Of a DNA stretch of 62,815 nucleotides, positions 1 through 62,815 are shown piece by piece. The stretch is from Candidatus Woesearchaeota archaeon (GTDB lineage: Archaea; Nanobdellota; Nanobdellia; Woesearchaeales; JAGVYU01), in the NCBI GenBank assembly GCA_043805595.1, contig JAZDHV010000027.1:1-62815 (forward strand). The letters are read 5' to 3'. Numbering within the stretch: position 1 is the stretch's first letter; the number at the start of each line of letters is the position of its first letter. The translations under genes and the position numbers were made by a program. The notes beneath the pieces were generated by a model that saw only the letters and a program-made list of their open reading frames with translations, was not told the DNA's origin and made no database searches.

Positions 1-130
1 ATATTATAATTAATAGTATTTAAAGTTTTTGCTTTTATGGTTAATAATAACAAAAAAAAAGAAATGAAATGAAAAATTTTTTGTGATTGGATTAGTACAT
101 TGATGAATGAAGTTTTTATGTTTAAAGTAA

Positions 131-634
131 ATGTTTATAAATAAGTTTAGATTCATGATTCGTATGGGGAATGGAGAGAATGAAGGAAATGGAGAAAAGC
201 CATCAGACTCAAGAGCTGAAGATCTTAAAACAACACTAGATTTAAAACAACCATTAGAATTTATTTTGGCAAATGCTAGAACACCAGGTCATGAAAAAGA
301 ATATTTGGACTATAAATTTATAAGAGATGACTTTCTCGAATATGTGGCAAGACAGACAGAAGGGGAAATCAGTCCAGCAGATGTTTTTATTGATCCTGAC
401 ATAAGAAGATGCGAAGCAAAGCTCCTATTGCCTGAAAAATTCCATATTCTTGCACAAGTTACAGGTGTCAAGAATATTTATAGAAATGGAACACTTCATT
501 ATTTTGTTGATGTTGGGTTAGGAACACCAAATGAGATGTGCTGGAAAGTCAGACTGGATACAAGTGATACAAGTGCGCTTTTTTCATTCCTATCAAGATA
601 TGGAGAACAATATCATATAAATAAAATAGAATGA
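131..634 (+). CDS. hypothetical protein (orphan); start uncertain, alternative ATGs at 155 and 164
   Basis: Uninterrupted 167-codon ORF in an AT-rich context. No motif recognised. Confidence 0.5.
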   Translation: MFINKFRFMIRMGNGENEGNGEKPSDSRAEDLKTTLDLKQPLEFILANARTPGHEKEYLDYKFIRDDFLEYVARQTEGEISPADVFIDPDIRRCEAKLLLPEKFHILAQVTGVKNIYRNGTLHYFVDVGLGTPNEMCWKVRLDTSDTSALFSFLSRYGEQYHINKIE

Positions 635-682
635 TCCGATCATCTCTTCTTTTAGTATAATAAGAAAAGAGAAAAAAATTAA

Positions 683-845
683 TATGTCAGAAATATACCA
701 CTGGTCTACATGATCAGTGGACAATAGTCCACAATCCATTTTTGGAAGGGGGTATATTTCTGAGCATGCTCAAAGTCGGCAGGGTGGGCGAAGCGAACAT
801 ACCACCAGTCAATTGACTAGTGGTCCCTGCCGACTTTGACAAAAA
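683..845 (+). repeat. Hairpin-rich repeat element, family 1, copy A
   Basis: About nine in ten positions match 44722-44883 by eye. Long-range stem CAGAAATATACC/GGTATATTTCTG. Hairpins CCACTG..CAGTGG and CCACCAGTC..GACTAGTGG, nested in GTCGGCAGGG/CCCTGCCGAC. The reading frames through the two copies are not conserved. Confidence 0.8.
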
Positions 846-847
846 AA

Positions 848-1060
848 TTACTTTTTCTTTGATTCTGCTTTTCCTTCTGTCTTGCATGTAGGACAATATC
901 CTTTACAAAACATGCATATTGCCATCAACAAGAACAATATTGTGTACCAGCTGATATTCCAGAAGTTCCAGACCTTCAAATCCTGCAGAAGGAACAACAC
1001 ACCCAATACCAATACTAACAGAGCGCATAGCTTACCGCATTTGCTGCACATATGACCCAT
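848..1060 (-). CDS. small Cys-rich membrane protein (hypothetical)
   Basis: 70-aa ORF with two hydrophobic helices and CxxC-like pairs (CSKCGKLC, CPTC). No assigned family. Confidence 0.45.
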   Translation of the reverse strand: MGHMCSKCGKLCALLVLVLGVLFLLQDLKVWNFWNISWYTILFLLMAICMFCKGYCPTCKTEGKAESKKK

Positions 1061-1123
1061 GATTTCACCCCTTTTATTTAATGATAATATCCAAAATCAG
1101 CTAGTATAAAAAGGTTGCTGTTT

Positions 1124-1957
1124 TTAGATTCTTTCAAGAATTTTTCCAATATCGCCTATTATATCAGAAGCAATAAAAGAATAAGCACCTTTTCTATCTT
1201 TTAGAAGCCTGTCACCAATGATTCCATTTATGAAAGCAGCATTTATTGCAGACTGCTGCAATGAGAGGCCTTGTGCAACAAATCCAGCGCAGATTCCAGC
1301 CAAGACATCACCAGTACCTGCCTTAGTCATACCAGGATTGCCTGTCTTGTTGTAAAAGGTCTTGTTCTTAGAGATTATCTGGTCAACTGGGCCTTTTATC
1401 AGGATTATGTTATTATTGATGTGTTTTCTGAAAACTTCTTTATCAAGTTTTGAGTTCTTCAGAAGGATCTCAAACTCTTTTTGATGAGGGGTTAGGACTG
1501 CATTTTTATGTCTTAAATCCTGAAGTTTAATATGTTTTAATGCATCTGCATCAATTACTAACGGCTTATTTGGCTTTTTATTGCAATAATCTTTTACGAA
1601 TTTTTTAACAAATGTTTTTGCATGCATTCCAATGCCGCTTCCAATCAGGACTGCATCAAATCTATTCTCTTTCTCAAATTTGAGAATATCTTTTGCTCTG
1701 GAAGCGCAGAAATCATCACCTCTGTATTTTTTCACAACCAGATCTGGAGAAATAGCATTGATTGCATAGCCTACCTTTTCTGGTGCAGCAATAGTCACCC
1801 AATCACATCCAGAACGGAGGGCAGCCAACCCAGCCAATGCAACAGCACCAACATAATCCCTTGATCCTCCAATAATAAGAAGCCTTCCATTATCACCCTT
1901 GTGGCTGGATTTATTCCTTTTTGGGAGGACAATATCATTTTTTAATATGAATTTCAT
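1124..1957 (-). CDS. nnrD: ADP/ATP-dependent NAD(P)H-hydrate dehydratase (YjeF C-terminal / carbohydrate kinase family)
   Basis: Motifs GDNGRLLIIGGS, AAPEKV and GTGDVLAG are typical of the YjeF_C family. Confidence 0.9.
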   Translation of the reverse strand: MKFILKNDIVLPKRNKSSHKGDNGRLLIIGGSRDYVGAVALAGLAALRSGCDWVTIAAPEKVGYAINAISPDLVVKKYRGDDFCASRAKDILKFEKENRFDAVLIGSGIGMHAKTFVKKFVKDYCNKKPNKPLVIDADALKHIKLQDLRHKNAVLTPHQKEFEILLKNSKLDKEVFRKHINNNIILIKGPVDQIISKNKTFYNKTGNPGMTKAGTGDVLAGICAGFVAQGLSLQQSAINAAFINGIIGDRLLKDRKGAYSFIASDIIGDIGKILERI

Positions 1958-2062
1958 AGTATTTATTGATGTCTTCTTACTATATAAAATTTATTACAAA
2001 TTCATATATTAGAAGGTTAATTAATAATAATATTTAAAAAACCATATTCATTCCTGACTAAT

Positions 2063-3010
2063 ATGATAAAAGACCTAAAAGATACAATGGATCATATTGA
2101 TGGACTGATAGAAGGACTGACAGCAGAGCATATTGTAAAAAAAGAGCAAGGCCACTGGGGATTTGGAAGAAGATTTCATACTGAAGAGAGAGGTGTTCCA
2201 GGATCTGATGAAAAGGAAGAGTGGATTATAGATAAACCAGCTCAAAAAAGGCCAAACATATCAAAAAGAGATGAATCAAGAAGAGAGCTTTCACATCTAT
2301 TTCATTCATGCGATTATTTCAGCGGAAGATACAAGATTGGATTGGCAATAAATGCTGATCCAAAACAATTAGACCATATGATAAGAGGAGGATTGGTCGG
2401 ACTTCAGGCCAGGCTTCATGCAGTGCTTGAGCCCCATGAACAAAGCTATCGAAAGCCAGAAGAACCATGTGTATTAGAATACAGATGCTGGGATGCTCAA
2501 CTCGCAAGAGGTGCCCATTCAAATGATTCAGATGATTTTACAGGATATTGCCAAGACTGCGAAGTGCTCAGGGACGAATATGAGCTGGATATGGCAAGAT
2601 GGAGGAATGATGTCCTGGAATGGGAGAGAAGCGGAGGAAAAAGGATAGTGACAGACCAGCCTGATCTTATCGCCAGAAACACAGCAAGAGCTGACCTGGA
2701 ACTGTTATACAAGCTTGCAGAACAATACGACTTAAGAGGGAGTATCAGCTCAATACTTGATATACCAGTACCTGAATTTTTTGAAGATGAGATGCAAAGG
2801 GGAACAATCTTAGGAAATCCAGAATATCATGCAGTTTTTCGAAGTGGAAAAGAAAGAAAAAACAGAATAGATGCAGCAAAAGTATTGGGGAAAAGCAGAT
2901 GGGAAATATTGGATAATGAGTTTCCAAAGTCAGCGTGCGCAATAAGGATTGCTGCTGGAGTTGGAATAGGTTTTGGGATGATCTATGCAGTCACGCAATA
3001 TTTGCATTAA
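2063..3010 (+). CDS. hypothetical protein with a C-terminal transmembrane anchor
   Basis: 315-aa ORF rich in charged residues. C-terminal hydrophobic helix IRIAAGVGIGFGMIYAV. Confidence 0.6.
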   Translation: MIKDLKDTMDHIDGLIEGLTAEHIVKKEQGHWGFGRRFHTEERGVPGSDEKEEWIIDKPAQKRPNISKRDESRRELSHLFHSCDYFSGRYKIGLAINADPKQLDHMIRGGLVGLQARLHAVLEPHEQSYRKPEEPCVLEYRCWDAQLARGAHSNDSDDFTGYCQDCEVLRDEYELDMARWRNDVLEWERSGGKRIVTDQPDLIARNTARADLELLYKLAEQYDLRGSISSILDIPVPEFFEDEMQRGTILGNPEYHAVFRSGKERKNRIDAAKVLGKSRWEILDNEFPKSACAIRIAAGVGIGFGMIYAVTQYLH

Positions 3011-3126
3011 TATTGAAGATTACTGAAAATTTTTTAAATAAATTATTGTTTAAATTATAATTTACAATTAATTCATTTCTAAAAAGCAAAAAAAATTATA
3101 TCTATCGTGATTATTACGTTAAAACT

Positions 3127-3160
3127 CGAAAAAACATTTTTTTGGCGGTAAACTATATAT
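3127..3160 (+). promoter_or_regulatory. conserved upstream module (A6-CA-T7 + GGTAAAC + TATA), copy 1 of 3
   Basis: CGAAAAAACATTTTTTTGGCGGTAAACTATATATA. Near-identical modules at 7495-7530 and 44911-44947. Lies about 90 nt upstream of the ATG at 3249. Confidence 0.4.
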
Positions 3161-3248
3161 ATTATTTATGATTACTAGTAAATCTGGCTCTGATATCTTT
3201 TAGATTATTTAACCATATCTTAGCTTATAATTTTCAGGGGGAGATATT

Positions 3249-4331
3249 ATGCCAGGAGAAATAGATCGAAGGAATTTTCTAAGTGCTTCATGTACAGCTG
3301 CTGCAAGAACTTCATTAGCAGCTATATTGGGATCAGCTGTTTTAGGTCCAGCCCTTGTTGGCTGCCCTGAATATCCAACAATTCCTATACCTATTATAAA
3401 TCCACCTACACCGCCGCCTGTTGTGGTTGACCCTATTGAGGCTGAAAGATTGGTTGAGACAGGAGTCACAGCTGTTGTGGAGGATTTTTATGAAAGGACT
3501 TATTCGTTTGCAGACGCACAATCCCTGCCTAAAATATTCAATAACTCTTGGGAACTGCCTTACCAGCTAGGGCAAACCGGGCTTGTTTCCTTGACAGTTG
3601 AGCAGAATGGAGTTTTTTATGTCTGCGACTTTGCGCAGATAGCAGGCATCCAGCAGGAAAAGACAGGAGATAATAAGACAAGAGTAAATACAATCTCAGG
3701 CTTAGTATTTGATGGGCAATGGATTCCTAATGACAGGACTACTAATTTTTACAGGGATTCAGGCCATCCCCTTGAAGAGGGATACATTGGAGGTTATGTA
3801 GATCAGGCTCCTTCAAGGATCCACATTAGCGAGGTTAAGGAGATTACTTTTGAGATGCCTCCTGAAGAAAAACAGGATTCTGAATTACCCTATTATCCAA
3901 AATATATTGAACTGTTTGATGGCTCAGCCTTTGAAACAGATATAGGATTCTTAATGGATTTTTGCGGGCATTATTGGCGGAATCAATTTCATGAAAGGAT
4001 GAAAGATACCTGCCAAATAGCAAGAGTGTATGACAGCAGCCCTAAAGGGGTCGGCTATGCCCCATACCCTCTTGCAGATATTCGAGAGATTGAGTTTTTA
4101 GGAACATTTGACCCTGATCTCCCTCAATGCAGGCATATTATCATGAGGTTTTTAGACGGCTCTGAGCAGGAAGAACTATTGTATCTTACTAGCGAATCTT
4201 ATTATGGATCTGAATCACACAGCTCGCGCTACAGGGATTACGATAAAATGTATGCAAAACAGGATTATGGTGCAGCATTGATTCCTTTAGACATGGTAAA
4301 GAAAATCATACCAATCCATGAGGAGGTGTAA
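3249..4331 (+). CDS. secreted hypothetical protein with a twin-arginine signal and a lipobox-like Cys
   Basis: N-terminus has DRRNFLSAS, a hydrophobic stretch, then LVGC. A GGGGGAG Shine-Dalgarno-like sequence precedes the ATG. Confidence 0.7.
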   Translation: MPGEIDRRNFLSASCTAAARTSLAAILGSAVLGPALVGCPEYPTIPIPIINPPTPPPVVVDPIEAERLVETGVTAVVEDFYERTYSFADAQSLPKIFNNSWELPYQLGQTGLVSLTVEQNGVFYVCDFAQIAGIQQEKTGDNKTRVNTISGLVFDGQWIPNDRTTNFYRDSGHPLEEGYIGGYVDQAPSRIHISEVKEITFEMPPEEKQDSELPYYPKYIELFDGSAFETDIGFLMDFCGHYWRNQFHERMKDTCQIARVYDSSPKGVGYAPYPLADIREIEFLGTFDPDLPQCRHIIMRFLDGSEQEELLYLTSESYYGSESHSSRYRDYDKMYAKQDYGAALIPLDMVKKIIPIHEEV

Positions 4332-4332
4332 A

Positions 4333-6075
4333 TTGTCAGAAAAAATTATTAATAGGAGAACAATATTAAAAGCTGCATCTGCTGGTGTTTCTGTAGGTAT
4401 ATTAGGATGCCCAATGAATGGTCAGCCTCCACCACCTCCTCCACCACCTCCACTTCCTGGAGCATTTGACATTGGAGCAATTGTCGGCAATTGGACAGAA
4501 GGGGATTATCCTGTCAATACCAATTGGCAAAAACAAACATTCTTTGATTCACAGGGTATTGCCAGAGCTGATATAACAGATACTTTTCCTCAGACAGGAG
4601 CAGGATCATTAGAGTTGGAACTTGATATACGAGGCCAGACCCAGACCAATAGGAATGGAGAAGTGTTTGTTGATCTTAGATATATGCCTGACCATGATGC
4701 AAGAACTCCAGTAATAATACAAAGATATCCAGATGGAAAACCTATTGGTGTAGATCTCTCAAATAAATATCTTTATGCCTGGGTCTTCTGCCCATTAGGT
4801 ACTGCAGGGAGCCGAAGTGCTCCAAATGGAGTGCAGATATTCATGAAAAGTGTCAGCCTAGTCAATGACCAGGAAGTCTGGAGAAGCTATTATGGAAATT
4901 GGCAGAATATCTGGATAGGCTCAAGAGATTCTGGAGCACACCCAGATCTGGGAAATGTCATAGCTGGATTATGGAGCCCTATCATTGTTCATGTCCCCTA
5001 CTCAACCCAATCAGGATTAAGCTGGACTCCGACTTTTGGAGATGTTGAAGCTGGTTTTGTTCCTGAAAGTGTCGCTTTGCTTGGAATAAAATACGGGCTT
5101 AATGATAATTCACTTGGAAATGTAAGCTCAAGAATCTTTGTTGATAATTTTGGCTGGTCTGATTTAGATAATGATGAAGATGTTGCATTCAGATTTGATC
5201 AGACAAACAATCCAATAACTGACTTAAGATACAGTGGATTTAATGCAGGATCAATACTGCAGACAGAATATATGGATACTCTCACTTCAACAAGCATCCA
5301 CCCTGTTGCAAGAAAAACCCACTCAGATGAGGAAATTATTGCATTAATAGATGAAATGAAAGCAAATGATATGACTGTCTCATTAAAGCCACATGTTGAT
5401 ATATCAACAGATGAATGGAGAGGGCTCATACATTTCAATAATGAGGCAGATAAAGCAGCATGGTTCAATGCATACACTGATTTCATAACTCATTATGCTG
5501 CTTTGGCTGAAGCAAATGGTGTTGAAATGCTTGTAATGGGAACTGAATTCCAGAGCATTGATGGAAATGAAAACAAACAATATTGGGGGCATGTTGTTGA
5601 TGCTGTCAGGAATGTATTTTTTGGAACATTGACTTATGCCGCAAATTGGGACAGCTATTGGCAGACTTGCTTATGGGATTTTGATGGCATTGATGCTGTT
5701 GGGATTGACGCTTATTTTCCATTAAGCTCAAACAGGGATCCTTCACTGCAAGAACTAGTGAATGGATGGAGTCCGCATGTTGCTGCACTTGAAACCTGGC
5801 AAGCAAATATAGGCAAACCAATAATATTTACAGAATTAGGGTATAGGTCAGTTGATTATGCTGCAAGAGAACCTTGGGAATATCAGGAGGACAGGCCTGT
5901 GAATCTTGAATTGCAGAAAAGATGCTATCAAGCTGTATATGATGTCTTTGGTGGGAAGGATTGGTTTGATGGATTCTATGTCTGGAATGTATCTCCGAGA
6001 AAAGATGACGGAGGACCATTCAATAAAGACTTCACACCTTACCATAAACCTGCACAGGGCGCATTTATTACTTGA
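4333..6075 (+). CDS. secreted TIM-barrel glycoside-hydrolase-like protein (clan GH-A type) with a Tat signal and lipobox-like Cys
   Basis: NRRTILKAA...GILGC followed by a poly-Pro linker. The C-terminal region has MGTEF and FTELGY, the typical acid/base and nucleophile Glu contexts. GGAGGTG lies 4 nt before TTG 4333. The longest ORF starts at ATG 4318. Confidence 0.7.
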   Translation: MSEKIINRRTILKAASAGVSVGILGCPMNGQPPPPPPPPPLPGAFDIGAIVGNWTEGDYPVNTNWQKQTFFDSQGIARADITDTFPQTGAGSLELELDIRGQTQTNRNGEVFVDLRYMPDHDARTPVIIQRYPDGKPIGVDLSNKYLYAWVFCPLGTAGSRSAPNGVQIFMKSVSLVNDQEVWRSYYGNWQNIWIGSRDSGAHPDLGNVIAGLWSPIIVHVPYSTQSGLSWTPTFGDVEAGFVPESVALLGIKYGLNDNSLGNVSSRIFVDNFGWSDLDNDEDVAFRFDQTNNPITDLRYSGFNAGSILQTEYMDTLTSTSIHPVARKTHSDEEIIALIDEMKANDMTVSLKPHVDISTDEWRGLIHFNNEADKAAWFNAYTDFITHYAALAEANGVEMLVMGTEFQSIDGNENKQYWGHVVDAVRNVFFGTLTYAANWDSYWQTCLWDFDGIDAVGIDAYFPLSSNRDPSLQELVNGWSPHVAALETWQANIGKPIIFTELGYRSVDYAAREPWEYQEDRPVNLELQKRCYQAVYDVFGGKDWFDGFYVWNVSPRKDDGGPFNKDFTPYHKPAQGAFIT

Positions 6076-6127
6076 TGGTTTTTATTTTTGTTAAGAAAAA
6101 ACAGTTTTTATTAAAAAAAAGAAAACT

Positions 6128-7408
6128 TTAATATCTCATCTTCTCAGCTATCCTTTCCATGCCAAGCATGTAGGCTCCAATTCTAGGGACACAGCAGAAC
6201 TTTTTAGCTTTTTCTAATACCAGTCTTGTGTTTCTTCGCATTGCGTTCTCTAATTTTCCATCAATCTGAGGTCCAGACCAACTCTGTCTTGCCAGATTCT
6301 GCTGCCATTCATAACAGGATACTGTCACACCACCAGCATTTGCAAGGACATCAGGAAGGACTAACACTCCTTTTGTATAAAGCCTATTATCAGCACTTGG
6401 TGTAGTTGGACCATTTGCAAGCTCAACAACGACTTTTGCAGATATCTGGTCAACATTGCTTTCTGTTATAACTTCTTCTAAAGCAGATGGAGCCAGTACA
6501 TCACAAGGCATCTCTAATATCTTATTGTTGCCAATACTTTTGGTATTAGGATTATATTGAGTAAATCCTGCAACACTGCCTTTGCTTTTCTTGCATTTCA
6601 TGATCTCCTCTGGATCCATCCCATCAGGATTATAGATTCCTCCTTTTGAATCAGAAACTCCAACAATCCTGTATCCTTCTTCATGCAGAAGCTTTGCAAA
6701 AAAATAACCAGCATTTCCAAAACCCTGGACAACAACTCTTGCACCTTTTGGATCATCTATTTTAATATAACCTCTCTCAATAGATTCTCTTAATGCAAAT
6801 TGGCCTCCTCTTGCTGTTGCTGTGTCTCTTCCAAGAGAGCCGCCATCTTTAAGATCCTTTCCAGTGACAACACCTAAAATATCACCTCGAACACATCCAT
6901 TTGATTTGGCATATTCATCAACAATCCAACCCATTATTTGCGGAGTTGTATAAACATCAGAAGCTGGAATATCCTTGTCAGGGCCAATATTAGGAGCAAG
7001 CATCCTTGTGAAAGCTCGAGTCATCCTCTCAAGCTCGCCTTCAGACAATGCAGGAACACCATCATGGGGCCTTGGATCACAGATGACACCTCCTTTTCCA
7101 CCACCAAGAGGAAGATCAAGGCAAGCTGTCTTTATAGTCATCCAAGTTGCCAAGGCCCTGATCTCATCAAGATTCACATTCCAATGATATCTGAGGCCTC
7201 CTTTATAAGGACCTCGCACATTATTATGCTGGACCCTGAATCCCTGGAATACCCTTGTGCTTCCATCATCCATAGGAACAGGAAACTTGACACTGATCTC
7301 TCTCTGAGGATGCATCAAAGACTCAGTTATGCCTCTGTCCAAGCCCATCAGTTCAGCAGACTGGCTTATAAAATACTGTGCGCAATGAAAAGGGTTTAGG
7401 TCTTCCAT
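6128..7408 (-). CDS. gdhA: glutamate dehydrogenase
   Basis: Motifs YKGGLRYH, PLGGGKGG and VQGFGNAG. The upstream part of the ORF (to 7522) has no GDH similarity, so the start is set at the Met of MEDLNPF. Confidence 0.9.
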   Translation of the reverse strand: MEDLNPFHCAQYFISQSAELMGLDRGITESLMHPQREISVKFPVPMDDGSTRVFQGFRVQHNNVRGPYKGGLRYHWNVNLDEIRALATWMTIKTACLDLPLGGGKGGVICDPRPHDGVPALSEGELERMTRAFTRMLAPNIGPDKDIPASDVYTTPQIMGWIVDEYAKSNGCVRGDILGVVTGKDLKDGGSLGRDTATARGGQFALRESIERGYIKIDDPKGARVVVQGFGNAGYFFAKLLHEEGYRIVGVSDSKGGIYNPDGMDPEEIMKCKKSKGSVAGFTQYNPNTKSIGNNKILEMPCDVLAPSALEEVITESNVDQISAKVVVELANGPTTPSADNRLYTKGVLVLPDVLANAGGVTVSCYEWQQNLARQSWSGPQIDGKLENAMRRNTRLVLEKAKKFCCVPRIGAYMLGMERIAEKMRY

Positions 7409-7494
7409 TTTTAATCTGGCATCTGGAGAAAAATATTGGTTTATAAACTTTTTTGTTATTATTACGGAAGATTGCGAATAACTAGAAAACCACA

Positions 7495-7530
7495 CGAAAA
7501 AACATTTTTTTGTAGTAAACATATTTAAAT
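7495..7530 (+). promoter_or_regulatory. conserved upstream module, copy 2 of 3
   Basis: CGAAAAAACATTTTTTTGTAGTAAACATATTTAAAT, about 60 nt upstream of the PFK-family gene. Confidence 0.4.
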
Positions 7531-7587
7531 ATTCAAGAGAATTCCCGTCTGTATTAATAAGAAATTAATAATTTTTAGGATTAATCT

Positions 7588-9039
7588 ATGAAAACTATGG
7601 AAAAACCAAATGCAATCTATATTATGAGTGGAGGAGGGACTCCTGTAATCAGTTCTAGTGCTTATGGTGCAATTAGTAGAACATTTGAAGATTATAGATC
7701 AAAGATAGGAACATTCTTTGCAGCAATCGGGGGCATGAGAGGTGTTATAAACGAGGATATCACAGATGTATTCAGATGGGCAGAGAAGAGTGATGATCCT
7801 GGAAGCGCATTAGGAAGGTTAAGATTCTTTGCAACACCAGTTTTTGGAACATCAAGACATGTGCAGGATGAAAAAGACAATCAAAGAATCATTGATGTGG
7901 CAAAAGCACATAATATCCATTACTTTTTTATCAATGGCGGAAATGATACAATGGAAAAATCATTATTGCTAAGACAATATGCTGATTTAATTGGATATCA
8001 TATTGTTGTCATCGGAGTGCCAAAAACCGTTGATAATGATATTTTAGAGACACACAGATGCCCTGGATATGCATCATTTGCAAAACAGGTTGCAATTGTA
8101 ACAAATGGTCTTCAGAATGACATGGATTCATTTGGATTTCAGAAAGGTGCATATAGGAATGGTCTGATAAAAGAAGGTGCAGTAGGCCAAGTAATAACAT
8201 TTATGGGGAGAGACCATGCATGGGGAGCACTCGGAAGCTTGTTAGCTTATGATGAAAGATTAGGACCTCATGCAATCCTTTCAAAAAACGGAGGATTTGA
8301 TGAAACAATGTTCCTAGACAGATGCCAAAATGCATGGGACAAACATGAAAGGCTTTTAGTAGTTGCATCAGAAGGAGCATTTGACAAGGAAGCTGAAGAA
8401 TATTTGGGATACAGGCTTGAAGTCCATGCAAGAGATAATCCTGATTTAACATTTAAAGTGCATAGAGATCCTCATAAAAATACAAGTGTCACGGACAGCA
8501 GAGTTGCATTATACCTAAAGCTATTGCTAGAGCATGAATTAAAAATAAAAATTGATGACTTAAAAGGATTTAAGATGAGGGAAGAAGGGCCAGGATATAA
8601 TGACAGGAACAATCTTGAGATAATGTCTGAACCAGATTATTTAGATGCAGTTGCAGTTGGAGAAAGAGCAGCAGATCTTGTGTTTGATCCAGTTGATGAT
8701 AAAAGAGCAGCAGTTGAGAAAGGTGTGATGGTCACATTAGGACCATCAATTGCAGACACTGGATATACTCCTCTAACAGAAGTTGCTGATCCAGAGATAG
8801 GTAGCAAGAACATGACACAGGGAATTGAGGTTTTAGACAGGCCAGGAAGAACATTATTGACTCCAGATGGAATGATGGTAGATGACATCAGTCTTTATAC
8901 TGAATATATTGAAGATATTGTAGATATTAATGGCCCAAACAGAAGGCAATTATTTTCTAAACAAGGATTCAGCCTTCCGTTAAGGCCAATACAATGGCCA
9001 CTTATAGAGAGATTATTGGAGCCTCATAGAAGAGAATAA
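7588..9039 (+). CDS. phosphofructokinase-family protein (ATP- or PPi-dependent, divergent)
   Basis: PFK-family motifs IMSGGGTP, FFINGGNDT and GVPKTVDNDI. Confidence 0.8.
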   Translation: MKTMEKPNAIYIMSGGGTPVISSSAYGAISRTFEDYRSKIGTFFAAIGGMRGVINEDITDVFRWAEKSDDPGSALGRLRFFATPVFGTSRHVQDEKDNQRIIDVAKAHNIHYFFINGGNDTMEKSLLLRQYADLIGYHIVVIGVPKTVDNDILETHRCPGYASFAKQVAIVTNGLQNDMDSFGFQKGAYRNGLIKEGAVGQVITFMGRDHAWGALGSLLAYDERLGPHAILSKNGGFDETMFLDRCQNAWDKHERLLVVASEGAFDKEAEEYLGYRLEVHARDNPDLTFKVHRDPHKNTSVTDSRVALYLKLLLEHELKIKIDDLKGFKMREEGPGYNDRNNLEIMSEPDYLDAVAVGERAADLVFDPVDDKRAAVEKGVMVTLGPSIADTGYTPLTEVADPEIGSKNMTQGIEVLDRPGRTLLTPDGMMVDDISLYTEYIEDIVDINGPNRRQLFSKQGFSLPLRPIQWPLIERLLEPHRRE

Positions 9040-9046
9040 AAATATC

Positions 9047-9838
9047 CTATTTCTTAATCCTGCAACTACCAGTAGGCATTGCCCTGATCAGGTCATCAAT
9101 CTCTCCGCCGATAAAATACTGGACCTGCTTGGCAATCTTGCCGATCTTTTCATCACCCTGGACAATCTCAACAAATTTCTTGCAATGTTTCTTAACAGCC
9201 TCAACAGGGCCAGCCATAATACTGCCCTTGCTTGTCATGCCGATTGCGACATTTATCTTATTGTCAATATAATTTGTCTTGCCCCTGATCACAAAAGCGC
9301 CTTTTGTAAGATATTCACCTGTATTAGGAGTCTTTGAGACCTGATCAGGAGTTACATAAAAAACAGACTGGGAAGACAATCCTAGCTTGAATGCCTTTGA
9401 AAAAGAGCAGGTAGCATCTGCAACCTCTTTCATCGCTGTCTCACTTGGTTTTTTCCCTTCTGTCTTCAAGACAAAAAAAGGCGAGCCAGACATGTCAGTA
9501 TGAAAGATCAAATCATTGTCTTCAGTATGCTTTTTTATCACAATCTCATTAGATGTCGCGTCCCTTCCCCCAATGACAAGAAATCCATCTGAAGTGATAA
9601 ACCATCTGAATTTCTCATACCACTCCTGCTTATGCTTGACTGATTTCTTCTCTTCCTTCTGCTTTTCCTTTTCAATCTCTTCCAGATTCTTCTTCTCAAG
9701 CTCTTCAAGCCTTTTCCTAGATCTTATTATAGCCTGCATTGCCCCATCTATCTTTCTCTTAGCCTTCTTTGCCTTTTCAAAATAGACTTCAGCATTTTTC
9801 TCAACTGATTTTTTTATGTCAAGCTCAATCTCTGCCAT
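9047..9838 (-). CDS. short NFACT-family (DUF814 / Rqc2-like) RNA-binding protein
   Basis: N-terminal coiled coil, then FITSDGFLVIGGRDATSNEIVIKKH (NFACT-R/DUF814 signature). Lacks the long NFACT-N region. Confidence 0.75.
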   Translation of the reverse strand: MAEIELDIKKSVEKNAEVYFEKAKKAKRKIDGAMQAIIRSRKRLEELEKKNLEEIEKEKQKEEKKSVKHKQEWYEKFRWFITSDGFLVIGGRDATSNEIVIKKHTEDNDLIFHTDMSGSPFFVLKTEGKKPSETAMKEVADATCSFSKAFKLGLSSQSVFYVTPDQVSKTPNTGEYLTKGAFVIRGKTNYIDNKINVAIGMTSKGSIMAGPVEAVKKHCKKFVEIVQGDEKIGKIAKQVQYFIGGEIDDLIRAMPTGSCRIKK

Positions 9839-9910
9839 ATGATAGAAAAAACTAGAGGATTATAAAAATGTTGGGAAAAATTTAAATTATAATGACATTT
9901 TCATCTTCTG

Positions 9911-10303
9911 ATGAAAATATTATTTATATGCAACCAAAACCTAAACAGGAGCAAGACAGCAGAAGAAATTTTTAGAGATAACAAAAACCGAACTATTCCC
10001 CTGCCTAAAGGCAGGGGTATTTATCGCTCGGTTTTTGGGATTGAAAACCCTCAAAAATGCTTCGCATTTTTTGGGCACCAAAAACCAATGGTTTTTGAGT
10101 GTTCCGACCTAAAGGTCGGGATATTAGACCCAATAGAAAATTCCGACAAGAGAGTCGGAATTTTCAATAAATATGAAACCAAGTCAGCAGGACTTTACAA
10201 TGATAAACCTGTGATAAAATCAGAGATATCATGGGCTGATCTGATAATAGTTATGGAAAAAGACCATAGGACAGAATTATCAAAAAGATTTCCAAAAGAA
10301 TAA
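9911..10303 (+). CDS. small LMW-phosphatase-like protein (COG4551-like), N-terminal piece carrying a 186-nt in-frame insertion
   Basis: MKILFICNQNLNRSKTAEEIF and SAGL...WADLIIVMEKDH match the family. Residues 25-86 are foreign. Ends at an in-frame TAA. Confidence 0.6.
   Translation: MKILFICNQNLNRSKTAEEIFRDNKNRTIPLPKGRGIYRSVFGIENPQKCFAFFGHQKPMVFECSDLKVGILDPIENSDKRVGIFNKYETKSAGLYNDKPVIKSEISWADLIIVMEKDHRTELSKRFPKE
9983..10168 (+). repeat. hairpin-module insertion inside the phosphatase-like ORF
   Basis: Stacked perfect hairpins CCCCTGCC/GGCAGGGG, AAAAACCGA/TCGGTTTTT, CAAAAACCA/TGGTTTTTG, CCGACC/GGTCGG and GAAAATTCCGAC/GTCGGAATTTTC. Length is a multiple of 3 and it contains no stop codon. Confidence 0.7.
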
Positions 10304-10408
10304 ATGAAAAAAAGAATCCTATGTCTGGATATTCCTAATGTTTACTCTTATATGCAGCCAGAACTGGTTGAAACATTAAATAAGAAATTTAAAGAAGTAT
10401 TGTGCTAA
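10304..10408 (+). CDS. C-terminal piece of the same phosphatase-like protein
   Basis: The ATG follows the TAA directly and in the same frame. MKKRILCLDIPNVYSYMQPELVETL matches the family C-terminus (LDIPD.Y.YM.PEL). Confidence 0.5.
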   Translation: MKKRILCLDIPNVYSYMQPELVETLNKKFKEVLC

Positions 10409-10563
10409 AAAGTTATTGCAGCCATTCTTCAAATTGCCTAACTGCTGATTCTAAATCCCTAAAAAACTTTGCCTCTGATACAGACATTTCAGGCAATTTT
10501 TTAGTAACTTTGAACAAATTTCCTTTATCACACTTTAATTCTTTAATTGTCACTTCCTATTTG

Positions 10564-11682
10564 CTATTCGATTTTCTTATCGATATAACCCCTGCCCTCA
10601 ACCAACCTGTCAAAGTTATCATATGTTTGATCGAGATTTAGCCGAGTTTTCTCATTCATCCCTCTCAAAGACCTGTTGAAATGGGAATACAGATGGCCAA
10701 GAGGCTGCATATTGAACAAAGACATTGCCTGCTGTGATCCTTGCATGTAATGATTAAAAAATGACTCTGAAAACCCGCCTAATAATTTCAAAGTCTGGTC
10801 CATATTGACAGCTTCTTTTGAAGCCTGAATCCCATAGACAAATCCTGGAAGAACAACACCAAGATGATCTGTCATCCTTTCAAGGCTAGTACAGATATTC
10901 TGGCAGGCAGTCCCGAGATTATGCATATGAGTGTATAATTCGCTCACAATATCTGAACTCCAATCAGTATATACCATATCAATGTTTGAATTAAGCATAG
11001 CCCTTGCTTGCTCAAGGTCAACTGCTCTCAGGTCAAATAGGGCTTTTTTTAATCTGACCCTCTGATTAGGTGTCAAATCTCCATTGTTTTTGGATGCATG
11101 CAAAAGGGAATCATAAGAAACATCATATCTTTTACTTTTTAGTTTATCCCTCTTATCAATCAAACTTGCTACCCTGTCCAGCTGCCTGTGCCCATACTCA
11201 CTCAAGTCTTCAAGATGGCTCTCACACATAAACAGCACACTCTGGAAATCAAGCCTTAACTGGTCAGCATTACCAATATGGGCTGAAACCAGATCATAAA
11301 GGTTAGTAGACCCACTCCTTCCTGCAACATAAGATGCAGCCCTTTGATAGCCTCTAAAGCATGTACCGACTGGATTCTGCATATTCTCAAAAACAAGCCT
11401 TCTCATGACCCTTGTATTATTTTTTGCAAAACGCCTGACTCTTGGCCCTGAATCAATATAAACTTGGGCAATCCCATGATGACCTACAATTGACAAGTCA
11501 CTCCTGTCAGCCAATCTCTTATAAGGTGAACTTGATCTGTTTCCATTCCTTGGCCTAATTCCTTTTGATTCAATAAGCTCTTCTGCCTGAGCCAACAATT
11601 CATCTAATTCAACTGGCCTGATCTCATCAGTGCCATCACCTGAACTGTCATCATCAACAGCCATTTTACATTTACTCCCCAT
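10564..11682 (-). CDS. hypothetical protein (orphan, 372 aa)
   Basis: GGGAGGTGG Shine-Dalgarno-like sequence 5 nt before ATG 11682. Overlaps the upstream small ORF by 11 nt. Confidence 0.65.
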   Translation of the reverse strand: MGSKCKMAVDDDSSGDGTDEIRPVELDELLAQAEELIESKGIRPRNGNRSSSPYKRLADRSDLSIVGHHGIAQVYIDSGPRVRRFAKNNTRVMRRLVFENMQNPVGTCFRGYQRAASYVAGRSGSTNLYDLVSAHIGNADQLRLDFQSVLFMCESHLEDLSEYGHRQLDRVASLIDKRDKLKSKRYDVSYDSLLHASKNNGDLTPNQRVRLKKALFDLRAVDLEQARAMLNSNIDMVYTDWSSDIVSELYTHMHNLGTACQNICTSLERMTDHLGVVLPGFVYGIQASKEAVNMDQTLKLLGGFSESFFNHYMQGSQQAMSLFNMQPLGHLYSHFNRSLRGMNEKTRLNLDQTYDNFDRLVEGRGYIDKKIE

Positions 11683-11929
11683 CTGAACCACCTCCCAGGT
11701 ATTTAGCATGAAGATCCTCAAGAGTATCCTCAATCCTTTCTGGATGAGCAGCATACTCCTTGATAAAAGACATGACCTTAAAGTCAATCGAATCAAGACG
11801 TTCAACACTTGTCTTTATCTGAGTAATTTCCTCATGTGTCCTATGCCTCTGATAGAGCATACCTGAATAAAATATAAGGCCAATAAGCCCAACATTATAC
11901 AATGTCTTGAATAATTTCATATTGATCAC
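11672..11929 (-). CDS. small membrane-anchored protein (hypothetical)
   Basis: 85 aa with one N-terminal TM helix (LYNVGLIGLIFYSGML). Translationally coupled to the downstream ORF. Confidence 0.55.
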   Translation of the reverse strand: MINMKLFKTLYNVGLIGLIFYSGMLYQRHRTHEEITQIKTSVERLDSIDFKVMSFIKEYAAHPERIEDTLEDLHAKYLGGGSDGE

Positions 11930-11942
11930 CTTTTCATAAATT

Positions 11943-12150
11943 CTAAAGAACCACCAGTCATAGACTGGTGGGATTCATCAATTCAACATCCACTACATCT
12001 ACGGACTGGTGGTTCTTAGTGCTCAGAAATTTTAATAAAATTTCTGGCATGCCAAAAATGCTCTGCATTTTTGAGCATTTTTCTGATTCCAATATTGGGA
12101 ATGGCTTTCGGCCACCAGTTAAAAACTGGTGGAAAATTTCTGACATTTTA
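11943..12150 (-). repeat. Hairpin-rich repeat element, family 2, copy C
   Basis: Shares both ends with copies D and E: GAACCACCAGTCATAGACTGGTGGGATTCA... and ...ACTGGTGGAAAATTTCTGACATTTTA. The central part differs. Confidence 0.8.
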
Positions 12151-12331
12151 ATTTCAAGAAAACATAATAGTATAGGTCCTTAAAAACAGTATGCCAAAAT
12201 AAACCGAAAAAGATTGTTAGAAAGCGAAATGGTTTCGATCCTGATAAAGGATTTTTGATATACACTTAAATAACTGAAAAAAATTCAGAATTGATAAAAT
12301 ATTTATGCCAAAATATGCTTATTGACTATGC

Positions 12332-13990
12332 TTATTGACTAATATTTTGCCTATTATGCCTCTTTCTAGCAACTCTTTCAAAAAAATCGCCAACCATTCT
12401 TAATGATGGTATGTGATAAAATAAGCTTGCAGGAAATCCAAACTCTCTCAATACCCAATCTTCAAAAACAAGGCCGCCTAATCTCTGGCCACTTGACATC
12501 TTAAGAGCAGCATATCCTTTTGATCTCCAATTCAGACCTTTAGAACCTCCATTCATCAGAAGAGTTCCAAATCCACCAATTATATTAGCCTGATTAAGCC
12601 ATGGTCTTATTTCCCTATAAACCTCTTCTAGAGTCCCATCAGAAACTAATTCATCCAATTCTACCATTGTCTTAAAAATCTTGCCAAGTTCAGATCTTTC
12701 TGAATCTGACATATAATTCAATCTCTTACTTTTTAATGCAGAAGCAATAGGATGAGCACTATCAGGATTAACATATGATTCAGGATTGATTTCAACTAAT
12801 CTCATCAAGTTTGGACCTAGTATAGCACAACTGTTCTCGATTGATCTTGAGGGATCATAACCAGTTGGATTCCAAGCATAATCTGCGCATGTCAAGCCTG
12901 ATATCAATGAAGCATAAGGAATCTCCATAAAATTGAATACAATACCTCTTAAATGAGATGGCAAATCCTTATCAAGTCCAATCAGAGGCCCGACTGTAAC
13001 CCTTCTCTTCTTATCCATCTCATCAACAACTGGAAAATTGTGGCCAAGAAGAGGATACCTCCTTATTAGTTTAGCAAATGCATCTGCATCCTGAACTGTG
13101 ACTGTCTCACTTCTGATCTTTGGACCTGTCCAACCAACAACAATCTCAGAAATAAGATTCTCCCGAATAGCCTGAAGATAAGGAGAGTCTTTTATTCCAT
13201 GATATTGGACAGGATTGAATGCCAAAGAATAAGGATTTAGACCACTTTCACTAAAAAACCTGTTTAAAAAATTGATCTGCCTTAAAGCTGCTTTTTGTTT
13301 TCTTTCTTTTTTGCCGGAATAATCGTCAACATCATCAAATGCAATGATAATATCATCAACACCAATTTCCAATAAATCCCCGGACCTTTTTAATAATGTT
13401 TGATAATCTTTATCTAAACCAAGATCAATTCCAATTGGTAGGAATTCAAATGCAAGCCTAACCCTTTGATTATGGCAATGATTAACAAAATCCTGAAGAT
13501 GCTTAAGATATCTATCTGAAAAAGGATCTCTCCAATTCACTTTCTGGCTTATGTCACATGGTGCCAATACAAATTGATTGAATCCATATTGTGCACAAAA
13601 ACCCACAATATCAGTCCTTGCCTTCCAAGTCCAAGGCACGCCATAAGCTTTTTCCATAACACCCCTCAAAGAGAATGCTGGCCTGTCAACAATCAATAGA
13701 TCAGGAACTTGATTACCCCTATTCCTCATGATTCTTCTTGCAGTATTATTTCCATAAAATTTACCATGCTCAGAACTTGAATACACTAAAACCATGTCAC
13801 CTTTAGTCCTGATAACATAACCTTGAGAAACAAAATTTGGAGAATCAAATGTGCCTGTATGATCTTGAATCTCTGTTCCAGTCAGAACATCAGCAATATC
13901 TCGGGGGTTTCCTATCCCTCTGCACTGATATTGCACATCAGGATTTTCCCTGCAATAAAGCGGTCTTGGCAATAAAGTTTCTGCTATCAT
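12332..13990 (-). CDS. GH84-like beta-N-acetylglucosaminidase (O-GlcNAcase family)
   Basis: FSLRGVMEKAYGVPWTW, FVLAPCD and the catalytic-type IIIAFDDVDD match GH84 signatures (RG..EGFYG.PW, YAPKDD, FDDI). Confidence 0.75.
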   Translation of the reverse strand: MIAETLLPRPLYCRENPDVQYQCRGIGNPRDIADVLTGTEIQDHTGTFDSPNFVSQGYVIRTKGDMVLVYSSSEHGKFYGNNTARRIMRNRGNQVPDLLIVDRPAFSLRGVMEKAYGVPWTWKARTDIVGFCAQYGFNQFVLAPCDISQKVNWRDPFSDRYLKHLQDFVNHCHNQRVRLAFEFLPIGIDLGLDKDYQTLLKRSGDLLEIGVDDIIIAFDDVDDYSGKKERKQKAALRQINFLNRFFSESGLNPYSLAFNPVQYHGIKDSPYLQAIRENLISEIVVGWTGPKIRSETVTVQDADAFAKLIRRYPLLGHNFPVVDEMDKKRRVTVGPLIGLDKDLPSHLRGIVFNFMEIPYASLISGLTCADYAWNPTGYDPSRSIENSCAILGPNLMRLVEINPESYVNPDSAHPIASALKSKRLNYMSDSERSELGKIFKTMVELDELVSDGTLEEVYREIRPWLNQANIIGGFGTLLMNGGSKGLNWRSKGYAALKMSSGQRLGGLVFEDWVLREFGFPASLFYHIPSLRMVGDFFERVARKRHNRQNISQ

Positions 13991-14105
13991 AATATTTATT
14001 CCAATATGGTTTATATGTCAAGAACACACAAGTTTTTATAAATTTATATATTCTTAACTTTAGTATAGAAAAGATTTTAAACTAATTCCTACATTTTCAT
14101 AAATT

Positions 14106-14759
14106 ATGGACAAGATAATTGTATTTGATTTTTCAGGGACTTTGATCAGAAAAGACATTGCCAAAGAAGCAAGCAACAGAAGGTTTGCAATGCTTGGAAA
14201 AGAAGTAGACCAGGATTGGCTAGAAAAAGCACTGGCAACAAATGAGCATTATGCTGTCAATAATGAGATAATATCAAAATACACTGGTATCAAGGAAAAA
14301 GAAAAATTGAATGAAATGAGCTCAAGCTTTTTCAAGTATCATATGCTTGCGTTAGCAAATGAGAAAAAAGAAGGAATATTTCAAGAGGGGATTCTTGATG
14401 TTATCCAGAAACTGAAGAAAAAAGACCTAAAGATAGCTATTGTCAGCGGAATAAGGACTGATATAATAGAAAATGTGCTTGAGATTGCTGATATGAGAAG
14501 CAGATTTGACTTTGTCCTTGGACAGCCGCCAGAATTGGGTGTGTCAAATGAGGAATTGCTAAATAAGCTGAAGGAAAAAGGAGAGATAAAATATTTTATA
14601 GGAGACAAGATAAATGACATCAATGCAGGGAAAGCAATCGGAGCAAAAACAATCTTTGTGACATGGGGGCATCCCACAGGAGAAGAGGAGAAAAAAGCTG
14701 ATCATATTGTTGAAAATCCAGAAAAAATCATGGAAATCATTGAATCTGAAAAAGAATAG
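14106..14759 (+). CDS. HAD-superfamily hydrolase
   Basis: Motif I VFDFSGTL, motif II IVSG and motif IV GDKINDINAG. Confidence 0.85.
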   Translation: MDKIIVFDFSGTLIRKDIAKEASNRRFAMLGKEVDQDWLEKALATNEHYAVNNEIISKYTGIKEKEKLNEMSSSFFKYHMLALANEKKEGIFQEGILDVIQKLKKKDLKIAIVSGIRTDIIENVLEIADMRSRFDFVLGQPPELGVSNEELLNKLKEKGEIKYFIGDKINDINAGKAIGAKTIFVTWGHPTGEEEKKADHIVENPEKIMEIIESEKE

Positions 14760-14848
14760 TTGAAGAAAAGACATAAGAAATATAAGATAGAAAATTAGAA
14801 AGAAAACCTCAGTTCCAATAAAAAATCCACACCACATTAGGCTGCAGA

Positions 14849-14962
14849 GCATGAATCCAATTTAAGCAATCAAAGAAGCGATTAAAGCATGAAGCCATTT
14901 TGAGCAATCAAAGAAGAGATCAAAGAATAAATCCAATTTAAGCAATCAATGAACTGATCAAA
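14849..14962. repeat. 3 x 38-nt tandem repeat
   Basis: Units GCATGAATCCAATTTAAGCAATCAAAGAAGCGATTAAA, GCATGAAGCCATTTTGAGCAATCAAAGAAGAGATCAAA and GAATAAATCCAATTTAAGCAATCAATGAACTGATCAAA. The last unit overlaps the stop of the DUF1003 gene. Confidence 0.85.
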
Positions 14963-15530
14963 GATTCTTAAGAATAATATTCAGATTTGAATCATTATGC
15001 CTTGCCTTCTTGATCCTATCCTTATGCACATGATGAATCTCATAAATCATCCTTTTCAATAATTTCACTTCCTGCTGCATCTGCTGGATCTCCCTCTCAG
15101 CTTTCCTGTTCACCTGATAATCATAGCTTGCATTTATCCTGTCCCTTTCTGCAGCCCTATTCTGGCTCATCAAGATTACAGGAGCCTGCATGCCTGCCAA
15201 GACAGAAAGAATAAGGTTCAGCAGTATGAATGGATAGATATCCCACCTATAACTGACCATCAAGATATTTAAGATTATCCAGACAATCATAAAAAGGATC
15301 ATAAAAATAATGAAAACCCAGCTGCCTGCCCATTTAGCAATAAAATCTGCAGCCTTTTGACCAAGAGTTAGTTTTTGGCCTAAAGTAGGATGATTAGAAT
15401 GTTTGTGAATAATGCTTTTATTAACATAGTTATGATTATTTTTTATTGTCTTATGGTTTGTACCTCTTTTCTGAATATTAATATTTTCAATTCTATTCCT
15501 TATTGAAGGTTTAGCACTTTTCCTTACCAT
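14958..15530 (-). CDS. DUF1003-family membrane protein
   Basis: Two TM helices, then SQNRAAERDRINASYDYQVNRKAEREI, the characteristic DUF1003 core. Confidence 0.8.
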   Translation of the reverse strand: MVRKSAKPSIRNRIENINIQKRGTNHKTIKNNHNYVNKSIIHKHSNHPTLGQKLTLGQKAADFIAKWAGSWVFIIFMILFMIVWIILNILMVSYRWDIYPFILLNLILSVLAGMQAPVILMSQNRAAERDRINASYDYQVNRKAEREIQQMQQEVKLLKRMIYEIHHVHKDRIKKARHNDSNLNIILKNL

Positions 15531-15639
15531 AACTGGAAAATAGATATTTTCCTATATAAATTTTGGGTTTTTAGAAGGAGAAAAGGCAGAGTGATCTATA
15601 CAAAAGATTTAAAAACTTTTGATATTAGAATTGTTTATT

Positions 15640-18099
15640 ATGGCAGATTATCATGAGGCAAAGCCAAACAAGAATGCTTTTATCTATTATCCTTTTATAA
15701 AGTCAATTTTTTTAGCATTAGGCATCTTCTTAATAATACTGGGGATAACATTTGCCATAATCCCAATAATGAATGTCATCACTTTCTTTATATTGCTGAT
15801 AATTGTCCTAATCTACCTTTATTCCCTGAATGTCCAATACAGGAAGCAGAAGATATTGTTCTATTCAGACAAGATCATCATGAAAGGTGGCGGGATCTTC
15901 TCAGATTTTGAGAATGAGCTAATTGTAAAGAACATCACTCATGTAAACCTTATCCTTCCATATATTGAAAACAAGATTTTCAGGACTGGAAGCGTGTACA
16001 TTGAATCTGCTGGAAGCGGAAGGATAGAGATATCATTGAATTCATTTGACAGGCCTAAAGAGATGTATGAATATATGATGAAGCTCATGAAGATGAATGG
16101 ATTCAAGCTGACACAAAAAAACCTGATAATGCAGGAGACACCAAATACTTTAGGCGCGTTTTTTGAGGTTTTCAAATCATTCTCTGGAATCATAATTTTC
16201 CTATTGTATTTTGGGGCTGCTTCAACTTCTGGGCTCAATGCATTAAGAAATCTCTCTCCAGGAATCCAAATGCCAATATTGACAGCAATATTCCTGATTC
16301 TGGCAATAATAATCCTTTATTTGATAATAAGATTTCTAGACCTGAAAAAAAGAGCCTATAATGTGTACAGTGACACAATTACTTATACAGAGGGATTTCT
16401 TACAAAACATTACTCATTTATCCCAGTTGAAAATCTTGCAGATGCTGAATTGACACAGACTTTGATTGACAAGATATTTGGTTTATATGATGTCAAAATC
16501 AGCTGCCAGGGTTCCGGACAGGAGATACTTTTCAAAAATATGGTCAATGGGGAAAAGATGGAAAAAGCCATTGACAGCCTGATTTCAAATAAAAGATCAG
16601 TTATTAAGGAGGATAAAAAATCACACGTACCATCAAAAATAGTTGAGAAAAGGCAGGCAATGGCTGCCAAGAAATCAATTCCAAATGCCTCTTTTTCAAT
16701 AGAGCTGACAATGGACAGAAAAAGGACCCTGATACCTTTAATAGTCATATTTTTCATTGCCATAATTGGGGCTATCATATCACTCATCTTCACATTAGCA
16801 GGGCTAGTTGCAATATTCTATGCAGGATTATTCATTGGAATTGCATTTGTCACCAATATCATAAGGATGGCTTTTACAAAATTCAGGATTAACAAACAGA
16901 GTGTTGAAGAGAGATTTGACTTTATCACCCAAAAAAATATTGAGTTCAGCAATGACAATATCACAGGCATTGTTGTAAGGGAAAGCATCATTGACATGAT
17001 GTTCAACACAATGAATGTTGAATTCTGGTCTATCGGATCTTCTCAATCAATAAAATTCAGGAATATAAAGAAGAGACCAGGATTATTGAACAAAATTATA
17101 TCCAAATTAGGGATTGAAGATGAAAAAGGGATATATCATATTGGCTCAGTATTCAAGATCATGGATTTTTTCAAAGCAACCCTATTTATTTCATTTTTTG
17201 CATTATTAAGCATTATACTGCTGTCAATAAGCACAGCCATGATCAATCCACTCTTATTTTTGCCCATAATCTTAATATTAATATTGTATACAGGCATTAT
17301 AGGGTATAGGAGCATTTATTACAAAAGATCAAAAATGGATTTTTTTAAGACATATGTTTATTTCACAAGAGGGATATTCATAAGAGAAAAGTTTTTTGTC
17401 TTGCATGACAATATCAAGGACATAACAACTGTGCAGTATCCATTCTCACAAAAAGGAAAGATCACATTTGATGTTTCTGGAGAGACATTAGTAGGACAAG
17501 GAAATAACCAGACATTAAAATCAAACAGTTTCGCTATAAATTATGCAGATAATATAATCATTAAAGATGACCTGATAGACATCATTTTCCTGAAAAGGCC
17601 GTCTGCACAGCAGATAAGCATGATAGAGAATAAGCCTGGCCAATATGCAAAGGATATCTTAACTGAAAAACCAATGGCAAGAAACACAATGGTGCCATTA
17701 TTAATCATTTTAGGAACATTAAATATAGTATTTCTCTTTCCGATCATCTTATTGTTCTCAATTGTTACTCTTAACATGATGATAATATTAACATTTGGAT
17801 CAGCATTACTGATCCTTGATTTCATAATAATACACTTAACATATCTGAGCATCAGAATGAGGTCATACATAATTCAGAATTACAGGATATTGTCAAAATC
17901 CGGGATATTCTATAAAAAACAGGTATCAATCATCTATGGAAAAATAAACCATATAAGCTATACGCAAGGAATACTAAACAAGATGTTCAATAATGGCAAT
18001 GTCCAGTTGTTCACAACTGGAAGCAGCAATGTTGAATTAAATCTGAGAGACATGAAAGAATTCAGCCAATTCTATAGTCAATTGAAGAGATTCTATTGA
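15640..18099 (+). CDS. large multi-pass membrane protein with repeated bacterial-PH (YdbT/DUF304-like) modules
   Basis: Alternating TM hairpins and roughly 80-aa soluble modules, for example ITHVNLILPYIENKIFRTGSVYIES and INHISYTQGILNKMFNNGNVQL. ATG 15640 is preferred over TTG 15619. Confidence 0.7.
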   Translation: MADYHEAKPNKNAFIYYPFIKSIFLALGIFLIILGITFAIIPIMNVITFFILLIIVLIYLYSLNVQYRKQKILFYSDKIIMKGGGIFSDFENELIVKNITHVNLILPYIENKIFRTGSVYIESAGSGRIEISLNSFDRPKEMYEYMMKLMKMNGFKLTQKNLIMQETPNTLGAFFEVFKSFSGIIIFLLYFGAASTSGLNALRNLSPGIQMPILTAIFLILAIIILYLIIRFLDLKKRAYNVYSDTITYTEGFLTKHYSFIPVENLADAELTQTLIDKIFGLYDVKISCQGSGQEILFKNMVNGEKMEKAIDSLISNKRSVIKEDKKSHVPSKIVEKRQAMAAKKSIPNASFSIELTMDRKRTLIPLIVIFFIAIIGAIISLIFTLAGLVAIFYAGLFIGIAFVTNIIRMAFTKFRINKQSVEERFDFITQKNIEFSNDNITGIVVRESIIDMMFNTMNVEFWSIGSSQSIKFRNIKKRPGLLNKIISKLGIEDEKGIYHIGSVFKIMDFFKATLFISFFALLSIILLSISTAMINPLLFLPIILILILYTGIIGYRSIYYKRSKMDFFKTYVYFTRGIFIREKFFVLHDNIKDITTVQYPFSQKGKITFDVSGETLVGQGNNQTLKSNSFAINYADNIIIKDDLIDIIFLKRPSAQQISMIENKPGQYAKDILTEKPMARNTMVPLLIILGTLNIVFLFPIILLFSIVTLNMMIILTFGSALLILDFIIIHLTYLSIRMRSYIIQNYRILSKSGIFYKKQVSIIYGKINHISYTQGILNKMFNNGNVQLFTTGSSNVELNLRDMKEFSQFYSQLKRFY

Positions 18100-18258
18100 A
18101 AATCTAATGCAAATATTTTGTTAAAATTAAAAATTCTTCAAGATATGATTCTTTTTTTAGAAACTTTTTTGTGTATCCAGAACATATCCAATTTCTGAAA
18201 AAATCCTCCGAAAATTTCGCGTAAACGCATTTTAAGGACCTATGACAATGAAAAATGC

Positions 18259-20142
18259 ATGTATCAATCAACAATTGAGAAAGATGGAATATTGCATGTG
18301 GGTGTTGACAGCAGTTATCAGTCATTGTATAGAACAAGAAATGCAATAGTCACGACTGATTCTAGATCAATCGGATTGATCAGAGCTCTTGAAAGCATGT
18401 CGAGATCAGATAGATATCTCTCATTGGACTCAATAGTGAAGGGACTAGAGAAATCGACAAGAAAAGATAAGATAAAGCCGAATGTGACTATATTTTGCAG
18501 AGAAGGCAGTAGAACAGGCTGTGTTGAAGTGAATATAGGGGCAAGACAAAGAACCAGAAAGGCAATTGGCCAAAATACAGGATACCTCTCAAGATGCAAC
18601 CAATTCGGATTCATATCAAGATATGGGACAAAAACACTTTATGATCCTGTGGTTGAGATCACTTCAGGCCCTCCAGAATATACTGGATTATTCTCAAGGC
18701 TAAATGACACAAAAAAAAGAATCAATGACAGGGCATACCAATTATTCAGAAGCCTAATAGAAAAGCCTGATGCAAATGATTTAGTCCAAAGACTGATATC
18801 AGGATACATAGGGCATGAATATGGATTCATCAATAATCTTGATTTTAACAGAGAGTTATCAAAGATTGAGAAAAGACATGAAAGATTAAGTGAAAGTCCA
18901 AGAAAAAAGCCAGAACAAAGACAGAATAAAGCAAACCTGTTCACAAGAGTGAGCAAAGCAAGAGAAGCTTTTTTTGATCTTGCAAATGATTATAGCAAAA
19001 GAGAAACAACAGATCTTGTTCTGGAGATTCCAATGCAGAAGGAAAAAGAACAAAGAGAAGAGATTGCATGTAGATTAGAGAGGACATTTGGAATAAGAGG
19101 AATGACATTAAAATATGCCGGATGCATATCAATTGTATGTGCAACTGATGAAAGCATGAGACTGATGCATGCAATCCAGCAGGAATTCTACAGCCTCTCA
19201 AGTATCAGTGATTTCACCCTGAGACCTGCAGTAGTATACTGCATACCTGAAATGCTTGCTGGAAAAGATGAATCTGGTGAGATAATGATAAGGCCTATAA
19301 AAATTAATAAGGCAAAGAGAAATTCAGGAAGGCTCTGGAACCTGGAGAACATCGGAGCATATAAAGCCCAGAAAGAGACATTAGGAGAAGGCGTGAATGT
19401 TGCAGTCATTGACACTGGAATCGACCACAGGCATTTTGAGATCAAGGACATCTATTGCGGAGGATATAATTTTGTGGATGGAAATAAAAAACCATTTGAC
19501 GGCAATGGCCATGGGACTCATGTGAGCGGGACAATATCAGGAAAAGGGACTGGGATTGCCCCAGGAATCAATCTATATGCAGTGAAAGTATTGAGTGACG
19601 AGGGATTTGGGTCAGAAGTTTTGGTAAACCAAGGGATTGAATGGTGCATTGACAATGATATTGATGTCCTCAACATGAGCTTAGGAAGCAGCTACTCAAC
19701 CAGTATTGGCGAAGAGCTGTGCAGGTTCGCAGCTGAAAGCGGAATCTTATTGGTGGCAGCAGCTGGCAATGAGGGATTCGGAAGAAGCTATCCAGCCTCA
19801 TATCCAGGTGTCATAAGCGTCGCTGCAGTAGACAAAGACAATGAGCATGCAGAATTCAGCAACATATGCGACACTCTTGACTTGAGCGCGCCTGGAGTCA
19901 ACATATTCTCGGCATGGCCAGGCAATGCATACAATGTGATATCAGGAACATCTATGGCAAGCCCCCATGTTGCAGGAGTATGCGCTTTAGGGGTGTCATA
20001 TTATCACCAAAGCGACATAGAGGATAGGATGAAAAAATCTGCAGAAAGGCTTGGTGAAAATGATTTGTATGGCTCTGGATTAGTTAGAGCTGATCTTTTA
20101 ATTGAGCAAAATTTAAGAAAAAGAAAATGGAGGGCAGCATAA
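18259..20142 (+). CDS. subtilisin-family (S8) serine protease with a roughly 350-aa unknown N-terminal region and no signal peptide
   Basis: Catalytic triad contexts VAVIDTGID, HGTHVSGT and GTSMASPHVAG. The N-terminus is hydrophilic. Confidence 0.85.
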   Translation: MYQSTIEKDGILHVGVDSSYQSLYRTRNAIVTTDSRSIGLIRALESMSRSDRYLSLDSIVKGLEKSTRKDKIKPNVTIFCREGSRTGCVEVNIGARQRTRKAIGQNTGYLSRCNQFGFISRYGTKTLYDPVVEITSGPPEYTGLFSRLNDTKKRINDRAYQLFRSLIEKPDANDLVQRLISGYIGHEYGFINNLDFNRELSKIEKRHERLSESPRKKPEQRQNKANLFTRVSKAREAFFDLANDYSKRETTDLVLEIPMQKEKEQREEIACRLERTFGIRGMTLKYAGCISIVCATDESMRLMHAIQQEFYSLSSISDFTLRPAVVYCIPEMLAGKDESGEIMIRPIKINKAKRNSGRLWNLENIGAYKAQKETLGEGVNVAVIDTGIDHRHFEIKDIYCGGYNFVDGNKKPFDGNGHGTHVSGTISGKGTGIAPGINLYAVKVLSDEGFGSEVLVNQGIEWCIDNDIDVLNMSLGSSYSTSIGEELCRFAAESGILLVAAAGNEGFGRSYPASYPGVISVAAVDKDNEHAEFSNICDTLDLSAPGVNIFSAWPGNAYNVISGTSMASPHVAGVCALGVSYYHQSDIEDRMKKSAERLGENDLYGSGLVRADLLIEQNLRKRKWRAA

Positions 20143-20399
20143 TGGAAGAAAATGAATACATGATAGGAGAATATTATCTGAAGTATAAAGGAGCAGAAGA
20201 CTGTGAAGATGTGTTAAGAGGGCTTATCGGATTGATATCTCAAGGCGCTGAATACATCCCGGCAACAATCCACACATTCAGGCATGTGAATTGCCTGCAT
20301 GTCAGGTATCATAAAGAAGTAGATGGAATTGAACAAAGACTCCAGGAACTGGAGAAAGTCACAAAGGTTGAGAGAGTGCCGAAGACTCAGGTGTTATGA
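20142..20399 (+). CDS. small hypothetical protein translationally coupled to the subtilase
   Basis: TAATG stop/start overlap at 20140-20144. 85 aa, no recognised motif. Confidence 0.5.
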   Translation: MEENEYMIGEYYLKYKGAEDCEDVLRGLIGLISQGAEYIPATIHTFRHVNCLHVRYHKEVDGIEQRLQELEKVTKVERVPKTQVL

Positions 20400-20435
20400 A
20401 TTGTTATGAAATGATATGAAACTTAATATTTTGGA

Positions 20436-20656
20436 CTAAAGAACCACCAGTCATAGACTGGTGGGATTCAATAAATCCGCAACTTCCTTATGATAGGACT
20501 GGTGGGATTTACTAAATCCGCAATTACCTTATGATAAGACTGGTGGTTCTTAGTGCTCAGGAATTTTTCACTCCTATAAGCTAAATCAATCAAAGATTGT
20601 CACCAGTCAGAGATTGGTGGAAAATTCCTGACATTTTATACAATTCTGACATTTTA
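20436..20656 (-). repeat. Hairpin-rich repeat element, family 2, copy D (with an internal module duplication of about 41 nt)
   Basis: Collinear with copy E (reverse complement) apart from a duplicated module ACTGGTGGGATT.A.TAAATCCGCAA.T.CCTTATGATA.G. The tail TTCTGACATTTTA occurs twice. Confidence 0.8.
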
Positions 20657-20690
20657 TGATCTGTATTTATGAATGAGATAAATTATGCTC

Positions 20691-22292
20691 TTAAATATCT
20701 CCAGCCATCATATGGTCATAAGTACCATGATCTAATATCCTGAGGACTGTCAGTTCATTCTCTCCACTTACTGATAAGATTGCCCTTCTCCTATGCTTGC
20801 CTATGTTAAAAACAAAAAAATCATCATACATTGGATAGGATCTTTTTAGATAAATATATCCCTTATTATTATCGCCTCGTTTTTGGATCTTTCTTACATT
20901 ACCTTTTCCAGTAGAGAGTTTTTCACTTACTATCCCCAAAACATCTTCAGATGCATCAGAATTAACATCTGAATGAAATACAATAGAATATAAAGCAGAA
21001 TCTGTCCCTTCTTCAGGAACAGCAGCAATCCTTTCTTCATAACTTCTAGCCCATTGAAGGCGTTCAACACTAGATAAGATCCTGGATTTTTGAACCAGTT
21101 CATGATCAAGCTTCCTGAGCCTAGCCTCATAACATTTCCTTTCATCATCAAACTGTTCTGCTTGAGCAGAAAGAGCCTCAACTTGCAAAGTGAGGTCTTG
21201 AGTAGCACCAGCAACTGCCTTTTGAACCAATTCATCATAACCAGCCTCAACTGATTTATATCTGTTAAATAATTCAGCCTGACGTGACCTATATTCTTCT
21301 AATCTCTGTTCAAGATGGGCATTTTCCTCCTTTGTTCGACTACAATTTTTCTGCTCTGCCTCCAGCCTTTCTATTCCCTCAACATAAAGATGGATAAGCC
21401 TCTTGAACATCAAAGTCTGAGCATGGTTCTGGGCTCTTAAATCCTCGACAATCTCTCTCTCAGACCTTTCCACAACTACAATGCCTTCTCTTAGCTGTTC
21501 ATCTAAACTCTTGCCTGAAGCTTCAGCATAAAGGCTGTCCCATTTTCCAAACTGAGGTTTTGGGAAATATCCAATATGACAAACCAATCTGCCAAAATCT
21601 AATATGCAAATTGCTGATTTCAACCTCTTTCTTGTCCCTTGGGCATGATAAAGAAAGTCTTCAGGATGCAATAAGAATTCTTTTGATTCAACCAAATCAT
21701 AATTGAGATTCCTGACAAGATCAATAAATGGCTTATTGCATTCCATTAGATACATAAATAATTTTTCCTGCATACTCCTAATAAATGGATTATCTTTTGC
21801 CTCAGATTTCTTAATTTTACTGAGAACAGAAGCCATTGATCTTTCAAAAAAGCATGCATATCCGCAAGAAAATATATGTGGATCACTCATAAGAGTCATC
21901 AAAGGAAGTGTCTCAGGAGTATGTATATTCATTGATCTTGCACTTGCTCTTGCAATTTTCATTAACTTTTTTCTCAGTCTTGAGTCATTATTATGGCATA
22001 TTTCATCCAAGAAATAATTTAATATTGCCTGAGAATTGACAAAAGAATCACAAATGACATTTTGGAGATAATAATGGCCAAAAGGAGTCCCATAATCCCC
22101 TATCAAATTTTTTCCTTCTCTCAAACCATCAGATAGATGCTCATCTGGAATCCTTCTGAACATAAAATCAATCGCCTCATGGATCTGCCTGATCCTATCC
22201 TCTTCTGTCATAGAAGTGCCTTCAGGGAAAAAACAAGGTAAATCTTCAGCTAATACAAGATGGTCCAAATGGATATTACAAGGTTTATGCAT
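20691..22292 (-). CDS. hypothetical coiled-coil protein with a RelE/ParE-like C-terminal tail (weak call)
   Basis: Central heptad-rich segment (EQRLEEYRSRQAELFNRYKS...). The C-terminus FVFNIGKHRRRAILSVSGENELTVLRILDHGTYD resembles RelE/ParE toxin C-termini. Start uncertain (22316, 22292 or 22211). Confidence 0.55.
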   Translation of the reverse strand: MHKPCNIHLDHLVLAEDLPCFFPEGTSMTEEDRIRQIHEAIDFMFRRIPDEHLSDGLREGKNLIGDYGTPFGHYYLQNVICDSFVNSQAILNYFLDEICHNNDSRLRKKLMKIARASARSMNIHTPETLPLMTLMSDPHIFSCGYACFFERSMASVLSKIKKSEAKDNPFIRSMQEKLFMYLMECNKPFIDLVRNLNYDLVESKEFLLHPEDFLYHAQGTRKRLKSAICILDFGRLVCHIGYFPKPQFGKWDSLYAEASGKSLDEQLREGIVVVERSEREIVEDLRAQNHAQTLMFKRLIHLYVEGIERLEAEQKNCSRTKEENAHLEQRLEEYRSRQAELFNRYKSVEAGYDELVQKAVAGATQDLTLQVEALSAQAEQFDDERKCYEARLRKLDHELVQKSRILSSVERLQWARSYEERIAAVPEEGTDSALYSIVFHSDVNSDASEDVLGIVSEKLSTGKGNVRKIQKRGDNNKGYIYLKRSYPMYDDFFVFNIGKHRRRAILSVSGENELTVLRILDHGTYDHMMAGDI

Positions 22293-22453
22293 TTTTAATC
22301 TGATATATAAGAACATATTCTGTTTTATAAATGTTTTGTATTGTCACTACGATGAAGTCATAATTAAATTCTTTATTATAAACATGATATACATTTTCTA
22401 GAATATGAATAATAACAAAATTTATATAAATCGAAAATATTACGAACAGTAAT

Positions 22454-23461
22454 ATGGCTAAGGTAGAAACTTATGATAAAAGCATTGACAAAGAGAATAT
22501 GAATTCAGTTATTGAGAATTTTCACTCCCAGCTTTCTGAAGGATACAGACTTGGAGATATCAAGGTCCATATTGATGAACCTATAGAGAATATCATTATA
22601 ACAGGAATGGGCGGTTCAGGCCTTCCAGGAGAGATCCTGAAATCATATCTTAATCAATGCAAGATCCCTATCATAATCAACAAGGATTATACAATGCCAC
22701 CAGAATTCAGCAAGAAAAGCCTTGTCATTGCAGTAAGCTATTCTGGAGATACAGAAGAGACTATTGAAGCATACAGAGATGCTTACAGAAAAGGAGCAAA
22801 TATAGTCATTGTTACATCTGGAGGCAAATTAGATATCTTGGCAAAAAAACAAAATAATCGAATGATTTTAATCCCTCGAGGACTGCAACCAAGAGCAGCA
22901 TATGGATATATGACAAGCGCAATCCTAAGATTGCTCGAAAACCTGAAGATAATCCCAAGCCAAGAATTATTGATCAAGAATACAGTTGAGACTTTGAAAA
23001 GGACAGACCTATTCAAGGAAAAAGCAGAGGAATTAGCAGAAAAACTAGTTGACAAGATCCCTCTCATATACTCCTCAGACAGGTTAAAGGCTGTTGCCTA
23101 CAAATGGAAGATAAGCTTTAATGAAAACACAAAGATACATGCATTCTACAATGTCCTGCCTGAGCTTAATCACAATGAGATGGTAGGATTCACACACCTG
23201 AAAGCAGAATACCACCTTATCATAATCAAGGATGAGGAAGATCATCCAAGAGTAAGGAAAAGGATGGACATTCTCAAGAAATTAGTGAAATCAAAAGGAG
23301 TGAATGTCACAGAGCTGAACATAAGCGGAAGGAACCCTCTCACAAAACTGTTCTCTGCAATCTATATAGGAGACTGGACATCTTATTTCTTAGCCATCAA
23401 GTATGGAGTGGATCCAACTCCTGTTGACATTATTCAAAACTTTAAGAAAGAGATGAAGTAG
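22454..23461 (+). CDS. bifunctional phosphoglucose/phosphomannose isomerase (archaeal SIS-type)
   Basis: GMGGSGLPGE, VSYSGDTEET and the C-terminal LNHNE context are typical of the PGI/PMI family. Confidence 0.85.
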   Translation: MAKVETYDKSIDKENMNSVIENFHSQLSEGYRLGDIKVHIDEPIENIIITGMGGSGLPGEILKSYLNQCKIPIIINKDYTMPPEFSKKSLVIAVSYSGDTEETIEAYRDAYRKGANIVIVTSGGKLDILAKKQNNRMILIPRGLQPRAAYGYMTSAILRLLENLKIIPSQELLIKNTVETLKRTDLFKEKAEELAEKLVDKIPLIYSSDRLKAVAYKWKISFNENTKIHAFYNVLPELNHNEMVGFTHLKAEYHLIIIKDEEDHPRVRKRMDILKKLVKSKGVNVTELNISGRNPLTKLFSAIYIGDWTSYFLAIKYGVDPTPVDIIQNFKKEMK

Positions 23462-23466
23462 TGCAA

Positions 23467-24033
23467 ATGTCAGACCTTAAAAATACAGAAGTTGAACTCA
23501 AATTTCCTTTATTGAATTCTAAAGAGCTGATGAAAGAGCTTGATGAGATTGCAACTAAAAAACATGAAGAATACCAAAAAGACACTTATTTTGATCTTCC
23601 TCACAGAAGTTTTCTAGAATCCAAGCCAATCAAAGAATGGCTTAGGATTAGAGAAGGAAGTAGAGGGCATTATTTGAACTATAAAAATTGGCATCACTCA
23701 GAGACTGAAATGGCAAATTCATGCGATGAATATGAAACCAAAATAGATGATGCCGAGTTATTAAAAAAAATATTTGAAAATCTTGGAATAAAAGAAATTA
23801 TTATTGTTGAGAAAAAAAGGAGAACTTGGAATTATAAAGGTACAGAGGTTGCTATTGATGTATTAAAAGATGGGCCAACATTTATTGAGATAGAGGCAAA
23901 AGGGGAGTTTAAGAATATTGAAGAAGCTAAAAAACACTTATATCAGATTCTCAATGAATTGAATGCTAAAACAGGAGAGCAGGAGTTTCAAGGGTATCCA
24001 TGGCTTTTGCTAAAGAAGAAAGGATTAATCTAG
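23467..24033 (+). CDS. CYTH-domain protein (CyaB-like / triphosphate tunnel metalloenzyme)
   Basis: N-terminal EVELKF and later FIEIEAK acidic strands. A GTG at 23461 is an alternative start. Confidence 0.75.
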   Translation: MSDLKNTEVELKFPLLNSKELMKELDEIATKKHEEYQKDTYFDLPHRSFLESKPIKEWLRIREGSRGHYLNYKNWHHSETEMANSCDEYETKIDDAELLKKIFENLGIKEIIIVEKKRRTWNYKGTEVAIDVLKDGPTFIEIEAKGEFKNIEEAKKHLYQILNELNAKTGEQEFQGYPWLLLKKKGLI

Positions 24034-24073
24034 CACACAAAAACATATAAATCAGGATTCTTAACATGCATGC

Positions 24074-26143
24074 ATGATAATAAAATCATTGAAACTAGAG
24101 AACATAAGAAGCTATGTCAATGAGACAATCGATTTTCCATCAGGAACCATTCTCTTGAGTGGAGACATCGGAAGCGGAAAGTCAACAATACTTCTTGCAA
24201 CAGAATTTGCATTATTCGGCCTGAACAGAAGCGACCTTGGCCCAGCATCCCTGCTCAGGAACGGAAAAAACCAGGGATCAGTCGAGCTGAAGATTGGTGT
24301 AGAGGGGAAAGAGTTCCTGATAAAAAGGATATTGAAAAGAGGAAAAAATGATATCAAGCAGATAGCTGGGTACATAATAAAAGACGGGATAAAAAAAGAT
24401 GCAACAGCAAGTGAACTAAGATCAGATATCTTAAATTTGCTAGGATATCCAAAAGAACTGCTGACAAAGAGCAAGGACCTAATCTATAGATATACTGTAT
24501 ACACACCGCAGGAAGCGATGAAACAGATAATAACAGGAGGAAAAGAAGAAAGGCTGGAAACATTGAGAAAAGTGTTTGGAATAGACAAGTACAAGAAGAT
24601 CAGGGAGAATGCACTCATTGCAATAAAAGATATCAGGGATAAATCAAGAATATACCAGGATAGGATCAAAGACCTTGATGAAAAGATACATAATAAAAAA
24701 CTCAAGAAGAATGAGATCAAAGAGATTGAAGTAAGGATAAAGGTATATGAGAAAGAGGTTGAAGAGACCAGGGAAAGATTGAATGAAAAAAGAAAAGAAA
24801 TTGAATCAATCGAGGAAGGAATACAAAAATATAACATGCTAAAAAACCAAAATGATGTCATGACCAATAATCTGATGAACAAAGTCCAGGAGAACAATAA
24901 TCTGAAAGAAGAGATAGAAGAAATGAGCAGGGCAATAATTAATATTGAGAAAGAGATAAAAATCCCTGGAACAGAGCAATCTCTTGATATCATCCATAAA
25001 CAAATAAATGAACTTAGCCAGATGCTCACTTCTCAAGAAAAAGATATACAATCAGTCAGAACACAAATATCAATCAGAACAACCAAGATAAATACCTCAA
25101 GAGAGGTAATTGAAAGGGTGTCAAAGATAGACAAATGCCCCCTATGCGAGCAGAATGTTGAGCATGAGCATAAATACAATATAAAGAAAAGAGAAGGAGA
25201 TAAGATCATAGAAATTGGGCTTGAGATCAAAAGTCTCTCCTCTGATGAGCAAAAAAGAAATCAGATGCTAGAAGATCTGAAGGAAAAGATTGAGAGATAC
25301 AGGAGGATAGAAAAAGACATCTCAATAAGAAAGGTAAGAGAGGAAAACCTGATAGAAAGCATTAAAAGAATAAGGGACAAGAATTCAAGGCTCCAGATGA
25401 TCAAAAAAGAGATTGGCGAGATAAACATCAAGAGGATGGAGCTGAATGACAGGATCAACAAGATAAAAGACATTGAAGACAGATATAAGATCATGAAGAT
25501 TGACCTTGAGAAGGAAAATAAGACATTAAGGGAAAAAGAGATAAAAAAGGCAGAGAATGCAAAAGAGAAAGAAGGCATTCTTAAAATGATTGAGATTATT
25601 GAAAAAGAGATTGAAGAGAAGAATAAGGATAAGGCCAAATTGAGTCAGCTAAACCAGATGCAGCACTGGCTTGAAGGATATTTCATCAAGCTTATGGAAG
25701 TGATTGAGAAAAATGTGATGGTAAGCCTTCACCAAGAGTTCAATTCATTGTTCCAGACCTGGTTCAACACACTGATAGAGGATGAGATAATAAATGTGCG
25801 GCTCGATGACCAGTTCACACCAATAATAGAGCAGAACGGATATGAGACAGAAATAAATAACCTATCAGGCGGTGAGAAGACAAGCCTTGCATTATCCTAC
25901 AGGCTAAGCCTGAACAAGATCATCAACAGCATGATAAGCACTATCAAGACCAAGGATCTCATAATCCTTGATGAGCCAACTGACGGATTCTCAACAGACC
26001 AGCTTGACAAGGTAAGAGAAGTGATTGATGAGCTGAAGAACAAGCAGATAATAATAGTCAGCCATGAAAGCAAGATCGAGAGCTTTGTTGAGAACATAAT
26101 AAGGATAGGAAAAGAAGAGCATATAAGCAGGATTGTCAGCTAA
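24074..26143 (+). CDS. rad50: Rad50-like SMC-family ATPase (short coiled coil)
   Basis: Walker A GDIGSGKST, zinc-hook CPLCEQ in mid coiled coil, signature LSGGEKT and Walker B LILDEPTDGF. Confidence 0.85.
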   Translation: MIIKSLKLENIRSYVNETIDFPSGTILLSGDIGSGKSTILLATEFALFGLNRSDLGPASLLRNGKNQGSVELKIGVEGKEFLIKRILKRGKNDIKQIAGYIIKDGIKKDATASELRSDILNLLGYPKELLTKSKDLIYRYTVYTPQEAMKQIITGGKEERLETLRKVFGIDKYKKIRENALIAIKDIRDKSRIYQDRIKDLDEKIHNKKLKKNEIKEIEVRIKVYEKEVEETRERLNEKRKEIESIEEGIQKYNMLKNQNDVMTNNLMNKVQENNNLKEEIEEMSRAIINIEKEIKIPGTEQSLDIIHKQINELSQMLTSQEKDIQSVRTQISIRTTKINTSREVIERVSKIDKCPLCEQNVEHEHKYNIKKREGDKIIEIGLEIKSLSSDEQKRNQMLEDLKEKIERYRRIEKDISIRKVREENLIESIKRIRDKNSRLQMIKKEIGEINIKRMELNDRINKIKDIEDRYKIMKIDLEKENKTLREKEIKKAENAKEKEGILKMIEIIEKEIEEKNKDKAKLSQLNQMQHWLEGYFIKLMEVIEKNVMVSLHQEFNSLFQTWFNTLIEDEIINVRLDDQFTPIIEQNGYETEINNLSGGEKTSLALSYRLSLNKIINSMISTIKTKDLIILDEPTDGFSTDQLDKVREVIDELKNKQIIIVSHESKIESFVENIIRIGKEEHISRIVS

Positions 26144-26155
26144 AAGGATTATCAG

Positions 26156-27616
26156 CTAAAGCTTGAAATTGAACTTATTTGAAAGGACAGACCTCTTCCT
26201 GCCAAAATTCTTGAAACTGCCTTTGGTCTGAGGAAGAATGAAACCTCCAAGAATGCTTAATCTTGACTTGATATTATAAGTCAGAATCCTTTCCTCAAAA
26301 CTATCCAAAGAGTCAATATGCCATTTCAATAATGTCCCTTTCTTGTCATGATTCAATATTGATGTTGGCTTCAATGTTCCGACTGGGAATTCCTTGATAA
26401 CCTCAGCAATTTGAGGGACCTGATCAAATATGATAACATCATCGACAGGCTTGTAACTTATATTTTTTACATGGACCATGATCCTGACTTCAGAGATCCC
26501 ACCTTCTTTCATAATGACATTTGAAGAAGTCTTTATAATCCTTATAGGAGACCTGAAAATAAAATATAATACAACAATGATAATGATCAATAATGACAAC
26601 CAGAAAATAATGCTATAATCAGACTTTACTTCAATCTCAATTTTCTCAGCAGGATCCAAGGATATGTCAAATCCATAATACCTTTTTCCATCCTCAAAAA
26701 TCTGAGAAGATACAGGAGTAACTTTCTGAAACAGCTTATTAAACAGATTAGTCTCAACCTTGAATAATTTGACCTGTCGAACATTCCCATTATTAGTCAA
26801 TGTAATTGTTTCAGTTGATTTAAGAAATCCTTTTTTCAAAGACCTATCCTCCACTAACTCTCCATATTCAACAATTTCAAAAATTATTGATTTTGGAGCC
26901 CTTCCCATAATAAGTGTCCTATTATTTGGCACTTCAACCAATAAGTAAGAATCAAGGAAATGCTTTCCAGGTTTTTCAAGATCATCAAGGTCAATCTTGA
27001 AATCCACCTTTTTCTTTTCATAAGGAGCTAGGCTGACCTTTTGCTGCTGCTTGAAAATGTCACTCTCAATCACAAGAGTTAGATCAGGATTATTTTTAGG
27101 ATTCCTGTTCTCTAATTCAATTGTAACAACCAATTCATCTCTTGGATCAACATCTTCTTTCATCAATATATTGGTCCTTACAGCAGTGCCATAGATCTCT
27201 CCTCCATCCTGTTCATCTGAGACAATCGAGACAACAAGATTCAATCTCTGGAGCTCCCCGCTTTTCAGTGATTTTACAGTCAATGGAATGACATGTGTCC
27301 CATACTCAAGATCATCTGGTGCAAAGACTAGCCTAGTTGTTTCAGATGATTTCAAATCAACCTCTAAAGTTGAGTCTGTCCTTGGATCTGTATGAAAATC
27401 CCAAAGCACATCAGAGTAAAAAATCCTATATTTGTCATCAAAATCATTATTATTTGTGACAGTCAATTCAAAAACAGCAGTATCATCTAATGTGATTGAA
27501 TCAGATATTGGATTTGATATAACTGAAAATCCTGCAGCTTGAACAATAGATATAGAAAATAGGGCAAAGAGTATTATAATGATAGTATTCAGTAATAATC
27601 TATCTTTTTTTCCCAT
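26156..27616 (-). CDS. secreted or membrane-anchored hypothetical protein
   Basis: N-terminal signal-like helix (IIIILFALFSISIVQA) and a TM helix near residue 350 (FWLSLLIIIIVVLYFIF). Confidence 0.6.
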   Translation of the reverse strand: MGKKDRLLLNTIIIILFALFSISIVQAAGFSVISNPISDSITLDDTAVFELTVTNNNDFDDKYRIFYSDVLWDFHTDPRTDSTLEVDLKSSETTRLVFAPDDLEYGTHVIPLTVKSLKSGELQRLNLVVSIVSDEQDGGEIYGTAVRTNILMKEDVDPRDELVVTIELENRNPKNNPDLTLVIESDIFKQQQKVSLAPYEKKKVDFKIDLDDLEKPGKHFLDSYLLVEVPNNRTLIMGRAPKSIIFEIVEYGELVEDRSLKKGFLKSTETITLTNNGNVRQVKLFKVETNLFNKLFQKVTPVSSQIFEDGKRYYGFDISLDPAEKIEIEVKSDYSIIFWLSLLIIIIVVLYFIFRSPIRIIKTSSNVIMKEGGISEVRIMVHVKNISYKPVDDVIIFDQVPQIAEVIKEFPVGTLKPTSILNHDKKGTLLKWHIDSLDSFEERILTYNIKSRLSILGGFILPQTKGSFKNFGRKRSVLSNKFNFKL

Positions 27617-27782
27617 AATATCAATACCCACTATAATAATAAAATACTACCTAAACTCATATTTAAATGTTTCTGCTTCACACTCTATATATAAAGAAGT
27701 TAGAAAGAAATTGATTTGAATCTCCATAATATAAATAATTGCATACAATAAAGCTTATAAATCCATGACTTATCATTGATAT

Positions 27783-28781
27783 ATGAGAGTAACTAATGCA
27801 AACATTGATTCTAAAGTAAGACAATTAAGCCTAAGAGAAAGGATTCCTGGATTTAGTAAAAGAGCTTCAACTCAGATTCGTGCTCAGATGAATGAATGGA
27901 TTGCATTTACTGACAGAAGCCATCCATTTATGACAAATGGAACTGAAGCAGGTGTGCATTTTCTAGATGATTATTTTCAAGAAAAGAATGGGAAAAAGAT
28001 AATCACACTATCTGTCCAGTATGGAAATGGAACAGAAGCAAGCCTTGAGAGGGCATGGAGAGACCTTACTTCTGCAAGAAATGCATCTCATATAGACAAA
28101 TATGTCAATGTTCCAGGAGCCAGTGTTGGATTGCCCTATACTTATTGGGATAGGGGTACTATGGAAGCTAATGTTGAAGGATTGACATGCTTCAATGGAA
28201 AATGGTCATTGATAGAGCATCAAGGGGTTGAAGGTGTGATAAAAGCACAGGTTGCTGTAAGGTTTGTCAGTCCTTATCTTACAAGCCCTGATGCAAGAGC
28301 TCAGCTTGAAAAAATGAGTCAAGATCCACACACTCATGTTGATTTTGAAGGTGAAGGAGGATTATTTTATCGAGGAGATGGAGATGAAGCTGATATAGCT
28401 GATATAATATATAATAAAGTGCCATGGGTAAAAATATCAAAATCATTTTATGATTTTGATGAATTAAAGATTATTGCATTAGCCAATTATGCTGCAGAAC
28501 AAAATACTCAAGTATTACTTCCTCCTGAAGAACCTGAAAAAGTGCATGATAAACCAATTCAAACACAAATATCTCCAACCTATAGAATAAGACTACATGT
28601 ATGCACACATCGCAATTATAGTGTACATGCAGAAAAAGCTGGCATATGTTTGATTCCAGAAAGGCCAATCCTTCCAAGTCTAGAGGAAAGTGTTACAGTT
28701 GAAAATGGAGGGATTGGAGAACCACATCCAGATCAAAGAGACATTACAAATGGCAGAAAGGCAGATGGTGCTGGGGAATAA
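27783..28781 (+). CDS. hypothetical protein (orphan)
   Basis: 332-codon ORF with no recognised motif. Confidence 0.55.
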   Translation: MRVTNANIDSKVRQLSLRERIPGFSKRASTQIRAQMNEWIAFTDRSHPFMTNGTEAGVHFLDDYFQEKNGKKIITLSVQYGNGTEASLERAWRDLTSARNASHIDKYVNVPGASVGLPYTYWDRGTMEANVEGLTCFNGKWSLIEHQGVEGVIKAQVAVRFVSPYLTSPDARAQLEKMSQDPHTHVDFEGEGGLFYRGDGDEADIADIIYNKVPWVKISKSFYDFDELKIIALANYAAEQNTQVLLPPEEPEKVHDKPIQTQISPTYRIRLHVCTHRNYSVHAEKAGICLIPERPILPSLEESVTVENGGIGEPHPDQRDITNGRKADGAGE

Positions 28782-28813
28782 GTTTCTTCTAAATACTATT
28801 CTTAAGAAAATGA

Positions 28814-28974
28814 TGGGGTTGGCCAGATTTTCAAAGTTTCGCTTTAAACTATTTTTTCAAGCGATAACTGTTCGAACTGGCGACCACGTGCGCACCGGCA
28901 TTCTTTTTGCTCAAACAACCCCGGGCACGTATCCTAGCTGCTCAGATTTCTCTTCCAAGCTAGACCACAACCCC
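28814..28974 (-). tRNA. tRNA with three introns (D-loop, anticodon 37/38, T-loop 59/60). Anticodon tentatively GGG (Pro) with an atypical C33.
   Basis: Acceptor GGGGTTG/CAACCCC plus A73. T-arm GCCAG-TTCGAA[intron]T-CTGGC. Anticodon stem CGTGC/GCACG with a CCGG/CCGG central helix flanked by 3-nt bulges. The splicing model gives the loop CCGGGGC. Confidence 0.65.
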
Positions 28975-29053
28975 TTATTCTTTTGAAAAATTGTTTGATA
29001 TATATTAAATTTCCGACAGTTTTAAATAATAAACTTAACCTCATTCTTAAAGT

Positions 29054-29201
29054 CCCCACCTAGCTCAACGGCTAGAGCGTTCGGCTGTAGAAATTGTTTT
29101 GATATGTGCCAAGCACTGTGATGATAAACAATCAGCTGATACCGAAAGGTTCCTGGTTCAAATTTTGGGAGAAATCCTGAATGAAAGTCCGGGGGTGGGG
29201 A
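29054..29201 (+). tRNA. tRNA-Tyr(GUA) with two introns (37/38 and 59/60)
   Basis: C1-G72 pair (CCCCACC/GGTGGGG), which is the archaeal Tyr identity element. D-arm TAGCTCAACGGCTAGAGC. Anticodon stem TTCGG/CCGAA with loop CTGTAG[intron]A. T-arm CCTGG-TTCAAA[intron]T-CCGGG. Confidence 0.85.
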
Positions 29202-29254
29202 TATTTATTTATTCTATATTTAAAGGGAAATATTATAAGATTAGTATAATAACA

Positions 29255-29321
29255 AAAAGCAAACTCACTATCGTTCGTAACTTTTGGACAAAAACCAAAA
29301 GCAAACTCACTATCATTCGTA
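29255..29321 (+). repeat. 25-nt direct repeat x2 (period 42)
   Basis: AAAAGCAAACTCACTATCGTTCGTA and AAAAGCAAACTCACTATCATTCGTA, followed by the palindrome GGTTACGGTT-AAAAAACCGTAACC. Confidence 0.8.
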
Positions 29322-29336
29322 GGTTACGGTTAAAAA

Positions 29337-29354
29337 ACCGTAACCTTTATAAAT
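29337..29354 (+). promoter_or_regulatory. BRE/TATA-like promoter shared with the rRNA operon
   Basis: ACCGTAACCTTTATAAAT versus ACCGTAAGCTTTATAAAT at 57501-57518 (17 of 18 identical). Lies upstream of tRNA-Asp, tRNA-Lys and the rpo genes. Confidence 0.45.
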
Positions 29355-29486
29355 GGAATTAAAACAACATATACTATATGCAGGGCAAATCTTTCTATGA
29401 TTAAGAAGACAAAAATCAGTTATAGAAAGAGCTATATCATATATAATGAGTAATATAATGAGTATATTGTATATTCATTAACATAT

Positions 29487-29607
29487 GCCCTGGTGGTGTA
29501 GTCTGGCCTATCATGAAGCCCTGTCGAGACTTTGGTCATTGAAAGGCTTCGACTCGGGTTCGAATACGCAATTCAAAAGAATTGCGATGGAAGTCCCGAC
29601 CAGGGCG
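29487..29607 (+). tRNA. tRNA-Asp(GUC) with two introns (anticodon loop and 59/60)
   Basis: Acceptor GCCCTGG/CCAGGGC plus G73. Anticodon stem AAGCC/GGCTT with loop CTGTC. T-arm TCGGG-TTCGAA[intron]T-CCCGA. Confidence 0.85.
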
Positions 29608-29618
29608 TTTATAATCAT

Positions 29619-29764
29619 GGGCCGGTAGCTCAGCCTGGGTTAATGCAAGATCATTAAGGGCAATAGAGCACCTGACTTTTAAGGGGATAAACCATAAAAT
29701 CATTTTAGGAATAACATCCAAAGAAGATATCAGGTGGTCGCGAGTTCGAATCTCGTCCGGCCCG
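29619..29764 (+). tRNA. tRNA-Lys(UUU) with two introns (D-loop and 37/38)
   Basis: Acceptor GGGCCGG/CCGGCCC. D-arm GCTC...GAGC interrupted by a TTAATG..CATTAA hairpin. Anticodon stem CCTGA/TCAGG with loop CTTTTA[intron]A. Intact T-arm GCGAGTTCGAATCTCGT. Confidence 0.85.
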
Positions 29765-29804
29765 TATATTTTTATCCTGGTAATGAAGCAAGGGGAAAAA
29801 ACAC

Positions 29805-30047
29805 ATGAAAACAAAAGTTGATATCAGGAAGCACATTCTTGTACCTAATCACCAAAAAATCTCTGCAGAGGAGAAACAGAAACTATTTGACCAATATAGG
29901 GTGACTGTTAAAGAGATGCCAAAGATTGGCAAGAAAGATCCTACTATAAAAGAATTATCAGCCAAACCTGGAGATATAATCAAGATCACCAGAAATAGTC
30001 CAACTGGGGGAATATTCGATTTTTATAGAGTGGTTTCAGATGATTGA
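29805..30047 (+). CDS. rpoH: DNA-directed RNA polymerase subunit H (Rpo5)
   Basis: HILVPNHQKIS...PKIGKKDPTIKELSAKPGDIIKITR is typical RpoH. Conserved position ahead of rpoB. Confidence 0.9.
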   Translation: MKTKVDIRKHILVPNHQKISAEEKQKLFDQYRVTVKEMPKIGKKDPTIKELSAKPGDIIKITRNSPTGGIFDFYRVVSDD

Positions 30048-31542
30048 ACAACAGCCTGTAAAACAATATCAAGAACTATTGATCAAGAAATATTTTGAAG
30101 AGAACAATCTTATTAGTTCTGATATTGATAATTTCAATAATTTCATTGAAGTAGAACTGCAGAAAATAATTGAAGAGAACAAGGAAATTGAACCTACAAT
30201 CATACCTCATAATATTGATGAGTTCAAGATAAGACTTGACAAGATATGGGTGACAAAACCAGAAATAACAGAGGCTGATGGAAGCAAGAGGGCAATTTAT
30301 CCAATCGAAGCAAGACTCAGAAAGATAACATATTCTGCACCATGCTTTATTGAGATGAGTGCTCATATAAATGGAGCGCAGAGAGAAAGCTTTGTAACAC
30401 AAATAGGAAACATACCTATAATGCTTAAGAGTAAATTCTGCCATCTCAGAGAAATGAATGAAGAAGAGCTGATAGAAAAGGGAGAAGATGCAGGAGACCC
30501 TGGCGGCTACTTTATCATCAATGGTACAGAGAAGGTCTTGATAAATATTGAGGATCTTGCACCTAATAAAATGCTTCTAGATAAAGATAGTGTTGGTCCT
30601 ACAAAATTCTCAGGCAGACTTTTCAGCGAACGGGGCTCATTCAAGATTCCACATACAATAGAGAAGATGAAAGATGGAATGTTCTATCTCAGCTTCACAA
30701 GGGTAAAAAGAATTCCTATCCTGATAATTATAAAAGCATTAGGCCTTTTAAAAGATGAAGATATCATGAAAAACATTTCACAGAACAAACAATATGACGA
30801 GGTCCTGATAAACTTATATGAATTTGTAGATGTAAAAAATGAGGAAGATGCTCTTGATATGATAGCAAAAAAGATAGGAATAACTCAATCAAAAGAGATA
30901 AGGATAGACAGGATGAGAGAGATTCTCGATAAATATCTTCTTCCTCATCTTGGAATAACAAAAGAAGACAGGATGTTCAAGGCATTAAATCTTTGTAAGC
31001 TGCTAAAACAGTATATTGAAAAGTCAAGGACAGAAGACACAGATGATAAAGACCATTATATGAACAAAAGACTCAAAATGAGCGGTGATCTTCTATCAGA
31101 CCTGTTCAGGGTCAATCTAAAAATCCTTATCGGCGACCTGCTCTATAATTTCCAAAGAATTGTAAAGAGAGGCAAGTTTCCGTCGATAAAAGTCATCATC
31201 AGGGACAAGCTTCTAACTTCAAGGATATATTCTTCAATGGCGACTGGAAATTGGGTAGGGGGAAGAAAAGGAATAAGCCAAAGAATCCAAAGGCTAAATT
31301 TCCTTGAGACAATGAGCCATCTTCAACGAGTTGTCAGCCCATTGAGCGCTTCACAAGAGAATTTTGAAGCAAGGAAACTGCACTGCACACACCTGGGAAG
31401 ACTATGTCCGATTGAAACTCCTGAAGGAACCAATATAGGACTGAGAAAGAACCTTGCCCTCATGGCAAGCATATCAAAAGAAAGCGATGAAGATGAGATA
31501 ATCAGATCATTAAAGAATATAGGATTGAAAACAACAAAGTAA
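30040..31542 (+). CDS. rpoB2: DNA-directed RNA polymerase subunit B'' (N-terminal part of a split Rpo2)
   Basis: GGYFIINGTEKVLI and LSFTRVKRIPI. Ends where B' begins. Confidence 0.95.
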   Translation: MIEQQPVKQYQELLIKKYFEENNLISSDIDNFNNFIEVELQKIIEENKEIEPTIIPHNIDEFKIRLDKIWVTKPEITEADGSKRAIYPIEARLRKITYSAPCFIEMSAHINGAQRESFVTQIGNIPIMLKSKFCHLREMNEEELIEKGEDAGDPGGYFIINGTEKVLINIEDLAPNKMLLDKDSVGPTKFSGRLFSERGSFKIPHTIEKMKDGMFYLSFTRVKRIPILIIIKALGLLKDEDIMKNISQNKQYDEVLINLYEFVDVKNEEDALDMIAKKIGITQSKEIRIDRMREILDKYLLPHLGITKEDRMFKALNLCKLLKQYIEKSRTEDTDDKDHYMNKRLKMSGDLLSDLFRVNLKILIGDLLYNFQRIVKRGKFPSIKVIIRDKLLTSRIYSSMATGNWVGGRKGISQRIQRLNFLETMSHLQRVVSPLSASQENFEARKLHCTHLGRLCPIETPEGTNIGLRKNLALMASISKESDEDEIIRSLKNIGLKTTK

Positions 31543-31584
31543 GAGAAAATTAAAAACAATAAAAAAAATAAAAGGTTTTTTAAT

Positions 31585-33387
31585 ATGGCAGAAGTATACT
31601 TAAATGGAAAATTTATTGGAAATGTTGAATATCCTCAAGATACTGTCAAGCAGATCATATCAGAGAGAAGAAAAGGTGTGATTGACAGGAACCTAAATGT
31701 ATATTATATGGAATCAGATGACAATATATTTGTTGAAACATCCAAAGGCAGGGTAAGAAGACCTCTCCTTGTGCTTCAAGATGGTCAGACATTGCTGAAT
31801 GATAAGCATATAACACAGCTCAAGAAGAACGAAATCTCCTGGAATGATCTAATTGATCAAGGAGTCATTGAATATATAGACGCTGCTGAAGAAGAAAACT
31901 GCCTTGTTGCATTTACTGAAGAAAATATCACTAAAGATCATACACATGTTGAGATAAGCCCATTAGTAATGCTTGGATTGACAAGCTCATTGGTCCCTTA
32001 TGCAAACCATTCCCCTGGAGCAAGGATTGGGATGGGATCTAAGAACCAAAAACAGGCAATCGGATTCTATACATCAAACTTCTCATTGAGAATGGATATG
32101 GATGTTAGCCTTCTTCATTATCCACAAATACCTGTTGTTAAATCAATTGTTTATGATGTCTCAAAATATGATCAGCATCCTGCCGGCCAGAACATAATCG
32201 TCGCTGTCATGAGTTATGATGGATATAATATGGATGACGCAATTGTGATCAATAAAGGATCTATTGAAAGAGGATTTGGAAGAAGCACATATTATAGGCC
32301 AAGCACAGCAGAAGAGTTAAGGTATTCAGGCGGGCTTGTTGATGAGATAACCATACCTGACAAGGATGTAAAAGGATACAAGAGCGAAAAAGATTACAGG
32401 CTATTGGAAGAAGATGGAATAATTTTTCCTGAGGCTCCAGTAAAGGAGGATGATGTGCTCATCGGCAAAACTTCACCACCAAGGTTCTTGAGCAGCATGG
32501 ATGAATACAGCCTAACATCAAATGTTAGAAGAGAAAGTTCAATAAATGTCAAGCATGGAGAGCAAGGAATTGTGGATTTTATCCTCATAACTGAAAATGA
32601 AGAGGGCAATAAATTAGTTCAAGTAAGAGTAAGGGACCAGAAGATTCCAGAGATAGGAGATAAGTTCACAAGCAGGCATGGGCAGAAGGGAGTCATAGGA
32701 ATGATTGTGCCAGAATCAGACATGCCATTCAGTGCATCAGGAAACAGACCTGACCTGATATTCAGTCCGCATGGCATTCCAAGCAGGATGACTATATCAC
32801 ACCTAATAGAGCTTATAGCTGGCAAGACTGGATCATTAGCCGGAAGGCAGATCAATGGAACAACTTTTAATTCTGAATCAGAGAAAGACATAAGAAAAGA
32901 GCTTGAAACACTTGGATTCAGGGAAAACGGCACAGAAACAATGTATAACGGAATAACAGGCAAACAGATGAAAGCCAAAATATTTATTGGAAATATGTAC
33001 TATCTAAAATTAAAACATATGGTCGCAAACAAGATCCATTCAAGGGCCCGTGGTCCAATACAACTTTTAACAAGACAGCCTACTGAAGGAAGGGCAAAAG
33101 AAGGGGGCTTAAGGCTGGGAGAGATGGAAAAAGACACATTTGTCGCACATGGAGCAAGCCTATTGCTAAAGGAAAGGTTTGATGCTGACAAGACAATTGT
33201 TCCAGTCTGTGAAAGCTGTGGAATAATTGCAATCCATGATGAATATAAGAACAGGAGTTTCTGCCCAATATGCGGAGACAATGTTGAAATCAACAATATT
33301 GAGATTGCCTATGCATTCAAGCTTATATTAGATGAGTTCAAATCACTTGGCATATATCCAAAACTACAGCTTGAGAACAAATATTAA
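31585..33387 (+). CDS. rpoB1: DNA-directed RNA polymerase subunit B' (C-terminal part of a split Rpo2)
   Basis: FTSRHGQKGVIG, GEMEKD and a C-terminal zinc ribbon CESCG...CPICG. Confidence 0.95.
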   Translation: MAEVYLNGKFIGNVEYPQDTVKQIISERRKGVIDRNLNVYYMESDDNIFVETSKGRVRRPLLVLQDGQTLLNDKHITQLKKNEISWNDLIDQGVIEYIDAAEEENCLVAFTEENITKDHTHVEISPLVMLGLTSSLVPYANHSPGARIGMGSKNQKQAIGFYTSNFSLRMDMDVSLLHYPQIPVVKSIVYDVSKYDQHPAGQNIIVAVMSYDGYNMDDAIVINKGSIERGFGRSTYYRPSTAEELRYSGGLVDEITIPDKDVKGYKSEKDYRLLEEDGIIFPEAPVKEDDVLIGKTSPPRFLSSMDEYSLTSNVRRESSINVKHGEQGIVDFILITENEEGNKLVQVRVRDQKIPEIGDKFTSRHGQKGVIGMIVPESDMPFSASGNRPDLIFSPHGIPSRMTISHLIELIAGKTGSLAGRQINGTTFNSESEKDIRKELETLGFRENGTETMYNGITGKQMKAKIFIGNMYYLKLKHMVANKIHSRARGPIQLLTRQPTEGRAKEGGLRLGEMEKDTFVAHGASLLLKERFDADKTIVPVCESCGIIAIHDEYKNRSFCPICGDNVEINNIEIAYAFKLILDEFKSLGIYPKLQLENKY

Positions 33388-33424
33388 TCATAAATCATAA
33401 TTAATAGTATTAAAGGTAACAAAC

Positions 33425-36106
33425 ATGGCAGAAGAAGACGAAGTAAAAACTGAAGAGGATAAGGAAGAAGCAGAAGCTGAAGAGGCTGTTGAAGTCAAAG
33501 AAGAGACTCAGATAGAGGAAGAGCCAGAAAAGATTGAAGGCTATGAACAGTATGCCTACAAGAAAGTCAAGGCAATCTCTTTTGGAATGCTCAGCCCAAA
33601 GATGATAAAACAGATGGCTTCTGCAAAAATAGTCACTCCTGAACTTTATGATAAAGAAGGCTATCCTGTAGATGGCGGATTGATGGACATAAGATTAGGT
33701 GTCATTGATCCAGGACTTAAATGCAAGACCTGCGGATCAAAACTGAAAGAATGCCCAGGGCATTTCGGATACATTGAAGTTGCAAGGCCAATAATCCATG
33801 TAAAATTCGTTGATATTGTGCTGAGCCTTCTGAGAAATACATGCAGGGATTGCGGAAGAATACTATTTCCAAAAAATAAGATTGAACCATTCATGAAACT
33901 GCTGGAGTCCATAGAAGAAGAGGCTGGAATGGAAGCCAGAAGGGACAAGATCAAGGAGTTGGTCACATCACTTAAATCTGTCAGCAAATGCCCATACTGC
34001 AAAGCCAAACAGATGAAGATAACACTTGAAAAGCCTACAACATTCCTTGAGAATGAAAAAAGGATCAGCCCAATTGAGATCAGGGCAAGATTAGAAAAGA
34101 TTACAGATGATGATATTGAGATTTTTGGCCTAAATCCAAAGACAATCAGGCCTGAATGGATGGTGCTGACTGTCCTCCCAATACCTCCAGTAACAATAAG
34201 GCCTTCTATCACCCTAGAATCAGGAGAGAGAAGCGAGGATGATCTAACCCATAAGATGGGTGATATTGTAAGAATCAACCAAAGATTATTTGAAAATATA
34301 AATGCAGGAGCCCCTGAAATCATTATCGAGGATCTTTGGGATCTTCTGCAATATCATATAACAACTTACTTTGACAATAATATTGCACAGCTTCCGCCTG
34401 CAAGACACAGGTCAGGCCAGCCTCTCAAGACCATAACTGAGAGGATCATCAGCAAAGAAGGAAGAATCAGGCATAACCTGACAGGAAAGAGGACAAATTT
34501 TTCTGCAAGAACTGTGATCAGCCCAGACCCTAATATCAGGATCAATGAAGTGGGTGTTCCACTCTCAATCGCAATGAACCTGACAATACCAGAAAGGGTG
34601 AATGATTGGAATATGAATTATCTGAAAAAATTTGTTGAGAAAGGACCAACAAAATATCCTGGATCAAATTATATTATAAGGCCTGACGGCAAGAAGAAAA
34701 AGATAACAGAAGAGACAAAAGAAGCCTCTCTTGAGGAAATCCAACCAGGATACACAGTTGAAAGGCATCTTATGGATGGAGACATTGCAATATTCAACAG
34801 GCAGCCAAGCCTACACAAGATGTCAATGATGTGCCATCTGGTGAGGGTAATGCCAGGGAAAACCTTCCGTCTAAACCCTGCTGTATGCAACCCATATAAT
34901 GCAGATTTTGATGGGGATGAGATGAATCTTCACATACCACAGACAGAAGAATCAAGATCAGAAGCAGAGAACCTGATGAAAGTTCAGACACAGATAATAA
35001 GCCCAAGATATGGGTTAAGTGTCATCGGATGCAAGCAGGATGCTATCTCTGGGAATTACCTTCTAACAAAAGATCTTGAATATACAAGAAAAGAAGCTAT
35101 TGACTTATTATCATCAATAGGAATCAATGATTTCTCAAGACTTCCAAAAAAAGAAACTGTGAGTGGCAAGGAGATTATTTCACTGATTATCCCAGAAGAT
35201 TTCAGTTTTAAAGGAAAATCAAAATCTGGAGAAGACCTAATAATCAAAAAAGGAGACTTAATAGAAGGGGTTCTTGATTCAAGCAATTTAGGTGAAGGAT
35301 CAGGATTATTATTAAGGACTATCCATAAGCAATATGGTGCAGAAGAGACAATCGGCATCCTTGAAAAATTTTTTAATATGGGAACAAAGGTGCTATTGAG
35401 GCATGGATTCTCAGTATCCATATCAGACACCGACCTCCCAAAAGATGCAAAACAAAAAATTAAGGAAATTCTTGAAAACGCCCATAATGACATTAAAAGA
35501 TTAATCCAAGAATTCAATGAAGGCATACTGGAGACTTTCCCAGGAAGAACACTGAAAGAGACACTTGAACTGAAAATATTAGAACTGCTCAATAAAGCAA
35601 GAAATGAAACAGGACAGGTAGTCAGCAAGCATTGTGACAAAAAAACCCATACTCTTGTAATGGCTGACAGCGGAGCAAGAGGAAACATATTGAATCTTGC
35701 GCAGATGGCGGCAATAGTAGGCCAACAAGCCTTAAGGGGAAAACGGATTGAGAATGGCTATAAGAACAGGACATTATCATGCTTTAAACAAGGAGACTTG
35801 AACGCAGACGCCCATGGATTTATCGAATCAAGCTTTAAATCAGGCCTCAAACCCTATGAATTCTTCTTCGCTGCAATGACAGGAAGGGATTCACTTATGG
35901 ACACAGCGCTGAGAACTCCAAAATCAGGATATCTTTATAGGAGACTCGCAAATGCAATGCAGGATCTTAGAGTTGAATATGATGATACAGTAAGGGATGC
36001 TTCAGGAAAGATCATCCAGTTCAAATATGGAGAGGATAAGATAGATGTGTCAAAATCTGAAGGCGGAACAATAAATATCCAGAACATAATCGATCATACC
36101 AAATAA
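33425..36106 (+). CDS. rpoA1: DNA-directed RNA polymerase subunit A' (Rpo1N) with an acidic N-terminal extension
   Basis: Catalytic [10 protein letters not shown] and zinc motifs CKTCGS...CPGHFG. The first roughly 40 residues are Glu-rich. Confidence 0.95.
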
Positions 36107-36116
36107 AAGGTGGAAA

Positions 36117-37247
36117 ATGAAAACATTTGACAAATACAAGGAAATACTGCCTGACAAGATAATCGAAGATATAAAGGAAAAGACAAAAGGATTCAATGCT
36201 GATAAGGTTGAGAGAATCCTAAAAAAGGTTCTGGAAGAATATGATAAATCAAAAATCGAGCCAGGGGAATCAGTAGGCATAATCAGTGCAGAATCAATAG
36301 GAGAACCAGGAACACAGATGACACTGAACACATTCCACTATGCTGGTGTTGCAGAGATGAATGTCACACTAGGTCTTCCAAGAATCATAGAAATACTGGA
36401 TGGAAGAAAAAATATTGCAACCCCTATGATGGAAATTTATCTGATTCCACCTTATAATAAGGGAAAAGATATCAGGGAAATAGCCTTATCAATTAAAGAA
36501 ACAAAGCTGAGTGAGATAACAGCTGAATTCCTGATCAATATTGCAGAATCAGAAGTTGAGATAAGACTAGACACAAAAAAGATGGAAGAACACAAGATAA
36601 AAAAGACAGAGCAGGTTGTAAAATCCCTTCAATCTGGAATAAGAGGAGTCACAATAAGACAAAGAAAAGATGGAATTATTGTAAAACCAAAAGGCAAGGA
36701 TGAAAGCCTTAATGAAGTATATAAGATAAAAGAAAGGATCAAGGACATATATATAAGCGGTGTGAAAGACATAAAACAGGTTCTCCCTGTAAAAAGAGAG
36801 GATGAGTTTATAATCATAACCTCTGGGACAAATCTAGCAGAAGTCATGTCCCTTCCTTTTGTTGACTTTAAAAGGACTGCGACAAATGATGTATTTGAAA
36901 CATTTAATGTGCTTGGAATCGAAGCAGCAAGACAGACAATCATAAATGAGGTATTCAAGGTCATAGAAAGCCAAGGGCTTAATGTTGATATCAGGCACAT
37001 TATGCTAGTGGCTGACACAATGACTGCAAACGGTGATGTGAAAGGAATCACAAGATATGGAGTTGTAAATGAGAAAACAAGCGTCTTGGCAAGGGCGAGC
37101 TTTGAGACTCCTATCAAGCATATAATAAATGCAGCCCTAATCGGAGAGAAAGACCTGCTATTATCAGTTGTTGAGAACGTAATGATCAACCAACCAATAC
37201 CAGTAGGAACAGGTCTTCCAGGACTAGTGACAAAGGTGAAGAAATAA
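36117..37247 (+). CDS. rpoA2: DNA-directed RNA polymerase subunit A'' (Rpo1C)
   Basis: [16 protein letters not shown]. Confidence 0.95.
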
Positions 37248-37513
37248 TGTCAGACACAGATGAGATAAAAAAAAATCTTGAAACAGGAAAACTAGTGATT
37301 GGAACCAACAATACACTTAATAATATCAAATTAGGAAACATCCAGAAAGTGTTCATCACAAAGAACTGCCCTGATGATGCAAGGAAAGATCTTGAAAATT
37401 ATAATAAGGTTAAAAAGATAGAGATTATTCAACTGGACATTGCAAATGACGAGCTAGGAAGCATATGCAAGAAGCCCTTCTCAATTTCTGTTATAGGCTT
37501 ATTAAAAGGTTAA
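37247..37513 (+). CDS. rpl30e: ribosomal protein L30e
   Basis: Conserved position after rpoA''. GKLVIGTNNTL...CKKPFSISVIGL is L30e/L7Ae-fold-like. Confidence 0.85.
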   Translation: MSDTDEIKKNLETGKLVIGTNNTLNNIKLGNIQKVFITKNCPDDARKDLENYNKVKKIEIIQLDIANDELGSICKKPFSISVIGLLKG

Positions 37514-37515
37514 GA

Positions 37516-37935
37516 TTGGAAAGAATTAAATTTGATTTTAAGCTTATTAAGTTAATTTCCCTATTTGAAAATATGACCCATGCAAAGGTAAAAGACTGCA
37601 TCGAAACTGACAACTTGACAATATTTATTGTAGGACAGAATGAGATTGGAAAAGCAATTGGAAAAAATGGAGCCAATGTCAGGAAGATTGAGAACAAGAT
37701 CAAGAAGAAAATAAAAATAATTGAATATAATCCTGACATGATAAAATTCATCAAAAACATCATTTTTCCTATAAAAGCAAAAGAGATCAAAATAGAGGAT
37801 GAAGGAATTGTGAAAATAATCTCTTCTGACCTCAAATCCAGAGGATTCTTGATAGGAAGGAATGCCACTATTTTAAGAGGCAATGAAAACATAATAAAAA
37901 GATATTTTGACATCAAGGAAATTAAGGTTGAATAA
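37516..37935 (+). CDS. nusA: archaeal NusA-like KH-domain transcription factor
   Basis: KH signature IGKAIGKNGANVRKIE and a second KH, FLIGRNATILR. The likely TTG start at 37516 follows the rpl30e stop. The longest ORF begins at 37465. Confidence 0.8.
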   Translation: MERIKFDFKLIKLISLFENMTHAKVKDCIETDNLTIFIVGQNEIGKAIGKNGANVRKIENKIKKKIKIIEYNPDMIKFIKNIIFPIKAKEIKIEDEGIVKIISSDLKSRGFLIGRNATILRGNENIIKRYFDIKEIKVE

Positions 37936-37960
37936 AACAAAACCTATAAAAATCAAAGAT

Positions 37961-38057
37961 CCCTAAAAAGTGATATGCACTTTTTGGGACACAAAAATTC
38001 CAAAGGAATTTTAAGTGTTTTTAAGGTTTCATTTATAAAAAAATAAAACGAAACCTT
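37961..38057 (+). repeat. intergenic hairpin-module cluster related to the insertion at 9983-10168
   Basis: CCCTAAAAAGTG-atat-GCACTTTTTGGG, ACAC, AAAATTCC-aaa-GGAATTTT, AAGTG parallels CCCTCAAAAATGC-ttc-GCATTTTTTGGG, CACC, AAAAACCA-ATGGTTTTT, GAGTG. Confidence 0.6.
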
Positions 38058-38091
38058 TTTAAAGGGAATTCAAACTCTTATTATATATAAA

Positions 38092-38529
38092 ATGGGAAAA
38101 AAAAGCAATGGATTGAATACAGGAAAAAAGCTCATCAAGAGAAGAAATAAGTCTAGATGGTCTCATAGAAAATATCTTAGAAGAGTCCTCAAGCTAAAGG
38201 AAAAAGCTGATCCATTAGAAGGAAGTTCACAGGCTAAAGCAATTGTATTAGAAAAGATACAATTAGAGGCAAAACAGCCAAACTCTGCAATGAGAAAATG
38301 CGTCAGATGCCAGCTAGTCAAGAATGGCAAGCAGGTCACTGCATTTATTCCAGGGGACGGAGCGACAAAAATGGTTGATGAGCATGATGAAGTATTGATT
38401 GAATGCATTGGCGGAAGAATGGGCAGGTCAAAAGGAGATATTCCAGGAGTCAGATGGCAAGTCATTAAAATCAATGACCAGAGCCTAAACGCATTGCTAA
38501 GAGGCAAAATAGAGAAAGCAAGAAGATAA
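38092..38529 (+). CDS. rps12: ribosomal protein S12
   Basis: [15 protein letters not shown] and [12 protein letters not shown]. Confidence 0.95.
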
Positions 38530-38530
38530 G

Positions 38531-39130
38531 ATGACAGAGATAAAATCATTCAACAGATGGGGAACAGATTCTATTAAAGTGATTGATCCAGGACTCGTTG
38601 ATTACATCAACATTGATCCAAAGATTGTGCCAAAGACTGGATCAAAGAACACAGGGATAAGGTTCCATAAGACAAGAACTTTTATTGTTGAAAGACTCAT
38701 TAACAAAATCATGAATGCAGGGCATAAAGGAAAGAAACACTTCAAGTCCTCAGGCACATTAACCGGAAAAGGGCAGACAGCATACAAGATTGTTGAAAAG
38801 GCACTCACAATCATTGAGAAAAGGACAAATAAGAATCCTATTGAAGTATTTGTAAAAGCAGTTGAGAATGCAGCCCCAAGAGAAGAGATAATCACAATAG
38901 AATATGGCGGAGCCAGATATCCAAGAGCAGTTGAATGCGCTCCACAGAGAAGGATTGACTATGCATTGAGGCAGATGACACAATCAGCATATCAAAAGTC
39001 ATTCAATGCTAAAAAATCAATTGTTGACACGCTTGCAGATGAGATAATCAATGCATATAACCTCAGCGCAAATTCAGGCTCTGTCTCAAAAAAGATGGAA
39101 GTTGAAAGGCAAGCTGATTCTGCTAGATAA
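38531..39130 (+). CDS. rps7: ribosomal protein S7
   Basis: Conserved order after rps12. IVERLINKIM...KAVENAAPREE is S7-like. Confidence 0.9.
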   Translation: MTEIKSFNRWGTDSIKVIDPGLVDYINIDPKIVPKTGSKNTGIRFHKTRTFIVERLINKIMNAGHKGKKHFKSSGTLTGKGQTAYKIVEKALTIIEKRTNKNPIEVFVKAVENAAPREEIITIEYGGARYPRAVECAPQRRIDYALRQMTQSAYQKSFNAKKSIVDTLADEIINAYNLSANSGSVSKKMEVERQADSAR

Positions 39131-39207
39131 AACTAAACATTAAGGATTATTATCAATATTATTATTGATTCAGATAATTGTTACCAAATAATTGTTACAT
39201 TCTCAAT

Positions 39208-39612
39208 TTATCTTTCTTCTTGATTAAGATGACTGACATATTTCTGAAGTACATGCTTTGCCCTCAATTTGTTAAAGCCAAAACCTCCTAATCCGCTCAG
39301 ATGAGATTCCAAACCAAACCTATTAACATAACCGTTCCCGCCATAGTGGATTGTGAACAAATCTGCACCAGAGACCTGGACAACAGTCCCAGTAAAAGGA
39401 TCAAAGTCTGTCTCAAATTCTGGTTTTCTGCCCATTTCATTTGAGAAATAATCTGTGATAAATTCAAGAAAACTCGCTTCAATATCATCCATATTAAGAG
39501 GCTGTGTAGCTTCAACAGTTAACATTGGGTCACAGCAATTAAGACAATCTCCATAAGCAGTATAAGAATATTTTACTCTTTCTCTAGGCTTTACATCTGT
39601 TGCTGCTCCCAT
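39208..39612 (-). CDS. hypothetical protein (orphan)
   Basis: 134-codon ORF with no motif recognised. Confidence 0.5.
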   Translation of the reverse strand: MGAATDVKPRERVKYSYTAYGDCLNCCDPMLTVEATQPLNMDDIEASFLEFITDYFSNEMGRKPEFETDFDPFTGTVVQVSGADLFTIHYGGNGYVNRFGLESHLSGLGGFGFNKLRAKHVLQKYVSHLNQEER

Positions 39613-39666
39613 TTTTAATAGGATAAACTAATGATTTAAAAGGATATTCATTTTCAGGCATATACA

Positions 39667-40398
39667 TTAAATGGTTGCTGTTTCCCATAATATATCAAAA
39701 AATTTTTTATAAGAATTTGCTGCTAGTTGTTCTTCAATCAAGAAACCAAATGGTTTGTCCAAATAAATGATAATAGCCACTCTTTTTCCGCAAATTATTG
39801 TTTCTGTCATCTCTTCAAAATTCCTTTTTGTGGTCTTTACATGGGTTAATTTATATTTTTTATTTAGTTCATCTGCCCACCATTTTAAAGAAGAATGGAA
39901 TAAAAGCTGTGCTTTGATTTTTTTCTCGACTCTTTTTCTTTGAAAATTCTCCCAAAAGAAGTTCCCTAAAAGATCATGTGATTTTTGAGGTGAACCATAA
40001 GAAAAATATTCTCTCGTATCAGTGTCTAACATAATGCTAATTAGCTCTTTTACTCCTCTAACTCCCTGAAACATGGTTGCTTGTGGCTTTTGTTTTGCTA
40101 ATCCTTTTTTTGCTTCAAGTTCTGGCAGAATTTTCTCTAATCTTGCTCTTTTTTCATCAATAAAATTTAACAGATGTTTAGGCTCAATTGTTTGATAATG
40201 CTTGACTTTTCCCTCTTTTATATAAGTTATAAGACCTTTTTCTGAAAGAGAATGAAATGCTCGATGAACTACTGCATTTTGCAATCCTGACTTTTCAACT
40301 ACTTTACCAGCAGCAGATGATCCTAATTCAATCAAGGAAAGGAAAACTTTAATTTCTGCCCCTGTAAGTCCAATTTCTTCTAATATTGATGTATCCAT
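39667..40398 (-). CDS. TrmB-family transcriptional regulator
   Basis: N-terminal winged helix LEEIGLTGAEIKVFLSLIELGSSAAGKVVEKSGLQNAVVHRAFHSLSEKGLI. Confidence 0.8.
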   Translation of the reverse strand: MDTSILEEIGLTGAEIKVFLSLIELGSSAAGKVVEKSGLQNAVVHRAFHSLSEKGLITYIKEGKVKHYQTIEPKHLLNFIDEKRARLEKILPELEAKKGLAKQKPQATMFQGVRGVKELISIMLDTDTREYFSYGSPQKSHDLLGNFFWENFQRKRVEKKIKAQLLFHSSLKWWADELNKKYKLTHVKTTKRNFEEMTETIICGKRVAIIIYLDKPFGFLIEEQLAANSYKKFFDILWETATI

Positions 40399-40535
40399 TT
40401 TTATTTGTGATATCCTATTGTTTATAAAAGTTTCTATTAATAGTCACAATTGTGATTATAAATATTTTTATAGCTCTTGTCTCTTACCAGTTGTAACAAA
40501 CAGGTAGTAAAAATGAGCTACCAAGGAGGTTAAGA

Positions 40536-41381
40536 ATGAAAAATAAAATTGTAGCAATAATCGCTGGAATCGCATTAATAATTGCCCTAATTGGTTTATT
40601 TAAGGTTCCAGGAGAAGTAATAGAAAAACAATCAACATTTGACAAGATTCTTGAAAAAGACGAGATGATGGTCTGCACTATGGTCTGGCCTGAGAGTGTT
40701 ATAAAGGATCCAGACACTGGAAGATATTCAGGATTTATTATTGAAATTCTTGAAGAGATTGCGAGAGATGCAGATTTAGATGTAAAGATAATCGAGTCAA
40801 CATGGGGCGGATTTCCAGCAGACTTAAACACTGGAAAATGTGATGCTGCAATTGCTGGAATCTATCCAACAATTGGAAGGTCAACAAGCATCTCATTTAC
40901 TGAACCATTCTTTTTTGCTGGCAATAGTGGAGCAGTAAGAGCTGATGACAATAGGTTCAAGACAATAAATGATTTAAATCAAAATGATGTCAAAATCGCT
41001 GTAATTCAAGGAGAATTTGGGCATATTTATGCTAAGAAATATCTCCCAAAAGCAGAGCTCTTGGTTCTTGATAAAAGTTCTGACAACTCATTGCCATTAA
41101 CAGCAGTTACAAGCGGCAAAGCAGATGTTGGATTGATAATGTCAGATGTTGTTGATGGATATGTGAAGGAACATCCAGAAGTCAAGAAAGTATTTGATGG
41201 TGAACCTTACTCTACAACACCAATTGCTTGGGGAGTAAGAACAGAAGATCAGGAACTATTAAACTTCCTGGATAATGCAATTGCATATCTGAAGGCTACA
41301 GGTTTTTTGGATGCAACTGCAGAGAAGTATGAACCAGAAGGATGGTATACCCTTAAACAGGAATATGATGCCTTATCCTAA
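40536..41381 (+). CDS. amino-acid ABC transporter substrate-binding protein (PBP type 3)
   Basis: N-terminal anchor helix and family-3 SBP layout. AAGGAGG lies before the ATG. Followed by permease and ATPase genes. Confidence 0.8.
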   Translation: MKNKIVAIIAGIALIIALIGLFKVPGEVIEKQSTFDKILEKDEMMVCTMVWPESVIKDPDTGRYSGFIIEILEEIARDADLDVKIIESTWGGFPADLNTGKCDAAIAGIYPTIGRSTSISFTEPFFFAGNSGAVRADDNRFKTINDLNQNDVKIAVIQGEFGHIYAKKYLPKAELLVLDKSSDNSLPLTAVTSGKADVGLIMSDVVDGYVKEHPEVKKVFDGEPYSTTPIAWGVRTEDQELLNFLDNAIAYLKATGFLDATAEKYEPEGWYTLKQEYDALS

Positions 41382-41389
41382 AAAAATGA

Positions 41390-42061
41390 GTGGGGAAGAT
41401 GGTAAGTTACAATTGGGATTTCAGTGTTATACTAGCACACAAGCAAGCAATACTCAGTGGAGTAGTAATTACCCTTGAACTTACACTTCTTTCCATTTTT
41501 TTTGGATCACTGATTGGACTTGGATTAGCACTGTTGAAATCATCTAAAAATAAAACACTTAGATATATTTCAGCATCAATTATTGAAATTTTTAGGGACT
41601 TACCATTACTTGTACTATTGGTATGGTTATTTTACACATTACCACCAGTTATTGGAATACAAATATCTGCGTTTGCAACTGCAATTATAGCGCTTGCATT
41701 AAATTTAGGAGCATTTTCAGCAGAAATATTCAGAGCTGGTTTCAACAGTGTACATAAAGGCCAAACTGAAGCTGCCAAAGTACTAGGATTAAAGAAATTA
41801 CAATCATTTAGACACATTATATTTCCTCAAGCTCTGAAAGTAATAATTCCACCACTTACTGGAAGATATATTGAAACTATCAAATTAACATCATTAGCAT
41901 CAGTAATAGCAGTTAATGAACTGCTACATCAAAGTCAAAATCTGATTAGTATAAGCTATAGGCCTTTAGAAGTGTATACAGTTGTTGCATTGATGTACCT
42001 TGTTATGATTGTCCCATTAAGTTTACTATTACAAAAGGTAGAAAGAAATGTTAGAAGTTAA
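41390..42061 (+). CDS. amino-acid ABC transporter permease (His/Glu/Gln/Arg/opine family)
   Basis: EAA-loop-like GQTEAAKVLGL..LQSFRHIIFPQAL. An ATG at 41399 is an alternative start. Confidence 0.85.
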   Translation: MGKMVSYNWDFSVILAHKQAILSGVVITLELTLLSIFFGSLIGLGLALLKSSKNKTLRYISASIIEIFRDLPLLVLLVWLFYTLPPVIGIQISAFATAIIALALNLGAFSAEIFRAGFNSVHKGQTEAAKVLGLKKLQSFRHIIFPQALKVIIPPLTGRYIETIKLTSLASVIAVNELLHQSQNLISISYRPLEVYTVVALMYLVMIVPLSLLLQKVERNVRS

Positions 42062-42731
42062 AAATATCATAAAGAAATTTGGAAAACTTAAAGCCCTTAA
42101 TAATGTTAATTTTACAATTAACAAAGGAGAGGTTTTAGTAATTGTTGGTCCAAGTGGGTGCGGAAAAACAACACTTCTTCGGTGTTTAAAAGGCTTGGAA
42201 GAAATCAATAGTGGAGCTATTTTATTCCAAGAAGGAGAAAAAGAAAAAATCGGTTTAGTGTTCCAAGAGTTTCATATATGGAATAATATGAATGTATTGG
42301 AGAATGTAATGTTAGCTCCTCAAATAGTACAAAAGAGAAATAAATCAGAAGTTTATAAGAAAAGTATTGAGGTTTTACGTAAAGTAAATTTGCTTGATAA
42401 AGTAAATAATTATCCATCTCAATTAAGTGGTGGACAAAAACAAAGAGTAGCAATTGCAAGATCATTAGTAATGAATCCAGAAATTCTCCTGTTAGATGAG
42501 ATTACTTCGGCTTTAGATCCTGAGTTAGTTGCCAGTGTTTTAGAGGTTATAAAACAGCTAGCAAAAGAAGGAATGACAATGGTAGTTGTAACCCATAATC
42601 TTGGATTTGCAAAGGAGATTGGAGAAAAATTCTTGTTTATGGAAAATGGACAAGTTATTGAATTTGGTGGAAAAGAAATATTTGAAAATCCAAAGAGTAA
42701 TAGGACAAAAAGATTTTTAGTGGGAAAATGA
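42048..42731 (+). CDS. amino-acid ABC transporter ATP-binding protein
   Basis: Walker A GPSGCGKTT, signature LSGGQKQR and Walker B LLLDEITSALD. Confidence 0.9.
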   Translation: MLEVKNIIKKFGKLKALNNVNFTINKGEVLVIVGPSGCGKTTLLRCLKGLEEINSGAILFQEGEKEKIGLVFQEFHIWNNMNVLENVMLAPQIVQKRNKSEVYKKSIEVLRKVNLLDKVNNYPSQLSGGQKQRVAIARSLVMNPEILLLDEITSALDPELVASVLEVIKQLAKEGMTMVVVTHNLGFAKEIGEKFLFMENGQVIEFGGKEIFENPKSNRTKRFLVGK

Positions 42732-43189
42732 TAAAAGAACTTGATGAAGAAAAGAGAAAACTGAGGCTTGAATGTCCATCAACAGATTTAAATGTCTCTC
42801 GTGTTGAGTTACCAATAAAATTATCCAGCAAAATATCAGATGAGAATGGAAGTATTTGGAAAATTCAAGCAACAAAAATTTCATTAGAGGCTAACTTTAA
42901 AAAAATGGCATCAATAAAAGTAAATGGTTTAATTACAGTTCATAAAGATAAGAGGAAGGTATTAAACAGAGAAGGGTTGTTATTTGTTCATAATACACAT
43001 AATGAGTTTTGGAATAATTATTTAAACTATTCTGATGTATATAGGGATTTGATTGGTTCAGATGTATACAAAAAAGGTGATGAGAAAAAATTTATAGAGG
43101 CTCTTAATCCTGTTAATAAAAAATTAATAGACATTGCAAGAGCAATGCTATTTCTTGCAGATGCCATCTATATCAAGCCCAGACATTGA
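42728..43189 (+). CDS. hypothetical protein, 4-nt overlap with the ABC ATPase gene
   Basis: 153-codon ORF with an ATGA overlap. No motif. Confidence 0.5.
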   Translation: MIKELDEEKRKLRLECPSTDLNVSRVELPIKLSSKISDENGSIWKIQATKISLEANFKKMASIKVNGLITVHKDKRKVLNREGLLFVHNTHNEFWNNYLNYSDVYRDLIGSDVYKKGDEKKFIEALNPVNKKLIDIARAMLFLADAIYIKPRH

Positions 43190-44117
43190 CCTGCTGGACC
43201 TGCCTAGGAGGCTCTAGAAGCGTATCTCCAATGCCTTTGCCAACCCAGAAGGACTGCTGGGACATTGCCTGAGCCAATAATTCAAGAAATGATTTCTCTT
43301 TCTGCATATTTACAAATTTTACAGTCATATTCAGCTCTTTCTCAAGATAAGCCTTGACTTCATCCTTTCCGCCTATTTCATCAATCAAGCCATAATCCTT
43401 GGCCTTAGAACCGATATAGAACATTCCAGTTGCAAGCTCATCAACCTGATCCCTGCCAATCTCCCTGTTCTCAGCAACTTCATCAACAAAATAATCCCTG
43501 ATAAGATCCAATTGTTCCTGTATAAGCTGCTCTTCAACAGGAGAGAGCTTTTTATAAGGGCTGCCTGCATCCTTGTATTTTCCAGAAACCAACCTTTGAT
43601 AAGTGATATTATACCTTTCCAAAAACCCTGAGAATTCAAGATATGACCCAATCACCCCTATAGACCCTGTTATTGACATCCTATTGGCAAAAATCCTGTC
43701 TGTTGCAGAAGCAACCCAATAGCCTCCTGAAGCGCCGACTTCCCTGATATATGCAACAGTTGTCTTGTTCACTTTTTTTATTGCATGGCCAATCTCTTCA
43801 CTTGCAACTGCACTTCCACCAGGACTGTTTATCTCAAAGACAATTGCCTTGACACTTGGATTATTGTCAGCTTTTTCAATAAGGTCAATGATTTCCCCTG
43901 ATACTGCATATTCAGTAAATCCAAATCCACCACCCTCAGTGACAATAACACCTTTGACAGGTATGACAGCAACATTGCCAATTGATATTGAAGATATTGA
44001 AGATGAACCTGAAAATAATGATAACATTCCTGCAAACACCAATGAGATAAAGCCGATTATCAATATTACTATTATTATGATCCAATTCTTATTAGATTTC
44101 ACTTCTTTTTTTGCCAT
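43173..44117 (-). CDS. sppA: signal peptide peptidase SppA (S49, 36K type)
   Basis: N-terminal TM helix, then IREVGASGGYWVA and ITGSIGV. Confidence 0.85.
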   Translation of the reverse strand: MAKKEVKSNKNWIIIIVILIIGFISLVFAGMLSLFSGSSSISSISIGNVAVIPVKGVIVTEGGGFGFTEYAVSGEIIDLIEKADNNPSVKAIVFEINSPGGSAVASEEIGHAIKKVNKTTVAYIREVGASGGYWVASATDRIFANRMSITGSIGVIGSYLEFSGFLERYNITYQRLVSGKYKDAGSPYKKLSPVEEQLIQEQLDLIRDYFVDEVAENREIGRDQVDELATGMFYIGSKAKDYGLIDEIGGKDEVKAYLEKELNMTVKFVNMQKEKSFLELLAQAMSQQSFWVGKGIGDTLLEPPRQVQQVNVWA

Positions 44118-44169
44118 TGTATATTGTCTAAATATATTCTCTAAGATATATAACATATAAATGTTTTGT

Positions 44170-44652
44170 TTAATGCATAGCAATATTTTCAACCACTTTT
44201 GTCTTTGAAAATATATCGCTCAGCCTTTTATGGTCTTTCCTGAGTATCATCAGGATAGGGTCAATTATCTGAATCAGGTTAAATGGGATGATTGGAATCA
44301 AATAAATGTTTCTTAAGCTAACTTGCCATAATGTAAGCTTTTCTTTTTCTGACTCAATATATATGTTCATTATCAATTTCCCGATGCTCTGATTAATCAG
44401 ATATTCCAAAGCTGTGAAGTAGATGAAGAAAATGATAAATTCAACAATCTCAACAATGAAAAGCATATTGAAAAGTGATGGATTCTTGATTATGAACATA
44501 TATTGATCTATGACAGATCCAGTATCTGGAATCTGCACTACATTCTTGAGAACTGCTACAATCGGCCACATTATTATCAATAAAATTGACAAATCAAGGA
44601 TGTAAGCAATAATTCTTTTGAATACAGAAGCCTTTATTTTCATATACCTCAT
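44170..44652 (-). CDS. RDD-family membrane protein
   Basis: FKRIIAYILDLSILLII at the N-terminus and three TM helices. The upstream part of the ORF runs into repeat copy B and was trimmed. Confidence 0.6.
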   Translation of the reverse strand: MRYMKIKASVFKRIIAYILDLSILLIIMWPIVAVLKNVVQIPDTGSVIDQYMFIIKNPSLFNMLFIVEIVEFIIFFIYFTALEYLINQSIGKLIMNIYIESEKEKLTLWQVSLRNIYLIPIIPFNLIQIIDPILMILRKDHKRLSDIFSKTKVVENIAMH

Positions 44653-44721
44653 TTTTGGAAGATCCAGATTAAGCCTTGGCATAAGCCAATATTTGATATA
44701 GATAGTATATAAATTTAATTG

Positions 44722-44883
44722 ATATGTCAGAAATATACCACTGGACTGCATGATCAGTGGACAATATTCCACAATCCATTTTTGGAAGGTGGTATATTTC
44801 TGAGCATGCTCAAAGTCGGCAGGGTGAGCAGAGCGAACATGCCAACAGTCTATGACTGGTGGTCCCTGCCGACCTTGACAAAA
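44722..44883 (+). repeat. Hairpin-rich repeat element, family 1, copy B
   Basis: See copy A. Differences from copy A fall mostly in hairpin loops (GTCTACATGAT versus GACTGCATGAT). Confidence 0.8.
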
Positions 44884-44910
44884 CTAGATTCAGCTAAAAT
44901 TACGAAAAAT

Positions 44911-44947
44911 CTGAAAAAAACATTTTTTGGTAGGTAAGGTTTTTAAG
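44911..44947 (+). promoter_or_regulatory. conserved upstream module, copy 3 of 3
   Basis: TGAAAAAAACATTTTTTGGTAGGTAAGGTTTTTAAG, about 120 nt upstream of the aIF-1A gene. Confidence 0.35.
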
Positions 44948-45063
44948 CAGAAATCTATTCTTGACCAATGATATAGTTAAAATCTATAAAATTCTATGAT
45001 TTTGATTTATTTTCTCAAAAAAATCAATACCTTTAAATAATCTTTTCAGTTCTATCAAGGCAA

Positions 45064-45423
45064 ATGTATAAAAAGAAACCTCAAAAGAAAGGAGGAAGTT
45101 ACAATAGAAACAGTGATCAGGAAGAGCAGGTAGTCAGAGTCAGGATGCCAAGACCACCTGAAGTTTTTGGATTACTTGAGCAAAGATTAGGGGCATCTAG
45201 ATTAAGGGTTAAGTGCTTTGACAGCAAGACAAGGGTATGCAGGATACCGGGAAGGCTGAAAAGAAGGCTTTGGGTAAGAGAGGGTGACATAGTCATAATA
45301 GAACCATGGGAATTTGGAGGAGATGACAAAGGAGATGTCATCTATAAATATACCAAAAACCAGGTTCAATTCCTGAAAAATAAGGGTTATTTAAAGCAAA
45401 TAGAGGATTTTGAAGATCTTTAA
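45064..45423 (+). CDS. eif1a: translation initiation factor aIF-1A
   Basis: S1-like core [38 protein letters not shown]. Confidence 0.9.
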
Positions 45424-45496
45424 ACCATTTCTCCATTAATATATCACTACTCAAGAATAGAAATACTTAAATAGGAGTTTGATACCACTATTAGGT

Positions 45497-45991
45497 ATGT
45501 TGGGGGAAAAATATATACAAGTATTGCTTATATTATTGATACATCTAGTTGCTTTAATACTTATCATGTTCAAGACAACAGGATTATTATTCAGACTAGA
45601 ACTATTATTATTTTTATTCCTATTGTTTATCAGCCTAATATTCCTATTCGGATTATTTTTTGAAGAAGGATGGGCATGGGTATTGGTAATGCTATTCTTT
45701 GCAGTAAATCTGGTAAATATTATATTTTTGAAGACAATCATATCTGACAATCTTATATTGTTTGGAATACTCATTGTTGTAGACTTTATCGGTTTTTTCA
45801 AAGCAATTGCAAATATTGGTGAAGAAGAGGAAGATATGGAGATCGAGCCTTATGAGTCTGAAGAAAAGAAGGTCGAGAAAGAGGCTCCAAAAGTAGAAAT
45901 CTACAATAACAATGGCAAGAAATCACCTTCAAAGAAATCAAAGAATACTGTAAAGAAGAAAGCCAAGAAAAAGAGTTCTAAGAAGATCTAG
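45497..45991 (+). CDS. membrane protein with a Lys-rich C-terminal tail (hypothetical)
   Basis: Four hydrophobic helices, then an acidic and a KKKAKKK tail. The antisense ORF at 45451-45801 was judged spurious. Confidence 0.55.
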   Translation: MLGEKYIQVLLILLIHLVALILIMFKTTGLLFRLELLLFLFLLFISLIFLFGLFFEEGWAWVLVMLFFAVNLVNIIFLKTIISDNLILFGILIVVDFIGFFKAIANIGEEEEDMEIEPYESEEKKVEKEAPKVEIYNNNGKKSPSKKSKNTVKKKAKKKSSKKI

Positions 45992-46046
45992 GAAGAAATA
46001 AAATACAATAGAATAACATTATTTTTTAATAAGAATATTTTATTAA

Positions 46047-46508
46047 CTATTTCCTGAACAAACTAACCAATAAAACAATAGCACCGATACTGATAGCAGA
46101 ATCAGCCATGTTAAAAGCAGGGAAATAATCAAAGATTATGTAAAAGCTGATGAAATCAGTGACATAGCCAAGAATGATCCTGTCAATTAGATTCCCGACT
46201 GCACCGCCAATTATCAATGAAAAGGATACAATATACCATCTGTCCTTTATGATCTTGTCATAATTAAAGAGGATTATGCCTATTATTATCAAAGATATCC
46301 AGATCAGCAAGGAATTAAAATTCTCAAGTATTGAGAATCCAGCTCCTGTATTTGTAATATGCCTGATAAAAAAGAATTTACTGATGATTGTAATATTTTC
46401 ACCAATAGAAAGATTTGATCTTATCAAGAATTTGGTAATTTGATCAATTATTATTATTGAAATCACTACTATAAAGAAAACTAAGTGATTATTTGATTTT
46501 TTTACCAT
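46047..46508 (-). CDS. lspA: lipoprotein signal peptidase (signal peptidase II)
   Basis: DQITKFL, NTGAGFS, GGAVGNLIDR and FPAFNMADSAISIG match LspA conserved blocks. Confidence 0.85.
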   Translation of the reverse strand: MVKKSNNHLVFFIVVISIIIIDQITKFLIRSNLSIGENITIISKFFFIRHITNTGAGFSILENFNSLLIWISLIIIGIILFNYDKIIKDRWYIVSFSLIIGGAVGNLIDRIILGYVTDFISFYIIFDYFPAFNMADSAISIGAIVLLVSLFRK

Positions 46509-46567
46509 AAAAAAAGACCTAGAAGCTGATATTTATAATAGTTTCTACATGAACCTGATAATGAATT

Positions 46568-47008
46568 TCACCATCTCCTCTGATAGGATTTCTGCTCTTC
46601 CTGCAACGCAACTCTTTCAATATTCCTTAATCTCTGGTCAATGCTGTCCAGGTGAGCTGCCAAAGCATCAATCTTACTTGATACAATCTCAATGTTCTTG
46701 GAACTGATGATGTCAGGACCTGACATAGAACCTGAAATGCCATGTGATTGTTCAACAGGCTTGAAAGGATTTGCAGATGCAGCGAATGAAGGAGTTGAAA
46801 TATCAGGCTGGCCAAACTGATTGGACATTGGCGATGAAACAGGCATTTGATATTGATTAGCCCTTCCAAAAGGAGGAGTCTCTTTAGGCCCCATATCCAT
46901 GTCCAGATCACTGCCAAACTCTCCTGGCAGAGGAGGAAGGCTGTCCAACTCATTGCCTATATCTGAAGCAGGCTTTTTCCAAAACATTAATTTACCTAAT
47001 ATTGACAT
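46568..47008 (-). CDS. hypothetical protein (Pro-rich N-terminal half, C-terminal coiled coil)
   Basis: 146-codon ORF with no motif. Confidence 0.5.
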   Translation of the reverse strand: MSILGKLMFWKKPASDIGNELDSLPPLPGEFGSDLDMDMGPKETPPFGRANQYQMPVSSPMSNQFGQPDISTPSFAASANPFKPVEQSHGISGSMSGPDIISSKNIEIVSSKIDALAAHLDSIDQRLRNIERVALQEEQKSYQRRW

Positions 47009-47091
47009 GTTACCCCTCTTGTTAATTATAACAATTATGTTAGATAATATATAAAGTTTTTGTTATGATGCCTGTCTGAAACCCTTTATGA

Positions 47092-47781
47092 TTATGCACT
47101 AATCGGAATCCAAGATATAGGTATAATCTTAATCAGCTTGAACATGATTGTTTCAGGGAAAATAATCATATTTCTGCTCTTCAATTGCTCAACAAAAAGA
47201 TTCTGGTTATCTGGACCAACAATATGGTTGGAGATGATATCAGAGAAAACATATGCTCTTAAAGAGGATATATCCTTGATATTTGAATCATTCATCAATG
47301 ATCCAGCATAATTGTCATCAGTCAGGACTTGATAGGCTTGGTCTTTTGTAAGATTAAATATGTCTGATTCAAAATTATAACCATCAATCTCATCCATTAT
47401 TTCAGTATTTATCAAGAACATCTTAAAAGCATCACCTTTGACCATTAAAAGATCATCTTCAGCCAATAAATCAGAATATGAAACTAATTCAGACTCATTA
47501 GCAAATGAGGCATTTCCAGAATAGGATATTATTGCAGATTTAACCTCATTTCCATGAACAAGCATAAATCTTGTCTCACTGTCCTGAAAATTGTCCTGAA
47601 AATCCTTAACATCCATAAATATGAATATGATAAGGACTGTGAAAACAACAAATATTAATGTTGAAATGATATGAATAATCTTGGAAAAAAGAGGAAATCT
47701 CCTCCTAATCAAATAAAATAAAAGATTCCATGCTATAAACACTACAATTATCCATAAGACTGCCTTAATCATTTCCTGCAT
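47092..47781 (-). CDS. hypothetical membrane protein
   Basis: Two N-terminal TM helices followed by a soluble domain. Confidence 0.55.
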   Translation of the reverse strand: MQEMIKAVLWIIVVFIAWNLLFYLIRRRFPLFSKIIHIISTLIFVVFTVLIIFIFMDVKDFQDNFQDSETRFMLVHGNEVKSAIISYSGNASFANESELVSYSDLLAEDDLLMVKGDAFKMFLINTEIMDEIDGYNFESDIFNLTKDQAYQVLTDDNYAGSLMNDSNIKDISSLRAYVFSDIISNHIVGPDNQNLFVEQLKSRNMIIFPETIMFKLIKIIPISWIPISA

Positions 47782-47876
47782 AAGTAAACTATACTGAATT
47801 GGTTTATATAAAATTTTCTTTAATTTCAGAAAAAAAAATCAATAAATATTTATACAGGGATTTCAATTATTTTGAT

Positions 47877-48323
47877 ATGGGCAAGATAATATTGAAACAA
47901 AGCGCTAAAGAAGTGAAAAGATTGTTCACAATCTCAAGAATCAAGAAAATTAGATATCATATTGAAGAGGTGGAATTGCCTCTGAATAAATTGTCAAAAA
48001 CAGATATGATCAAGATCATTGATCTAAGAGAAAGATTTAAGCAAGTTATTTTCAAAGCCAAGCTAATAAATATTTTCAGATATATTGTGGCAATAATAGC
48101 ATATGCTTCAGTGATAACTGCAATATTCAGTGTCATTCCATTTCTTGACATTTTTAAAATACTCGCAGACCTGATCATAGGAGTGGTCGGATTCACTGTG
48201 CTGATTGCAATCCTTACAATAACAACATTTCTTATAAATGTCTATGCAAATGAGGCAAATATGATTGCAACAAGGATGATCATAATATTTGAATATTATA
48301 GGATGAGTAATGGGAAGAAATGA
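47877..48323 (+). CDS. hypothetical membrane protein
   Basis: Start at MGKIILK. Two long hydrophobic helices. Confidence 0.5.
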   Translation: MGKIILKQSAKEVKRLFTISRIKKIRYHIEEVELPLNKLSKTDMIKIIDLRERFKQVIFKAKLINIFRYIVAIIAYASVITAIFSVIPFLDIFKILADLIIGVVGFTVLIAILTITTFLINVYANEANMIATRMIIIFEYYRMSNGKK

Positions 48324-48580
48324 ATGATATCAGAAAAATATATCAATTTCTATTAAAAGAATATGGACATCAAGGTTGGTGGCCTTTGCTTGATGTAAAG
48401 GAAAATAATCCTACTAAAACTGGCAGTTTAAGGGGATATCATCTTGATGATTATTCTTATCCAAAAAATGAAAAGCAGAAGTTTGAGATATGTATCGGAG
48501 CGATTCTTACCCAAGTGTTGTTCCAGTTGTTATTAATTGGACTTCCAGGTATTCCTCAAAAAACCAAAAAGTTTAAATAG
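48320..48580 (+). pseudogene. displaced 5' fragment of an endonuclease-III-like (HhH-GPD) gene
   Basis: YGHQGWWP...KFEICIGAILTQ parallels the N-terminus of the gene at 51286. Similarity stops exactly after ILTQ, followed by 21 unrelated codons. Confidence 0.7.
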
Positions 48581-48609
48581 TATCTAAATAATACTAATTA
48601 GTATTAAAA

Positions 48610-49206
48610 ATGGACTATCATAATTTAATAAATAAGAATGTGATAAAAATCATTGAATCATTGAAAAAAGATAGGCTATACTTTAATCAAATCCATGAAG
48701 CAACTGGAATAAAGAGTAAGAACAGCCTTGTTAAGGAATTAAATAAGCTCACACAATCTAAGATACTTATTAGGGAAAAGAATAAAAGCAACACTTTTTA
48801 CAGTATAAACCTCAAGAACAGGTTTTCACTGGCACTCTTGGAAGTAATAAATTCTGGAAGATTTCAAACACTTCCTTTTGAAAGGAGAGAAGCAATAAAT
48901 GAGGTTATTGAGATTACAAAGCCTATGTTAGCAATCCTATTTGGTTCTACTGCAAAGGGCAGCTATGGCAAGGAAAGTGATATGGATCTCCTTTTAATTT
49001 ATAATGGAGATTATAAAAGAGTATATAATCCAGAGAGAGTAGATGAAATCAGTGCAAGATATGGGTTAAAAATAAAGCCAATAATCATGAGGGCATCTGA
49101 ATTAAAAATGCATGACAGTACAATAAAACATATATTTGAGACAGGATATCCTTTAACAGGGCATATATATTTTTATGGATTTATGGAGAGTTTTTACAAT
49201 GTTTAA
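48610..49206 (+). CDS. wHTH plus minimal nucleotidyltransferase (MNT) domain protein
   Basis: GSTAKGSYGKESDMDLLLIY is the NTase G[ST]-x-DxD motif. Confidence 0.8.
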   Translation: MDYHNLINKNVIKIIESLKKDRLYFNQIHEATGIKSKNSLVKELNKLTQSKILIREKNKSNTFYSINLKNRFSLALLEVINSGRFQTLPFERREAINEVIEITKPMLAILFGSTAKGSYGKESDMDLLLIYNGDYKRVYNPERVDEISARYGLKIKPIIMRASELKMHDSTIKHIFETGYPLTGHIYFYGFMESFYNV

Positions 49207-49750
49207 ATGGGAGAAGTGGATTAAGGATGAGGAATTTTGCAGCGCTTCATTTCAGGAATATCTAGATAAAGGGCTTATTAAAGAGGAAGAGGAAACCAAA
49301 AACCTGCCCGATTCCCATATAAAAAAGACAAATCATAATATTGATTTTGTCAATAATACAATGAACCAAAAAAAGTTCTATGATTGGGCTATTGTGGGAT
49401 GCTATTATGCAATATATCATGCTTCCCTTTCATTATTGACAGTTAAAGGATATTCATCAAAAAATCATCTTGCAACACTTTGTGCCTTGATACATCTTTA
49501 TTATGATGAACCTAAAGATGCTTCTGACAATGAAGAAGAAATTAAGCTGAACAGAGAAGACATCGAGCTGGTAGCAAAAAGCTCCATAGATAAAGAAGAA
49601 GTGGCTTATTTTGTAGAAGCAAAGAATAAGAGAGAAACAGCATCATACGGGGTTAGTGAAGAATTCAATAAGAATGAGGCTGAAAGCCTAAAAGTAAAGA
49701 CAATCTTGTTTGTTAATAAGGTTAAGGAGATTTTGGAAAATATTAGGTGA
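49199..49750 (+). CDS. HEPN-domain protein (partner of the MNT)
   Basis: ATGTTTAA start/stop overlap with the MNT gene. Helical AIVGCYYAIYHASLSLL...KNKRETASYG is HEPN-like. Confidence 0.65.
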   Translation: MFKWEKWIKDEEFCSASFQEYLDKGLIKEEEETKNLPDSHIKKTNHNIDFVNNTMNQKKFYDWAIVGCYYAIYHASLSLLTVKGYSSKNHLATLCALIHLYYDEPKDASDNEEEIKLNREDIELVAKSSIDKEEVAYFVEAKNKRETASYGVSEEFNKNEAESLKVKTILFVNKVKEILENIR

Positions 49751-49851
49751 AGATTGCAAATAGGAATTATAAGGGAAATTTAAGTCAAAATAGGGATTTT
49801 AATAGGTATTTAATGGTCATATCTTTCAGTAAAAGCTATAGGTGAGTAACA

Positions 49852-51279
49852 TTGAGTATATCTGATTTAAATGATGAAAATCTTGTCTATTTTGGAGAGA
49901 GGATTGAGCCATACTTTGCATCGTCAATCATAATTAGGGGTATGCTTGATTCTGATAATCTTAAAAAGGTGCTTGGGCTAAGTAGTGGAGTTAGGTGGTT
50001 GTACACAAATAACTATTTCTTCAATGTCAAGTCTGACCTAATTGAAGTTCAGAAACAGTTAAACAATCTATTTGCAAAGAAAGGAGAAAAATATGCTATT
50101 TCTCTTGTGAGAAAATGCTTAAAGAAAGGCAAGAATCTTATAGCTGTCTCAAAAAAGATTCTTCAGGATTCCAAAATAAATCTTGACAGGAATGCAATGT
50201 TTAGTCTATTGGACAGTTATATCTCTGTTGTTGGGGACTATATGATCTTTCAGAATATTGCATTATTTGAAGAATCTATTGCGAAACTGACCAATGATTT
50301 AGTGGAAAAGTATTCAAGCAATACTAAAGAGGTAGAAGTCTTGCTTGATTTAATCACAACACCAAGCAACTTGACTTCTGCAGAAGAAGAAGTTGATGAT
50401 TTTCTAAAGGTTTGCATGAATTATAGTCAATCAGCTCTTAATAAACATGCTAAAAAATATGGATGGTTGTCAATTCGCTTCTTTGTTGGAGATCCAAGAA
50501 AAAAAGAGGAATTTGTTTCAAAGGTTAAAGACAGTAAAACTGCAAAAACAGAGCTGGAAAAAAGAGTAAAGATTAGAAAAGAAACAGAACACAAAATATA
50601 TCTTGCAACAAAAGGATTTAGCAAGAAAGACAAGGGGAAAGTCAATCTCATAAGGGATATAGTTTATTTGCGGACTCAAAGAACTGATTTCTTTCAAGAG
50701 TCATCTTATTATGTTCAGCCTCTTGTTAAAAAGATTGCAATTGAGCTAGGCATTAGTTACTCAGATCTTTTATATCTCAGTGGGAATGAGGTACTGCTAT
50801 CTCTGCAAAATAAAATCAATTATAAAGAGGTTATAGACAAGCGCAAGATTGGATTTGTTGTATTGTTTGACTTTGATAAAGATAGTGTATTGGAAGGGCA
50901 TTCAGCTTTAAGTTATGTTAAGGATAGACCTGTTTTAAAGCAGGAAAACAAAGCTATCAAAGAGTTTTCAGGAAAAGTGGCTTATCCAGGTTTTGCTAAA
51001 GGAAAAGTCAGGATTGTCAAGACAGACAAGGATAATTCTAAATTTATCAAAGGTGATATTATGGTTTCTATCATTACTACACCAAACTTAACACCTTCTA
51101 TGGAAAAAGCAGCTGCAATCATAACTGATGAGGGGGGAATAACATCCCATGCAGCCATATTTGCTAGAGAAATGAAAATACCTTGCGTAATAGGCACTAG
51201 GTTAGCAACAAAGGTTCTTCATGATGGTGAATTAATTGAAGTAGATGCCAATAAAGGAATTATTCGTAAGAGAAAGTGA
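49852..51279 (+). CDS. protein with a C-terminal PEP-utilizing-enzyme mobile (phosphohistidine swivel) domain
   Basis: ITDEGGITSHAAIFAREMKIPCVIGT. The N-terminal 350 aa are unassigned. TTG start preceded by AGGTGAG. Confidence 0.75.
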   Translation: MSISDLNDENLVYFGERIEPYFASSIIIRGMLDSDNLKKVLGLSSGVRWLYTNNYFFNVKSDLIEVQKQLNNLFAKKGEKYAISLVRKCLKKGKNLIAVSKKILQDSKINLDRNAMFSLLDSYISVVGDYMIFQNIALFEESIAKLTNDLVEKYSSNTKEVEVLLDLITTPSNLTSAEEEVDDFLKVCMNYSQSALNKHAKKYGWLSIRFFVGDPRKKEEFVSKVKDSKTAKTELEKRVKIRKETEHKIYLATKGFSKKDKGKVNLIRDIVYLRTQRTDFFQESSYYVQPLVKKIAIELGISYSDLLYLSGNEVLLSLQNKINYKEVIDKRKIGFVVLFDFDKDSVLEGHSALSYVKDRPVLKQENKAIKEFSGKVAYPGFAKGKVRIVKTDKDNSKFIKGDIMVSIITTPNLTPSMEKAAAIITDEGGITSHAAIFAREMKIPCVIGTRLATKVLHDGELIEVDANKGIIRKRK

Positions 51280-51285
51280 TGTTCT

Positions 51286-52095
51286 ATGCGTAAAATAATG
51301 AGTATTCATAATTCATTGTTAAAAAAATATGGAAAGCAAGGCTGGTGGCCGATAATAAACAACAAGACACTGCTCTGCGAATATCACACAGGAGCTCCAA
51401 AGAACGATTCTGAGCGATTTGAGATATGTATCGGTGCTATCCTCACTCAAGGGACAGCATGGTATCCAGGAGTGGTTAGAGCTTTACAACAACTTAAATT
51501 AGGCAGGCAATTTACAAAAAACGAACTGGAGGTAATTAAGAAGGCTGAAATCCGTGCAGGTAAAATCTCAGAAATGCCTAAAATAGAAACCAAAACAACT
51601 ATCCTGACCCAGAACACAGCCTGGCCCAATGTCGAGAAAGCCTTGATCAATCTGAAAAAAATAAATTCTATCAGTGCCAGAAAGATCATTGAATTAAGTG
51701 AGTCCAAACTAAAGAAAGCGATAATACCAGCAGGTTATTTCAATCAAAAGTCAAAAAAACTAAGGATATTTTCAATATTTTATATTTCCTTGAATGGAAG
51801 AAAACCTACAAGAGATGAATTGCTTTCTGTCTGGGGGATTGGGAAAGAGACTGCTGACTCTATCCTGCTCTATGCTTACAAAAAACCAGTATTTGTAGTT
51901 GATACTTATACAAAAAGAGTTTTTTCACATCTAAAACTGATTAGGGCATATGATGATTATGATGAAATCAGGAAGATGTTTGAGAAGAATCTTCCTAAAA
52001 ATTTCAGAGTTTATCAAGAATTCCATGCACTGATTGTTGAGCATGCAAAAAGATGCTATGGAAAGAAAAAAGAAAAAAATTGTTGGAAAAACTAA
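51286..52095 (+). CDS. endonuclease-III-like HhH-GPD DNA glycosylase with a roughly 55-aa internal insertion
   Basis: WGIGKETADSILLY...VVDTYTKRV is the HhH-GPD signature. ILTQGTAW ... ILTQNTAWPNVEKAL is an internal duplication. Confidence 0.8.
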   Translation: MRKIMSIHNSLLKKYGKQGWWPIINNKTLLCEYHTGAPKNDSERFEICIGAILTQGTAWYPGVVRALQQLKLGRQFTKNELEVIKKAEIRAGKISEMPKIETKTTILTQNTAWPNVEKALINLKKINSISARKIIELSESKLKKAIIPAGYFNQKSKKLRIFSIFYISLNGRKPTRDELLSVWGIGKETADSILLYAYKKPVFVVDTYTKRVFSHLKLIRAYDDYDEIRKMFEKNLPKNFRVYQEFHALIVEHAKRCYGKKKEKNCWKN

Positions 52096-53120
52096 TTTCT
52101 TAGCCTGTTCCAGTTGTACCTGGCATAATTGTCCTGCCTTGTGGCGGAAAAAGGCTTTTTATCTGCATACTGCTTCTGCAAGTCAAACAATATAATCTCT
52201 AACTCTGCTTCTCTCAAAGGCCTGTGTTGATGGCGAACAGCTCCTTCAGTATCCAGGTAAGTATCCCATACCATTGCCTGAAATCTAGCAGCACTATAAG
52301 TATCCAAAGCCAATGTTGAAGGGAGTGCAAATGGATTCATTGCCATTGGTGTGACATTTCTTGGAACAGACCTAATAGACTGCCTCATCAATTCCCAATA
52401 CCCTGCAATCACATGAGGACAGAACACAATAGGATACATCCTATGATTGCTACCAGTCTGGAAATGAGTTTCAAGATTTGTTGTCTGGCCGCAATTATGG
52501 TTATGGTCAATGTCAAGGATTAAAGCATATTCTGAACCATTTATTTCAACAGGAACATTTACCAACCTGAATGGAGGATATTGAAATCCATCACTTCTGG
52601 AATGCATGCTAACAATATGCTTGCTTCCTTCATAATCCCTCATCCCTAAAGGACCATAAGAGTTTATGCGGATCTGATCAATTCTTGCAGAAGATTGTAT
52701 TGACCTTCCCAATATCTTTGCTGCCTCAACACAATGGACAAGATTATATTTTCTTGGAACCTTTTTTCTACCAAGGCCCATCCACAATATTCCTGATGGA
52801 TTCTGGTCAGGCTCTAACAATTCAAACTTTTCCTGCCTCTGCCTCCATAAAGGAGTCTGGTCAGCATTTGCATGTGCCATTGACTGATACACCCTCATCC
52901 TGACTGGAGGAGAATGCTTCAGGAAATCATTCCAATCATTGAATCTTTCTGGAACCAATGTCGGCTCCTGGTCATAATCAAGCACTCCTGCCTTGTCTGG
53001 ATGCCTGCTAAGGTACTGCAATTGGTCAACCAAGTCATCTGTCCTCAATGGAATCATTGTCCTTCCTCCAAGGATCTGATATTTCCTTTCCGGATATCTA
53101 AAAAATTCTTTTCGTTTCAT
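52092..53120 (-). CDS. hypothetical protein (orphan)
   Basis: 342-codon ORF, His/Arg/Pro-rich, no motif recognised. Confidence 0.55.
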   Translation of the reverse strand: MKRKEFFRYPERKYQILGGRTMIPLRTDDLVDQLQYLSRHPDKAGVLDYDQEPTLVPERFNDWNDFLKHSPPVRMRVYQSMAHANADQTPLWRQRQEKFELLEPDQNPSGILWMGLGRKKVPRKYNLVHCVEAAKILGRSIQSSARIDQIRINSYGPLGMRDYEGSKHIVSMHSRSDGFQYPPFRLVNVPVEINGSEYALILDIDHNHNCGQTTNLETHFQTGSNHRMYPIVFCPHVIAGYWELMRQSIRSVPRNVTPMAMNPFALPSTLALDTYSAARFQAMVWDTYLDTEGAVRHQHRPLREAELEIILFDLQKQYADKKPFSATRQDNYARYNWNRLRN

Positions 53121-53200
53121 AGAGAAAAAGAAGGAGAATAAAGTATAAGAACTATTGTGGTGATGTTGTTTACCACATTAGTGGAGTCATTAATAAAAAA

Positions 53201-54235
53201 TTAAAAAAGAAATTCAATTTGACCAGATAGCCTTGTTACAGAAACAGGATTACCTTTATCATCTACATCAATTTCAATCGGCTGCGCCAATTTCCAATTT
53301 TTTAGACTAACACTTTTTTTCCCAGGCCAGTTAACAAGGTCTTTTTCTTTTACAACAGCATCTAAACCAGCAAAACTAAAATATGGAAGTTCAGCGACAT
53401 GAACATTAAAGGATTTTCTTTGTCCATGCCTTAATCCACTAATTGATTTTGGACATGAAATATCAACAATTTCAAGATTTAATGATGTTGGATCACAATA
53501 ACAAATACTATTATCTGTTAAAAATCCAAGGAAATTATAAACACTTGGAACTAATTCAACTCTTGATGCTCCTGATTTTCTCTGCCATGAATGATCATTT
53601 TTTATCACAACAAAATTCTGATGGATTCTTTTACCTAAAGGCAACCATTCACCATCTGAATCTTTAATATACCTTAATTTTTCTGAAGGTATTGGTTCAC
53701 TCTGCAACTCTCTAATCCTGCTATAAACATCATTAAGCGATCCTTCTTCTAATGGCAATTCTAATATATGCAGAACCATGTCTAAACTATCTTCTCCTCC
53801 ACGCCTTGCAAAAATATCAAGATCATATTGTCTTGGAAACGACTCTGTTTTTACAAATTCCCCTTTATAATCAGCTCCAACAAGAACTTTTTGGAAATCT
53901 CCAGAATACCTTAATCCTTCAGCAATAGAGTCTCTTACTAAATGTGCGATTGATTCTCTTTTAGGGCCTTGATATCTTTGTATTGATTCAGGGCTTTTTT
54001 CAGGATAAGCATTAAAATGGCCTCTTCTCCAGTAATCCCTTGAGATTACTTTTGTGCCTCCTTCAGGAGATAATCTGACTCCGCAATCAGGATTTGGACA
54101 GAAATATTCAGCTGATTTATCTTTTAATGCATCAGGTAATTTTATTAATTCGCCATCTTTGTCTAATGCAATTGTAAGACAATTTCTTCCATGAGTCTGA
54201 CACTCATAAGTTCCGCCTAACATATCCATTGGCAT
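53201..54235 (-). CDS. CoiA-like / PD-(D/E)xK-type nuclease candidate with an N-terminal zinc ribbon
   Basis: CPNPDCGVRLSPEGG...RRGHFNAY, then ESIAHLVRDSIAEGL and YDLDIFAR...MVLHILE, which resembles the CoiA block order. Weak call. Confidence 0.5.
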   Translation of the reverse strand: MPMDMLGGTYECQTHGRNCLTIALDKDGELIKLPDALKDKSAEYFCPNPDCGVRLSPEGGTKVISRDYWRRGHFNAYPEKSPESIQRYQGPKRESIAHLVRDSIAEGLRYSGDFQKVLVGADYKGEFVKTESFPRQYDLDIFARRGGEDSLDMVLHILELPLEEGSLNDVYSRIRELQSEPIPSEKLRYIKDSDGEWLPLGKRIHQNFVVIKNDHSWQRKSGASRVELVPSVYNFLGFLTDNSICYCDPTSLNLEIVDISCPKSISGLRHGQRKSFNVHVAELPYFSFAGLDAVVKEKDLVNWPGKKSVSLKNWKLAQPIEIDVDDKGNPVSVTRLSGQIEFLF

Positions 54236-54340
54236 ATAAAAATGAAAAAATTAATAATATATAAATCTTTCTATTATTTACTACTAATTAGTGAATATAA
54301 TAGAAATATTTATAAACATTCAGAAAATACTATTTCACTC

Positions 54341-55363
54341 ATGGGATTAGGATCAATTGTTAAAGAAATCTTGGCAAGAAGATCATTAACTTTAGCAGAA
54401 CCTATTAATTTAGAGGATGGATTAGCAGATAGTTGTCCTGAAATTCCAGAACAACCATCAGAACATGATCCAGGAATAAATCCCGATGATTTTCTTAAAA
54501 GTATACAAAGAGCTGTGGATGCTGTTGTTAAACATGATATTCATATATTAGAAACGTATCCAGGCAGATTTCATGTCGACTATTATGAAAAAGCATGGAG
54601 AGAAGCGCTTAAGGGCAGGGATCCTTCAAATGCACTTAAAAAATTGCATAATCCAAACAGAGATGTTGAACCATATCTTGCAGAAAGAGTATCTTATCAA
54701 GATATGATGAATAATCCATTGATGGCTGAATTTGTCAATGGAGTTTTTTCCTATATTTTAAGCATAGTTGGAGACAGATATGGCAAGGATTTTTCAGAGC
54801 TTAGGGCATTTGCACAAGGGCTTCCACAACAATACAAGACAGAATTATCTGAAATAGTAGGAAATGCTTTTGGAGAATTTGCTCTTAAAAGATCATGGGA
54901 AGACTCCCAAACTGAAGAAAGAATCAAGAGAACATATGACTGCAGGAGAACTGAACATAATATTTTAGTTTTGATTAAAAAAGCCAGAATCAGTGCAAGA
55001 GCTGGAAATGTAAAAAAGACAGAAGCAAGACTTGAGCAGATTGATTATAATAGCCTTGGAAATTGGACAAGAAATATAGATGAAATTAGAAAACAGGCAA
55101 ATAGAACTGTGTTTAGACATGAAATGGCTAAAGCAGACAGGGCTCTTACACTAAAAAGGGTTAATTCAGCTATTGGCTATCTTTCTAAGGCAGAAGAATA
55201 TGCTGCAAATGCTGGGATACAATTCAAGTTGTCTGATCCAGCTACTATAAAGGATTATGTTACACAAAAGAATTATGACTTTTATTTAGACCAGTTTAAC
55301 CGAACATATCAAGGAATTAGGTTAATATCTGTTCTTGAACAAATTCATGCGAATAAGTCTTAG
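54341..55363 (+). CDS. hypothetical protein (orphan)
   Basis: ATG 54341 lies about 25 nt downstream of ATTTATAAA. The longest ORF starts at 54242 in promoter-like AT-rich sequence. Confidence 0.55.
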   Translation: MGLGSIVKEILARRSLTLAEPINLEDGLADSCPEIPEQPSEHDPGINPDDFLKSIQRAVDAVVKHDIHILETYPGRFHVDYYEKAWREALKGRDPSNALKKLHNPNRDVEPYLAERVSYQDMMNNPLMAEFVNGVFSYILSIVGDRYGKDFSELRAFAQGLPQQYKTELSEIVGNAFGEFALKRSWEDSQTEERIKRTYDCRRTEHNILVLIKKARISARAGNVKKTEARLEQIDYNSLGNWTRNIDEIRKQANRTVFRHEMAKADRALTLKRVNSAIGYLSKAEEYAANAGIQFKLSDPATIKDYVTQKNYDFYLDQFNRTYQGIRLISVLEQIHANKS

Positions 55364-55386
55364 ATACGGAAAAAATTCTTAGAACC

Positions 55387-55770
55387 TTACTCAGAAACCA
55401 AAACAGCATTCACAACACCGTCCTGACCAGGCCTTGAAGTAACTTTCGCCTTGCCAGCCTCTGTCCCAATGACAGATCCTTTTACAATAATATTTCTCCT
55501 TACATAATGCTTACTAGCTTGGGACTCAATAACAGTCTTGATCTTTGATTTAGAGTATTTATTGGTATTAGGATCAAGAACATTAGCAAATTCTGCAGAG
55601 ATCAGTTTCTGCTTTCTCTTAGCGCCTACAACCCTTTTAGTCCTTTTTTTATGAGCACCGATTCTGGTCAGAGTAGGCAGCCTGCCCATCTCATACTTCT
55701 TCTTCTTCCTGTATGAGATATATCTAGCTCCTGTAGGCTTTAATTTTGCTCTTGTTTGTGTAATTGCCAT
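55387..55770 (-). CDS. rps8e: ribosomal protein S8e
   Basis: KPTGARYISYRKKKKYEMGRLP...TSRPGQDGVVNAVL is typical S8e. Confidence 0.9.
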   Translation of the reverse strand: MAITQTRAKLKPTGARYISYRKKKKYEMGRLPTLTRIGAHKKRTKRVVGAKRKQKLISAEFANVLDPNTNKYSKSKIKTVIESQASKHYVRRNIIVKGSVIGTEAGKAKVTSRPGQDGVVNAVLVSE

Positions 55771-55834
55771 CCTATATAGAGTTTAATATTTGTTTATAAA
55801 TCTTTTGTATTTTTAAAAGAAGTTAAGAAAAATA

Positions 55835-56014
55835 TAAAATGTCAGAATTATATAAAATGTCAGGAATTTTCCACCAATCTCTGACTGGTGACAATCTTTG
55901 ATTGATTTAGCTTTCAGGAGTGAAAAATTCCTGAGCACTAAGAACCACCAGTCCTATCATAATGTAATTGCGGATTTAATGAATCCCACCAGTCCATGAC
56001 TGGTGGTTCTTTAG
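55835..56014 (+). repeat. Hairpin-rich repeat element, family 2, copy E
   Basis: Reverse complement is collinear with copy D, minus one internal module. Confidence 0.8.
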
Positions 56015-56040
56015 AAAGAAATCTAAAAAATTAATATCAA

Positions 56041-57249
56041 TTAATTATATCTCCGCCCAAAATTATGCTGAGGTCTCCTTCCTCTTTGTCCTCTTTGAAA
56101 TGGTTTCCTAAAAGTTTCATTTCGTATAATCATAACTTTTTTCAAGACAGGGTTTTGACCTCTCTCAATATTGAATTCCCTATATTCGCTCTGGAGCCGG
56201 GAAAAATTGTCATAATCAAAGTCACATAATATGTTTATGACTTTCCCTTCTTCGCCTGCTCTTGCTGTCCTTCCTATCCTGTGGACATAGTCTTTAGGGT
56301 CTTTTGGGATCTCATAATTATAGACATGTGAGACATTTTCAATATGCAGTCCTCTGGCAGCTACATCTGTGCATACCAGAACATTTGTTCTTGCATCATT
56401 GAATGATTGGATTGTTTTTGATCTTTTATTCTGTGACAATCCTCCATGAATTGCAGTGGTATTTATGCTGTTTGCCCTAAGGTTCTTGACGACAAAATCA
56501 GTTGTTTTCCTTGTATTGCAGAAGACCATTACCAATCTTGATTTCTCATTTTGCAGGAGATGGATAAGTAATGAAAGTTTTCCATTCCTAGGGATGTCAT
56601 AATAAACTTGCTTCAGTTTTGACGGGTCAACCTGTTTTACAGCATTGACTCTTATCGGATTGTTCATGTATCTATTGGATAAATCCTGTATCCTTGTTGA
56701 GATTGTTGCAGAGAAAAATAAGGTCTGCCTTTGTCTTGGGCAGGATCTGATGATCTTCTCGACATCATCAATAAATCCCATGTCAAGCATGCGGTCTGCT
56801 TCATCCAAGACTAGCACTTTTATTCTGGAAGTGTTTATTGTCCTTCTCTCCAGATGGTCAAGAAACCTGCCTGGTGTTGCCACTACAACATCTGCACTTC
56901 TTAAATCATGGATCTGCGGATTGATTGAAACTCCTCCATATACAGCAATGACATTCAGATGTTTGTGATACGAAAGATTTTTGAGTGAGCTCTTAACTTG
57001 TTCTGCAAGTTCCCTAGTCGGTGTCAAGACCAATGCTTGTATGCCTTCTCCATGCTTTACATTATCATTTATGCTGCAGCCAAATGCTAGTGTTTTTCCA
57101 GAACCAGTTGCTGATTCTCCTATCACATCTTTTCCTTCCATAATATAAGGAATAGATTTTGCCTGAATTTCAGTTGGTGTTTCAATTCCTTGATTTTTAA
57201 TTGAAATTTGTAACTGATTACTTAGTTTTAAATCTTTAAATAAGTTCAT
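56041..57249 (-). CDS. DEAD-box ATP-dependent RNA helicase
   Basis: Motifs ATGSGKTLAF, VLDEADRMLD, FSATIS and HRIGRTARAG. Confidence 0.95.
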   Translation of the reverse strand: MNLFKDLKLSNQLQISIKNQGIETPTEIQAKSIPYIMEGKDVIGESATGSGKTLAFGCSINDNVKHGEGIQALVLTPTRELAEQVKSSLKNLSYHKHLNVIAVYGGVSINPQIHDLRSADVVVATPGRFLDHLERRTINTSRIKVLVLDEADRMLDMGFIDDVEKIIRSCPRQRQTLFFSATISTRIQDLSNRYMNNPIRVNAVKQVDPSKLKQVYYDIPRNGKLSLLIHLLQNEKSRLVMVFCNTRKTTDFVVKNLRANSINTTAIHGGLSQNKRSKTIQSFNDARTNVLVCTDVAARGLHIENVSHVYNYEIPKDPKDYVHRIGRTARAGEEGKVINILCDFDYDNFSRLQSEYREFNIERGQNPVLKKVMIIRNETFRKPFQRGQRGRRPQHNFGRRYN

Positions 57250-57500
57250 TTTATATACCTCGTTGTTTATTTAGCACTTCTCTAGAAAAAGCGAAATGTC
57301 AGATAACTGAGCAAGTGCTGTTTCTCTATATCAATGCTTACTAGACTTAGGTATTTCTTATTAATATTTAAATGTTTGTTTTTTACTACTTTTTGATGAC
57401 TATCTATTTAATTTTCAATTAATAAAATCTCCTCTATAAATATAATAATTAATTAGATTTTTACTCTGTTCATTGTTTTTAAATTACGAATAACGTAATG

Positions 57501-57519
57501 ACCGTAAGCTTTATAAATA
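57501..57519 (+). promoter_or_regulatory. BRE/TATA-like promoter of the rRNA operon
   Basis: ACCGTAAGCTTTATAAATA, about 125 nt upstream of the 16S processing stem. Near-identical to 29337-29354. Confidence 0.5.
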
Positions 57520-57641
57520 ACCCCTAGTTTCCTATATACTCTCTGGTATAATATCCAGACACTCTAAACCTTCTTACATAGCAAAAAAGATAGTGCTATG
57601 TACTGACAAAAAATGTATACTCAAAAATCTAGTTTGAGTAT

Positions 57642-57658
57642 GAATTAAGAGTAGAAAT
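57642..57658 (+). other. 5' strand of the 16S processing stem
   Basis: GAATTAAGAGTAGAAAT is perfectly complementary to 59429-59445 (ATTTCTACTCTTAATTC). Confidence 0.7.
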
Positions 57659-58041
57659 AGCTAACCAAACAATTCCTATAGGATCTGCGATCAAGAATAC
57701 CCGTTGATCCTGCGGGAGATTGCTGCTATTTGAGTTCGACTAAGCCATGCAAGTCAGAGCGAAAGCTCGGCGAAATGCTCAGTAACACGTCGATAATCTG
57801 CCCTTAGGTCAGGGATAACCTCGGGAAACTGTGATTAAAACCTGATTGGGTAACATATCTGGAATGATTGTTACTTTAAAAGTAATGCCTAAGGATGAGT
57901 CGGCGGCGGATTAGGTCGTTGGTGAGGTAAAGTATACCAAACATTAGTTTGGTTTTTACATGCTCACCAAGCCAAAGATCCGTAGGGGCCTTGAGAGAGG
58001 GAGCCTCGAGAAGGGCACTGAGACACTGGCCCTAGCCCTAA

Positions 58042-58072
<31 letters not shown>

Positions 58073-58353
58073 CAGGAAACTGTGATAAGGGAACTCTAAG
58101 TGCTTGTACATTGTACAGGCTTTTGCCAAATGTAAATAATTTGGCGAATAAGTGGTGGGTAAGACGGGTGCCAGCCGCCGCGGTAACACCTGCGCCACAA
58201 GTGGCAATCACAATTATTGGGCCTAAAGCGTCCGTAGCTGGTTTAGTAAATTTCTTGTGAAAATGTTAAGCTTAACTTAACAAGTTGCAGGAAACACTGC
58301 TAAACTCGGAACCGGTAGGGGTCAGAAGTATGTGAGGGGTAACGGTAAAATAT

Positions 58354-58400
58354 TCTCACTACGTTCGAAAATGTTAAGAACGGAGTGGTCTTTACATTGT
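58354..58400 (+). other. putative insertion or intron of about 47 nt in 16S
   Basis: Interrupts the conserved GGTAAAAT...ATAATCC..GAC.ACC.GTGGCGAAGGCG region. Boundaries are ambiguous by a few nt. Confidence 0.45.
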
Positions 58401-58496
58401 TATAATCCCTCATAGACTACCTGTGGCGAAGGCGTCTGACTAGGACGGATTCGACAGTGAGGGACGAAAGCCAGGGGAGCGAACCGGATTAGATAC

Positions 58497-58599
58497 GGGA
58501 GATTTTGAGATTTCTGGAATTAACTCGGAAAGATTCGTTATACTACTAAGTACGAGTTGATGAAATTAATCTAAACAATCATTATCTTCTCGCTAATGA
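58497..58599 (+). other. putative 103-nt intron in 16S
   Basis: Splits the universally conserved GGATTAGATAC|CCGAGTAGTCC block. Confidence 0.65.
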
Positions 58600-58702
58600 C
58601 CCGAGTAGTCCTGGCTGTAAACGCTGCGAGCAAGGTGTTGCATATTCTTCGTGAATGTGCAGTATCGAAGAGAAGTCGTTAAGCTCGCCGCCTGGGAAGT
58701 AT

Positions 58703-58754
<52 letters not shown>

Positions 58755-59173
58755 CGGCGTGCGGTTTAATCTAATTCAACGCAGAGAATCTCACCAGAGG
58801 CGACGGCAGGATGAAGGTCAGATTGAATGTTTTACCTAACGAGCCGAGAGGTAGTGCATGGCCGCCGTCAGCTCGTGCCGTAAGGTGTCCAGTTAAGTCT
58901 GGTAACGAGCGAGACCTGTATCTATAATTGCTAACGACTCATTTGAGGATTGAGTACATTATAGGGACTGCCTTGGAAACAAGGAGGAAGGCGCAGGCAA
59001 CGGTAGGTCTGTATGCTCCGAATCTTCTGGGCAACACGCGCGCAACAATGGTAAGGACACTGGGATGCTACTCTGAAAAGAGAAGCCAAACTCGAAACCT
59101 TATCCAAGTCCAGATCGAGGACTGTAACTCGTCCTCGTGACGATGGAATCCCTAGTAATCGTGTTTCAACATA

Positions 59174-59221
<48 letters not shown>

Positions 59222-59296
59222 ACCGAGCAGGGTTTAGATGAGTATCAGCCTATTAGCTGGTCCGAATCTAAGCTCAGTGAGGTGGGTTAAGTCGTC

Positions 59297-59339
<43 letters not shown>

Positions 59340-59428
59340 TATTTTTTTTTCGAAAGAAAAAAAGTTAAGAAATCTCATTGATTTCTGTGAAATTTTGTGC
59401 AAATAAACACATTTTGGAATTAGGTTAA

Positions 59429-59445
59429 ATTTCTACTCTTAATTC
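59429..59445 (+). other. 3' strand of the 16S processing stem
   Basis: Complementary to 57642-57658. Confidence 0.7.
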
Positions 59446-59461
59446 TTCATAATCATATTTT

Positions 59462-59608
59462 GGGCCTGTAGCTCAGTCCGGTAGAGCATCGCCCTTGCAA
59501 GGAAAAGATCGGCCCTTTGTCGTTTCATTCCTAAGTGAGGCGGGGGTCTCGGGTTCGAAACCTGAGCTCACCAAAATGAGCTTTAGGACGAAAGTCCCGA
59601 CGGGTCCA
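59462..59608 (+). tRNA. tRNA-Ala(UGC) in the rRNA spacer, two introns (37/38 region and 59/60)
   Basis: Acceptor GGGCCTG/CGGGTCC with G3-U70. Loop CTTGCA[intron]A. T-arm TCGGG-TTCGAA[intron]T-CCCGA. Confidence 0.85.
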
Positions 59609-60353
59609 TAATTTTTATTGAGATCACAGTGGAACTGAAATAATTAATAGGTTCATTGAAAAATTATGGACCTAAGAAAATTCATGAAATGAATTTTCTG
59701 TCGGTCCCTAACAACCTAGAAAATATTGTTTGACAATTTTTTTGTTGGTCCATGTGTTTAATTATAAATTAAATATCACATAAATCACACTCATTTAATC
59801 GACAAGAATCATTAAGTAAGACTTTTTGGTTCTTTGGTGAAGACAGATATTCCCGTATCATGTTAATGAAGCCAATCATAGGCGATTGTTGAAATAGACG
59901 TTATTAGGTGGATGACTTGGCTCTATTGCTGATGAAGGATGTGACAAGCTACATTATGCTTTGGCGAGGCGCAAGTTGCCATTGAACCAAAGATTTCCGA
60001 ATGAGACTTCTCTTCAGATCCGTAAGGATGGGGAACGCAGTGAATTGAAACGTCTTAGTAACTGCAGGAAAAGAAATCAATTGAGATGTTGTTAGTAGGA
60101 GCGACCGAAAACAACGAAAGGCAAACTGAATCCTTCATAGAAATATGAAGGAGATGTGGTGTTTTAAGACCTTTTTTTAATCTTCATTAAGCGATTGGAA
60201 CTATCCTGGAATGGTAGGCCTTAGAGGGTGATAGCCCCTTACAAGTAGCTTAGAAAGATGTAAAGGTATCTTGAGTACTGTTCATTGGATATTGAGCAGG
60301 AATTTGGGAGGCATTAACTTCCAACCTTAAATACACATAGAGTCCGATAGATT

Positions 60354-60384
<31 letters not shown>

Positions 60385-62183
60385 CCTTTGCGGGGATTTA
60401 AAAGACCCTGAAACCTAATAACCATAGTGTGATACTGCTCTTCGGAGTTGTATCGTGCGTTTCGAATAACGTGCCAGGGAGTTTATCTGAGTGGCAAGGA
60501 TAATCTTTTTAGAGAGTATCCGCAGCGAAAGCAATAATTCCGCAGCTTGCGAGGGATAAGGTATTAACGTGCCTATAGTCACTTGGATATGACCCGAAGC
60601 CAATCGATCTATCCCTTGGTAGGATGAAGTGGAGGTAAAACTCTGTGGAGGTCCGAAGAGGTGCTACGTGCAAGTGTTCTTCTAACTTTGGGATAGGGGT
60701 GAAAAGCCAATCGAGATTGGTCATAGCTGGTTCCTACCAAAATTGGCTGTAGTCAAGCCTTGAATGAGATTTCTAGGAGGGTAGAGCTACGGATTGAGGA
60801 TTTAGGCTCCGAAAGGTGTCGGTCTTTTGTCCAACTCCGAATATTCTAGAATCGTAGATTTCAGGAAACGGGGGCTCGGGGTAAGCTTGAGTCCCAAGAG
60901 GGGAACAACCCAGACTATAGTTAAGGTCCCAAAATGTCAGCTAAGTGCGAAAGGGTTAAGAGTATCCATATCCTAAGACAGCGAGGAGGTTGGCTTAGAA
61001 GCAGCCATCCTTTAAAAAGTGTGTAACAACTTACTTGTCAAGGTTATGGGTCTCGAAGATGGACGGGGCTAAGTTGACTACCGATACTATAGACCATCCA
61101 AAAGATGTGTGGTAGGTAGGCCTCCTGTTAGGGTAGAAGCTTCTCAGAGATGAGGGGTGGACCTTTCAGGAAAGAATATCCTGGTGAGAGTAAGATCAAA
61201 GCAGCGTGAGAATCGCTGTCACCGTAGGGGCAAGGGTTCCTTGACAATGTCGATCAGTCAAGGGTTAGTAAGTCCTAACTAATCTCATAACTTGAGATAA
61301 TGAGGAATGGGAAAAAGGTTAATATTCCTTTACTGTTCAAGTATGTGCGGCGACGCAAGTCTTGTTTCAGACGCTTTGGAATAGGCTAACACAAATTGTC
61401 GTTTGTGTCAATTAGGATAAATCAAAGGAGTATCATAATGATGAGAATTTGATTAAACCTAAGATGAGTACCATGTATGTGGTATTTAGCTGATTTCTGG
61501 AGCCCGTGAAAATGGAACATGAAAAAATCTTGAATAACTATACCCAGAACCAGCACTGGTGCCCCTGGGTCAGAAGCCCAAGGTGTGAAGGATTAATTCG
61601 TTTAAGGGAATTCGGCAAATTAGCCTCGAGTCTTCGGTATAAGAGGTCCCTGCTGCTGTCGCTTTTCGCTGCGGTTGCAGGGTGCAATAACAAAGATGGT
61701 CCGACTGTTTAACAAAAACTTAACTTTCTGCTAGCCTGTAAAGGTGTGTATAGAAAGTGACGTCTGCCCAGTGCCTGTAATTCAAAGTCCTTTTCAAGGG
61801 ACCTAAGATCAGGTAAACGGCGGGGGTAACTATAACTCTCTTAAGGTAGCGTAATACCTTGCCGATTGAATGTCGGCTTGCATGAATGGCGTAACGAGAT
61901 CGTCGCTGTCCCTAGACGAAATCCTCCGAACACTCTTTTCCGGTGCAAAAGCCGGAGTTTTCCAGTGGGAAGTGAAGACCCCGTGAAACTTTACTGTAGC
62001 TTGTTGTTGCGATGTGAGTTTTATTGTATAGTGTAAGTGGGAGCCGCTAAAGCTTAGACGCTAGTTTGAGTGTAGGCAACAATGTAACACCACTCTTTAA
62101 AAATTACATCGCTTACTTAGTAAATCTAAGGACATCAATTGGTGGACAGTTTGGCTGGGGTGGCACTCCGCTGAAAAGATATC

Positions 62184-62213
62184 AAATTGCTTCATGCAGT
62201 TTGTCTTTATATC
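62184..62213 (+). other. putative micro-insertion of about 30 nt in 23S
   Basis: CTCCGCTGAAAAGATATC[...]AGCGGAGCCC. The flanks rejoin into the conserved hairpin, and ATATC is repeated at both borders. Confidence 0.4.
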
Positions 62214-62419
62214 AGCGGAGCCCTAAGGTTGGCTCAACTCGGTCAGAAATCGAGTGTAGAGTGTAAGAGCAAAAGCCAGCCTGATTGGAATTGTAATAAT
62301 ATCAATTCCAAATGCGAAAGCATGGTCTAGCGAACCCCTATACCTCCTTAATGGGGGTTAGGGATGACAGAAAAGTTACTCCGGGGATAACAGAGTTGTC
62401 GCGCCTGAGAGCTCATATC

Positions 62420-62450
62420 TGATTCAGTTAATTCTGTTTCAGAGAGTTTA
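62420..62450 (+). other. putative micro-insertion of about 31 nt in 23S
   Basis: Splits the conserved GAGCTCATATC|GACGGCGCGG block. ATC is repeated at both borders. Confidence 0.45.
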
Positions 62451-62815
62451 TCGACGGCGCGGCTTGCTACATCGATGTCGGCTCTTCCTATCCTGGTCGT
62501 GCAGAAGTACACCGAGTGAAACGAGCGTGTGCTCAGTAACTCGTGTTACTGTTTGCGGCCAAGGGTGGGGGTGTTCACCCATTAAAAGGGATCGTGAGCT
62601 GGGTTCAGAACGTCGTGAGACAGTTTGTTCAATATCTGCTAGGAGTGTTAAGTATCTGATAGGAAGGATCATTTAGTACGAGAGGAACAATGATTCGGAG
62701 CCTCTGGTTTATCAGTTATCTGACAAGGTAAGCTGAGCAGCTACGCTCTAATGGATAACGGCTGAAAGCATCTAAGCCGGAAACCAACCTAGAAAAGAGA
62801 TACTTTAGAGCACTC

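Follow-up and report, generated by a model that had tools for sequence, protein, structure and literature searches.

Two repeat families in a Woesearchaeota genome as probable transposase-less mobile elements of the IS200/IS605 type

Two families of structured repeats in the genome of a Woesearchaeota archaeon, F1 and F2 (families 1 and 2), very likely represent two lineages within a single superfamily of mobile elements that encode no protein, end in hairpins and belong to the IS200/IS605 "peel-and-paste" kind, known as palindrome-associated transposable elements (PATEs). PATEs were defined in haloarchaea (PMC3119063, Table 4), with HqIRS46 and HqIRS56 of Haloquadratum walsbyi among the examples. 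The genome studied here (G000) is a 1.64-Mb archaeal draft of 66 contigs with a G+C content of 35.7% and a completeness of 92%; the window, the whole stretch of 62,815 nucleotides that was analysed, is its contig C27. The repeats make up about 1.5-2% of this 1.6-Mb DPANN genome and, because many copies lie at contig ends, they break its assembly. An annotator could take them for RNA genes, operators or island borders.

Two families of elements in the window

The F1 family is represented in the window by two copies on the forward strand. Copy A (684-841, 158 nt) is non-coding and lies between the convergent ORFs 131-634 (+) and 848-1060 (-). Copy B (44724-44880, 157 nt) follows a TTGAT at 44719-44723 in a divergent promoter region, with ORFs 44170-44772 (-) and 45064-45423 (+) at its flanks. 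A preliminary description of the window had judged the two copies by eye to be about nine-tenths identical, and they are indeed 92% identical over 163 aligned bases; both are present where it had placed them, with their ends shifted by one to two bases. Directly 5' of copy A, in the flank and outside the element, is the target pentanucleotide TTAAT (679-683, +; consensus TTNAT). The elements are 157-204 nt long, too short to encode a protein, and only spurious ORFs overlap them.

As single-stranded DNA, copy A folds into two adjacent self-closing domains. The left-end domain (684-771, +), delineated with RNAalifold, pair counts, the DNA fold and the correspondence of guides and targets given below, is closed by the helix P1, in which 684-699 pair with 755-771 around one bulged A; in F1 this is a 16-bp helix of ATGTCAGAAATATACC with GGTATATTTCTG[A]GCAT. 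The hairpins enclosed by P1 are CCACTGG/CCAGTGG, GGAC/GTCC and TCCA/TGGA, the left hairpin of copy A reading CCACTGG..TCAGTGG, with two small hairpins beside it. The bases TATA at 694-697, just 5' of this left hairpin, are the putative guide of copy A. The right-end domain (770-841, +) consists of a helix TCAAAGTCGGCAGGG/CCCTGCCGACTTTGA around the right hairpin CCACCAGTC..GACTAGTGG and runs to the element end ...TTTGACA; as a motif, the right hairpin enclosed by this same helix (domain 2) has the arms CCACCAGTC/GACTGGTGG. All stem and hairpin motifs listed in the preliminary description were found in the F1 copies. The inner hairpin is among them, and it is imperfect in both copies, with GACTAGTGG in copy A and CCAACAGTC in copy B.

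The minimum free energy of copy A is -44 kcal/mol, compared with -16.2 +/- 2.8 in shuffled sequences (z = -9.8). The complementary strand folds equally well, and the counts of G-T and A-C pairs (71 vs 52) are not decisive as to which strand folds. In F1-type elements a central strand, GGTATATTTCTGAGCATGCTCAAAAACC, with the palindrome GAGCATGCTC, pairs with the opening 16 bases of the element as well as with its last ~9. The two ends are thereby brought together at a single junction, and a circle released from the chromosome would take the form of a dumbbell with nearly all bases paired, a shape that might benefit excision.

The three F2 copies of the window have an F1-like layout written in mostly different letters. 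The copy at 55857-56014 (+), inserted after ATAAA, has the frame ATGTCAGGAATTTTCC...GGAAAAATTCCTGAGCAC followed by CTAAGAACCACCAGTC...GACTGGTGGTTCTTTAG, and sits within an older truncated left end (55839-55856). In the copy at 20436-20634 (-), a 41-nt unit of the right-end domain is repeated in tandem (20456-20537; GACTGGTGGGATTCAATAAATCCGCAACTTCCTTATGATAG on the + strand), where other F2 copies have single units; each unit ends in a hairpin arm, and slippage or a tiny nested insert is a possible origin. In a variant at 11943-12146 (-), inserted after TTAAA, the left-end domain contains additional small hairpin modules. The proposal that the two families have an ATGTCAG...CTGAGCA frame in common is borne out: in both, this closing helix precedes a second helix that encloses a CCACC...GGTGG hairpin.

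Shorter forms also occur. About 16 terminal-only copies of ~45 nt each are present in G000 (for example C52:14609-14650, C14:42877-42918, C23:39326-39367 and C50:23402-23443), which consist of a left end, one hairpin and a right end in the form ATGTCAGAATTTTCC-ATCCAGTC..GACTGGTGG-TTCTTTAG. Like the 52-bp versions of HqIRS46 in Haloquadratum, they are probably the products of deletions between the left and right hairpins, which resemble each other.

The window contains other repeated and inserted sequences. A short repeat with GAAAAAACATTTTTT(T)GG is found in three copies (3113-3151, 7481-7519 and 44899-44937), the last of them just 3' of F1 copy B, in a stretch missing from a congener (G001). 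A repeat with a 38-nt period is present in three tandem copies at 14845-14963 (CAGAGCATGAATCCAATTTAAGCAATCAAAGAAGCGATTAAAG-like). The 16S rRNA gene at 57697-59337 measures 1641 nt against the 1478 positions of the archaeal model; its inserts of ~30 and 48 nt may be expansion segments or small introns.

Copies, insertion sites and guides

Mapping of copy number and insertion contexts over the genome, which had been proposed as a check, shows the repeats to be high-copy, intergenic and inserted at specific targets. Using blastn and nhmmer, we detected about 55 copies of F1 and at least 90 copies and fragments of F2 in G000, the latter in several structural variants. As many as 125 of 127 left-end-anchored elements are intergenic, though ~85% of the genome is ORF. 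Their orientation is unrelated to that of neighbouring genes and clusters within contigs, with a value of 68 for the summed |n+ - n-|, compared with 46.8 expected (P = 8e-4). Likewise in relatives, 5/5 copies on G213:C8 and 6/7 on G078:C41 are on the same strand. The GC skew in the G000 draft tracks gene orientation. The clustering of orientation per contig agrees with strand-specific insertion.

The repeats extend well beyond this genome. The 5' module was recovered with blastn in 10 of 41 relatives at 71-96% identity, joined to different 3' modules. A covariance model (R1) of this module, the ~90 nt at the 5' side of F1/F2-type elements, matches 49 of 151 sampled genomes of the order (48 of 143 genera), usually in multiple copies, and all matching genomes in a phylum-level sample are labelled as belonging to the same order. 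Near-identical elements in public databases come from records labelled Candidatus Woesearchaeota MAG and from one labelled Aenigmatarchaeota.

Both boundaries of the elements are sharp. Upstream of ATGTCAG, the consensus over 46 full F1 copies is TTNAT, with the first T present in 45/46 and the second in 44/46; the third position is A in 19 copies, G in 13, T in 10 and C in 4. The 3' boundary of the same copies is ...TTTGACA, with random flank beyond it. F2 elements have the flank (t)TAAA followed by ATGTCAG...TTCTTTAG (87-88 copies), and their 3' end GGTGGTTCTTTAG is essentially invariant (88 copies). In flank logos of 46 F1 and 87-88 F2 copies the 5' flank is not repeated on the 3' side, and no target duplication is seen. 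Terminal inverted repeats are absent from F2 (ATGTCAG.../...TTCTTTAG); F1 has a 5-nt match TGTCA/TGACA that is part of a pseudo-symmetry. Without a duplication or a long inverted repeat, the elements do not fit a classical MITE, which has a target duplication and terminal inverted repeats that match a DDE transposon.

Comparison with the congener G001 recovers the sites before insertion. Two of the five window elements are missing from their orthologous places in this genome, and the junctions fall exactly at the boundaries read from the flanks. At the locus of F1 copy B, G001:C35 reads ...AATTGAT|GAGT... and diverges exactly where ATGTCAG starts; TTGAT is therefore flank, and the element starts at ATGTCAG. 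At the F2 locus 11943-12146, G001:C65 has a clean empty site, TTAAA|AAATTTATG, with no extra bases and no duplication. The empty sites thus confirm left junctions at which a specific sequence of 4-5 nt is retained, with insertion 3' of it, as in IS200/IS605 elements.

Elements are also nested within one another. One F2 interrupts the tnpA gene of an IS200-like element which we call type A (G000:C13:1-900, locus L062), as is evident from comparison with the intact copy at G000:C42:42901-43281. The same insertion is present in G001 (C66, locus L086) and is therefore older than the split of the two genomes. This tnpA also holds two hairpin mini-inserts of ~55 nt, GCTCAAAAATGC...GCATTTTTGGCAT...ATGACAT. 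Sharp boundaries, empty sites and nesting point to mobility, with insertion on the 3' side of a short specific sequence.

The transposase of IS608 recognises its cleavage and target sites indirectly, through base pairing of the site with four bases located 5' of the left hairpin foot; the left site lies 19 nt upstream of its hairpin and the right site 10 nt downstream (PMC3201880, PMC5934647). The elements described here have a related geometry. Their left hairpin begins 14 nt past the 5' boundary, and 8-9 nt (19 nt in F1 of this genus) separate the right hairpin from the 3' boundary, which is ...TTGACA or ...CTTTAG. We found five types of guide 5' of the left hairpin foot, with matching targets: TATA with TNAT, TTTT with TAAA or AAAA, CTTT with NGAA (4/4), AATT with TTAA, and AATA with TTAT. 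Of 73 scored copies, about 70 have a last guide base that is complementary to the last target base or forms a G-T or A-C wobble with it. C, T and A at guide position 1 go with G, A and T at target position -3, in agreement with the IS608 structure. This covariation of guide and target comes from about four or five independent lineages only. In F1 the third target position (-3) is unconstrained, though the guide predicts A. A corresponding rule for the right end was rejected on inconsistent offsets, CATG predicting TGAC, one base short of the observed end, and AGAA predicting CTTT, two bases short.

These observations suggest a mode of movement in which we infer both the enzyme and a single-stranded DNA intermediate. 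On single-stranded DNA, a Y1 (HUH) transposase acting in trans would bind both hairpins, and the guide would pair with the pentanucleotide flanking the left end. The element would be excised as a circle and re-inserted elsewhere, 3' of the same pentanucleotide and without duplication. The long closing helices would serve to bring both ends to one junction, and would be kept by selection on transposition-competent copies, not on every resident copy. Several sister lineages differ in both guide and target, and the two covary as IS608 predicts; the family thus exemplifies guide-programmed DNA insertion in nature.

Transposase genes and the acting enzyme

We detected seven Y1_Tnp matches in G000, which belong to three types. 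[quoted passage not shown] None of these tnpA loci has F-type ends or hairpins. The only matches were the F2 within tnpA described above (G000:C13, G001:C66) and a ribosome-binding-site hairpin upstream of type A tnpA. The type A elements of the order (L061, L065, L084, L127-L130, L149) have a common left end that starts with ATGACATACTCCCAAAATAAATCCAGCTAAAGCTGG, and a hairpin CCACCT..AGGTGG spans the ribosome-binding site just before the tnpA start. Translation of IS200 is controlled by a hairpin covering the ribosome-binding site in this manner.

The distribution of Y1_Tnp genes follows that of the 5' module no more closely than by chance: among 151 genomes, 49 have the module, 56 have Y1_Tnp and 20 have both, compared with 18 expected. 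Y1_Tnp is absent from the module-rich genomes G149 and G074 (100% complete) and G078, G052 and G011 (91-96%), which hold 14-25 or more scored copies; for G074, G149, G078 and G052 together the completeness is given as 95-100%. Exact 16-mer matches to viral contigs number 54, about the level of chance, and R1 gave none of them a score. A search for IS91-type Y2 enzymes gave no match in G000, but as the control genomes gave none either, it is uninformative.

Some room is left for a reading in which the elements are mobile but are moved, in place of an IS200-type Y1 transposase, by an unrecognised enzyme or one borne on a virus or plasmid missing from these assemblies; it would use the two-domain fold, which joins both ends and the centre at one junction. 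No cognate tnpA with matching ends was found in the sampled loci, there is no association with Y1_Tnp (G149 and G074 hold 14-16 or more copies without it), and the architecture departs from IS608 in placing the guide and cleavage sites inside long helices. Nevertheless, the guide/target rule and the geometry, with the guide at the hairpin foot and a longer 5' spacer, are those of IS200/IS605. Multicopy IS genes are often missing from draft metagenome assemblies; the single IS110 gene of the genome is unrelated to the elements, and there is no true copy among the viral-contig matches. In Haloquadratum, moreover, PATEs move though nearly all tnpA genes are broken (PMC3119063). We therefore regard this reading as unlikely, and since drafts lose multicopy genes and Haloquadratum presents the same paradox, we do not count the missing cognate transposase as a refutation of an IS200/IS605 origin.

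In its furthest form the other-enzyme reading describes an order-wide protein-less superfamily whose two-domain fold puts both cleavage sites and the guide at one junction, and which proliferates without a cognate IS200-type transposase, through an unrecognised enzyme or a promiscuous host or viral HUH protein. We give this only a small chance; if true, such a superfamily would be a new way to run guide-directed single-strand transposition. For the preferred reading, as transposase-less IS200/IS605-type elements, the missing transposase echoes the situation in Haloquadratum, where PATEs move despite broken tnpA, and the two-domain fold offers a concrete substrate with which to find the acting enzyme.

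Two guide-RNA systems associated with transposase genes were considered and set aside. No match to PF07282 or PF01385 (TnpB) is present in G000, at 92% completeness, which argues against an omega RNA or reRNA of the TnpB kind. The region upstream of the single IS110-type gene (G000:C66:720-1151) is unlike F1/F2, so that an IS110 bridge RNA was likewise rejected. At this locus (L257, G000:C66:80-1200), the only gene of the IS110 family codes for a DEDD transposase of 356 aa.

The conserved fold and related systems

The 5' module retains its fold over large sequence distances. Pairing is seen in 92% of cells of an alignment in which about 30 genomes are represented by 76 copies, compared with 78% in column shuffles and 36-41% with slid partners. 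Both sides have changed in 22 of the 27 base pairs, a number reached by none of 500 shuffles, and slid partners give 7-13 of 27. The number of cells changed on both sides is 295, compared with 101 in column shuffles and 14-72 with slid partners. The alignment was fitted to the model and therefore leans towards the structure, but the margin is still large; RNAalifold on an independent MAFFT alignment finds 14 of 27 pairs compensated. The right-end helix, too, keeps pairing with changed letters, as TCAAAAACC.../...GGTTTTTGA in most genera and TCAAGAACC/GGTTCTTGA in others, and has a 10-bp paired extension in this genus.

The preliminary description had argued that structure is under selection across diverged subfamilies, and that this would fail if a structural alignment revealed no covarying pairs and the shared frame proved coincidental. 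The 22 of 27 compensated pairs (0/500 shuffles) uphold the argument: covariation is present, and the frame is not a coincidence.

Within the genome the picture is one of decay. Copies A and B differ at 13 positions, with no compensatory change. The earlier suggestion that these differences cluster in loops holds weakly for this pair of copies (7 in 39 unpaired and 6 in 120 paired positions; Fisher P = 0.017) and fails across 43 genomic F1 copies, in which the minor-allele frequency is 0.067 at paired and 0.072 at unpaired positions (P = 0.48). In the same 43 copies, 254 pair cells are broken against 16 that are compensated; the 74 G-T mismatches do not outnumber the 88 of the A-C type. Since paired and unpaired positions vary equally, resident copies decay neutrally. 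The structure is kept only along lineages that kept multiplying. Neutral decay fits selection for transposition and speaks against each copy being a working RNA gene.

Two roles had been proposed for the fold, transposase recognition and RNA function. Target-specific insertion without duplication, the empty sites, the covariation of guide and target and the neutral decay favour the former, and the fold shared by the two families is most likely conserved for the element's own copying and not for a cellular RNA role. If the copies acted as genes or cis-elements of a structured RNA that serves the host (for example a regulatory sRNA, a terminator or stabiliser, or an omega-type guide RNA), this would account for the strong fold with its covariation and for the intergenic locations. 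A TATA-like box can be seen by eye upstream of both F1 copies in the window, and functional RNAs of IS200 and TnpB elements are known (PMC4615843, PMC8612924). However, Rfam searches of the elements at gathering and permissive thresholds returned only rRNA and chance matches, with no HEARO among them, and no TnpB match accompanies them. Orientation is unrelated to the flanking genes, paired positions vary like unpaired ones with broken pair cells far outnumbering compensated ones, and presence or absence differs between congeners, some copies being nested and the distribution patchy. We consider an RNA function of this kind highly improbable.

Domesticated repeats of the REP/BIME type, served by a single-copy RAYT-type (TnpA-REP) enzyme and playing a genome-structuring role, would explain the high copy number, the intergenic locations and the resemblance of the F1 pseudo-two-fold symmetry (TGTCA.../...TGACA ends, central palindrome GAGCATGCTC) to an inverted unit pair, but are extremely unlikely, as the units measure ~160 nt instead of 20-40 nt, F2 is without the symmetry, no Y1_Tnp gene is flanked by F1/F2 hairpins in the loci examined, and the elements show oriented insertion at specific targets under a guide rule, in the manner of IS200/IS605.

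As to the known systems, REP/BIME repeats with their RAYT (TnpA-REP) enzymes (PMC3333891, PMC8266576) resemble F1/F2 in being high-copy intergenic palindromes related to IS200/IS605 hairpins that occur in inverted pairs. They differ from F1/F2, which are ~160 nt long and unlinked to Y1 genes, in measuring 20-40 nt and in flanking a single-copy Y1 gene of their own.

The resemblance to IS608 of Helicobacter pylori (TTAC) and ISDra2 of Deinococcus radiodurans (TTGAT) is closer. All insert 3' of a tetra- or pentanucleotide (TTNAT in F1), carry subterminal hairpins and a four-base guide at the left hairpin foot, make no duplication and are oriented with a strand bias, which in F1 and F2 takes the form of clustering per contig. 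Unlike these two, F1 and F2 have neither tnpA nor tnpB inside. Compared with IS608, the left spacer is 14 nt instead of 19 nt, the guide is buried in a 16-bp helix, and pairing with the central strand places the right cleavage site in a helix too; in F1 of this genus the right hairpin lies 19 nt and not ~9 nt from the end, and in F1 the third target position is free. The buried guide and cleavage site, the 19-nt spacing, the free third position and the lack of a strand-specific signal in the G-T and A-C counts weigh against an IS200/IS605 origin.

The PATEs of Haloquadratum are the nearest counterpart. Both groups are too short for a protein, make no target duplication and have similar palindromes near both ends, which in the elements studied here are CCACTGG../CCACCAATC.. 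on the left and CCACCAGTC..GACTGGTGG on the right. A 5' targeting sequence of 4-5 nt, a spacer that is longer at the 5' than at the 3' end, terminal-only versions of ~45-52 bp derived by deletion between the palindromes, and frequent nesting are further points in common, as is mobility in spite of a scarcity of intact tnpA. Unlike in Haloquadratum, the host is a Woesearchaeota-type DPANN archaeon, and no IS605-type parent with related palindromes was found in the sampled tnpA loci. Each end of F1 and F2 is in a long closing helix, the whole element forming two stacked domains, and the 5' module is conserved over 48 of 143 sampled genera of one order. What the two families add is a Woesearchaeota lineage of transposase-less IS200/IS605-type elements, within an element class that is already known.

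Follow-up and report, generated by a model that had tools for sequence, protein, structure and literature searches.

The PATEs of Haloquadratum walsbyi and other haloarchaea derive from IS200/IS605 elements, have no inverted terminal repeats, carry like palindromes near their termini and cause no target duplication (PMC3119063). They follow a 5′ targeting sequence of 4-5 nt, their copies vary between strains, and core deletions shorten them to ~52 bp, within a range of 50-60 bp, while they are still mobile; also, small repeats insert into PATE palindromes and into IS605-type transposons (PMC3119063). In IS608, the cleavage or target site is paired with bases lying 5′ of the hairpin foot, insertion takes place 3′ of the target with nothing gained or lost, and a change of the guide retargets insertion (PMC3201880). 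A census of MITEs found them at very high density in one genome of the Woesearchaeota but gave no description of the elements (PMC11602168).

Here we analyzed a hairpin-rich repeat in a contig of a Woesearchaeota archaeon, which was used as a whole (62,815 nt; the window). With a probability of about 0.7, the repeats are a transposase-less mobile element of the IS200/IS605 type, of the PATE kind, which belongs to a DPANN-wide superfamily and is moved by a putative transposase acting in trans; because ~0.6 Mb of fetched DPANN DNA yielded no autonomous element sharing these ends, the membership in IS200/IS605 rests on behaviour and not on a common transposase.

The window has a G+C content of ~35% and contains archaeal 16S and 23S rRNA genes, which gave the sole Rfam matches at the gathering threshold, while a tRNA scan of the window found none. 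The 16S rRNA gene (57697-59337) comprises 1641 nt compared to 1478 model positions, with insertions of ~30 and ~48 nt in hairpin loops, and the 16S-23S spacer (59338-59883) is without tRNA. Genes near the repeats that were tested with Pfam are ordinary (RNA polymerase, ribosomal proteins, eIF-1A, DEAD-box helicase, proteases) or had no match. The nearest public relative is Woesearchaeota GCA_043810355.1 (JBDROB01), with 87-92% DNA identity across syntenic stretches and 89% protein identity; its locus L083 is syntenic with window positions ~8.3-20.6 kb. A search of the window against sequencing runs gave no match, and a relative's copy matched DNA runs only. An exact-protein look-up of the window's S8e found no record, and homologues of a second window gene, used to look for the sites of copies E and F1b, were at best 63% identical, with no close relative among them.

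All three copies of the repeat listed in the sequence-only reading (family 2; copies C, D and E) were confirmed, as were the sequences given there for the ends and the interior. Their exact ends were revised by means of an empty orthologous site, since the TAAAA before TGTCAG, formerly counted in, is target DNA. Two copies of a sister family are also present, and a profile search of the window found no more beyond these five (Table 1). The hairpin arm CCACCAGT occurs 15 times in the window compared to 0.92 expected, and none of 100 shuffles reached 15. At the position of copy D, the relative's locus L083 has a sister-family copy in the same direction.

Table 1. Element copies and their parts in the window, and the tnpA pseudogene of the relative
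Feature	Position	Strand	Evidence or remark
Copy C, full element TGTCAG…TTCTTTAG, 203 nt	11943-12145	-	empty site in L083; nhmmer E = 1.8e-31
Copy C, target ATTAAAA, left flank only	12146-12152	-	present in L083 without the element
Copy C, left lead TGTCAGAAATTTT; last bases TTTT, proposed guide pairing with flank AAA	12133-12145	-	
Copy C, left subterminal hairpin H1 (CCACCAGT-ttttt-ACTGGTGG)	12112-12132	-	covariation, folding
Copy C, nested hairpin modules (the "unrelated centre")	12034-12087	-	same insert in L020 and L032
Copy C, stem P1 return strand and centre motif (AAAATTTCTGAGCA)	12020-12033	-	covariation
Copy C, right subterminal hairpin H2 (CCACCAGTC-tat-GACTGGTGG)	11951-11971	-	covariation, folding
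Copy C, right tail TTCTTTAG, 8 nt from hairpin foot to end	11943-11950	-	
Copy D, full element, with 41-nt tandem duplication at 20497-20537	20436-20633	-	
Copy D, leader, 18-nt TGTCAGAATTGTATAAAA, duplicated left-end fragment supplying the TAAAA target	20634-20651	-	common to copies D and E
Copy E, full element, 157 nt	55858-56014	+	between DEAD-box helicase stop and S8e gene start
Copy E, leader TGTCAGAATTATATAAAA	55840-55857	+	
Sister-family copy F1a; same architecture, guide …TATA, flank ATA	685-841	+	
Sister-family copy F1b; same architecture	44725-44880	+	
tnpA pseudogene	L059:1895-2566 (JBDROB010000066.1)	-	one in-frame TAA and three hairpin-module insertions

The element is mobile, and its limits can be read from the alignment of copy C with the relative. 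At this site, L083 is empty and reads …aaaatt-aaaaaa-tttatga, whereas the window reads …gaaatt-aaaa[TGTCAG…TTCTTTAG]aa-tttatga. Deleting TGTCAG…TTCTTTAG restores the L083 site exactly, the six A being split into 4 + 2 in the window, and no duplication is seen. Therefore, the insert is exactly TGTCAG…TTCTTTAG, and the A-rich bases before TGTCAG are target. Copy C provides the one clean empty site for a full-size copy. In the relative's locus L027, beside the orthologue of window 22402, a copy is present and the window has none. The flanks of 58 copies share no common repeat. Flank-versus-flank BLAST among the loci gave no further usable empty sites, and in runs X1-X4 no empty allele of L009 was found, only depth and repeat limits.

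All copies follow one plan. The 5′ end is a lead of 13 nt (TGTCAGRAATnnn), followed by the left hairpin H1 (CCACYRGT-loop-ACYRGTGG), a second small hairpin overlapping the 3′ arm of H1, and a variable stretch. Past the latter, the return strand of stem P1 is followed by CTGAGCAT|GCTCAAG; stem P2 encloses a variable stretch and the right hairpin H2, the sequence of which equals that of H1. The right tail is TTCTTGACA in most relatives and TTCTTTAG in family 2 of the window. The distance between cut and hairpin is 13 nt at the left end (cut 5′ of the hairpin) and 8-9 nt at the right end (cut 3′ of it). Elements range from 135 to 272 nt, which is too short for a transposase, and have no conserved ORF. 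In line with the sequence-only reading, which saw no ORF conserved across copies, the ORFs of 62 and 71 aa over copy C are not conserved.

Pairing in P1, H1, P2 and H2 is kept through two-sided changes across relatives. Thereby, the earlier claims of one palindromic hairpin at both ends (CCACCRGT…ACYGGTGG) and of long-range pairings were borne out, as both covary. Folding of the single-stranded DNA compared to shuffled sequences gave z = -4.6 for copy E and z = -8.5 for copy C. Among stem mismatches there were 7 G·U and 6 A·C, so neither strand is favoured. In copy C, the 3′ arm of H2 can alternatively pair with 12004-12019. The whole plan is pseudo-palindromic, its tips forming a short imperfect inverted repeat. 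The earlier statement that terminal inverted repeats are lacking is therefore roughly true: the short similarity of the ends derives from hairpins H1 and H2, without long inverted repeats, and in family 2 the right tip reads …TTCTTTAG; most relatives, however, read TGTCAGAA[ATTTT]CCACCAGT… / …ACYGGTGGTTCTTGACA, which is a short imperfect repeat.

Several kinds of variants were found, which point to changes that took place in the DNA itself. Truncated remnants occur, and at two sites of one contig there are 57-nt minis consisting of lead, one hairpin and tail only. Small hairpin-pair modules are nested in hairpin loops, at the centre of elements and in copy C. The centre of copy C, earlier described as unrelated to that of the other copies, consists of hairpin modules inserted into the element and of a spacer that has diverged; copy D has a tandem duplication of 41 nt. 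The nested insert of copy C runs on into 12020-12033: the second module hairpin spans 12020-12049, and its 3′ half is the P1 return strand. At L022:3392-3471, the part enclosed by stem P2, with H2 in it, runs in the opposite direction compared to sister copies, an arrangement which would be consistent with recombination between the stem arms.

For collection of further copies, the exact left-end 20-mer was scanned over one genome per species, so that the sample is biased to close relatives. The scan gave at least 72 loci, with about 60 true copies among the matches listed. Hosts, again among the matches listed, are nearly all Woesearchaeota, Nanoarchaeota, Aenigmatarchaeota or MAGs labelled 'uncultured Methanosarcinales'. 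Copies occupy unrelated intergenic sites in DPANN genomes and metagenomes, with several copies per genome and, in some genomes, more than 10 near-identical ones. In CAYNHV01, an identical 120-nt left part is present in 13 fetched loci, and 11 of 12 complete copies have 166 nt; in the runs holding CAYNHV01 (X1-X3), element depth is ~10-40x flank depth. The relative's contigs break off within copies. Many copies lie 20-90 nt from gene starts. Relative to the genes next to them, the copies are randomly oriented (14/13/13/9), and these genes include no recurrent protein family. A scan of viral contigs gave ten chance matches and no element. Divergent relatives at L065:3390-3450 and ~1230-1330 are built on another stem (…TGTCACGATTT…AAATCGTGAGCA), follow one another head to tail and show both junction types, GAGCA|TGCTC and GACA|TGTC; therefore, the superfamily is broader than the 20-mer used for collection.

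Insertion is target-specific on one side. In 58 copies, TGTCAG is preceded by T-N-A-W-A, with T at f-5 in 91% and A-W-A as the last three bases in 58/58, while the right flank of these copies is random. The second-last flank base matches the element base immediately 5′ of the left hairpin. This relation was tabulated over 47 distinct sites for p10-p13, the four bases with which the 13-nt lead ends at the hairpin foot. TATA goes with flank ATA (21/21) and TGTG with ACA (3/3), while AAA is the flank of TTTT (18/19), TATT (2/2) and CTTT (1/1). An outlier is the decayed copy L104, which has a lead …TATC with flank AAA. A metagenome scan for leads ending in G or C, run to test the predicted pairing of TGTG with ACA, found the TGTG type at four loci, all with the flank …TC(A/G)ACA, two of the four sharing an identical 8-nt flank. 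Two contigs each carry a TGTG copy with flank ACA and a TATA copy with flank ATA, the hairpins of which differ by one loop base. As the triplet is target DNA, shared descent cannot explain the covariation of flank and lead. The guide test comprises five haplotypes; p11 and p13 co-vary in the three main ones, and the register is fixed by the two rare haplotypes only. A 'parallel' register of the left-end pairing was rejected, as the TATA type does not fit. The same guide bases take part in stem P1, too. At the right end, ~2/3 of the copies agree with a register in which a CA end corresponds to ATG in front of the hairpin; ATT variants and the TTTAG/AATC type of the window do not fit that register, and a matching rule could not be demonstrated.

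From this we infer a single-strand chemistry and the kind of enzyme. A Y1 (HUH) transposase supplied in trans would bind both hairpins on one DNA strand and would cut this strand on the left between flank and TGTCAG and on the right after the tail. The cut strand would move as a circle and be reinserted 3′ of a T-N-A-W-A target, which would be read via base pairing with the lead bases beside the left hairpin, with no duplication resulting. For IS200/IS605 elements, a preference for the template of the lagging strand is known.

The absence of tnpA and tnpB from the window, noted before, was confirmed. A scan for Y1 transposase motifs covering all fetched DNA (~0.6 Mb of DPANN) found a single Y1 transposase, in locus L059 of the relative, which matches PF01797 with E = 1.4e-28 when read through. 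A family-2 copy abuts the truncated upstream region of this pseudogene. Alignment with an intact homologue gave module insertions of 55, 103 and 53 nt, each of which follows a pre-existing …AAA, …ATA or …GTA, starts at TG/T after …WA and shows no duplication. The hairpin modules around this tnpA had been considered as IS ends; this was rejected, as the alignment with the intact gene identifies them as insertions breaking it. The hairpin pairs of 53-56 nt consist of TG(C)TCAR-stem-loop-stem-YTGA(G)CA, twice, and have no CCACC hairpin; they seem to move without it.

The Y1 family of the L059 type has more than 560 DPANN relatives at 65-90% identity. Several members lie in one fixed context across samples, and a DNA methyltransferase often adjoins; in two contexts (L094-L101 and L107), an N6/N4 DNA methyltransferase follows tnpA. 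The tnpA unit starts with …AA^TGACATACTCCCAAAATAAAT (TGACAT…) followed by a hairpin, and its right hairpin (TGTCC…GGACA) covaries and lies within a C-terminal coding extension. Intact tnpA loci (L084, L092, L094, L095, L108) share a conserved structured leader of ~190 nt, in which the hairpin CCACCT…AGGTGG covers the ribosome-binding site. The similarity between tnpA contexts ends at the stop codon. A tnpA or tnpB locus flanked by the hairpins of the element was not found: beside the gene in these five loci, neither the left lead plus hairpin nor the right tail motif of the element occurs, and among the matches listed none of the 72 + 5 loci has a cargo-bearing copy. The left cut context of tnpA, A^TG, resembles that of the element while the hairpins differ, and therefore the tnpA family is a candidate partner only. 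In sequencing runs, the stretch of the L059 pseudogene shows weak co-occurrence, and X4 is rich in the tnpA family as well as in the element. A wider picture can be drawn tentatively and with considerable doubt: the hairpin pairs may constitute a class of ultra-small mobile elements in their own right, preferring IS200-type transposase genes and the loops of larger elements, and as a DPANN counterpart of the Haloquadratum SMR-A repeats may act as a natural transposon brake, while the larger elements would be driven by a single-copy host-resident Y1 transposase, with target choice diversifying by guide-base mutation.

Other repeats and remnants in the window are recorded here. A motif of ~39 nt centred on the small palindrome GAAAAAACATTTTTTKG occurs at 3113-3151, 7481-7519 and 44899-44937, one copy beginning 19 nt past the end of copy F1b; it is possibly a further small repeat, or a site resembling a terminator. 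Tandem arrays are found at 14845-14963 (three overlapping 43-nt copies at 38-nt spacing) and at 29236-29319 (two 42-nt units), both in or beside intergenic DNA. A beta-N-acetylglucosaminidase gene (12332-13990), absent from the same locus in L083, adjoins copy C. Upstream of this gene, at 14016-14027, there is a right-end-like remnant GTGTTCTTGACA, and L083 has at ~5145-5170 a left-end-like remnant GAAAATTTTCCATCCAG where the window has the gene; this arrangement hints that the gene may have been gained or lost between element copies.

The question whether another process could have spread the copies has to be weighed against these data. REP/BIME sequences (REPINs) are likewise high-copy intergenic doublets of inverted palindromes linked to a Y1 RAYT/TnpA-REP transposase, which can be single-copy (PMC3333891, PMC8266576). 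By analogy, a single-copy domesticated host Y1 transposase could spread and maintain the element, which may have a cellular function (transcript stability or genome structure, for example) and not be purely selfish. This fits the pseudo-palindromic, REPIN-like hairpin doublets, the conserved context of tnpA across many samples, the length of its products (184-208 aa compared to the 121-position Pfam Y1_Tnp profile) and the joint abundance in X4. However, intact tnpA genes have no flanking elements, tnpA of the relative is a pseudogene with hairpin modules inserted in it, the copies include decayed, truncated and inverted ones, and the element differs from REPINs by its larger size (150-200 nt), its target specificity with exact limits and the lack of a conserved GTAG/CGTC-type tag, and we regard this origin as improbable. 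It appears very unlikely that the element is moved by a different enzyme acting on single strands or at specific sites (an IS91/Helitron-like Y2 HUH protein, an IS607 serine recombinase or an unknown one). Such enzymes likewise work without duplication and on short targets, for the partner transposase there is a candidate only, and hairpin-pair modules without the CCACC hairpin also move. On the other hand, the element has hairpins at both ends and not at the 3′ end alone, pairing of flank and lead beside the hairpin foot is described for IS200/IS605, and no recombinase of these types recurs beside the copies.

Little credence can be given to an ordinary MITE, which would depend on a DDE transposase and its recognition of the short inverted ends TGTCA…TGACA. 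The imperfect inverted ends with TG…CA tips in most relatives and the MITE density of the census (PMC11602168) would agree with it, and the element resembles Correia and RUP MITEs in being small, non-coding, intergenic, multi-copy and hairpin-forming. In contrast to these, its target is one-sided and not duplicated (duplication absent at 4/4 resolved insertions), the flank covaries with an internal base, and family 2 of the window ends in …TTTAG, which is not the inverted repeat of the left tip. Scarcely credible as well is a family of structured small or cis-regulatory RNAs with the stems as RNA structure and the copies as gene duplications, which the sequence-only reading had considered equally fitting. 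Covarying stems, strongly non-random folding and the many copies 20-90 nt from gene starts speak for RNA. Against it, Rfam gave no match (nothing over elements at the gathering threshold in the window, and nothing at E <= 5 in four loci), upstream conservation is limited to target bases with no promoter, orientation is random, the counts of G·U and A·C favour no strand, and presence/absence, nesting, truncation, inversion, core deletion and modules inside a coding gene are found. The lack of resemblance to a known RNA family, stated earlier, held for Rfam 15 over the elements. The structured right end of an IS200/IS605-type element recalls the ωRNA of TnpB (PMC8612924), yet no tnpB recurs beside the copies. 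Inspection also excluded a bulge-helix-bulge intron, a kink-turn or C/D box, hammerhead, hairpin or other small ribozymes and origin-recognition boxes, the motifs of which do not fit. The non-autonomous IS200/IS605 element, named first in the sequence-only reading, is thus preferred on the basis of presence/absence between relatives without duplication, a target in one flank, like hairpins and the covariation of flank and lead; further copies and covariation, which that reading had proposed to look for, were both obtained.

As such an element, it shares with PATEs the near-terminal like palindromes, the 5′ target without duplication, presence/absence, core-deleted minis and smaller repeats that insert into its hairpins and into an IS200/IS605-type transposase gene. 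It differs in its DPANN host, sequence similarity not being claimed, and in that two long covarying stems, P1 and P2, enclose the hairpins, with invariant junction motifs and a pseudo-palindromic whole; moreover, haloarchaeal PATEs match annotated IS605-type elements, whereas no IS with the same ends was found for the DPANN element. With IS608 and ISDra2 it has in common subterminal hairpins, a left cut farther from its hairpin than the right one (13 and 8-9 nt, compared to 19 and 10 nt in IS608), insertion 3′ of the target without duplication, and a target determined by the bases that precede the left hairpin on its 5′ side (PMC3201880, PMC5934647). Unlike these, it carries neither tnpA nor tnpB, and only 2-3 flank bases demonstrably pair. 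Unlike in IS608, the guide bases are also part of stem P1, and P1, P2 and the junction motifs (CTGAGCAT/GCTCAAG) are without counterpart.

The element is new for DPANN archaea as one of the PATE kind and shows clearly, in a natural setting, a target choice encoded by the guide. A repeat that is common in DPANN genomes, breaks assemblies and could be mis-annotated as small ORFs or sRNA genes now has a name and exact limits. To our knowledge, element-encoded target choice has hitherto been shown mainly by engineered IS608; here, sister subfamilies within one genome, one guide base apart, land by different triplets and thus represent natural element-encoded target choice. The results also point to a DPANN Y1 transposase family as the enzyme candidate. 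Finally, the target TTNAWA resembles the archaeal TATA box, and as many copies lie 20-90 nt from start codons, promoters and leaders of very small genomes may be remodelled by these insertions.
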